64,000 nucleotides of DNA from NCBI RefSeq assembly GCF_964194025.1, contig NC_134476.1, positions 13,268,001-13,332,000 of the forward strand. The letters run 5' to 3'. The notes beneath the pieces were generated by a model. It was given only the letters and a program-made list of their open reading frames with translations. It was not told where the DNA came from and made no database searches. The stretch comes from Convolutriloba macropyga. Its lineage: Eukaryota. Below are positions 1 through 64,000 of the stretch, piece by piece (within the stretch, counting starts at the first letter, position 1; each line of letters starts with the position of its first letter). A program made the translations under genes and the position numbers.

Positions 1-3000
1 CCAAAATTGACAGAACTAGACTTAGCTTTTCCAATTTTGAGTATGTTTTGATTTGTTCATCTGACTCAAGTTTCAATTCAGAATTAAAGGAGTTATAAGC
101 AACAGTTCGCTAAAACTGCCTACCGTATAAGCTCTCTTCATCGGACTATGAACGCAAAACGGACATTTTTCAGGGACTTGGAAAGATCTTTTACTGTCGA
201 AAGATTAATAAAAAAGCACAAAATTAGAATTCTTTCACTTGACAGCTTATTGATTTCCGTCAAGGAAAAAACATTTTTCGTTAGAATGGGCTCGTATACG
301 CACAGAAAAGGGTCCCTCATTTCATTGAGAAACAAAATACAAGCAAATGTTGGAATTTAACCTGCATCTGATGGGATAAAACATTCAACCTGAGTTGGAA
401 CTATTTTTGAATAACTTACTTGGTCAATGCTGGCATTTTTGCTTATTCAACACATTCGACACAAATTTGACTTTTCCATTTTTCTAATCTTTCCTTAAAC
501 TGGATTATGATTGGCTGTCGGTTATCTCAACTCATGGGAGACTTTCAACAGTGACTTCAGTAATAATGAATTCCCGAGTAGGATGGACATTTGTTTGTAA
601 CACATATGGTATAAATCATGTAACATAATTTTAAATCTACTCGAGATGTCATCAAAAAGCCCAAGAGGTCCTGGTCATGTGATGACCATACCATTACTTT
701 GATCAAAAGTGTGAATGATTTGCATCTCATAGCACAGGAAAAGAAGGGCGAAACCTCAAAGCCTAATTATACGTTTTATGTGATCTGTCCAGTTATGTTA
801 ATAAAACAAAGCAAAAAGTTCCATGTTCTCCACTAAAACAAACAATAATGGAAACTTGAAGCTCAATTTTTCAGTGGGGGGGGCAAATTGTCTCTTTTTA
901 AATAAAAGATTTTATGAGATGACATGCGTTTCCATAGCGAAAATTCACAACATGTAAGCCAAGTCCATGCCAAATTTTGAATTTCCAGGACATCTTTTCG
1001 AATTCCGTATTTCGTGTATTCACAAGGTCTTAAACTCCCCAAGAACCCCACTTCTATTTCCAGGATATCGAACAGATCAAACATGGTTTTCCAAGAGTTA
1101 GTTTTTCACTAGAGCTAAAAAATGAGTCAAAATGCAGGTCAGTTACTGCTAAAACTAGAAGAGCTGCGCTTTAATAGGGTAAATTTTTCCTCTTGGTGAC
1201 TCAAAACAATCTTGCTAAGACCTTGGCAAGAGATGTGTAATACGTCAGAGACAACTTAAAAAGTACTGAAAAATCTTGCAATTTTCCATAAAATACAGTT
1301 TATCACGTTAGAACGTTATAAAACAACTGTTTTGATCAGTTTGAATTTATTTTAAGCCATTTTTTATTACAACAATTCTACGCTTACTCAATTTTTGTGT
1401 TTCATTCGGGCAACACATTTCTCTTACACTCGGATTTTGCTCGCATTGCTCTCTTATTCTCACACATAACAATGTACTATAATATTAAAACAACTGCAGA
1501 AAACTATAATTGCCAAGAATTTAATGAACGTACTTACAGTATATACAAGCTAGAAAATTATTTTCTTGATATTTAGAATACAACGCAAATGATCTCACTT
1601 GACTTGACATTAAGTGCTGTTAAAACGTCACTTGATGTACAGATGAAGAATTTTTTCTTATCTGTTATCAAATTATAAAGTTTTACTTTTGAACTACGTG
1701 TGTCTGACTCTTATTAAATTATCAATCATTTTACAAAAAAAGTAGCTGAGTTGATACATACCGCATCAAAATGACAAATCGCCCTTTATATATAATACAT
1801 ATTTCTTGTTATTAGTCGATTTTTTTTGTTCATAATCGCATAATCGCAATTGAAAAACACCTGCTCTTGTGATTAATTGCATAAGAACATCATCTTTCTG
1901 TTCTTTTGCCGCAGTTTTTTTCAAGTAATAGAAAGCTAGCCTCTTTTGTTTCAGAGGTTACAAAGTCATTACTTAATTTACATTTATTTGTTTGTCACTC
2001 TCTGGGTACGAGCTCGCAATCCTTCGGTTTTCGAACTAAAAGAATCAACTAATCATATTTCTTAGAACTGTTTTTAATTTTTCCCTATAATCGATGGTAC
2101 CAAAAAGCTGCATAATCTCGAAGAATGATATAAAAAACGATAGACATCCAAGGATTCGACAATTTGAGTTCAAATAATTTCCCTAGTCAATTATTAAAAC
2201 TTCTAGTTTTTGAAGCGTCTTGTTGACCGTCTGTATAGTATGTTTTCTAAGAAGTCTGCATCAACTTCATTCCGAAATTCCGGCTCTCTTTTTCCTAAAT
2301 TTCAAACAAAATTTTTCAGTTGGTGATCTCTGCCTCAAGGTACCCGATAAATTTTCCATTGTTTCGAGTTTCAACTAAAAGACAGCCAACAAGTACCTTC
2401 ACTCAATGCTGTTGTATAAATTCCTGACAATCTTTGATTTACGCATCTGAGCATCATTTTTTGAATGAACGACACTTGAAAAAAATGTTCAAAAAAATTC
2501 TCAAATTTTCCGACTAAACTAAACCGTTTAGTTTGTTTAGACATCCAAAAATCAACTTACTCTTCTTGCTGATTTTTTGCTCTCTAAAAAGATGTTGCTT
2601 TTCCGAACTCAAATATTTCGCTTTTTTTAAGTGAACTGGTTCCATTTTTTAAAGACTCCGCACAATTCAATCGCAGGAGACGCCTTGCAAAATTACTTTT
2701 TCGGGCACGCTTTTATGCACGTTGTTTATCAGATCTTGAAATTGAACTTAGTTCCTCTGGTATTTTGTTAACAAACTTGCGCATTTAGAATATTAAGAGG
2801 AGGTAAACAGTAAAAAATACAAAAAAACATAACCATGCTTTTTGTCTCGGTCAGCGCAAATCAATCTCGAGCTTGGATAGTTTGAGCATAGCGTGGTTTA
2901 GAGTCTGGATAGTTCTCTAATATGATCTGGATACTCAGAGCAGAACTTTTAGCCGTCTGATCAGAAACGACTCCAAAGTCTAGAAAAGTCTGATTAACAG

Positions 3001-4034
3001 TCAAGAGGCCGAACCGAAAAAACTGAATAGGTTTTTCACCTTCGATGGGACTGTTTTTTTTGACGAGCATTTGCCGATTTTTTGTCAGAAACTGGGTTTA
3101 AAATTGGGTTTAGTTGATTGCTGTTGATCTGAAAATTTCTCTTTGTTCGAAATTGTTATTTTTCCTAAATAAGTTAGAATCTGCGCTTCTCTTGAAAATA
3201 TGAATTTCCATTGTTTTGACTCTTTTCCAAAGGCAACAACTTTGATAAAGTGAAAAAAAAAGATTTTTTGGCACAGGTATTAAATTCATATTTTCGGTCG
3301 GATTTTCGAAGCTTCAAATTATTTAGTTCAAAAATAGAAAAATTGATCTCTTTGGGGGGGATACCTAGATGTGGCAGTTGTTTAATTTAGTGCAAATTTA
3401 ACTTACTAGTTTCTTGAATCGTTATCATTTCTATGTTTGGTGCTTATAAAAGTTTCTTATCATTAACTTTTACAGCTTAATCTTTATATCTACAGACCTA
3501 TCACACAAAGAGGCAACCTATAACCCTGTATAAAGTGGTTATTGGTAAATTAAGTTCATAAGTGTATTTTTGAACACTTATTCTTTCCCAATTTTTTTGA
3601 TGCGGGAGTACTTAAATATGATTTGAGGCAGCAGATATATTATTTATTATTAGACAACGATTTCGAGTTACCAACGCGGCGACTGTGATGGCTGTGAAAA
3701 GACTAACTGTTGTAAGTAAATCAAATTTATTTGTTCGTTAATTGTTGACTTCGTCCCTTTCCATTGAAGTAACACTGACGTCTTAATTAAGTTTCCCTCT
3801 GGACTTAAAAGGGTAAATCAACTCTTGTTGTGGCAAAAGCAGATGCGTATTTTCTCTCAAAGAAATCCGATCTCACCGTTCATTGAAGACCAACAAAATC
3901 TTAAGCAGAAGTAAAATTCTGAAATTCTCGAATTTTGCTAACTCCTCCATGACGATAACAACTACGCCAATACAGATTATTCATTATCCGACATGAAATT
4001 AAAATTTTTTGATTCATAAAATACTTGATGTAAC

Positions 4035-4600
4035 ACGGAGGTTGGTGGCAGAGTAAATCAGCGCTGAATCTGTCTGACGACATTCTGTTTTTTAGGTTTG
4101 GCAGTACTCTGTTCCAATTTACACAGGAAAGTCTTGATTTTTTAGTAAAAATTACTGGATGACAAATAATATGCTCAGCTTAACTTCCGCCAACAAGGTT
4201 TGATTTATATGCGCTTTGAACTTTCTGTGTAGGTACTTGTAACATTTAATTAGTGTAGCAAGTCGTAACCACTAAGCTGAATGGGCTTTGCGGCAATTGC
4301 CTACAGACCAGCTTATATAAAAATAATGTGTATTCTAGTATAATAATTACTAGTTATAAGATACAAAAGCATGACATTACTCTGCTCAGACTTAATTTTG
4401 GGCTATGAGTAATTTTCAGACTGCATGGGATATGTTTAGCCTGGGCTAACTCCATGACCTCCATATAATCATAATGAAGAAGAACGGAACATAAAGAAAC
4501 TTAAAATATTCTGAGGATGCAATGTTTTAGAACAGCGCTGGGTTTAGGTCCAGCGCTGAAATGCTCTGCGACTCAAGTTCGGGGGGCTTCAATATTAGAG
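4035..4600. repeat. Old ~550-bp interspersed repeat (copies at 12430-12980 inverted, and 46760-47330)
   Basis: Shared blocks GCAGAGTAAATCAGCGCTGAATC, GGCTTTG(C/T)GG.AATTGCCTACA, CATAATGAA...ACATAA.GAA.CTTAAAAT.TTCTG. Confidence 0.65.
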
Positions 4601-5493
4601 AATCAGCAATCCCTCAGAACCAGCTTACAACCTTTTCTTGCAAAGATTGTCGTATTTTTTCTATATTGGAAATTTTAGGATTTTTTCGGCGTTTTTTTGC
4701 GGATTTTTTTGCCATTAAAGTATTCTATAAAAACTTAGGTGTAATATTCAAAGAAGCATTCTTTGAGATCAAATTCTGAGATACAAAAATTATAGAAATA
4801 TGATTGAGAAATGATTGGAATATTTTGTAACAAAAGGGACATTTAATCGCAAAATTCCTTGATAAAAAAATTGATTTGACAGAAAAAAATGACAATAAAA
4901 ACAAATCTAATAGTCTCAAAAAAGTGACGACGCAAAAATTGTATCAAGGTATTTTTATCGGGATAATAGATTAAAAGGTGTAAGCGTTGTTTAATTTCAA
5001 CACTACAGTCTGTTTCTTTATATATTCTGCATATTTTCTTGCTCAGAATTCGGGCTTGTTTTAAATTTGTAATTTCCAGCAAGAGACGAGTTCTTCAGTT
5101 ATGTTTCGGTAACAAACATTTTTCTGATTAAACAATGACATATGACATGAATTCTGGAGCAGGGTAACGTTTTTTTAGAGGAACTTTCATCAGTGCTGTT
5201 TAGTGGGAAGTTTTATATTAACTGTAACCTCCATACTCTTCAAAATAACAAAATTTGTCATTAATTGAAGTGTCTAATAATACTATCCAAGCAAAACTGT
5301 ACATCAAAACAGATAATCACATTACAGTTCTATGATGATGGATTTTGGTTTGCAGTTGTTTTTGTTTGCGCTCTTTCTGTGACCAGGGCACTTGTTTTAA
5401 ACTAATAGTAATTGAAGTACTCAAAGAGCACTATCCTGATCACTTGACCTATGAAAAATGACTACTTAGTTCTAGTGGGTGGGCGAGTCTCTA

Positions 5494-6138
5494 CCCGGGT
5501 CGAGGTTTGGTGGTGAATTTTCGTAAGAAATGCGGTGAAATGCGGTGAAAAAAGATAATTTTCACCGCGTATTTCTTACATCTTTTTGCGGTGAATGCGG
5601 TGAATCGCGGTGAATTATTTTTTTTCACCGCGTTCTCAGTATTCTTACAAAAAAGAAGCGTCCCCTCACGGGTTCGATCCTCTGACCTCCTGCATGCCTT
5701 CAGCTGCTTACTCCACTGCCCCAACTGCCACTTACTACCTTGGCATTTCTCGTGAATTTAAATCAGATTGAGTAAACGTTGGAAAGCAAATGCGGTGAAT
5801 TTTTGTAAGAAATGCGGTGAAATGTGGTGAATTTTTTTTTCACCGCATCTAGCGGTCAAAAAAAATAATTCACCGCTTGAGAGAAAGCGGTGAATTATTT
5901 TTTTTCACCGCATTCACCACATTCACCGCATTTCTTACATTAATTTGCCATAATAGTCTATGCGGTGAATTTTTGTAAGAAATGCGGTGAATTTGGTGGT
6001 GAATTTTCGTAAGAAATGCGGTGAAAAGCGGTGAATTATTTTTTTCACCGCATTCACCGCAATCACCGCATTTCTTACGAAAATTCACCGCATTCACCGC
6101 ATTTCTTACGAAAATTTACCCAAAAACCTCGACCCGGG
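5494..6138. mobile_element. CCC-ended MITE (CMC/EnSpm-like) with CACCGC subterminal repeats
   Basis: TIR CCCGGGTCGAGGTTT / AAACCTCGACCCGGG, 2-bp TA flanks, dozens of TTCACCGC / GCGGTGAA motifs. Confidence 0.8.
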
Positions 6139-7840
6139 TATAAAATACGGCGTGGCTGTAAAAAAACGAGGCAACGCCTTCGGAAAGTCGAGTGCTACAG
6201 CAAACTAAGGGCGCGCTTCGAAAATTTATTTTATAAAAAAATTTGAGTGGAGTACGTTGTTGTCATGCGTCTGGCAAGAACAAAATAAACAGCTTTCAAA
6301 TAAACATATATACGTTGAGTACAGTCTTTGTATTAGTCATTTTGTCGTATTTTTAGGTTTCAGAGGTGCTCTACACATATGATTGCACATATGATTGCTC
6401 CTTTCAAAGATAAAAAATAGCACCAATTTCAGCAAAAGTATTTCAATTGACGATTAATGATTGTTGAAGCTAAGTTTTTGGTGTAAGGAGGGTTTGGCGA
6501 CCACCCAAGGCTTGAAAAGACTATAAGAAAGAAATTTTCATTACTAATGGTGACACAAAACAGCTGCAGGTTAAAAATAACAATAATGTAAATTATGAAT
6601 ACGAAAAAGCTCATCTGAGGAGAAACTACCTTTCAAACACCGTGAGAAATTCACTGTTTTTGTGCAAAAAACAGAACTAAGCAAAAATATTTTTCCTAAG
6701 CTCGTTTTGTTTGAACAAGTCTTTCAACCAAATGAAAGAAATTTTCTGATGCGTTCGAACACCTAATTCTACAATTTAAATTTTTCGAACATCGAAATTC
6801 GGTCCAGCTAAAAACAGCATCGAATTTGTGTTGAGTTTCAGTCGAGCGTCAAAATTCGAAGGAGCTAAAGTTCAGCGGCAAATTATTTGCGGAGGTTAAG
6901 TCCACAACAAAAAAATTCGGTCAAGCTAAAGTCCAGCTGTAGTTTAAAGTTGATTTGAAGTCTTTTCTTGCTCTATTTGTTTCATACCCGTTTTGTTTTT
7001 ATCACGGTCTTTTCATTAGTCGAGGTCTAAACTTGTGGGTAGTTTTTTATAGTTTGATCCGTTTTCATCCTACATGTACTACAAGGAGGCTCAGTAATTT
7101 GCGTTCACACATAATGTTTCGACCCTGCTGAACCAAACTTTCGGCTTAACTGTCTACCAATTGAGGAAGCGATAGAAAACTTTCGAAAATTCGATCATTT
7201 TTCGAAAATAACTGGTGTATAAATAAAAAAATGCGTCCAACTCAAATCACTCAGTTGAATTTTAAGAAAACGCCGCTTTAGAGCGCCGTGGAGATTTTTC
7301 AATAATAAGAATACGAGACAAGACAAAAAAAAATGAATTAACAACAACAGACATTAATTACACTTACTACTTTATGTCCATTTTTCAACAAAAATAACTT
7401 AATAACAAGTCAAAAAAGCCTCAAATAAAAGTGAAAGTAAACAAAACACCTTTTACTTTACTAGAAAACATATGGGACGACTCCATTGAAAAATTTTGCT
7501 CAGATTATGTCGTTTACAAACAGAACGTCAAACACAGATAAATAATTTCTTTTCAAAAAGCTATACTAAAGCCGTTAAAATCATAATGAATTCGATTAAA
7601 TCATCAGATATCTTAAATTTAAACAGTTTTTGATTCCAGAAAGGAGATATGTGACCTGTAATTTTGAGACTACGTATAAAACAGACAAACAAGAAGAGAA
7701 GACGCAAAGTTAAGAAATAATTTTATTTGAAATTGTTTCTTTCAAAATCTTTAAAATAAAAGCAGAAGAATCAATTTTGTTTAGTTCTCAATAAGAATTT
7801 TTTGAGACTTGTCATTGATTAGAAAGTGGCCTAAGTTAAA

Positions 7841-8403
7841 AAACATAGCAGGACAAGTCCTGACGTACAATTCAAAGAATTTTCATTGACTAAACAGAAA
7901 AACTAGACCTACAATGGACTATGAGTGAATTGAGAAAACCATTATTAAAAAAATCAGATCAAAAAAAAAGAAAAAAACAGAAAATCAATGTCAAAATGCC
8001 GCATGTGAACAAAAAAAAACACTAGCGAGAAATAAAAATTTAATTCAAACAAAAAACTAGACCAAGAACGGACTATGAATGGATTGGAAAAACCAATTAG
8101 AAAAAAATCCGATCGAAAAAATCGAAAAAAAAACTGTAAAAAACAAAGTGAAATTGCCGCATGTGAACAAAAAACCACTAGCGAGAAAGCGAATTTTTGT
8201 TCAAACCCCGTTTTCTCACTCTACTTTAAATTTAGAGCGAAAAAAATTCACGCCGCAAAACCACTCGCTTTTTCGCTCCACTTCCTGTTTCGGCGTGACC
8301 AAAATCACTACTCCAATTTGACTTCAAAAATCATGAAAATGTGTGAACAGATCTTAAAAAAAAAGACAGCGCCCATATACAATTCAAATTCTTTGAATTG
8401 TAA
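7841..8403 (-). mobile_element. Non-autonomous Helentron-type element (HINE), family B
   Basis: AAACATAG, hairpin CAGGAC-AA-GTCCTG and subTIR TACAATTCAAAG at the left end; palindrome TACAATTCAAA-TTC-TTTGAATTGTA at the right end. At least 5 copies in the window. Confidence 0.7.
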
Positions 8404-10384
8404 AAAAGTCAAAAACAGACAAAGCCAAAAAAGAAAAACAAAATCGAAGAACCAGTTACAACATCAATCAATTCGCTGAAAACTTTAGATATGATCAGCT
8501 GCAACTAATGACGCCAATAATTTGATATGTGACTTGTAATTAACAAAAATAGGTAATTAACGAAAATAGACAAAAAAGAACGAAGAAGCACAATCAATAT
8601 ATACTTAATTTTTTGAAAACAATATTTTCCAAAGCCATGAAATCTATCAGCTAACAATTCAAACCTTTAAATAGAATCAGCTGAATCATCCAACCAAGAC
8701 AATTAGGACATTTCATCAATCAAAAAATGAAATACGTTTAAAAACGTAGACAAAAATCGAAAAGTTTTTTTTTGGTACAAGAGCGGCGTCAAAGCCGTTA
8801 AAAAATGAACTCACTAAAAATTAGTTTTTTTTTCAATGGCACCACCCTATGATGTCAACAACATGGTATCCGACTGGTAACAAATAAAACGGTGTAAAAA
8901 GACAAAAATAAAACAAACGATGCAAAGCCAAAAAAATTTTTTTGAAAACAATTCTTTTCAAAGTCAGGAAAATTTATCAGTTGTAGATTTAGATCTTTAC
9001 ATATTTTTGTTTATTCTCCCAAATAAGCCAATGAGACCTGCCACCAAACAGAAATTGTCTCGCGTTCAAAGGAAGAACTTCAAACACAGACAATAAATCA
9101 GAAAACAACAAAATTATTTTTGGGACAACAGTTTTCGAAGCCATTAAAACCATAATCTTTCCATTAAAAGATAGACATCACCGAATGCCCCCCCCCCCCT
9201 CTGAAGCTAAATTGTGATATATAACCTGTGATTAATGAGAATAGGTAACAAATAGACAAAACAAACATAAGATGAAAAATTAAAAAAAATCCTTTATAGT
9301 TCTTGAAAAAATTATATTTCAAATCAAGAAAACCATCAGCTACCATCTAAAATCAGTATGTAGGCTCATTTTTTCTTTCCTCAAAACAAGCCATTAAACC
9401 TGCTGGTATTAAAAAACTAAGACAATTAAATAGAAAGTCCAAAAAATTCCATCAAATTCTTCTAGAAAACTGTGTCGAAGCCCTTAAAAGTTTAATCCAT
9501 TCCTTAGCAAAGTATATGTTAAAAAAGCCAGGTTTTTGAACCCCAAAAAGTATTAATTGACCTATCACGATATTGATAAGGTGACAAAAACCAGATAAAG
9601 GGCCTAAAAATTAGGCAAATGCCAAAAAATCAGACTTCTTTAAGGAAAACAATCGTATCGAAGCCTGAAAATAATTTTTTAAAATATAAAGAAAAAATTG
9701 AGATCAAAAATTAACTAAAGAGAAAATTTATTCTCCCGTTGCTGAAACTAAGCTACAATTTGCTCAAAATAAGGGCGAAATAATGGCAGAGCTCCATAAA
9801 CCGTTGTTTATTTTGAAAGAAATTCACGCTAAAAGTCAAAACAAAAATGGCCTTACGACAATAAAACTGAAAACATTACCTTGCTATTGATTATAAAGCC
9901 AATTGTGCTCTAAAATGAACATAAAAAAGCAGAATTTTTCGAAAGAAAAAAGACAGTCACTGATTACAATGCGGACTATTTTTGGATTTTAGAGCCCAAC
10001 AATCAGGCCAAAACTAGCCCTGCTCATACTGTTCGCTGAATAAGAACATGCAACGGTTGCCAGTGTTAATGTTAGAGATAATTTGACGAAAAATTTCAAT
10101 TGTCATAGAAAAATGACAATGTTTTAGTAACTATTGAGTTATATTAGCTGAAAACTGGTAAAGTTTCGAAACCAGAAAGCTTTCAAAGAATGCGGAGAAT
10201 TAAATTAACCCTCTCGCGAGGTGAATCAAATTGTGTCAGCTTTTTAAGTTTTCACGATCGGCAAATTTAAGCAAAGTTGATAAACGAAGCTTATATATTG
10301 CAATTTTTGATGAGAAGAGGCTGATTGGTTTTGAAATACATCGCGCAAATTTGAGCCAAACAATCAAATCCGATTTAATATCAA

Positions 10385-10427
<43 letters not shown>
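10385..10427. repeat. (CT)n microsatellite
   Basis: Seen directly in the sequence. Confidence 0.95.
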
Positions 10428-10431
<4 letters not shown>

Positions 10432-10833
10432 CTTTACAAAGCAAAACAAAACATTTTTTCGTAACGTTTTTAACATATTTTAACAAAATTGACAAAAATT
10501 TGGGCAAAATTTCGGAAAATGTGACCAAAAACAACGGAAATCTGTCTATTATTCACAGAACTTCAAACCTCGTTAACTCACTGGAAAAAATCGAAAATAA
10601 AGGGAAATCATTTTAATTCCATTTTCTACGCTGGACAGGCTTTCTAATGATACGCTCACAGCTCTCTACTATGTATATATCGACCCGTAAAAATTGACTG
10701 AACAAAAAAACCCATTTGAGTAAATAGTTCCTCCCCCACTAAAGTGGGTCGGAGCAATAAAAGCGTCTTAGACTTTTCAGCGATATGACCTACCAAAAAT
10801 TGTAACAGATGAGTTCAATAATTATTTTTTCAG

Positions 10834-11013
10834 GAACTGAATAAATTAAAAGAGAACCCTTTGGAGAACTGTACAATTGGCCCTGTGGACGAAGATGAAG
10901 ATATGTTCACATGGCAGGCTACAATCCAGGGTCCAAAAGAGAGTCCTTACGAGGGTGGCAAATTCTCACTGTCAATCTGTTTCCCATCCAACTGCCCTTT
11001 CAAAGCTCCAGAG
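10834..11013 (+). CDS. UBE2D: UBE2D/Ubc4-like ubiquitin-conjugating enzyme, internal exon (first exon not located)
   Basis: After tttttcag| translates ELNKLKENPLENCTIGPVDEDEDMFTWQATIQGPKESPYEGGKFSLSICFPSNCPFKAPE. The expected donor reads ATACGT. Confidence 0.88.
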
Positions 11014-11262
11014 ATACGTATTGTTATATCATAATTGCTTAGTACAACTTCTGCATATCTTCAAATTTCTGCAAATCTTTGTGTATGTCGACTACTCGAT
11101 GTTGTCTCTCTCTACATAATACTGCGATGCATTTCGCTCTTGCTATGCAAACTTATTAATTACGGCTTTTTTAAAATTTTGGTCTTAACTAGATCCGTTT
11201 ATTCACATTTAAGTCTTTATGTTTAAAAAGGAATTAGATTATTCCATAAACAAGAGAATTCG

Positions 11263-11507
11263 GAAATGCAATTTGAATTTCAAATTAGAATTTCCTAAAA
11301 ACGGGAAGTTGATAAGAAATGTGTTGATATTCTCATCGGGCTTTTATGCAAAGTGTCTAATTCCGCAGATTCTTTTGTTATTAGGTTAAAATAAAAAAAT
11401 ATATGCGGGAATTAAGCGCTTTTCTTAAGAGCTCGATCAACTTCAACCCATTTCTTATCAACTTCCCGTTTTTGTGAATTTCTAATTTGAAATTCAAATT
11501 GTGTTTC
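11263..11507. mobile_element. Fold-back MITE in the UBE2D-like intron
   Basis: About 60-bp imperfect inverted repeat CAATTTGAATTTCAAATTAGAA...AAAACGGGAAGTTGATAAGAAATG and its reverse complement. Confidence 0.7.
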
Positions 11508-11517
11508 GTTGTTGCAG

Positions 11518-11623
11518 GTTTCATTTCTGACAAAGATCTACCATCCGAATGTGAGCGTGGAGGGTGAGATTTGCATCGACCTGATCAAGAACAAATGGTC
11601 ACCATCAGTCACTATAGCAAAAG
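11518..11623 (+). CDS. UBE2D: UBE2D-like E2, catalytic exon
   Basis: ttgcag|VSFLTKIYHPNVSVEGEICIDLIKNKWSPSVTIAK-G|gt; the HPN motif and active-site Cys are intact. Confidence 0.92.
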
Positions 11624-12016
11624 GTTTTTCAAATTCATTCTTCCATTTTAAAACGTACACACTTGAATAATTTCCTATATTGAGATTTCTAATGTAACTG
11701 AAATTTTTTGCGTGATATTATTTTCACATGAGAATTGGAGTATAATATTTTTGTAATATGATCAAAGTGGGGAGAACAAAAAAAATTCAATAAAGGTCCA
11801 TTGCATGGTTCGAAAATGAGATAGACTGCTTTTATATGATTGACAAAACTGTTGAATTGTTTTCAGAATAGATAAGAATAGATCCACAAGAAATATCAGA
11901 ATAAATCCAAGAAATCAAATTTAGATGTAAAATATCCAGGGTGCTGGAGAAGAATTATTTATCAGAACATCACTTATACTTGAGAAAAACATCTTACAAG
12001 TTGTACTTCGTTTCAG

Positions 12017-12159
12017 TATTCGAGTCCATTTGTTCTCTTCTGTATGACCCGGAACTTGATGATCCGATGGAGCCAGAAGTTGCCGTCGTGTTTAAGGAAG
12101 ACTACCAACAGTTTTGTGATACTGCGAGGGAATGGACCACAAAGTACGCAATGAATTAG
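12017..12159 (+). CDS. UBE2D: UBE2D-like E2, last exon
   Basis: tttcag| in phase 1, then VFESICSLLYDPELDDPMEPEVAVVFKEDYQQFCDTAREWTTKYAMN-stop, matching the UBE2D C-terminus SICSLL.DP..DDP...AREWT.KYAM. Confidence 0.92.
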
Positions 12160-25305: not shown

Positions 25306-26790
25306 ACAGCACCAATCAAGTTGCAGGAAATTGCAAACAAAAACTGATTAAAAACTGTTCTAAATTTGCTCAGAACAAAAGCAGTATTCAAAATTATACA
25401 ACCCTAAAAATAAAAAAATTATCACTTAAACTCTTTTTATCACTTAAATTTTTTCCAGAAAAAATCACCAAAAATTTTTACCTATCTCAACAAAGATCAA
25501 AATTGTGAGTCGCATTTGTACAATAAAAGGTCTATCTGACTGAGATATTGAACACATAAAAAAGTGGAAAATTCTCGAAAAACACAAACAGTTCAAAGTC
25601 TGGTTGGCAATAAAACAGATTTTTAAGAAGATTTCGAAATTTTTTGGTTATTCAGTAGAAAACGATAAACTGATCGTTTTCGATTACTCAACTATGCAGT
25701 GCCTTGCAAAAAGAAGCGGATTTCAATATAAGCTTACAATAATTGAAACTCAACTGAAGAAAATTTGGCAATGAAAACTATTTAGTTTTTAAAAGTTTGT
25801 CCTCAAAAACTATGCTCTAAGGGATGAAATAAAATGAAATGAAATTAGAATAAAGCGAAGAAACTAAGCAAGTTCTTTTTCAATTTGAGCTCAAATTTCT
25901 GAAATTGACCAAAAAGGCGTCGAAACAATCTGAAAAACTGAAAACAGGCAAAGTCCTCAGAAAATCCTCTCAATTTCTCCGGTTTGCCAACACGTCGCGA
26001 AAAGATATTAGAAGTAAATACATATAGTCGAGTTGGGACCATCTTAAAGAGACAATCTGCAATAAGAAATACTGCTGTAAAATTCAGCAAGTAAAAAAAT
26101 ACTCATTTAGCCAAAATTTTTGACACCTTTTTCCCATACATGAAAAAAACAACCCTCAATTTTACTGCTCTCGAAGTATTATTACCGCTATGACCTCAAC
26201 GATTAGTCTTCAGGTTTGCGGTTCCTGTTAAGAATGCAGTCTAGCAAATGATCTGATGAAATTTTGCTCGGCCAATACTCATATTAGAGTCCTCAAACTA
26301 AACTGGGAACAAAATCAACTTCAAAGGTGAGTCAGATGTACAATTTCTTGCTCTTCAACGAGAGACTGTGGGAATGAGTACACGTTGGGAATTTATAACA
26401 TGCCCCAGATGTATTTATTGTAATCGCAGTTTCTGCATTTTTTTCTCTACTTAGCGTAAATTTAGTTCACCGTGTGATGGGATTCTATAAAACTCGATTT
26501 TCCGGCGTGGAGTTTCTATAGAGTTCTATTGATCATAATAATTTCATAGAAGCCCATCGGTAGATAACGTATATGCCTGTGTGGTAACATCTCATCTATT
26601 ACATTTTTGGTTATACTGGAAATGATGTGTAGCAAGTACAGAATCATTTAATGAAGACGCGCTAATTGGTTGGAAATTTGTGTGCGTGTGTCAAACCACC
26701 ATGAATCATTGACGGGACTCATTGAGGGAACTTTTCACTTCTCGGAAATTTTGCTGTTCTACCAGTGATTTCATGAAGATGTGAAATACG

Positions 26791-27855
26791 AAACATAGCT
26801 GGCAGATTGCCAGAAAATAGCCGCAATAGATTCGTAGATCGGCAGTCTAAAAAAAACATTAAAAAAGACAGACCAAAAAAATTCGTCTTTTCATTGAAGG
26901 CTGATCTGTTATATTTTGATTAAAAATCTGTACAAGTTATTTCTGCCTCTATTAGCTGATCTCGAATAACCTTCATTTAGAGTGACACACACCCATTTGA
27001 CCTTATCTCTTTGAATTAAAGTAAATAAAAGTCAATTTTAAAGTGAGGAAGTCATTTTTGCGAGTGAGTTAAGTCAAGTGTGACCAAAAATTTAATCACG
27101 CACATGAACAAAAAAACTCGCTCCACTAAGAGCGAAAAATGACGTCACACATGCAATTCAGTTGAAATTGCATGAACGAATGAACAAAAAGTTGCTGTGA
27201 TGTCATATGGTCGTAACAAAAATCATGACGACGAAATAAAAAACATAGCAGGACAAGTCCTGACGTACAATTCAAAGAGTTTTCATTGACTTAACAAACA
27301 ACTAGACCTAGAACGGACAAGGGGTGAATTGGGAAAACCATTTCTATAAAAATCAGATGAAAAAAACAAAAAAAAAAACACAAAATCAATGTCAAAATGA
27401 TGCTAGGGAGAACAAAAAACTACTAGTGAGATATGTAATTTTGATTCTAACAAAAAACTAGGTCCAGAATGAGCTGTGAATGGATTGGGAAAACCATTCA
27501 GAAAAAAAATCCGATCCAAAAAATTGAAAAAACAGTAAAAATCAGAGTTAAATTGCTGCATGTGAACAAAAAACCACTACCGAGAAACCGAACTTTTGTT
27601 CAAACACTGTTTTCTCACTCTACTTTAAAATTAGAGCGAAAAAATTCACGCCACAAAACCACTCGCTTTTTCGCTCCATTTCCTGTTTCGGCGTGACCAA
27701 AATCACCACTCCAATTTGACTTCAAAAATCATGAAAATGTGTGAACAGATCTTAAAAAAAAAGACAGCGCCCCAATACAATTCAAATTCTTTGAATTGTA
27801 AAAAAAACCAAGAGAAGGCCAATAATAGCCCCAGCTATCGCTGTGCGGCTATTAA
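26791..27855 (-). mobile_element. HINE family A with nested complete family B (27241-27801)
   Basis: AAACATAG, hairpin CTGGCA-GAT-TGCCAG and subTIR AATAGCCGCA at the left end; TAATAGCC...TGCGGCTATTA palindrome at the right end. Confidence 0.75.
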
Positions 27856-28288
27856 TAATATTAAACGTTACTATTAGTTGATTCCCTACACAGATTAAAA
27901 GATTTTGAGGACAAGCGTTTTGGCTATGCAAGTTTGCTAAAATTGCTTAAAAATTTTACTAAAATTGCTAAAATTAATTCATCTTAAAAATTTCTTTAAA
28001 AAAATCCTCCTAATACTTTGTTCCTCCTAATACTTTTTATGCAGAAAAAGAAGGAAAGAAAACATTGCATACCTGAATTCCAAAATTTCTGCGCATGACA
28101 TAATGCAAACAGCAAATATGTGTCTGCCGTCTTTTAGAACATCGCGCAAGAATGGAATTGGTCGGAACACTGAACTCTCACTGGACATGAACAAACCATT
28201 AGCCCAGTGGTCTCTCTCAAGGGCTTCCTTCTCAGGTCTTTAATCAGGAACTGTTCTTTGAAATCTTAATCCCTTCTGATAACTACAT

Positions 28289-28496
28289 TCCCGGGTCGAC
28301 ACCGAATGGTTAACTTGTAAGATTTTGCAGGTTTCTTGCAAAAGATGGTCAACATGTAAGAACTTGTAAGTCGAATGGTTAATTTGTAAGAACTTGCAAG
28401 TTTTTAGAAGAATAACTTGCAAGACGATGCATCGCCTTGTAAGAACTTGCAAGAAACTTGAAAGTTCTTACAAGTTAACTATTCGGCCTCGACCCG
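28289..28496. mobile_element. Small CCCGGGTCGA-ended MITE with CTTGCAAG / CTTGTAAG repeats
   Basis: CCCGGGTCGACACCGAATGGTTAACTTGTAAG and its imperfect inverse at the right end. Confidence 0.65.
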
Positions 28497-28606
28497 GTCT
28501 ACGACGATTTTTAGTTTGTAAACTGTAACTAAACGTGTCTAAATAAAGGCGGCCAAATTTTGGTTTTTCTACAAAAGCAGCCAAAACATTTTTTGCGAGA
28601 TACCGA

Positions 28607-28824
28607 CCCAGGTTGAGGTGCCAGACGGAAGCAGGTATGTCCAGACTGTCCCCGGCGGAAAATTTCTATGTCCACGTGCGTTCACCAGACTTCCGTGCGT
28701 CCATAGCCAGACTTTCGTTGTATCCAGACTATGCAAATTTGAAAGCACCCCCCCCCCCGTCATGAGTTCATCTTCGGTCTAGACATACTTGCTTCCTTGC
28801 TTCCGTCAGGCACCTCAACCTGGG
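28607..28824. mobile_element. CCCAGGTTGAGGT-family MITE
   Basis: About 27-bp TIR CCCAGGTTGAGGTGCCAGACGGAAGCA / TGCTTCCGTCAGGCACCTCAACCTGGG. Confidence 0.75.
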
Positions 28825-29304
28825 TAATTTATGCCACTTTTGTATAATCACAATTCAGCATACTTAGGTTACAGATGTTCGAACCCAGATTCAAACATTA
28901 TTCCTCAATTTATAACAATAACTTCATGTGCAAATTAGTTGTCGTTATTTTCGCTGCAATACCCCCCCCCCCCGTCTTGTGGTAAAGCAGGCGTCGTTCC
29001 TTATAACACGCGTGCACTTACGTTAATTGATAAATGCCAGCTTCTATTAATTTGCTACCATGATATTATTTTCTTAGAAAATTATCAACTAATATAAATC
29101 AATATTGAATAATAACAACAACTACTAAAAGCTAGTTTCTCCAATAAACGCCAGTTTAAAAGGTGCCCCAGTCGAGACCGGTTGGTTATCTATGACCATC
29201 TTGCAAGATCTTGCTAGATGAAAGGCTACCTTGCAAGATTCTTGCAAAACACGAAAGATTTCCAAAATTAAACGTAATTTAACTCCGAGATTAACCATTT
29301 ATGA

Positions 29305-30633
29305 CTAAAAAGTTGATGAGTTGAAAATTGGGGAAATGGCGTTCAATTGATGAAACAGAGAACGGTTCCTGTGAATAAGTACGGAATCCATCGAAGCAGT
29401 ATGATCAAACCCACAAACTAAAATTATCCCCAACCCCAGCAACAGCGACCCATCTACAATATACATTAAAGGTACTCCGTGGCCTATCTTGACCTGACAA
29501 ATCCAGTCACAAGACCAAAGTCCAAAAAAGAACATAAATTTCACAGCCAGTAACCAAATCCGGTAAAACTTTCTAAGTTCCAGACCAAAAAACGCCCAGT
29601 TGAATATGAGAGCCAGCGACATTGCTTGAATGTAAGCAGTTCCAAAATAGCGGAAAGGGAGTTCTAGGAACATACGCAGGAATTCTGAAGCTTCGCCAGT
29701 TTGACTTATGAAAGTGAAGGATAGAAACAGTGTTCCAACCACAATGCAGGCAACGCCGAGTGTGTGATCGTAGATTCTTCATGGATCTGTTTTCCTTTAA
29801 TTATCCATATTTTTTCAAGAATGTACCTTAGTGAATTATTGAGTATAACAGCATTTTCAATACATTGCTCAGAAAACAATCGCACAATGACTTTCCATTG
29901 TAAAAAAAATGTCAACCGGTTTGTCATTTTATATTAGCCATACAAGCATCATATATGATGTCATACACATCATACGCCATTTAAATGTCGGTGACTCTCA
30001 TGCAGGATCCTCTTTCATCTACGAGAGATGCCAGTACCAGAGATGAAAACTCCATTCGGACTGAATATTTATTGAAGTGAATGTTTTTATTGTTCTTTCG
30101 TTATTCTCATAGTAAATTCAGAGTATTTTCATGCTGAATTTTTTTTTCTGAGATTTTTTTTTCAGGCTGAAATTTTGTTCTGATCAGTAATTCCACAGTC
30201 TGATTTCATCATGTAGTTCAGAACAAATTCAGAGAAACTAGGTTGTCCTGATTTTTTACTCTGATCAGCCTAATTTTTGACATGATCATGATACTTGAAA
30301 GTCCAAAATTCAGAACAAAAGTTATCATGATTCAGCGCTGAAAAAATAATTTAGTGCAGTCCGGGTACCCGGACATCATGGAAGATCATTGCTGTACGAC
30401 AACCAGGATAGAATAAAAAGGCAAACCAATTATGGCACTATTAAGAGTAGTGGAAAACCATTTATAGACGATGTGTGATAAAAGGGGAGTCATGTACGAT
30501 CAAAAGGTGATTAGCAGGAAATCATATATGCTTCCGTATGACAACCAGGAGATCATTTATAATCATTATACGTTAATGGTGACATCATTCAAGAATTAGC
30601 TAATCATATATTTTGTTGCCATTGTTAGTTAAC

Positions 30634-30701
<68 letters not shown>

Positions 30702-30995
30702 CAAGATCAACTCCTTATACACTACAATAGTTAAAATGAAATAAAGCAATTTTTTGATTCATAAGTAAAAAAAAAAAACAGATCCAATCCTGCAAATCAT
30801 GAGGTAAACGAAGACAGCAGTGAAAGCATATGACCACCGCAAACCAACAAACAGAGCGGCGACCCAATTCTCGTAATAGATATTGTTTGGACATGCCTCG
30901 TACAACATTGTTTCAGTGTCAAGAGAAGCCACAAATGTCACAATGCATCCTATTATAAGAGGGAGAATCCGACCTGAAGAAAATAAATCAGGCAT
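29305..30995 (-). CDS. Candidate two-exon multi-pass membrane protein (ORFs 30995-~30790 and ~29777-29305)
   Basis: Two co-oriented hydrophobic, non-repetitive ORFs with several TM-like segments. The splice junction is unresolved. Confidence 0.35.
30634..30700. repeat. (TA)n microsatellite
   Basis: Seen directly in the sequence. Confidence 0.95.
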
Positions 30996-31019
30996 TCATT
31001 ATTTTTTGAATGCTTTGTG

Positions 31020-31322
31020 CCCGGGTCGAAGTGTCACCGCCATTCAATGCAAAATCATGTACGGTAAGTGGTGTAATGTGGAAAATTTTGTAAGATAAGC
31101 GGTGAATGCGGTGAAATTACATAAATCAGGCGGTGAATGCGGTGAAAAAAATCTTTATCCCCTGGTAGCGGTGAAATTATGTAAATTCGCCGCTTACTCT
31201 AGCGATGAAATTACATAATTTCACCACATTTCACCGCAAAATTATGTACGAAATTTGCGGTGAAAAAAAAGAATTTTTCACCGCTTATCTTACATATTTT
31301 TCCGATTTTTCCTCGACCCGGG
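31020..31322. mobile_element. Short CCCGGGTCGA-family MITE
   Basis: TIR CCCGGGTCGA / TCGACCCGGG, TG flanks on both sides, CACCGC motifs. Confidence 0.75.
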
Positions 31323-33192
31323 TGATATGGCGATTTAGGGACTTCATAGCAGGCCAACTAAACCAATTTTGACCGGTGATATCTTTTCACCTGGGTGGAT
31401 TGTCCTCCTTGAAGTCCTCCCATTTTGCTGTATGAGGGAAGACGGACTTTTTAGGAATTACCCTCACGGCCAAAAATGCGATATAAGAGTGGGCTGCAAT
31501 GGACTGCAATGGGAGGAATTTTGAGTAACTTCCCGCTGGCAGAAAATAGGATGCATGGGGCTGCATTGGCTGCAATACGAGGACTTTTGAGGAATTAACC
31601 TCCTGGCCAAAATTGCTATATAAGTGCGGTCTGTAATGGGCTGCAATGGGAGGACTTTTCTGGAACTAACCAATGGCTATAATTGGGATGTAACAGTGTT
31701 ACATGATAAAACAATTTGAAAGCCAAAAGCCATCTTAAAAAAGTTAGTACACCAATACAATCCAAATCCTCTGGATAGTAAAAAAAGCACCAATTAAACT
31801 CTTTTTCTTTGGATCGTTAAAAAACCGTCTCCACTAAGAGTGCAAAAAGACGCCGCGCATGCAATTTATATGAAATTGCATGAACGAATTAACAAAAAGC
31901 AGATCTTACGTGACTGCGACGTCAAGTGGCTGTAACGAAAATCTTGACGACGAAATTTAAAAAAATTAACAGACACCCGTAATAAAACTCCCATTAACAG
32001 CCCCGGCTGTTAATAAAACAGAAATCTAATTTAGTTGCTGAAAAATTCGCTTGAGAGCAATTAAAGGGAAGCATTTTGGATTACTTGTGAAATTTCAAAT
32101 TTGATAACATTTGTCTCTTCGACATCGGTATATCTTGTAATCTCGTTTAAGTTTTATGTCAAAAGCAAACCTAACCAAGACTACTTGTGTAGTGAGCTGT
32201 TTTTCGTAAGATTTTTAAACAGACCTCGCCAAAAATTGGAGATTTTTTAAATTTGAGTGTAATTTAACTTTTAGTAGAGAAATCAGGCTGACTAAAATCA
32301 TACATCAAAAGCTACCATTTTAAAGCCATTTATCTAAACAATTTTTAAGGATGCTCTAAATTGTTTTTTGGAAATACGTTTTTGTTTAGACGTCCTAAGC
32401 ATCGAATTATTGTGCGAGGGTCCTGAAGATAGCAAAACTACTTTTTTAGAAAATGAGTTTCATATTTATCGAAGGATTAAAGGATCAATGTTTTACAGTG
32501 AGTTTTCAATGAACTCTTGCAGCGAGAAAGTGAATCCTTGTACAAATATTTTTTCTTTTACATATAACCAGATCAGAACTTGCTTCCACCCAAACGCCTA
32601 AACACCCAAGTGATGGATGGGAACAATCAGAAGAGAATGCGCCTTACCTGTTCAACTTGTACAATTGAAATCTGATTCTTTTATGAGAAGCTATCAGTCG
32701 TCTTTAAAGGCAGGATCGGTATTTTGTTTTCTGAAAACCGTTAAGGTAGGGTAAATCGGTAACAAATTTTTGGTTTATATGCACTGATAAAAAGGTGTTT
32801 TGGACAAATTTGAAGCAAAGACTCTTTTCAAAATAGAAACCTTCATTTAATATTGCTTCACCAACAATAGTTAAAAAGCAAGTTTGATTAATATAAATTT
32901 CTAACTTTGAGTCTTATTTTTAATTTCCTCGATGCAAGATAATTTGCGCGTATGGGAGGTATTTAGGTTTCGAATCGATCGATTTCCAATAACAACAGCT
33001 CATTCTGCACAGATACAAAAAAAGAAAAAGTTTTTGTTAAACTCGTGAACAAAATTTCAGTTTTTATTCAATGAAAAGTGTCCTTTTGCGTACATGGGCG
33101 AACTGAGCCAACTCCTCACAGTAAAAATTATCTCGACCTGTGATATCTTTTGACTTTTGTTCATGCTTGACTGATTTTTGCCGAAAGTATTA

Positions 33193-36100
33193 AAAACATA
33201 ACCGACTTATTGCTATCAAGCAACCAGTGACAGGCTGTTGTTGGTAGTAGCCAGCTGGGGCTTACGGCTGCAAGCATTAGGGGGGGGGGGGGTGGTTGGT
33301 GATCGGAGTGGGAATGTAGTCAAGAGTTGGTGCATTTCACGCGATTGGGATTGGTAGTGTTGGACGGGAGACAGCCTGAGGATTGGTCGAGAAAGGGGGT
33401 CCAAATTGTCAGATGGAGGAGGTTTGACTGTGGTTTGTGGGAGGGGGGTTTGATTGAGGTGCTTTAAGGTGCTTCAATGACCTTGTTTCGCGAGAGAAAA
33501 AGAGATCATTTTAGCGTGAGGCAAATTGCCCTCACACGACCGGCGAGCGGTTGGCTTCGTCAGTCGTAAAAAACACCGACAAGACTAATGACATATCGGA
33601 GTGGGAATGTAGTCAAAAATTACATAAAAAACACCGACAAGACTAATGACATATCGGAGTGGGAATGTAGTCAAGAGTTGGTGCATTTCACACGATTGGT
33701 AGTGTTGGACGGGAGACAATCGGAGGATTGGACGAGAAAGGGGGTCCAAATTGTCAGGTGGAGGAGGTTTGACTGTGGTTTGTGGGAGGGGGGTTTGATT
33801 GAGGTGCTTTAAGGTGCTTCAATGACCTTGTTTCGCGAGAGAAAAAGAGATCATTTTAGCGTGAGGCAAATTGCTCTCACACGACCGGCGAGCGGTTGGC
33901 TTCGTCAGTAGCGGGGTGAGCAGGTGGCGGATGGGGGCAACAGCGGGGGGGGGGGGGGGGGGGGGGGTGTTCTTCAACCTATAAGAACCGCCCTTCACAC
34001 CATAAGTATAAAATTCCAAAACAGTTTCTGTGAATCGCACACTTGGAGACTAGTGATCTGAATGGCTCTATGAGCACTTGATGCCCACTAGGCGCTACCT
34101 CTTTATCCCGTTTTGAGGATGAGAAGTCAAATGGGTCAGACCAACAAATCGGCCAAGCAAAAATTACATAAAAAACACCGACAAGACTAATGACATACCC
34201 GGTAGATTGCCGGAAAATAGCCGCCGTTGATTCCAACAAGCATGATTGGGATTGAAAGAATATTGAAAGAATTGGGATTTTTGTTCAAAAACATTTTTTA
34301 AGTCCGATTTTCTTTGATGGCATTTCTTCTTGGTTGAACATACTTCTGTTTCTTAGAGAGAGGCTACAGGGGCTACTATCAATACCAATAAGCATAAGAG
34401 ATTGTAACTAAGACTCATAGGAACGACGTTCAAATAGCGGGCATCTAAAATTGGGCTTTATGGGTTTACCCGTTTCTATTTCTGACTTCAATTTTTTAAT
34501 ATTGACTCTGTTCATTTTTTATTGCTTTGCTGAGCAACTGATGTTCAAATTCACAATTAGCAGAATAAGAGAAGAGAGAAACTAGCCTAGAGAAGTCAAA
34601 AAGATTTCACGCAAAATGTCGAAAAAGCGGCAAAATGGTAAAGCGAAAAAAAAGTTCGACGAAGTAAAAGACATAGCAGGACAAGTCCTGAAATACAATT
34701 CAAAGAATTGAATGAAAAAACTCAGACGTACTCTACCTGACCAGAAGATCAATTGAACAATTCCAGCCAGAACACAAAACTCGAAGCTTTCTTGCTAAAA
34801 CTCGAACTTGCTAAAACTCGAAGCTTTCAAACCTAAGGCAAAAATTTTTTCTCTTTAAAAACACCTATTTCAAAAATATGTTCAAAACCAATTTTTGTTT
34901 CTGAAATCGGTCCAGTATTATATCTGCAAGACCTGAAAAATATTCATTGGCCCTTGAAGATCGATGATCAACTCGAAAATGACCAAAAAAATTGAAAAAA
35001 AGAAGTCAATTGCAATCTATCAGAAAATGTTGCCAAAAATTGTGATATAAATATCTTCAGAATCATTTCTATTTCTATGTCTCGAAAGGCTATCCAGTAA
35101 CCCAATTCCAAGCTTTAAAAAACTCATTGGCTCATAGATCGATAGGCAGTAATTTTTTAGAAAAAATTTCAAACTTCAAAAAACAGAAATTCGTTCTATT
35201 AAAAGGTTGAAAGCCATTCAATTGCCCCCTAGCATTTAATAATTATTTAAAAACATACTATCAAACACTGGATGAGGTTACCTGTCTACTGAGACAAGAA
35301 AAAATAAATAAAATACAAACGTTTTGAAAAAACTTGAAAAAATTGCAAATTTTATCAAAAAACTTCCAAAATTCGAAAAGTTAAATTGTTGAAAACAGAT
35401 CCATTGAAACTAAAAACCATGCAGTAACTTTTTATCAGAACGTAGAATAGGTTTTTTCAAACTTGAGAATGGACGAATATCAAAAACTGACAAAAGTTTT
35501 AGGAAACCTTAAAAAAATTGCAGATTTTACCAAAAAAATGCAAAAATCTAGACACTAAAATGTTAAAAACCATTCCATTTTTTCTAGAAACTATGATGTG
35601 CCCTATCAACAAGCCTCAAAGGAGATTGCCTGGTCCTTGAAGCTGGAAAAACTGAAAAAAATGACGAAAATTTTCAAAAACCTAAAAAAATGCGAATTTT
35701 GTCAAAAAAATTGCTAAAAATTGTGATATTCACAAGTTGAAACCTATTCCATGGCAACTAAAAATTTTTCAGTAACTTATTATTCAAGCGATAATGAGGT
35801 TTTCTGTCCCCTGGCACTCAAGCAACTTGAATAATGACAAAAAATGTCCAAAAAATATGAAAAAATTGCAAGCTTTGTCAAAAAATTCTGAAATTCATGA
35901 TGGCAAAAAGTTAAAAACCATTCCATTACCACTAGAAACTATGCAGTAATCTATCATCAAACCCTTTATAAAACTCTAGAGGAGGTTTATTGGCACCTAG
36001 GTCTAAGAACACTCAAAAAATTACAACATTTTCAAACATTTTCAAAAATCCATTATCAGAAACTTGAGGAGGTTTCATGAAACCCAGGGCTGAAAAAACT

Positions 36101-37184
36101 GAAAAGAACAGAAAAAAATGACAAAAATTTTCAAAAAACCTGAAAAAAATTGCAAAAATTAGTATCCTTTTGCGAGTTTGTGTTTGTAGTACCAAAACTT
36201 ATAGCCCAAAAAATGGTCATAACAAGCAATTTTGTGTCGCAAACGACCCTAATCAACTTTTAAAAACTTCAATCTAAGACTAATCAAACAAAGAAACTCA
36301 AAAAAATCACGAGTACATAAAAAAATGCAACATTTTGAGCCCAAAAACTCCTAAAAATGACCTTTTAACCTTAAATTAAGGCCATCCCAGCAGCTGCACC
36401 ACTATTAGCACTTGAAAGACAACTAAAGCCCACTTTGGGCCTCTAATGAAACTTACTGCCCGCTGGGCGTTACCTGTTTATCCCGTTTTGAACGATTAAA
36501 TTCAGTGAAAAATGTGTGAACACATCTTAAAAAAAACACAGCGCACCAATACAATTCAATTTTTTTGAATTGTAAAAAAAACATAACAGGACAAGTCCAG
36601 ACATACAATTCAAAGAATTTTCATTGACTAAACAGAAAAACTAGACCTAGAATTCACTATGAGTGATTTGAGAAAACCAATTCAAAAAATGCCGCGTGTG
36701 AACAAAAAAACCACTAGCGAGAAATGAAAACTTAATTCAAACAAAAAACTAGGCATAGAATGAGCTGTTAATGGATTGGGAAAACTATTTAGAAATAAAT
36801 CCGATCCAAAAAATCGAAAAAGAGTAAAAATCAGAGTGAAATTTCCGCATGTGAACAAAAAGCCACTACCGAGAAACCGAACTTTTGTTCAAACACCATT
36901 TTCGCACTCTACTTTAAAATTCACGCCGCAAAACCACCCGCTTTTTCGTTCCGTTTCCTGTTTCGGCGTGACCAAAATCACTACTCCAATTTGACTTCAA
37001 AAATCATGAAAATGTGTGAACAGATTTTTTAAAAAAGACAGCGCCCCAATACAATTCAAATTTTTTGAATTCTAAAAAAAGACCAAGAGAAAGCCAATAA
37101 TAGCCCCAGCTATCGCTGTGCGGCTATTAAAAAAGACCGACAAGACTTATATAATTGCTACAAACTTCGTTTGAGAGCAATTAA
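33193..37184 (-). mobile_element. Large HINE composite: C containing A-like (from ~34192), containing two head-to-tail B elements (34670-36575, 36578-37075)
   Basis: Left-end hairpin/subTIR modules at 33195, 34192, 34670 and 36578. The B, A and C right-end palindromes follow in series at 37050-37184. Internal ~350-bp duplication (33303 / 33655). Confidence 0.55.
34950..36160. repeat. Degenerate ~175-180 bp tandem array inside a HINE
   Basis: AAAATTGCA.ATTTT.TCAAAAAA and AAACCATTCCAT motifs recur at ~176-bp spacing. Confidence 0.5.
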
Positions 37185-40100
37185 ATATCTGATTTACATA
37201 TAAACCGAACGGTTTTTTGTTTTTAAGTTTCGTTGAGTTACCTGCCAATTGATAGTTGAGAGTACTGATATGAGAATGCGCATTACCAATACAACTTGAA
37301 TGGTTTAAAATGATACTCGATTTTTTGCACGGTTTCAATTTAAAATCAATAATTGTGTCACATTTTTTTAAATTAATTTTTTCCCTTTTGTGATTTTCCT
37401 TTGTGATTGAAAAGAGTTCCGAATTGCACTCACAAGAAATGTAAAATATTAAAAGGAAAATTTAGCTAGTACGCTACCTATCTGAGAACTTTTCTTTGCT
37501 GTTTATATTGATTTCTAAATGAATTGGCGCAGAATGATCAAAAAATTCTGATCAATTGAAAAAAAAATGACAAGAAATTTTACGCAGCAAATTGAGACTA
37601 AAGCCTTCAGGATTCGTACTTTCAGCTCGAATTTGAGCTTCCTAAAATATTTGTTCAACTCGATCATGTCTCTATCGTTTTAAACAGTCAGTTGCTTTAT
37701 GAATTCAACAACCTCTTGATTGCATTGACAGATTTCACGAGACGCTCATAATGCTGATTGCACAAAACTGGCAATCTTGTGTGTGTGTGTGTGGGTCCTC
37801 TCTATAAGTATTTTGTCCTTTTATCCGAAAATTGGAGATATTAATTTCTTGTTGATTATGCGCCAACTCATTTCAGATTTTTTAAAAAAAGCACAGAAAT
37901 GTTCATAAAAATGCTGAAAAATATTCAGTTTACTATATAAAACTGCCCGGGTCAAGGTTTTTGGGTAAATTTTTGTAAGAAATGCGGTGATTGCGGTGAA
38001 TGCAGTGAAAATAAATATTTCACCGCATTTCACCGCATTTCTTACAAAATTTCACCGCAAAATTCACCGCATTTCTTACAAAGAATTCATCACATCGACT
38101 TTTGTGGCAAATTAATGCAAGAAACGCGGTGAAAGCGGTAAATGTGGTAAAAAGTATAATTCACCACATTTCACCGCATTTCTTACAAAAATTCACCGCA
38201 TATAATTTCCAAAGTTTAATCAAGCTGATTGAAAATCACAAGAAATTTATAAGATGATAGTGACAGTTGGCGCAATAACAAGCAATTTTGTGTCGCAAAC
38301 GACCCTAATCAACTTTTAAAAACTTCAATCTAAGACTAATCAAACAAAGAAACTCAAAAAAATCACGAGCACATAAAAAATTGCAACATTTTGAGCCCAA
38401 AAACTCCAAAAAATGACCTTTTAACCTTAAATTAAGGCCATCCCAGCATCCGCACCACTATTAGCACTTGAAAGACAACTAAAGCCCACTTTGGGCCTCT
38501 AATGAAACTTACTGCCCGCTGGGCGTTACCTGTTTATCCCGTTTTGAACGATTAAATTCAGTGAAAAATGTGTGAACACATCTTAAAAAAAAACACAGCG
38601 CACCAATACAATTCATTTTTTTTGAATTGTAAAAAAAACATAACAGGACAAGTCCAGACATACAATTCAAAGAATTTTCATTGACTAAACAGAAAAACTA
38701 GACCTAGAATGGACTATGAGTGATTTGAGAAAACCAATTCAAAAAATGCCGCGTGTGAACAAAAAAACCACTAGCGAGAAATGAAAACTTAATTCAAACA
38801 AAAAACTAGGCATAGAATGAGCTGTTAATGGATTGGGAAAACTATTTAGAAATAAATCCGATCCAAAAAATCGAAAAAAGAGTAAAAATCAGAGTGAAAT
38901 TGCCGCATGTGAACAAAAAGCCACTACCGAGAAACCGAACTTTTGTTCAAACACCATTTTCGCACTCTACTTTAAAATTCACGCCGCAAAACCACCCGCT
39001 TTTTCGTTCCGTTTCCTGTTTCGGCGTGACCAAAATCACTACTCCAATTTGACTTCAAAAATCATGAAAATGTGTGAACAGATTTTTTGAAAAAAGACAG
39101 CGCCCCAATACAATTCAAATTTTTTGAATTCTAAAAAAAGACCAAGAGAAAGCCAATAATAGCCCCAGCTATCGCTGTGCGGCTATTAAAAAAGACCGAC
39201 AAGACTAATATAATTGCTACAAACTTCGTTTGAGAGCAATTATATATCTGATTTACTTATAAACCGAACAGTTTTTTGTTTTTAAGTTTCGTTGAGTTAC
39301 CTGCCAATTGATAGTTGAGAGTACTGATATGAGAATGCGCATTACCAATACAACTTGAATTGTTTAAAATGATACTCGATTTTTTGCACGGTTTCAATTT
39401 AAAATCAATAATTGTGTCACATTTTTTTATATTATTTTTTTCCCTTTTGTGATTTTCCTTTGTGATTGAAAAGAGTTCCGAATTGCACTCACGAGAAATG
39501 TAAAATATTAAAAGGAAAATTTAGCTAGTACGCTACCTATCTGAGAACTTTTCTTTGCTGTTTATATTGATTTCTAAATGAATTGGCGTAGAATGATCAA
39601 AAAATTCTGATCCATTGAAAAAAAAATGACAAGAAATTTTACGCAGCAAATTGAGACTAAAGCCTTCAGGATTCGTACTTTCAGCTCGAATTTGAGCTTC
39701 CTAAAATATTTGTTCAACTCGATCATGTCTCTATCGTTTTAAACAGTCAGTTGCTTTATGAATTCAACAACCTCTTGATTGCATTGACAGATTTCACGAG
39801 ACGCTCATAATGCTGATTGCACAAAACTGGCAATCTTGTGTGTGTGTGTGTGGGTCCTCTCTATAAGCATTTTGTCCTTTTATCCGAAAAATGGAGATAT
39901 TAATTTCTTGTTGATTATGCGCCAACTCAGTTCAGATTTTTTAAAAAAAGCACAGAAATGTTCATAAAAATGCTGAAAAATATTCAGTTTTCTATATAAA
40001 ACTGCCCGGGTCAAGGTTTTTTGGGTAAATTTTTGTAAGAAATGCGGTGATTGCGGTGAATGCAGTGAAAATAAATATTTCACCGCATTTCACCGCATTT

Positions 40101-40335
40101 CTTACAAAAATTCACCGCAAAATTCACCGCATTTTCTTACAAAGAATTCATCACATCGACTTTTGTGGCAAATTAATGCAAGAAACGCGGTGAAAGCGGT
40201 GAATGTGGTAAAAAATATAATTCACCACATTTCACCGCATTTCTTACAAAAATTCATCGCATATAATTTCCAAAGTTTAATCAATCTGATTTAAAATCAC
40301 AAGAAATTTATAAGATGATAGTGACAGTTGGCGCA
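36219..40335. repeat. Near-identical tandem duplication, unit ~2.06 kb
   Basis: ATAACAAGCAATTTTGTGTCGC at 36219 and 38275; colinear with few substitutions. Confidence 0.92.
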
Positions 40336-40550
40336 GTGGACTAACAAGTTGACGTCATTCCGGAGGTCAGATGTTCGCACCCGTGTGTTGACGATTCCTT
40401 TTTGTAAGCATACTGAGAACGTGGTGAAAATAAATAATTCACCGCGATTCACCGCATTCACCGCAAAAAGATGTAAGAAATACGCGGTGAAAATTATTTT
40501 TTTTTCCACCGCATTTCTTACGAAAATTCACCGCAAAACCTCGACCCGGG
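40005..40550. mobile_element. CCCGGGTCGA-family MITE (truncated duplicate at 37946-38274)
   Basis: Same TIRs and repeats as 5494-6138 in the opposite orientation; TG flanks. Confidence 0.8.
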
Positions 40551-40739
40551 TGTGTTTAAACGTTCCCCTTTTTGTGCAACGAATGAATTTACTTTAAAAA
40601 AATAAAGACAATTTTACGAGCGCTGAAAACGCAAAAAAAATTCAATAAATGAGTTTTATCTAGAAGAAGAGATTCGCTTGCGATTGAAAACTAAACAATA
40701 AAGGAATGAAGGAATGGTAACGGGCATAGTATAACTGAC

Positions 40740-40839
40740 CTGATTGGAAGAGATGTTTTTTGTACCAGTCGGCGTCTCGTTTGATTCCTTCCTCAGAACC
40801 GGAGCTCCCGCTGTAGCTTCCATCTGAATCGCCGTCCAT
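40740..40839 (-). CDS. Candidate first coding exon of an unidentified gene (MDGDSDGSYSGSSGSEEGIKRDADWYKKHLFQS)
   Basis: GC-richer island, ATG at 40839, 33 open codons, strong donor CAG|GTCAGT. No family recognised. Confidence 0.4.
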
Positions 40840-42460
40840 TAGTTACACGTTCCAAAATTACACTCACGATTTTTCAGACCCAAACTAAGATAACTAAGAT
40901 CGCAATTAAAGCTAAGCCCCTTTTTAGTTTTTTCCCTTCCTAACAGACCAATTTTCAGGGTTGAGTTCTTTTGACGTAAGATGATTCTACAGTGTTTTCA
41001 CTGACTTAAAGAAAACAAATCAATTTGCAGCTTCAGGTGACAAAAGTACTTATGCTAATTTCTTCGATGTTTGTTGTTGAAGGCGTTGTCAATGAAAATA
41101 GATGTGCAAACGTTTAAAATTTCGCTTTCGATTAACTCTTTTTGAAATTTTACAAAAGTCATATTTTGTTTAAAAAACAACTTGCGTTGTTATCTCAAGT
41201 TTTTCAAGTTCAATTTGCCCTGAAGAGAGAAACTTTGAATGTCGAGAACTGAAAATAATTGAGTTGAAAGAACTGCACAGAAGTGAACATGAATGTGATT
41301 TTTTGCATATTTAGATCAAGCTGGCGTGAAATGTATAGGATGGCATGCATCAGTTTGAACGCGTTAGCGAGTGAAAAAGTCTGATTTAAAGTTGAACCAA
41401 ATTCAAACAATATAATGACATTGAGCGGCAAAATTTCATCTGTAAAAAATGAACGGCGAAATTAGGTCAGCACCTGCCAAGTTTTCAAAGTATTTGAAGC
41501 TATTTTTGTCGCAGAGTTTCGCAGTACTTTTAAAAAAACATTAATCTGTCGTGACAAGCTTTTTTTGTTTGCTGTTGAAGTTGCTCACCGTTCTCCAAGT
41601 TGACATGTGAAATATGTGAAAGTTAAAGGGATTGTTGGTATCAAAAAGTTTTTCAAAAACAAACAAACTTTTGCAGCTCATAACAAGGGAGTTACTATTG
41701 AATAAACAAAAAACAGCTTTTTAGAGTCTTGCAATATGAACACCAAAGAGTATTCAAGAAAAATATATCAACTTTAATTTTTGAAGTAAAAAAACTTGGG
41801 AATTAAGTTTACCAATTTATGCGAATCAGGAAAAAATTTTGAGAGCACCAATAGTGCTTTTGGTAAGATTCAAAGTCTTCAAAATCAAGAAATGTTGTTT
41901 ATATATTGCAAAAACTGAATTATAAAAAATCACATGTTGTAAATAAATTAATTCTGCAATAGGAATAACAATAAAACGCTTAATAAAATCAGTAACAATA
42001 CAGCGCAAAGCTGGAAAGGAAATAATTTTGGCCGGTGTTGCCCTCTGTGAATTCGCATGCGTTCAGTGTCATAAGAGTAGCTTTTCAGTGTAACCAAATT
42101 CTGAAAAGTTCCTGAAAGCGCCATTTGTTGATATAAAGAAACTGTTGTAATCAAACTAGCAAATAAAACAATATAAAACTGTCAGAAAAAGTTTCAGGTA
42201 AAAAAGTTTATTTAAATTGTGAAATGTGAGAAAACATTCAGCGGAAAAAGGTGAAAAGTTAAAATAGCAACTTTGTGTTACAACTGTACGAATAAAAAAA
42301 GCTTAAATATTTATTTAATATCAAAGCTTAACCTATTAAAAACGGGTGCAAAAATCATTTGAAATCCAAATTGACGTACAATTGAGGGCAGCGTAAAATT
42401 CAAAAAATGAAAAAAAAATGTTTGAGCATTCTATTGCAGAGTGCAGACTTTTATATACTC

Positions 42461-42660
42461 NNNNNNNNNNNNNNNNNNNNNNNNNNNNNNNNNNNNNNNN
42501 NNNNNNNNNNNNNNNNNNNNNNNNNNNNNNNNNNNNNNNNNNNNNNNNNNNNNNNNNNNNNNNNNNNNNNNNNNNNNNNNNNNNNNNNNNNNNNNNNNNN
42601 NNNNNNNNNNNNNNNNNNNNNNNNNNNNNNNNNNNNNNNNNNNNNNNNNNNNNNNNNNNN
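42461..42660. other. Assembly gap (200 N)
   Basis: Run of n. Confidence 1.
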
Positions 42661-44255
42661 GAAAAGAATTTGGATGGACTTATCAAAAGAATTAGCCTCG
42701 ACTTTTTTGCGGTCCTCGACCGTGTATTTCAGTTCAAAATTTATCCCCACCTTGAATTCAGTTCTAGACCAGGGTTGACCTGGAATCCAGGTCAACTCCC
42801 ACCGTCAACTCCAGTTTGGCAATTTCTCCACTTTCAATTGTTAAACACTTCCGAAACTTTGGAAAGAGATTCATTGGGCTTACATCTGTAAGAATACCTT
42901 CAAAACTTTCCACTTGAATGTTGGAGCATTATATTAATTACGTCACAACGTGCAGTAATCTGGATATACTCATAATGATCTCTTAACATTGTTTTATTAT
43001 GATATACTTCATGCTCAAGAATTTTCAACTTACATATACAGCAAAACAAAACTTTTTTTAATAAAACCTTGAATACCAGAAAAGGTCAAATATTATTTAC
43101 ATGAATGTTCAACAACTAACCCACACCTAAAGTAATTCGTTGTCTGCAATTTTAAAAACTTTGATTGGTTTTATGTATTTTCATGGAATTGCACTTTTTG
43201 TTTTGTTAATTTTTCTATTCTTTAATATTTCTGATTTAGGTCAACGTAGGTTGGATTTTATAGTGCACTAATCGTGTGCGTATTTGGCGCCAATATTACT
43301 GGAAGCGATGGTTAATCTTTCTTCAAATAAATTGTTTTTTCTTTTCCTTTTTTTTCGGTTTGTTTATTTTTGCTTCTACTGGCCGGGTAGTTATTGCGCT
43401 GAGGGCAGATTTGTGAAATGAAACTTCGGAATCTAGAAAAATTCCTTTCAGTATTATACTGTCTTCACCAAAACTGAACATAGTTCTCCAGGAAAAAAAA
43501 ATCCATCACTGAACTGCTACTTTTGCAATTCGCTCAGTGGAGTTCGCAGTCAAAACTCAACCCGATACCTTTTCTAACCGATAATTCACATCAAATGATG
43601 CTCCTGGAATTGTTTGCTGAAATTAAATGCGATTTTATTCATTACTGACTTCTGTGCTGTTAAACACGATTACTGTTCGTTTTTGACAAAGGGATGTCAA
43701 CTGAAATTTCGGTTAATTTCACGAAAAATAGCAAATTATCATAGCCAATTGAAACTCTGATATAACTTAAGCACAAAATTGTTGCTTGAAGCCAATATCC
43801 TAAATGGTAGCTATAATATTCGAACGTTTAATGTGAAATTCATTGTTAGAGTTCTATAACTGTTCAAAGAATTCAACGAATTTCTCGAATTTTGTTTATA
43901 GAACAACCCTATTGTTAAACATCAGTTTAGGTTCCCACCGATTATCAAATGAATTGAACTCGCTTAATTACAGAATTCATAAAGCATTATGTTCTAATCG
44001 TTCAGAATAGCAAGTTAAACAACACATGTTTAAGACTTTAAACTTTACAAGTCATTTTTTTCAATTCTTAAACGTTGGTATCTTTTGTGCGAAGTAACAA
44101 GAATTATATAGACAAACAGAACACGCTTTTTATCTCGCACCTGTTTAAAGTCTTTTATATTGCAGGCGTATATTTTTACGTACACGACAAAATCATCACA
44201 AAGACGCTAAACTCTTAACTTTATATTGTTATAATTCTCGAAAAAAATTATTAAA

Positions 44256-45998
44256 ATGTTTGCCAATTTCAACTCGTGGATAAAAACTGACATTACGTCG
44301 ACAGGAGACAAATTTTTGTCCCAACTATTCGATTCGGTAGCGAAACGAGAAAACAAGCTCGTGAAGGATTACATAATCAATTACATAACTGAGCATCCCG
44401 AATGGAAATTTGAGGACTTCGCGATTGGCCAGCGAGGTTTATTACATCATGCGAGTGGATCAGGAAATCTTGCTGTCGTGAAATACTTGACGAATGAGCT
44501 CAATTTTCCGACGGATCAGTTAGCAGAATTTGAGAGTGCTAAAGGAACTAAACTTAAGAACGTATCGGCACTATATACTGCGGCAGCAAATGGAAATTTG
44601 AGCGTTGTCGCTCACTTATTGCAGAAAAACGCTGATGTAAACCAAGTTTCGGCTAATAAAGAAACAACCTTAGTTTCTGCTTGCAGCGCGGGTAACATCG
44701 ACATGGCTCAATTTCTTATTGAATCTGGCGCGAACTTGGAAATTTCCAAAACGGGAAATGTTTCGCCTTTGATGGTTGCTTGCCAAAACGAGAACTTAGA
44801 AGTTGCGCAACTTCTGATCGAATATGGAGCCGAATTGAGTCACGATGACATAAACGGTTACTCGGCGGCGTTCTATTGCGCAACGAATCAGTCGGATTGC
44901 GTAATGGATTATCTTTTGCAGAAGGATCCGACACTTTTGGGGCAGAAAAGCAAGTTTGGCGAAAATTTAGTCGCCTATACAGCTCTAAACGGCTCATCTG
45001 CTATAGTCGATTTCATAATGGGCAAATTTGTAAACACTGAAAATGAAAACAAATTCATTTCCGACGCAGATAAAATTGAATTTCTTGAATTATTGGCATG
45101 CTCGAAATTTCTCAGAAAAACTTTTTCGAAAGAGGGAGTTAAACTGCTAAAACAAGCACACGATTTACGCGCTCAAGCCGGTTGCGCGAAAAATTCGGAA
45201 AACTTTCCGTTCGAAAATGAAACCGTTTCCGAGTTTGAGGGTTTTGAAAGTTTCGAAAAGGCGGTCGAAAACCTCGACTTCGATTTCGTTCATATTCAAA
45301 CATTCCTGATCATGAAGCGAATTCTGGGCTTAAATCATAGCATGACTTTGACCAGTGTTCGAAACTATCTGAAAAATGTAACTGAAGCTAAAAAGTTTCA
45401 GTCATTTTATGATTTTGCGATTAATAATTCGGTTGTGAACAATGAAAACTGTTCACAAATTCGTGATTTAATTGAAGATCACGCCAATTTTTGCGGAACG
45501 CAAAAAGCATTTACTGCAAATGACGTCATCTTATCTTTGCATAAATCTCGAGATTTGTTGGCTTATTTCTCGGAAAACCAGGAAAATGATTACGGTTCGT
45601 CGACAATAACCAGTGAAGAAAAACAAGCATTTTTAGCGTCAATTTGCCGGTTTATTTTGGCCTTTCTAACAAATGAAAGCACCCAAGATTCCGACAGATC
45701 TGAATTAAGTTCTACGCTGGAAGAAATTGCTAAAATTTCCGAAAGCTCGGATGAAATGAATTTTGCGTTGCTTCGCTTGATTTTGGACCCCTCGACTTAC
45801 AAAATGAAGCTCGGCAAACGAATGGCCGACTATCCGAACCAGGATGCTATCGAAATTATAGCCAACGCATCGAAAGTTGTCGAAACCGACACAAAAAGGA
45901 CAGTACTCGACGGGTTTAAGCAAAATTTTGAACGCCTATGTACTTCAAAACAACGGAATGCAATCTACGAAGTATTGGGCAACAATATCGAGGAATGA
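44256..45998 (+). CDS. Fem-1-like ankyrin repeat protein (single exon, 580 aa)
   Basis: About 6 N-terminal ankyrin repeats (LHHASGSGNLAVVKYL, ALYTAAANGNLSVVAHLL, PLMVACQNENLEVAQLL), then Fem-1-type blocks IEFLELLA, KRILGLNH and YPN. AAAATG start context. Confidence 0.8.
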   Translation: MFANFNSWIKTDITSTGDKFLSQLFDSVAKRENKLVKDYIINYITEHPEWKFEDFAIGQRGLLHHASGSGNLAVVKYLTNELNFPTDQLAEFESAKGTKLKNVSALYTAAANGNLSVVAHLLQKNADVNQVSANKETTLVSACSAGNIDMAQFLIESGANLEISKTGNVSPLMVACQNENLEVAQLLIEYGAELSHDDINGYSAAFYCATNQSDCVMDYLLQKDPTLLGQKSKFGENLVAYTALNGSSAIVDFIMGKFVNTENENKFISDADKIEFLELLACSKFLRKTFSKEGVKLLKQAHDLRAQAGCAKNSENFPFENETVSEFEGFESFEKAVENLDFDFVHIQTFLIMKRILGLNHSMTLTSVRNYLKNVTEAKKFQSFYDFAINNSVVNNENCSQIRDLIEDHANFCGTQKAFTANDVILSLHKSRDLLAYFSENQENDYGSSTITSEEKQAFLASICRFILAFLTNESTQDSDRSELSSTLEEIAKISESSDEMNFALLRLILDPSTYKMKLGKRMADYPNQDAIEIIANASKVVETDTKRTVLDGFKQNFERLCTSKQRNAIYEVLGNNIEE

Positions 45999-47658
45999 GT
46001 TGAACGTCGAAGCAACAACCTCAAATGACGATGAACTAACAATTACTCTATTTTTTCTTATTACTCAGCCAAAAATAAAATATCCACTTAATTTCTTTGA
46101 GTTTTGTGACTGGATTACTAAAAAATATAATGTAAATTTCGTCCATCAGAGTCAAAATATTAAAACTGTAACTGAGAGTTCTGAACTTTATAATTTCGCT
46201 CAATTTATAAAATTTTTGTTGGGAAGTTATTTAAATTAATGTATGTAGCAGAGTTTTTTTGCAGGTAGAGAGAACCAGTCAGCTCGTTTTCCCAACAACT
46301 GTTCGCAAATTATATTTTCGCTAGGTAGCAAGACATCGTGCAACTACGAAAAAACTGACTCTTCGTCAAATGTTCATAGTTAAACTTGAAGAACAGGCAT
46401 GATCTGAAACTCAATTACTTCTCATTACAAAATAATGAAAAATAGAATTTCAATTCTAAATTGTAAATTTTGGCTGTATTTGAGAGTCTTTCTAAGTACC
46501 AGCGTGATATTCATTCCTTGAACCAATTTAGAACTGTAAATAGAAACAATTTTAGCTTAACGGCAGAAATTGTTAAGAGTACTTCAGTGAAAAATCCAGG
46601 TAGAAGTTTCCCAATTTTTCGTAAGTAAATCCCTAGATTTCAGCCAGAAAGTTTTTCTTAAGGAAAACAATTGTTTAGTCCAATTCTTATTAATATGAGA
46701 GAACATGTCACATATTTAGACACCCTTTTTCTTTGAAGAATTGATAGATTCGTGTCAAAGGAAATCAGCGCCTAATCAATCTGGAGGCATTCTGTTTTTT
46801 GGGATGGCCAGTACTCTGTTCAGGTCAATTTACTCCGGCCAGCATTGATTTTTGAGTAAAATTTACTGCATAAAAATGAATGTGTTCGGCTAAACTCTTG
46901 CCAACAAGGATTGCTTTAAATGCGATTTCATCTTCCACTAGGTAACTTTTAACTTGTAACATCTGATTTGCGTATTAATTCATAAGCACTGAGCTGGATG
47001 GGCTTTGTGGTAATTGCCTACAAATCACCATACGTATAAGTAGTGTGTATACTACTATAGTACTTGCCAGTAATAAGCTACCAAAACGTCAAATGTCATT
47101 CTTCTGCTCAGAATTTGTGCTGGGGTATGTGTATGTTTCCAAATATACAGGATAAGTTAAGCCTGAGTGGATTCCATCACATCAATTTGATCATAATGAA
47201 TAAAAACTACACATAAGGAACCTTAAAATTTTCTGAAGAAGCAATGTTTCAGAACGGAATTAAATTTTTACCAATGAAAAGAGCTGATTCAGCCCGGAAA
47301 TGCTCTTCTAAGTTTGGAGGTCAATTTCGTATAACTTCAGCAGTTCTCCGTCGTTTTAAGCAATTATTTGCATTTTTAAATGAGAAGTTTATAGCTTAAA
47401 TTGCACATATTATTAACTTATGCTCAACTTACTGAGCTTTTCTAAATCTCGCACGTAATTACTCTAATTTTTGTTCTAAAAGTTAAACCAGTTCAATGTC
47501 TATCGATTTTCAGTCATCTCCTGCCTGGCAAGCACACCTTAGTTTTGGCTCTGACAAAAACTATTTACAAAGAAAATTTAATTATCTTAAGTTTGTTTCG
47601 AGCATGACTTCTACAAATGTATTCTCTATAAAACGTTCTTATCATCAGTAACTGGAAT

Positions 47659-48954
47659 TCAGTTTGCTAGGGTTGAAAAACACATGAAATTTGGGTATTC
47701 GGGCATGATCAAATCAACTTTGTGTGTTCTGTAGGGTTCGAAAGCCGATTTTGCTCTTAGCCGACAATTGTTCCGACCTCGAATTGCTTCAGGAAACTTT
47801 TTCGGCTTATCAATGTCATCTGAATTTTCCTCTAATGTATTCGACCAATCGAAAGTCGCCCCAGGACTCCATTTCAAAGGCGATGTTGTTTCACGTGATT
47901 TCTGCCCCTGTTTTGGTTCTTGTTCACAAGTTTTGGGTATGAACGGTGATTCAAATTTGGGCCAATCGCTTTCCATCAACTGTTGATTTCGAGGCTTGCC
48001 AAAGAGATGTCGGTCAACATACGAGGACGCAACGCTTCGGTATAAAGACCTCTTACACCCGGATACGACTGTCGCTTTCGGTTTTCCGAGAGTTCCTGGG
48101 TTTGTTTCTCTCAACTCGTACGACTTGAGCGTTCGTGCGCTTTGGGCTTTTCTATCAGTTAAAACTTGTGAAGATAGAGGCGAGATGTCAACTCTTTTGT
48201 GAGGTGAGGGTCGGATTGTTGAACTGTGAGTTTTTGAGAGGTCAAGAGCGAAGGATTCGCTCAAAGGCCATGACCTTTGTCGTTCAGAAACCGTGCTCAA
48301 AGTTTTCCAGTTCTTCTGAAGTTCGAGAAGGAAATAATTATCGTCGTCTACAGCTAAACTAATTCCAGCATAATACGCTAAAAACTCCTCCATCGAAATT
48401 TTTCCATCTTTATTTCCGTTTTCAGATTCGAAATCTGAAACAAAATTATCAATACATTCTTCCTTTGACATTTGACCGGAAACAAACTTTTCATTTCGGG
48501 AAAAATCAAGCTTTTTCATTAGGTCTGATTTGTCAACAAAATCCGATTTGTCGTAATCGATTTTAGAGAATAATTTTTCGACCTCGTTTCGGCGTTTTTC
48601 GGGTAAAAATTGGGCTATTATTTTATCGTTGAATTCTTTGATCGAAATTGCTCCGCTCGAATCCGTATCTAGCTCTTTGAATAGCAAATTGATTTCGCGT
48701 TTTGATAGCTTGTCCAAATATAAAGATTGAATTCCAGAAACAAATTCCTTTTCGTCAATCTTGTTATCGCCGGACTTATCCAATTTTTTGAATAGAGAGG
48801 CAAGGTTTTTAAATCCATGTGCCCCGTATTTAGCCAAGCAAAGCCACTGAAATTTTTCAACTATTGACAGAGATTCGGGATTTTTGTGCAATTGTACCAT
48901 TTGGTTGCGAATTTTCTGATCCAATGTCTTCATTTTTCGAGAAGTAAGAGCCAT
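47659..48954 (-). CDS. Calcyphosin-like EF-hand protein with a RITA1-like C-terminal region (single exon, 431 aa)
   Basis: CLAKYGAHGFKNLASLFKKLDKSGDNKIDEKEF, further EF hands (DTDSSGAISIKEF, DYDKSDFVDKSDL, DGKISMEEF) and YYAGISLAVDDDNYF...W are typical of CAPS/CAPSL. The tail has YR....SYVD..LFG.P. Confidence 0.88.
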   Translation of the reverse strand: MALTSRKMKTLDQKIRNQMVQLHKNPESLSIVEKFQWLCLAKYGAHGFKNLASLFKKLDKSGDNKIDEKEFVSGIQSLYLDKLSKREINLLFKELDTDSSGAISIKEFNDKIIAQFLPEKRRNEVEKLFSKIDYDKSDFVDKSDLMKKLDFSRNEKFVSGQMSKEECIDNFVSDFESENGNKDGKISMEEFLAYYAGISLAVDDDNYFLLELQKNWKTLSTVSERQRSWPLSESFALDLSKTHSSTIRPSPHKRVDISPLSSQVLTDRKAQSARTLKSYELRETNPGTLGKPKATVVSGCKRSLYRSVASSYVDRHLFGKPRNQQLMESDWPKFESPFIPKTCEQEPKQGQKSRETTSPLKWSPGATFDWSNTLEENSDDIDKPKKFPEAIRGRNNCRLRAKSAFEPYRTHKVDLIMPEYPNFMCFSTLAN

Positions 48955-51900
48955 TTTTAAACTTCTTTACGCTGTCAAATAAAATTGATTTAAAATGAAT
49001 GGTATAGTTTATTTATATAGTGCGTGCATTGGCGTATTTTAATGTATTTTGTGGCTGTAAAAGCGCACGTGGCCCTTTTTTTAATGCATTGATGTACATT
49101 GAGAAAGAGAGTTTGAGAAAGCTTTTAAACAGAAACCTTAATTTGAAATGCACCAGAGACAACCGAGATGTATTTTTTTCTGGTTTTTTGGCTCTGATGT
49201 GGTAATTCATTGAAATCTTCGCATGATACTGAATAATGTTTAGCTCGCTTTTTTCTAGCTCTTATATAAAATTCGTTGAGATCTTGAGTGAAGGATAAAG
49301 AATTAAAACGTTTGACTATACAATTTTTTTTTTGCATTAACCGGATCTTAATCCCTCTAAATGTGTATTGCAAACATGAACTTGATCTTTAACTGGACAT
49401 TAAGCCAGATAGAAATCAGTCGTAGATGAAACTAGAAGCATATTTGGCAATAGTAACGAAAACATTGATAAAGTCACTTTTCAATCGAAAGAATGAGTCT
49501 TATTCAAGTTAGTCGTCATAGTAATAAAACAATTTTGAGTTCAACTCTTGCTCCAAAATCTTAAACAGTTCTAATAGCGTATCGAGAAATGCCTAGAAAA
49601 AAGCAATAGCAAAAAAGACAGACGAAATTCCAGCAAAATTTCTGCTATTTGAATCCAACGCGCCCAACATCGCCATTATAATGATACCACTGTCACCTTT
49701 CTGAACTTTTCGACAACGCACATCACGATTGGTTGGAACTAAATTTAAAAAAAAAATTCTCCCTCCTCCGGTGCGTCGCATCGCGTCAAATAAATACAAT
49801 GCTAACACATCAAAAACATCCAAACAGTTTTCAATAATTTGTATTCAGTTCTTCAATCGAATTGAATAGAAGCTGGTGTTACATAGCAGCCCGATTTTAC
49901 ATAGCTTATTTTGAAGACGGTTTTACATAGAAAACAACGATGCAGCCCATTCAGAAGTCTAGTAGTTACCTAAACGAATCACGAGGAAAAACACTGGAAA
50001 AAATCTCAGAAAAAATGAAACCAAACACGTAACCGACGAACGTCGGAAAAATTGATCTCAAACGATTTTTGGGAGCGCAAATTTTTTGCAGGTTGCTTCA
50101 GTCGGGGCGGGGGAAGGGTAACTAAATTCACAAAAAAAGGCTTCAAATGACGTCATTAGAGGTTATTATATATCTCTATAATCACCACCAGGGTTTAATG
50201 TAAATATGCCTCCAACTTCGACGCTTTTTGTTTGACTTTTAGTAATGAACCGCAACCACTTCAGTCGAGCTGCTTAAAATTAAAATAGATCAAAATGTAA
50301 ATTATCAAAAGCGCAAAAGTCAAGAATAATTGCCTGAAAATTCGTTCGAGAGCATTTAAAAACTAGAAAAGTTATAACTAATTTTTTTTCTCATCACAGG
50401 GTCACATAAATTCGAAAAAGGAAGATCATTTTGAAGAAAAAAAGACCGTAAAACTGGTCGCAAAACAAAGGGATGCCAAAATGGGCTAAGAAACCGGGTC
50501 TAAGATTATAGAAAGTACAAAAAAGTGCATTTTTTTCGCATTTCCCCTTTTTCTTTTTTTTTCAATTGTCATTTTTTTTTCAATTCCACAAAAAGGCATT
50601 TTAAAACAACAAAAAACAGTGAAACATTCAGCGAAAAGTGGCTAAAATTCGCCCAAATTTCAATAAAATAGTTGAAATACATTACAAAAAACCTACAAAC
50701 AACTTCCAAACAACTGTGGAAATAATCCAAAAATATAATCAAACTTCTAAACAAAAGAAATTAAAGAAATTTGTTTGAAAGAGCCGCATGTGAAAATAAA
50801 AACTTGGCTCGGTTACAGAAATTTTAAAGATTTCATTTTTCGAGCAGATAGAGCCATTTTCAAACTTCTTTACGCTGTCAAATAAAATCAATTTAAAATG
50901 AATGCTATAGTTTATTTGTATCGTGTGTGCATTGGCTTTTTTCAATGTATTTTGTGGCTGTAAAAGCGCATGTGGCCCCTTTATTAATGCATTGATGTAC
51001 TTTGAGAAAGAGAATAGAGAAAGTTTTTAAATAGCAACCTTAATTAGAGACAATCCAGATGTAATTTATTCTAGTTTTTTGTTTTCTGGTGTGGTAATTC
51101 CTTGAAACATTTTCGCATGATACTGAACAGTTATGTTTAGCTCGCTTTTGTAAGCTCTTATCTAAAATTCATTAAGCTCTTGAGTAAAGGATAAAGAAAT
51201 AAAACGTTAACTATATATTTTTTTTGTGTGAGCATCGTAAACCCTAGAAATGTGTATTGCAAACATCAATTTGATCTTTAACTGGACATTAGGCCGGATA
51301 GAAGTCAGTCGAAGATGAAACTAGAAGCATATATGTCAAGCGAAAACATCGAAATTGTCTCTTTTCAATCAATCGAAAGAACAAGTCTGATTCAAGTAAG
51401 AAGTAAGTCATAGTTAAAACCAGTTCTGAATTCTATTATTGCTCCATAATCTCAAAATATTGAAATAACGTATCGATAAATGCCCAGAAGCAATCGCAAT
51501 AAGGAAAGACGAAATTGCAAAGTTTTTGCTATATGAATTCTACGCGCTCAACATCGTCATTTTAATGATTCCACTTTCACATTTCTGAACTGTTTGACAA
51601 CGCATATCACGATTGGTTGGAACTAATTTTAAAAAAAAATTCACCAACCCGCCTTGAGTTGTATCGCGTCAAATAAATACAATGCTACCACATCAAAAAC
51701 ATCCAGAAAGTTTTAAATAAATTGTATTCAGTTTTTTCAACGAATTGAATAGAAGCTGGTGTTACATAGCAGCCCGGTTTTACATAACTTATTTTGAAGA
51801 CAGTTTTACATAGAAAACAAAGAAACAACCCATTCAGACGTCTAGTACCTACCTCAACGAATCACCAGAAAAAATACTGGAAAAAAATCTCATAAAAAAT

Positions 51901-52762
51901 GGAACCAAACACGTAATCAACTAACGTCGGTAAAATTGGTCTCAAATGATTTTTGGAGCGCAAATCTTTTGCAGCCTGCTTCAATGGGGGGGGGGGGTTG
52001 GGGTAACTTAATTCACTAAGAAAGGTTTCAAATGATGTCATTAGAGGTTATTATATACCTCCATAATCACTACCAAAGTTTAATGTAAAAATGCTTCCAA
52101 CTTTGGCGCTTTTCATTTGACTTTTTGTATTGAACAGCCACCACTTCAGTATAGCTGCTTAAATTTAAAATAGCTCAAAACGTAAAACATCAAAAGCGCA
52201 AAAATCACTCGAAAAATTAAAGGGTCAAGCGAAAATATTGTATTAAAACGACTAACACGTTAAGAAAATTGCCCGAAACCTCGTTTGTGAGCAACTAAAA
52301 ACTAGAAAAGAAATAAGTAAATTTTTTCGCATTACAGGGTCACATAAATTCAAAAGAGGAAAGATCATTTACAGAAAAGAGTGTGAAACCGGTCGCAAAA
52401 CAAAGGGATACCAAAATGGGCTAAGAAAACGGCTAAGATTATAGAAAGTACAAAAAAAGTGCATTTTTTCTCATTTTTCCTTTTTTTTTCATTTTTTTTC
52501 AATTCTCAATTTTTTCAATTCTACAGAAAGGCACTTTAAAGCAACAAAGAACAGTAAAAAAATTCAGCGAAAAATGGCTAAAATTCGTCAAAATTTCAAT
52601 AAAATAACTGAAATACATTACAAGAAACCTACAAACCACTTTCAAACAACACTGGAAATAATACAATATTATAATCAAAATTCTAAACCAGAGAAATTAA
52701 GGAAAATTGTTTGAAAGGGCCGCACGTGAACATGAAAACTTTGCTCGGTTATAGAAATTTTG
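48925..52762. repeat. Diverged tandem duplication, unit ~1.9 kb, covering the upstream region and start of the EF-hand gene
   Basis: GAGCCATTTT.AAACTTCTTTACGCTGTCAAATAAAAT near 48948 and 50851 (offset 1903); colinear to ~52762. Confidence 0.9.
50023..50360 (-). mobile_element. Diverged HINE family C copy (duplicated at ~51907-52300)
   Basis: CCGAC-GAAC-GTCGG hairpin with AATTGATCTCAAACGA; other end TTCGTTCGAGAGCATTTA. Confidence 0.55.
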
Positions 52763-54334
52763 AAATATTTTAACACCGCAATTTCTCGCCCACTTGGAAA
52801 CACCGCTTTGAACAAAAACCATTCTCTTTTCAACGCACTCAATAATTTTGTTCAGCTCCAAAGTCACTCTTAAATATTTTCATGCTTGTGATTTCTTGCT
52901 CCAAATTTCAATCCAATGTTAGTGATTAAAAATAAAAAACGACTTCTTCAATACCGTTCTTCAAGTCTCAAAAACACCAACACGCACACAAAGATAAACG
53001 AACACATATAGTTACACACATATACAGACAGAAGGAAACTATCACCGCAAAAATTATCACCATTGGTTTGACTGAAAGCATGAAGAGGTACAATTTTTTA
53101 AGATATATTGACTAGTTCTATTACAAAACAGAAGTGTAGTGAACGATTTTGTTCTTCGTAGCTTCGAAAACTCTCGTCCTTCTTTATTTTTTTGAGATGA
53201 ACTAATAAATAGAGTCAAAATGTGCAATGTGTTAGCTAATTATGGCAGAATTAAAGAGTTTCAATTCATTTGTGTTAGTTTTCAAGCTCCTTTTATGTTG
53301 CTATTCTCGCCAGTTTACATGTCAGAATTGCATAGTTGATTAGTCGTAGATGACGACGTCGGCAAAATGTAAACCGTTTTCCATAACGTCACTTTTGCAG
53401 TCTAGATCTGATGTCTTAGGAAGATTATTGACCAATTAGAAGTTTTGTTGAATTTTCTGTATCAACAACATGTCGATTCGCAAACCAATCGTAATAAACT
53501 TGATGCATTTTTATAATCGTTTTTTGAAGTGGTTGATATGTCGAAATGCTGTTTTGCTGATAATGAGGTTAATTCGAGTTTGAGTTTCACTTCATGCTTG
53601 ACAATCACCTACTAATAATAGTTACTAACTATGTTTGTTGACAAAGTGAAATTTTCTGGTCATCAATGTTTTATCGGAGCTTCATGTAAAGTATATTGAT
53701 CGAAAGCTAAAATGTTTATCAAAAAGAATTAGGCGCGGTTTTTTGCCATTTCGTCATATGTTTAAAGAAAATCAGTTTTTAAGATCGCAGCAGTAGCATT
53801 AAATATTGCTAGTCGTGCTATTCTACCTTCACTGCTTAATTTGGCCTTGTGCTTAGTTAGGAATCTGGGCCATAACAAAAAGTAAATGTACATTTCTGGA
53901 TTAAACAACACAAAGTTGGTTTCCTGATCTACACAACGCTACAAATTTACACCACCAACTGAATAAATACAATCAGTCATCTAAACTACACAGGGTTTGA
54001 GAGTTAAAAGAAAATGCAAAAATTATATCTACTGGTAAGACAAACTGAACCATATTTTTCAAAAAAATATTTCATATATTGAAACCAAAAATATTTGTGC
54101 GAAATCTCCGCTAAAGGGTGCAGAATATGAACAGCAGCCTGAAGTATACATAATTAACAAATTGCATCGAAGAGAATTTGGTGACATTGTTGCCGTTTCA
54201 AATTAGAGACGTTAAAAGTTAATACACAGAAAACACTAACAAAAACTGATAAAACACATATTATAGAATTCCTATACCTATAAATCAAACGTATCATAGA
54301 ATCATAAAACAACGAGCAGAACTTTTTCGAAATG

Positions 54335-55069
54335 CTAGCCAAACATTTCAACCTGAATTCTTCCACTCTTTTTCATTTTTCTGATCCGGTCCCGTGCCTG
54401 TTCAAACGTCAAGTTTATTCCCTGTCCAGACGATAGAATGGTAGCCAGAGCTTTCTCAATCGCCATACACGCAGCTGCTGAACCACATAAATAGACAAAC
54501 GCTTTCTTGTCGACCAACATCAAATATATTTTGTTTTGGTGGACCATCATCTCGTCCTGGACATATCGTTTTTCTTCGGGATTCACGCGGGAGAATGCAG
54601 GCACAAGGTCCGTAATCAATTGATTTCCTGCCAGTTTTGTCAATTCGTCTTGATATAAGAAGTCGTTTGGAGTCCTACAACCAAAGAACAACATTCGATC
54701 TACCTTTCCAGGTTCTTTGTTGTTGCTTAGAGCAACTATTTCTTCCCAAAACGACCGGAAAGGGGCAAGTCCGGAACCAACTGCAAACAACAAAAGTGGG
54801 GTGTTGAGGGTTAGACTGCAGCAGTCAACGTCTGGTAATCTAGCCGGGGCAACCTGGCCTGGAAGTCGGAAATGTGGGTTTGGGTTCACGAACAGTCGTA
54901 TCTCGGAAGAGGTTTTGACACCCTGTAGGAAGTTTGAGCAGAGACCCTTACGTTTGGTCTTGTCGGGGGTGAGGTACTCGGCCACACTTACAGTGATCTG
55001 GATTTTATTATGGTCTGTTCTGGGTGAAGATGAGATGGAATAGGGTCTGGGTTGCAAAACAGGGAGAAC
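54335..55069 (-). CDS. NOS: Nitric oxide synthase, exon 4 (FAD/NADPH FNR-like domain)
   Basis: Motifs LPVLQPRPYSISSSP, GLCSNFL, GSGLAPFRSFW, LFFGCR, AFSR, KRYVQD, VYLCGS; ends EMFG-stop. Acceptor ccttttAAG| at 55070. Confidence 0.95.
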   Translation of the reverse strand, partial: VLPVLQPRPYSISSSPRTDHNKIQITVSVAEYLTPDKTKRKGLCSNFLQGVKTSSEIRLFVNPNPHFRLPGQVAPARLPDVDCCSLTLNTPLLLFAVGSGLAPFRSFWEEIVALSNNKEPGKVDRMLFFGCRTPNDFLYQDELTKLAGNQLITDLVPAFSRVNPEEKRYVQDEMMVHQNKIYLMLVDKKAFVYLCGSAAACMAIEKALATILSSGQGINLTFEQARDRIRKMKKSGRIQVEMFG

Positions 55070-57520
55070 CTTAAAAGGAAACCCAGGTTGAGAGGGCAAC
55101 TGTTTGGAAGGCATATGAAATTGTCTAACTGAAATACCCGGACGACACTAATAAAAAAAGAAAAAAAGATCGGCCCATAGTATTTTCCCAAACCCATACC
55201 CAAACCGTCCGACTAAATCCTTTTCTTTTGTCGGCACCCCAAATAGCAAAATTTCGACATCAGTTTCTCCGCCCATAACTTCTAGCAATAGACAGGTATA
55301 TATTTGCATCAAATTCGGCAGTACAAATTCATCAACTATTTTTAAGACCACTGAAGTTTGGTGTAAAAATCAACTCTAAATACTTTAGTTGAGAGATTTT
55401 GTTGAGCTACCTCAAAAGTGGAACTTTATATGCAGAGATCAATATTCATAAAAGAAGCAATTGATTAGTCAAGTTTTTAATTTGATGTTCAACGGACAAA
55501 AATCAACGGTGAAAAAGCGCAAAACCAAAATTAAAATCTTGTTGAAGTTTTTACATTTGTATTTGGTATATCAATTCTAAAATCAGAAAAGCTTACGCAA
55601 TTTTTCAAAATTTATTGAAAGAACCATTTTCTGTCAGATATTGTTTTTTGCGACTTGTTGTGAACGTGCTTGGCAAGAGATTTTCGCTATTTACCCCAGA
55701 CCTTGAGTCTTGAAACCCCTATGACTACTGTTTTTGATATACAATTAGAGTCATTTTATGACCGTTTTCGATTTTTGAACAAAATAACAATAAAAATGTG
55801 AAATTGGACTCTGCAATTAGTATGTAATTGTAAAGTTATCCTTTTTATCAGGAAAATAAACCGGTGCTCTTTAGGCTAAGCTGCAAATGAGACGGTAGTT
55901 ATACACAATAAAGCACAAATATCAACTGCTGCGGCAATTGAAGAACGAAAATCTATTCCGACGACTCTTAAGTCAAAGTAAAGCACAAATGTTATGCTCA
56001 TGCTGCGACAGATCTGGAAAGATCTACGTTTTGACTTGATAAGTTATGGTACACTTCAAAAATAGAGAAAAGTTTTAATTGAAGTCCTATATGTTGGTAC
56101 TGATATAGAATTGCTGATCACTCTTTGTGGAGCTATTCAAAACAAATGCAATCTGTTGTCTATATCATAAAAGTATCGGAGATAGCAAATTAATTGATTG
56201 TAAGTTTAGATTACGTGACTCTGCTTGAAGTCACTGCGAACGTCAGACAACTATCAAGAACTGCGAAGCGGTTTAGGATGCGGTCAGAATTTCGAAGTGA
56301 CGTAGTGCCGAGTCAGGTCCCTAGTGAAGACCTAGTCTTATGATAAAACCCAATTAGTCTAGTATGGGTTCCATATAGACCAAAATTACACAGTCGAGGT
56401 TTTTAGTTAAAGTCCAGCAAAAGTCTTCCTGGGTCCAAATCTTTTCATATGAACTTATTGTCGAGCATGGTCTTTTCATGAGTCGAGCAAAGTTCTTTTC
56501 CTGAGTCTGCTTTATTACCAATTTGGACAACATGTATATATATTTTTAAATTGGATACTGAAATACTGAAGCAGCAATGGAGCATTGCACCATTGCAGTC
56601 CATATTGACACAGTTGAACACTGTTTGAAAACTGCCAAAGGTCTTGAGAAAATTTGTTCAGATAAAGCAGTTATCGCTGCTGGACTATATTGACTCAATA
56701 CCTCATTGAATGAAACTGAGTAGTTTAATGGTAATGACCTTCTTTCCACATTTTCTCTAGACATGACGAAAGTGGGTCGTTATTTTGTTGTTTTCCCTTC
56801 CAAGATATGGATTATCAGTTTTTTAAAAATGCATTTATTTTGACAGATTGACGGTTCTTCAGAACAGCAAAAGGTGAAGGAGCATACATGCCGACTGCAT
56901 TATAAGAAAAATTGTGCAGTAAAAATGCACCTAATATTTTTGAGGCAAACTGCAGACTCATGAAAAGAGTTTTTCTTGACCCATGATTTGACAATATTTT
57001 TGACCTGGTCAAAAAAGACCCATGAAAAGACTTTTTCTTGACTTATGATTAACTTCTGCTCGTCACAATTTTTACTCCTCAAAATTTCTGGTCGGAGAAA
57101 AGTCCAGAGACCAAGTTTGGCTGAGCAGAACTCCAGTTGAACTTTTTGGGTCAAGCAAACGCCTAGCGCTACAAAATTTGTCGACAAAAATGTCGAGGCG
57201 ATTAATAAAGTATAGCAAAGTTCTTTTCATAGATCTTTTGGGTCTAGCATGGTTTGCCAATTTTTGGCCGAGCATTGTCTTTTCATAGGTCACGGTCTAG
57301 ACTAGCGGTATTTTTGCTTAAAACACGCACGTTGGAAGCTTTAAGATGCTTCAAGTTAAACGCGAAGTTATCTTCTGACTACCTATATAGGAAATATAGC
57401 ACGCTTCTAATTCTACATCTAGCTTTAAATTGTTCTTAATATGGTGTTATAAATATTGTCGAATTTATTATCTACTTATTGCAAAAAAACAAACTGTGAT
57501 ATTATCAAACAGCAGTGTGC

Positions 57521-57672
57521 CTGAATAAGTTTGTCAAAAACAATTTGGATCGAAGGAAACTCATTGAGCGTCTCTAGCAGGGTCGGGAAGTTCTGAGCCC
57601 AATTCGAGTATGCCTCGGAGCTATTAACAAGTTCCTCGAGTCTCCTCTGTTCCTCACTGACAGATGCAAACC
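57521..57672 (-). CDS. NOS: Nitric oxide synthase, exon 3 (connecting domain; absent from the ORF track)
   Basis: Manual translation GFASVSEEQRRLEELVNSSEAYSNWAQNFPTLLETLNEFPSIQIVFDKLIQ matches the NOS E..RL..L...Y..W....PT..E.L.EFPS block. TAG acceptor is in phase with exon 2. The 3' end needs a GC donor. Confidence 0.88.
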
Positions 57673-58111
57673 CTATATGAAATTATCAATGAAGTCGATT
57701 CATTTATAGGGTAACTTTTTCCACCCCCCCCCCCCCCCCCAAGCTATTTGCTTGCAAAAATAATTCACAATAACCATCAAAAACAAACGATTCCTTGTAA
57801 ATCACGAAATATCACTACACGTTAAGGACAAACAGTCGGAACAGTCTCATATTAGCTTTAAAAGAAATTGGGCGCCTTAACTTGAAAAATGCTTAATTCT
57901 TAATTCTTGAATTTGTCGAGCAATTTTTGAGCCCAATAATTATTTGGGGTTCTTCTTGCGAAATTTTAGTTTCGTTACATTTGAAAGCTTTTACAAAGTA
58001 GATCAAACATGATCATCAAGGAACTTTCGTTTCAAACTGTCGCATGTTAACTAATTTCGTTAACGATTATTTCGAGTTAGAACTTTGTACTAGTGTCATA
58101 TCGAAAGTTAC

Positions 58112-59347
58112 CTGATAAAAAGTCCAACGCCGGCGGTCTCAAAGGCGACACTAAATCAAAGTATTGGGTTCCAAGGTCACGCAAAGTCCAGAAATTATTG
58201 TCAGATAACACAGACAGCGAGCATGCTTTGTCCAGATTTGGGTCCTCCGGTTTCATACCACATCTTTGAAGTAACTCCTCGAAATATTCTTTTGGGTTTT
58301 CTGGGAAAACATACACGTGATCGCCTGGTAAATAATGAACTTTCGAGTCTATTTCGAACTCAATTTGTCGAACGGAATGATCATTTTGGCTTCCAATGTC
58401 TCGTTTGATCAACTCCCTGTTCATAGTAACCGTTGCTACGTAGGGGTTGTCTTTGGTATAGGGTGCCATGTTTGGTTTGATCTCTGGAACTTTGTCGTAA
58501 AACTCGAGTTCAATTATCTTCAGTTTGCCGTCCAGATTTTCATCGTCATCTTGATCATCGATATCTGATGTGTCATTTGTAGGTTTGTCATTGTCAGTGT
58601 CCACAGGGAATAGTTTGTTCAAGGCTGAGATTGTTTCCGATTCCCATTTGCAATAAGATTTGTATTGGTTATCCAGGCCGTCGCATAATCCCAACGAAGC
58701 GATTCTGTGCGATCCAAGCTTATCCAAAGCCGAATCCAAGTTTATTCCGAACAAGCAGTAGTCCTCGTATGCCTTGGAACCAATTGCACAAACTGCATAT
58801 AAATAATGCTTCAATGAACCCCGTTGTTTGGATCCCGGTTCCGATTCCACTGCGCTCATTTTTTCCGCCATCCAATCTTCGGTTTCAAGCCCGTTACTCG
58901 GCGCATTACCACGACCAAAAGTCGAAGTTATAATGAATAGAATTGAGCTTTCTTGCTCAAACTGTTTGAAAATAAACTTGTCAAGTTCCACAAGCTTCGC
59001 TCTGTATCCTTCCTTGTAAAGACGTTTTGACATCTGCTTAGCATACGAAAATGCAGTTCCCGTAGTCGACGCATACAAAATTATGATCAAAGTCCGTTTG
59101 TTTAGTGTTTTGATAGCTAGCCCAAGTGGTGTCAACAAATTTTCCATCAGTTTCCATTGTTTGTTAGCCGCGAAGAGTGACTTTCTGCCTTGTTTTCTCT
59201 TGACTTTTTCAAAGTATGCCGTCCAGGGTTCATGCTGGTCAAGAACGCATGGTTTTACCAGGTAATTCATCATTTCCTGGTGGAAAGTCAAACTCATTCC
59301 CCCACTAATTGGGGGCACAATCCATACCCAATCACAAGGTGTGTTCC
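58112..59347 (-). CDS. NOS: Nitric oxide synthase, exon 2 (oxygenase end, putative CaM helix, FMN domain, start of FAD/connecting domain)
   Basis: Splicing restores RGNTPCDWVWIVPPISG...FHQEM. FMN motifs LYASTTGTA, TSTFGRGNAP, YAVCAIGSKAY; also YLPGDHVYVFPEN. Acceptor ttcaAG| at 59348, donor CAG|GTAACT at 58111. Confidence 0.95.
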
Positions 59348-60267
59348 CTTGAAGTGAAATAAATCAAAACTTGCGAAAAAACTTCAGAAACATTATTTTG
59401 TACATACAAAAATCTTTAATTTTCATTGTCTCAGAAACTCGGAAACAAAAAATTGATACATTGATGAATCATGTCAGTTATCTGGAGTATTTTAATCAAT
59501 TCTGTTTCTATTTTTCACAAACAAGTTAAGATTAGGGTAATAAGCGTGGGTGAAAATCAGTTAGATTGAACAAATTTCGTTTTTTTCTTTTATTCAATAT
59601 TGGATATACCCAAAACTAGGCTCAAATTTGAATTGTTGTAGCCATCGTTAATTTGAAAACCATAAGTGAATTAAATCAAAACGTAAGTGACTTGAGTGAT
59701 TTAATTTCTACGCGCTATGTTTTCCCACCATTACACTATCTAATAACTAAGATTGTATCAATTGGACCAAAATTAAAGAAAGTCTAAGTAGTGATTAATT
59801 TTAGAAATCCGCCTCAAAACTAAAGGTGGATTAAGAAGACAATTATCAGTTTCGCAATTATCCATAGCACTGTTCACAAAACGGTTCATTCTTTGAACTG
59901 GGTGTGATTTGATTAAAAATAAACTTCGCGCAATAAGGTATAAGACTAATTACATGCTCAAATTGGAATTGATTTACCTTCATTGTGAGTATTCAAAACA
60001 AAATGTGGTCTTTTTCATACAATAAATACCATAAATCCACTTTTTCAGAACCTGATTTACAACGTGAGAAATGGCTACGCGAAAAGAAAACCTGTTACGA
60101 AGCACTATCATTGGTTTCTACAGAACGCTAATTTTTGGTTTGTTCAGGGTCGATTTCAGTCTGGATGGACTGTTACCGTAACCCTGTACGCAATGCCGGT
60201 CAGTCTGATCAAAATCTGGCTAGGGCCACACAACGCACACGGGGTACTTTGTTTATGCTTTAAACTA

Positions 60268-60841
60268 CCCTAGTCGAGACCTGGAATTTATGAAAAGACA
60301 TATTAACTCCAGGGGGGGGGGGTAAATATTGAATTGAATTACGCGGTCGAGGACCCAGTTAAATTCGAGGCTAATTCTTTCCATAAGTCCAGCCAAATTC
60401 TTTTCATATGCAAAAATGAGGCAGATTAAAAAGTTCCGACAACACCTGGGTTCGATCTCGTGACCTTCTCCAATCTTACCCAATGCTTAACCAATTGAGC
60501 TACATGTTTATAACTTTGAAAGAAATTGAAAACAGGTCATTATAACGGTCGTGATCGTAATTCCAGGACATCACATTAGGTCCAGACAAATTCCAGAACA
60601 CCTTTATTGTCCAGCCAAATTCCAGAACACATTTATTTTCCAGCGAAATTCCAGGACGTATGTTTTAGTTCCAGCCAAACTCTAGGACGGTTGTTTTAGT
60701 TCCAGCCAAAGTCCAGGACATCACATTGGGTCCAGACAAATTCTTTTCATACCCAATATCTGTCGAGGACAGTCTTTTCAGCTTTTCATACCTTAAATCT
60801 GTCGAGGACGGTCTTTTAATAATTCCAGGTCTCGACTATGG
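60268..60841. mobile_element. MITE in NOS intron 1
   Basis: TIR CCCTAGTCGAGACCTGGAATT / AATTCCAGGTCTCGACTATGG, TA flanks, internal ~30-bp TCCAG tandem repeats. A related fragment lies at 42661-42775. Confidence 0.8.
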
Positions 60842-60956
60842 TATTTTTGCCTAAACTACCAAAAACAATACCTGCAATTGAAAGCTATGATCATAAGAAA
60901 ACTTGACTCGCAGGAATAAAAATTTCGCAAGTTTTGAATTCTCCGAGGTGTGTTAC

Positions 60957-62148
60957 CTCTATCTGCGATGTCCTGTTTCAAGAACTTCATGAATCCCTCT
61001 GCTGCATTGTGGTGATCTGTGATCGTAATCTGTGCTTTCTGAAATGAGTGCAAAACTGCAGCATTCACTTCAACATACAATCGGTCAATGTTCAGCTGAC
61101 TGCTAGCGGCTAAAGTAACGTCCATTCCGATTTCCTCCGCCAATTGAGGAATAAAATTGTATCTCTGTAAATCGCAAAGATTCCTTCCAATTTCTGTTTG
61201 CATAAACCAACCACTGAAAGGTACTGACTTGAAAACCATACCTCCGATCTCAATTGCCTTGTCAGCGACAAAAGGTTGCGCAACCCACCGCAACCCAAGT
61301 TTCTTAATTGCAACGTCATATTTGGGTTCCGGGTGTGACAGGTACACGATTGGTTTGCAGTCATCAGGGAGTTCGTACCAACTTGGAGGCTCTTCGACGT
61401 TTGATTGGACGATTATAGGCAACAGATCCCATTGTGTTCGCTGATTGGTCGGTTTGTTCCAACCAAGTTTCACAGCAATTCTGGTCAGTTCCTGATTGGA
61501 TGGGTCTCCCAGCAGAGTTCCGTCTTCTTGCTCATAACAAGCGAATCGCAAGTACTGCGAAGACCACATTCGCGAATTGAGCGGCAAAACCAAAACGGAA
61601 GCGCCCAATTTTCCACCATTGTAAGCGTGCCTTATATGGTCACAAATTGCATGGAACATTTCGTCGTTAGTTTTGACATCTCGTCTGTCTATAATGTCCA
61701 TAGTTTGCCAGTAGAGTCGGTTAATACAGCGAGCTGCGTTTCGCCAAGCGAGCTGGCAACCATATCTTAATTCGTCAGTTGAGTAACTGACATTTCCAGT
61801 CAATCGGATTTCATCTTCGATTTCTTTCAGCCGTTCTTCGTAATCATCCTTCGAAGTTTGCTTGTCTTGATGGTAGATCTTCAAGAAATCACGCGATTCT
61901 TTCACGACTTGATCGGTAGTGAAGTCCGGCAAAGGCCAGTTTTTGGAGCTATCAGTTTTGATGTACGGGGAGTAATACATATAAGTGTTAGTGCACACTT
62001 GATGTCGGCAGTCCTGATACAGATTAGATTTAGGGCCGTTTATAGGAAAACAATCATTTGTTGCGTAGTTCCTCAACCGTGCCACTGGGCATTTATCAAA
62101 GACCAGGGGTTCCTGGCCTCTCTCGAAACTTTGCTCCTCGTCCGCCAT
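60957..62148 (-). CDS. NOS: Nitric oxide synthase, exon 1 (nearly the whole oxygenase domain). Model: join(62148-60957, 59347-58112, 57672-57521, 55069-54335), 3315 nt, 1104 aa
   Basis: Zn motif CRHQVC (CX4C), heme-thiolate AWRNAARCINR, GDP, PFSGWFMQTEIG with the substrate Glu, and TDHH. Donor AG|GTAACA at 60956, phase 1. Confidence 0.95.
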
Positions 62149-64000
62149 TTTTGATAACCCTAAACTGATTTGTATGAAAATTCGAATAGCTCAAGTTTGG
62201 AAGTGAACAACTTTAACGGCTGCAGTTACCAAACTGCGTTTTGAGGTTTTATTGGTATATGTGAACAATAATTAATATTAGTACAACTATATTGATATGT
62301 AGCAAATTAATGTTTTTTGGTAAAAGTAATAATTTAAGTAAGGTTCATAGAATCGGAGAAAAACTATCAATATTGGGAGCGAATTTGCTCATTTTGTCTT
62401 AAGCAAAAAGAAAACACAATTTTACAGGAATTTTTTTGGAAATTTGTTTTAAGATCTTGAGAGATTCCAAATCCTATTAAAAAACTACATCAAGTAATAA
62501 ATTGTTGACTGGATAGATAAAATTTTGTAAGATAATTGCAAAGTATGTCCAGTAATTCTGGACTCAACTATTTTGCTTGATCTATGGAGCGTGAAAGTAC
62601 AATGGAGTGACAACATCTGTTATGTTCCTTAATCAACAGGACACCCATCTGTGAATGAATCCCATTATTTCCACAATTTCATAATTGTTTATTTAAAACA
62701 CTAGATAAGAGCTTTGATCTTTGGTACTATTCAACTAATCTTAAGTAGAATGGTTTCCATTTTTTCAATATTTTCATATTAGAATTCCTTTTTCCGAAAC
62801 AAAATTTTTACTCGCCGCGATCACTGATTTTTATTTTACATAATTAGACCTCTCTAAATCTCTAAACTTGTCGAACAAGCGAAAATTGAAGGTGTTCTAA
62901 TTGATGATTAATCCAGAAAGTCCTTGCTGTTTAATCCAGAAATCTGTTTTTCAGCGCGTGCTTAACCATATCTTCAGGTTGACCATAGCCTGAATAATAT
63001 TGGCTGCATTGGTGGTTTCACGTAAAAGATTAACAACGCGAAAAAATGGCAATAGTCGCCAAAAAAAGAACATTCATGCTCCCAAAATGAACAGCCTGAA
63101 ATGTGGGTAATAATAGAAAAGGGCAGCAGAGAACATGCTACTGTTGATGCTTAATGCTTATTGTAAAACTGACTCTTAACTAATTAATTGTCCAATTCTA
63201 GAATCAAGATTTGGGCCTTTAAACGAATCTGTCGGCATAATTTGCGCGAAATTAACTACCTAAAATGTTGAAATTGGTTACAAAATTCAAAAAATGTGAG
63301 CTAAAAATCATGATCGGTTCTGTTTCACCGTTGTCCGCACGAATGAACTGGTATTTGATTCCAAGCAGATGCTATCCACAGTCATTAAATTTTACCGGGG
63401 TGATTTTTAACGGAGCCTTTTCTACCTCAATTATGGTTCTTTCTCGACTTAGACAGGTCTAGTAGTGATAACTAACCGAAAAAATTCAACTTAGAGATGT
63501 ATTTACAAAAAGAGGCTATATATTAGAGGAGTCAGTGCACCTAACAAAGCAAACATGAAAACAAAAAAAGATGCCATACCACTTTATGACCCAAGTCCGT
63601 CTTTTCAATAAGTGTGCAGACTGGGTAGAATAATGATCAACGGTCAAAGGTTACGCAATTTTGCTCTTGGTGACCGAGAAAAATTAAAAATGAATCCACT
63701 AATTTACTATGAGAATACTACATCAAGTAGATGTCAGCATCGGGTACTGATGTGCAGCTAGAGTGGGCCACATTAAAAACAATTCATTCAGTAGAAACAA
63801 GGTTCAAGGTTCTTAATTCAAGGTACTGAAACCCATTTATTACTTCAAAAGCAAAAAAAAGTTTATTTTTGAACTTTTCATGGTAGTCAAATATATCGAA
63901 TCAAACAAGCCTTTCAAAAAATTCAGTCCTTTGTCAGGTCATTTTTTCGGAGTTTTAAAGACTTATGCCCAGTACCAGAATTAAAAAAAAAATATCATGT

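What the first reader, a model, noticed from the sequence alone, without database searches (positions are those of the whole stretch)
54335..62148. Minimal, intron-poor nitric oxide synthase lacking the usual regulatory elements
Seen: a complete oxygenase-CaM-FMN-FAD/NADPH NOS of 1104 aa in only 4 exons, with nearly the whole oxygenase domain in one 1.19-kb exon. It has no PDZ domain or N-terminal extension. The FMN spacer between GNAPSNG and YAVCAIGS is only ~27 aa. The protein stops at ...IQVEMFG, and there is a ~15-aa CC-containing insert before the NADPH GSGLAPF motif. Established: typical animal NOS genes have over 20 largely conserved introns, nNOS/eNOS have a ~40-50 aa FMN autoinhibitory loop, and mammalian NOSs end in EDIFG plus a 21-42 aa regulatory tail. 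Inference: this is a de-repressed, possibly high-output NOS whose gene went through an intronless stage (retroposition, or horizontal transfer from an alga, protist or bacterium) and then gained new introns.
Basis: partly seen in the sequence, partly recalled or inferred. Interest (0 to 1): 0.75.

Follow-up and report, generated by a model that had tools for sequence, protein, structure and literature searches.

The report
Odd NOS gene shared with rotifers
This worm's gene for the enzyme that makes the signalling gas nitric oxide is real and stripped-down, and it belongs to an unusual branch of that enzyme family otherwise seen only in another acoel worm and in bdelloid rotifers.

Summary
On the minus strand lies an intact four-exon, 1104-codon NOS gene. 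It has no PDZ domain, no tail after ...EMFG, a 15-residue insert before GSGLAPF and a 30-residue FMN spacer. Its four exons tile rotifer and acoel relatives residue for residue. Intron 3 needs a GC donor, and no RNA data could be found.

None of this is peculiar to this gene. Its two paralogues, Symsagittifera roscoffensis and bdelloid rotifers share the tail-less end and the insert. They are 57-70% identical in the oxygenase domain, against 44% or less for every other NOS. A rotifer-like contig holds the whole coding sequence in two exons. Its single 48-nt phase-0 intron sits exactly at the site of our intron 3. Introns 1 and 2 are absent from all relatives examined, so they are lineage-specific gains. 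Intron 1 has a 13-bp direct repeat that supplies both splice sites.

In ML trees of both domains this lineage falls outside the canonical animal NOS clade. AU tests do not reject a sister position (p 0.17 and 0.28) and only borderline reject nesting among bilaterians (p 0.05). Horizontal transfer, ancient paralogy or a retrogene origin stay open, and "high-output" is untested. Another first-reader note of the scan (s1-232333) had flagged the intron-1 repeat.

The parts
60957..62148 (-). Exon 1. It runs from ATG at 62148 to the donor AGAG|GTAAC: 397 full codons plus the first base of a split Gly codon. It holds the N-terminus, the Zn-site-like DCRHQVC and nearly all of the oxygenase domain.
59348..60956 (-). 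Intron 1 (1609 nt, phase 1, GT-AG). It is specific to this gene.
   Evidence: It is absent in paralogues C2 and C7, in S. roscoffensis P0197 and P0198 and in rotifer-like L012.
60946..60958 (-). Upstream copy of the 13-bp direct repeat (AG|GTAACACACCT). It supplies the donor.
   Evidence: 12 of 13 bases match the downstream copy
59337..59349 (-). Downstream copy of the 13-bp direct repeat (AG|GGAACACACCT). It supplies the acceptor AG and the start of exon 2.
60923..60940 (.). One arm of the 18-nt inverted repeat near the ends of intron 1. The partner arm is at 59361-59378 and the arms are 94% complementary.
   Evidence: The intron ends cofold at -23.1 kcal/mol, against -12.0 +/- 2.5 for 200 shuffles.
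59361..59378 (.). The other arm of the intron-1 inverted repeat.
60262..60847 (.). A high-copy MITE-like element with 34-nt terminal inverted repeats, nested inside intron 1.
   Evidence: pair I1, 85% complementary. Contig word depth is about 100-600 times that of the flanks.
58112..59347 (-). Exon 2 (411 full codons). It holds the end of the oxygenase domain (CDWVWIVPP, FHQEM), a basic linker where calmodulin binds in other NOS, the FMN domain and the first part of the FAD domain.
57673..58111 (-). Intron 2 (439 nt, phase 1, GT-AG: CAG|GTAACT...ATATAG|GG). It is specific to this gene.
57521..57672 (-). Exon 3 (50 full codons, FASV...IVFDKLIQ), part of the FAD-binding domain.
55070..57520 (-). 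Intron 3 (2451 nt, phase 0). In the homology model it begins GC and ends AAG. Its position is shared with both paralogues, with acoel relatives and with rotifer-like contigs.
   Evidence: Splicing itself was not observed.
54335..55069 (-). Exon 4 (244 codons plus TAG). It begins VLPVLQPRPYSISSS and holds the 15-residue insert, GSGLAPF and the NADPH-binding domain. It ends ...IQVEMFG.

Best explanation
This is an intact gene for a full-length nitric oxide synthase. It has a haem oxygenase domain, a basic linker, and FMN, FAD and NADPH reductase modules. The genome is an acoel worm's: earlier scan notes name Convolutriloba macropyga, and the closest named relative found here is Symsagittifera roscoffensis.

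The gene belongs to a divergent NOS lineage whose named members so far are one acoel species (S. roscoffensis) and bdelloid rotifers. The stripped-down traits are ancestral to that lineage. These traits are: no PDZ domain, no residue after the [DE]MFG end, a 15-20-residue insert before the NADPH loop, and a coding sequence in two exons split by one phase-0 intron. In this gene two further introns were inserted later. Intron 1 came from an insertion whose 13-bp target duplication now provides both splice sites.

Shown here: the gene model, the lineage, its shared traits and the intron history. Inferred: that it makes NO from arginine with electrons passed from NADPH through FAD and FMN to haem. 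This rests on the retained haem cysteine, substrate glutamate and pterin tryptophans, and on conservation between two phyla. Its regulation differs from mammalian enzymes but cannot be read from sequence. How the lineage arose is unresolved: ancient duplicate or retrogene, or horizontal transfer.
For: Gene model.

Lineage:
- A HMMER search of 1.84 billion representatives with exon 1 gives two hits at 62-63% identity. The next hit is at 44% or less.
- Searches with Rotaria P0153 and with acoel P0394 each list 18 proteins at 44-100% identity before a steep drop in score (below: one ENA fragment each, and other NOS at 28-37%). The named ones are all bdelloid rotifers: Rotaria, Adineta, Didymodactylos.
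- P0197's cluster holds a RefSeq S. roscoffensis NOS-like protein.
- The clade has 100/100 support on a stem of 1.1 substitutions per site in the careful oxygenase tree (49 rows). It is starred at 100 in the reductase tree (40 rows).
- Canonical Metazoa is monophyletic without it: 100/99 and 99.

Shared traits: the tail is 0 residues and the FxLP-to-GxGxAPF distance is 27-32 in clade members, against 12 elsewhere. A 3-residue insert lies before LGLRW, and the clade shares RCINRL, GWFM and RGNTP.

Intron history.

Intron 1 footprint.

No other NOS type in this genome.
Against: - No transcript evidence was found, and intron 3 needs a GC donor.
- Two tyrosines that contact the substrate in other NOS are replaced (WVAQP, GWFM). 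The role of these tyrosines is recalled, not tested here.
- The calmodulin-site region contains a proline, and its function is unverified.
- Many clade members are unnamed ENA or Logan proteins, so the taxonomic spread may be wider than 'acoels plus bdelloids'.
- The deep position of the clade is unstable. It sits next to green-algal NOS in FastTree (support 77). Under LG+C20 it sits among Physarum, diatom and algal groups.
- AU tests do not reject a sister position to canonical Metazoa (p 0.166; p 0.279).
Confidence: 0.78

Rival explanations
1. Ordinary orthologue. The gene is simply the acoel copy of the canonical bilaterian NOS. It lost nearly all introns as acoel genes generally did, and it evolved fast. 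The resemblance to rotifer NOS reflects two fast-evolving lineages.
For: - Acoel genes are intron-poor: 3.2 introns per gene in S. roscoffensis (PMC9911081, passage).
- Single-ORF neighbours lie in the window, and the diflavin-reductase loci have open frames of 598-601 aa.
- AU tests do not reject clade X plus Metazoa.
- Nesting among bilaterians is only borderline rejected (p 0.0515).
Against: - The acoel and rotifer proteins are 57-63% identical in the oxygenase domain, against 44% or less for any other NOS.
- They share indels, the tail-less end and the same single intron. Within-clade branches are short (0.1-0.25) behind one long common stem. That is shared history, not long-branch attraction.
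- Canonical Metazoa excludes the clade with 100/99 support.
- Constraining it among bilaterians costs 25.6 lnL units.
Confidence: 0.1
2. Horizontal transfer. The lineage entered animals from an unsampled protist or alga, or passed between a rotifer and an acoel ancestor, as an intron-poor gene. It then replaced the canonical NOS.
For: - The clade lies outside canonical Metazoa in trees of both domains.
- Canonical Metazoa and Physarum share a shorter GWKxxG-xxFD segment. The clade instead has the longer form seen in the fungal, diatom, one of two green-algal (Chlorokybus), cyanobacterial and Bacteroidota rows; the Ostreococcus row is one residue shorter.
- RCINR is shared with Physarum and Ostreococcus.
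- The named hosts are patchy, and the genome holds no canonical NOS.
- From recall, not tested here: bdelloids are known for gene uptake, and these acoels house green algae.
Against: - No donor clade is identified, and the nearest outside group changes with the model.
- The AU tests are not significant.
- Rotifer-type rows and acoel rows can be reciprocally monophyletic (p 0.494), so no direction is indicated.
- The acoel-rotifer path length (0.70-0.79) is similar to fly-mammal in the same tree (about 0.75). That fits vertical descent since early bilaterians.
Confidence: 0.3
3. Ancient duplicate or retrogene. An early animal made a second, intron-poor NOS copy that diverged quickly. Most phyla kept the canonical gene, while acoels and rotifers kept the copy.
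For: - A sister position to canonical Metazoa is not rejected.
- There is a near-absence of introns in both phyla, with one shared intron.
- The long stem fits relaxed or changed constraint after duplication.
Against: - It needs many independent losses.
- A pure retrogene would have no intron, so intron 3 must be an early gain or a retained one.
- The indel shared by Metazoa and Physarum but not by this clade argues against an origin inside Metazoa.
Confidence: 0.35
4. Not a working NO synthase. The changed substrate pocket and missing regulatory parts mean it is a pseudo-enzyme or uses another substrate.
For: Two substrate-contact tyrosines are replaced. Paralogue C7 has lost the whole NADPH-binding part. 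No RNA evidence was found.
Against: - The same replacements are conserved across acoels and rotifers, together with the haem Cys, the TEIG Glu, the DWxW pair and FHQEM.
- All four exons are open and colinear with relatives.
- The genome keeps GTP cyclohydrolase I and HNOB-domain genes.
Confidence: 0.08

Closest known systems
Bdelloid rotifer NOS (unnamed or 'Nitric oxide synthase' products of Rotaria sp. Silwood1, R. socialis, Adineta steineri, Didymodactylos carnosus)
   Same: It is 57-61% identical to our exon 1 and 44-46% identical to exons 3 and 4. It has the same motifs and the same insert before GxGxAPF. It also ends at [DK][DV]M[FY]G with no tail, and the related rotifer-like contigs L012/L013 carry the same phase-0 intron.
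   Different: Rotifers have a longer FMN spacer (39-49 against 33). They have one 48-nt intron instead of three long ones. They belong to a different phylum.
Mammalian inducible NOS (NOS2)
   Same: It has no PDZ domain and no 40-50-residue FMN autoinhibitory insert. The domain order is the same.
   Different:
- The FxLP-to-GxGxAPF spacing is 12.
- The human gene has 27 exons (PMC2677215, passages).
- Oxygenase identity to our exon 1 is about 36-44% for the non-clade hits, which include vertebrate NOS; identity to the solved iNOS chains was not computed.
Physarum polycephalum NOS A/B
   Same: It is a non-canonical eukaryotic NOS without PDZ. It has RCINR and the one-residue-shorter TE[IL]x-RN segment. 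It lies in the same unresolved part of the LG+C20 tree.
   Different: It has 27 exons, none at animal positions (PMC2677215). It has 9 residues after DVFG. It groups with canonical Metazoa in the reductase tree (support 92).
Ostreococcus tauri NOS and other green-algal NOS
   Same: It is a full-length NOS without PDZ. It is the nearest outside group in FastTree (support 77).
   Different: That grouping disappears under the site-heterogeneous model. The FxLP-to-GxGxAPF spacing is 12, and residues follow the LDIFG motif.
Transposon-born introns whose target-site duplication supplies the splice sites ('introners'). Earlier scan notes s1-263043 and s1-210994 report such introns in this genome.
   Same: Intron 1 has a 13-bp direct repeat that places AG|GT at one end and AG| at the other. 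It also has inverted repeats near both ends.
   Different: Its termini have no other copy in the genome. The inverted repeats lie 14-17 nt inside the ends. No transposase or repeat family was identified.

Membership tests
Full-length eukaryotic nitric oxide synthase | Oxygenase domain matching Pfam PF02898 above its cut-off | tested here: met
   337 bits against a cut-off of 22.7. The PDB search gave 81 NOS chains; the best is eNOS at E 2e-77.
Full-length eukaryotic nitric oxide synthase | Haem-thiolate cysteine in WRNAxRC, substrate glutamate in TEIG, and the pterin tryptophan pair DWxW followed by FHQEM (residue roles recalled) | tested here: met
   WRNAARCINRLYW, GWFMQTEIG, CDWVWIVPP and TFHQEM are present.
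Full-length eukaryotic nitric oxide synthase | N-terminal zinc site Cys-x4-Cys (recalled) | tested here: met
   DCRHQVC lies in exon 1. The same motif is in the paralogues, the acoel relatives and the rotifers.
Full-length eukaryotic nitric oxide synthase | Two tyrosines that hold the substrate carboxylate (WYALP and GWYM in canonical enzymes; role recalled) | tested here: not met
   The gene has WVAQP and GWFM. The same holds in the rotifers and in most acoel relatives.
Full-length eukaryotic nitric oxide synthase | Calmodulin-binding amphipathic helix between the oxygenase and FMN domains | tested here: inconclusive
   A basic linker (...RKSLFAANKQWKLMENLLTPLGLAIKTLNKR...) sits at the right place.
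Full-length eukaryotic nitric oxide synthase | FMN, FAD and NADPH modules in that order | tested here: met
   Flavodoxin_1, FAD_binding_1 and NAD_binding_1 are found.
Full-length eukaryotic nitric oxide synthase | NO and citrulline formed from L-arginine | not testable with these tools
   This needs recombinant protein.
Canonical metazoan NOS clade (cnidarian, placozoan and bilaterian NOS) | Falls inside that clade in a tree | tested here: inconclusive
   It lies outside in ML trees, and canonical Metazoa has 100/99 and 99 support without it. AU tests do not reject a sister position (p 0.166, 0.279). Nesting with bilaterians gives p 0.0515.
Canonical metazoan NOS clade (cnidarian, placozoan and bilaterian NOS) | Residues after the EDIFG end motif, and 12-residue spacing from FxLP to GxGxAPF | tested here: not met
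   The tail is 0 residues here, against at least 5 (up to 141) in each of the 16 canonical animal proteins; my pattern caught the end motif in 15 of 16 (mis-set at a later motif in Sciurus NOS1), and P0005's RDIFG end was read from the printed C-terminus. The spacing is 27 here, against 12.
Processed retrogene | No introns, poly(A) remnant and flanking duplications | tested here: not met
   One intron (intron 3) is ancestral to the whole lineage. Poly(A) or flank marks of so old an event cannot be expected.
Horizontally acquired gene | Nested with support inside a donor clade | tested here: not met
   The outside neighbour changes with the method, and support is weak: 77; 83/85; 91/61.
Transposon-born intron (intron 1 only) | Target-site duplication that supplies the splice sites, terminal inverted repeats, and other copies of the element in the genome | tested here: inconclusive
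   The duplication (12 of 13 bases) and the 18-nt inverted repeat are met. Other copies are not met: the termini are unique in the genome.

The most novel reading that the evidence does not exclude
Acoel worms and bdelloid rotifers do not use the canonical animal NOS at all. They use a separate, nearly intronless NOS lineage that reached them by horizontal transfer, either from an unsampled protist or alga or between the two animal groups. It replaced the ancestral gene. On this reading NO signalling was re-founded in these animals with a tail-less, differently regulated enzyme.
Probability: 0.3. Interest if true: 0.85.

Novelty: new variant of a known kind. Interest (0 to 1): 0.66.

Why it matters
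NOS evolution in animals is usually told as one gene family that diversified by duplication. A 2026 preprint (10.64898/2026.09.15.751659, passages read) treats acoel NOS as an ordinary bilaterian homologue and mentions no rotifers.

Here the acoel enzymes form a tight clade with bdelloid rotifer enzymes, on a long stem outside the canonical animal clade. They share their own indels, have no C-terminal tail and keep a two-exon gene. This matters in three ways:
- If it holds, it is either a hidden ancient NOS paralogue or a case of gene transfer into animals.
- It gives a natural experiment on NOS regulation: no tail, a short FMN loop, a new insert, and Tyr-to-Phe and Tyr-to-Val changes in the substrate pocket.
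- The gene gives two dated intron gains on a nearly intron-free background. One of them carries a clear insertion footprint.

Tried and rejected
RNA evidence:
- The look-up of sequencing runs (kind rna) found only four runs of one study. They hold 85-93% of the sampled words, introns included, so they are DNA.
- The single read-laying run (55000-60990, all four runs) showed no intron-spanning joint. It served only to reveal repeats in introns 1 and 3.

Taxon check:
- A search with the neighbouring fem-1-like ORF gave only unnamed close relatives (47-49% identity).
- The acoel identity rests on earlier notes and on the S. roscoffensis member of P0197's cluster.

Other searches:
- The first metagenome scan with P0153 found nothing. 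The second, with alignment A1, gave three loci.
- The ESM Atlas search gave no usable hit.

Canonical intron positions:
- No annotated animal genome is reachable here.
- PMC22704 is not held.
- PMC2677215 gives only exon numbers.
- So whether intron 3 sits at a canonical animal position stays untested.

Rejected gene models:
- The alternative exon-4 acceptors (55147, 55128, 55099) and the ATT|GT donor would break the residue-for-residue tiling on relatives.
- An upstream coding exon is unlikely. There is an in-frame stop at 62191-62193, and the relatives' N-termini are of similar length.

Introns and topology:
- Hairpin ends for introns 2 and 3 are not above shuffles: -12.7 against -10.0 +/- 2.3, and -16.3 against -13.2 +/- 2.8.
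- Acoels nested inside rotifers are not supported (p 0.494 for the alternative).
- The 83-row careful tree did not finish in two runs. A 49-row subset was used instead. The 34 rows dropped were mostly redundant clade-X, canonical-animal, algal, other-protist, fungal and bacterial rows, among them the long branches P0149, P0061, P0105 and P0123.
- The exon-B rows of the paralogues were misplaced in FastTree, with only 35% of columns filled. They were left out afterwards.

Literature:
- Searches turned up no paper on acoel or rotifer NOS structure apart from the 2026 preprint.
- One search found nothing on the C. macropyga genome.
- Supplements were not opened.

Full report
**1. What is there**

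Six-frame translation of 54200-62400 on the minus strand shows four long open segments that read as a NOS. Splice-site inspection gives this model:
- Exon 1 is 62148-60957, with donor AGAG|GTAAC.
- Exon 2 is 59347-58112, with acceptor TTCAAG| and donor TCAG|GTAAC.
- Exon 3 is 57672-57521, with acceptor ATATAG|.
- Exon 4 is 55069-54338, followed by TAG.

Pfam finds NO_synthase (E 1.3e-100) in exon 1 and its last 40 profile positions in exon 2. It then finds Flavodoxin_1, FAD_binding_1 (exons 2, 3 and 4) and NAD_binding_1, and no PDZ domain. Solved mammalian oxygenase domains match at E 1e-73 to 1e-77.

I searched the model exon by exon and never joined the exons. The four pieces tile Rotaria P0153 as 25-387 / 389-861 / 863-912 / 913-1184. 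They tile Adineta P0183 as 41-417 / 419-861 / 863-912 / 913-1178. One residue is left over for each phase-1 split codon.

The only weak point is intron 3. The tiling requires CAG|GCACAC as donor and TTTCCTTTTAAG| as acceptor. Earlier scan notes (s1-208302 and others) describe GC, GA and GG introns in this genome. I did not test those notes.

No RNA run holds the locus. The laid runs were DNA contigs without spliced joints.

**2.

All are present. The spacing and tail figures are in the table in section 4.
- The N-terminus has 46 residues before DCRHQVC and an in-frame stop upstream of the ATG. The paralogues, S. roscoffensis and a rotifer-like contig start at similar distances.
- The protein ends ...IQVEMFG.
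- The FMN spacer is 30 residues by direct count (33 by my pattern). It is short but not iNOS-short.

**3. The genome has three NOS genes, all intron-poor**

A Pfam search of the whole 1.18-Gb assembly finds oxygenase matches at three loci only: this one, C2:18.51 Mb and C7:43.55 Mb. A search with a canonical crinoid NOS adds no further oxygenase locus.

Both paralogues have three coding exons:
- Met...YDK|
- AFKDLGLRW... running through the calmodulin-site region, FMN and FAD to ...LEELLQ|
- ILPPIQPRPY...EMFG

Their second intron sits exactly where our intron 3 does. Their first intron has no counterpart in our gene. They are uninterrupted at our intron 1 and intron 2 sites.

So there is no intron-rich second NOS. 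The window's neighbours are single ORFs of 580 and 431 aa. Two diflavin-reductase loci show 598-601-aa open frames. S. roscoffensis averages 3.2 introns per gene (PMC9911081, one passage with the assembly table).

**4. A lineage shared with rotifers**

HMMER against 1.84 billion representatives with exon 1 gave P0001 (63%) and P0002 (62%). Nothing else exceeded 44%.
- P0002 is from Rotaria sp. Silwood1.
- A search with its full-length cluster mate P0153 lists 18 proteins at 46-100% identity before a steep drop in score (bits 852 to 571); below it come one ENA fragment (P0200, 48% over 45% of the query) and other NOS at 28-36%. The named ones are Rotaria, Adineta steineri (contigs up to 1.4 Mb) and Didymodactylos.
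- A search from the acoel side (P0394) returns the same set plus one more protein.
- P0197, our gene's nearest relative at 70% identity, shares a 90% cluster with a RefSeq S. roscoffensis 'NOS-like protein'. This also supports the acoel identity given in earlier notes.

| Trait | This gene | Rotifer clade members | Other NOS measured |
|---|---|---|---|
| Residues after the [DE]MFG / EDIFG end | 0 | 0 | at least 5 (up to 141) in each of 16 canonical animal proteins (two read from the printed ends) |
| FxLP to GxGxAPF | 27 | 28-32 | 12 in all 11 where both motifs were found |
| FMN spacer | 33 | 39-49 | 13-28 (four shortest canonical), 58-87 (nNOS/eNOS type) |

The paralogues and the orphan exon copy also end at ...EMFG, and the rotifer-like contig L012 ends ...QDMFG. 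Clade members further share DCRHxVC, RCINRL, LRWxAQPFVADKAIEIGG, GWFM and RGNTP.

**5. Gene structure of the lineage**

Two rotifer-like metagenome contigs (L012 and L013, GC 32-33%) carry the whole coding sequence. One 48-nt GT-AG intron in phase 0 lies between ...GELIQ and ILPKLVPRYY.

The genomic ORF calls P0197 and P0198 (acoel) and P0001, P0195 and P0200 (rotifer-type clade, unnamed ENA) run uninterrupted to ...ELIQ. They then read through into V....

The ancestral gene of the lineage therefore had two coding exons. Introns 1 and 2 of our gene, and the first intron of the paralogues, are later gains.

Intron 1 shows how one gain happened:
- AG|GTAACACACCT at its start repeats AG|GGAACACACCT at its end (12 of 13 bases).
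- Removing the intron leaves one copy, and that copy is the coding sequence seen uninterrupted in C2 and C7.
- An 18-nt inverted repeat lies 14-17 nt inside both ends.
- The ends cofold at -23.1 kcal/mol, against -12.0 +/- 2.5 for shuffles.
- The termini are unique in the genome.
- A high-copy MITE is nested inside the intron.

This agrees with note s1-232333.

**6. Where the lineage sits**

- FastTree (186 rows) puts the clade next to a green-algal group that includes Ostreococcus and Chlorokybus, with support 77.
- Under LG+C20+F+G4 the careful 49-row oxygenase tree gives the clade 100/100 on a stem of 1.11. It places the clade in a weakly resolved set with Physarum, diatom, green-algal and unnamed groups. 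Canonical Metazoa (13 rows) is 100/99.
- The reductase tree (40 rows, quick) gives the same picture. There Physarum groups with canonical Metazoa at 92.

| AU test | Delta lnL | p |
|---|---|---|
| Clade + canonical Metazoa, oxygenase | 10.0 | 0.166 |
| Clade + canonical Metazoa, reductase | 6.6 | 0.279 |
| Clade + named bilaterians, excluding cnidarian and placozoan rows | 25.6 | 0.0515 |
| Rotifer-type rows as one clade | 0.13 | 0.494 |

The alignment shows a 3-residue shorter GWKxxG-xxFD segment in canonical Metazoa, Physarum and one bacterial row. The clade lacks this shortening.

The conclusion has two parts. The common stem of acoel and rotifer NOS is real, so these genes are not simple orthologues of the canonical bilaterian gene unless a transfer occurred. 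The data cannot choose between an ancient duplicate or retrogene and horizontal transfer.

**7. Function**

The haem cysteine, the TEIG glutamate, the tryptophan pair and the flavin and NADPH motifs are kept across two phyla. The genome has GTP cyclohydrolase I and HNOB-domain genes. I therefore take it to be a working NOS.

Two tyrosines of the substrate pocket are replaced throughout the lineage. Note s1-232332 saw this for our gene.

Regulation cannot be read off the sequence. The tail is missing and the FMN loop is short, which in mammalian enzymes relieves repression (recalled). The lineage-specific insert and the odd linker could add controls of their own.

**8. Literature**

Three searches found no description of acoel or rotifer NOS structure. 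The one exception is a 2026 preprint that lists NOS in Acoela as an ordinary homologue. I read passages only, and it has no mention of rotifers. Supplements were not opened and might hold alignments that bear on this.

Noticed in passing
G000:C9:14346073-14346810 (minus strand; L019:5073-5810), 1.02 Mb from the gene: A stand-alone, open copy of the NOS last exon. It has 244 aligned codons, is 73% identical and starts ILPVLQPRPY after a good acceptor. It ends ...IQLEMFG then TAA. A Nei-Gojobori estimate gives dN/dS of about 0.18. No other NOS exon lies within the 10-kb locus. Upstream are a CA/TG microsatellite and retroelement pol fragments.
   Followed up: partly
G000:C7:43548198-43548533 (last exon of paralogue C7; L008): The C7 paralogue's last exon lacks the whole NADPH-binding part (about 150 residues, in frame) but still ends ...RIRQEMFG. 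The RefSeq S. roscoffensis model P0394 also diverges after ...NFLHQTV.
   Followed up: partly
window 60262-60847: A MITE-like element with 34-nt terminal inverted repeats and internal 29-31-nt tandem units. Its contig word depth is hundreds of times that of single-copy flanks.
   Followed up: partly
window 56200-57400: Repeated sequence inside intron 3. Depth is up to about 100 times that of the flanks, and contigs break or join at 56479-56500.
   Followed up: no
G000:C1:28693918-28694298, C8:40307735-40308499, C15:22115262-22115579; C8:16508850-16514247: HNOB (haem NO-binding) domain matches lie on three chromosomes, and there is a GTP cyclohydrolase I locus. A 2026 preprint reports soluble guanylate cyclase subunits as absent in Acoela, so these loci deserve a look.
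   Followed up: no
window 44256-45998 (+) and 47659-48954 (-): Two intronless genes lie next to the NOS. One is a 580-aa ankyrin-repeat (fem-1-like) ORF whose nearest relatives are unnamed at 47-49% identity. The other is the 431-aa calcyphosin-like ORF of note s1-232298.
   Followed up: partly
P0003 (934 aa, contig 145 kb, ENA/Logan, unnamed): A canonical-type NOS, sister to a scorpion NOS in the trees, appears as one long open frame ending ...SPNLLG. It may be another intron-poor animal NOS.
   Followed up: no
proteins P0014, P0018, P0020 and about 25 others: Many bacterial NOS, for example from a Hapalosiphonaceae cyanobacterium, carry the oxygenase at the C-terminus behind the reductase. 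Bacteroidota proteins of 1502 aa carry it in the middle.
   Followed up: no
window 62160-62148: An acceptor-like TTTAG|G lies 12 nt upstream of the ATG. It could be a spliced-leader acceptor, since acoels trans-splice many genes (PMC9911081).
   Followed up: no
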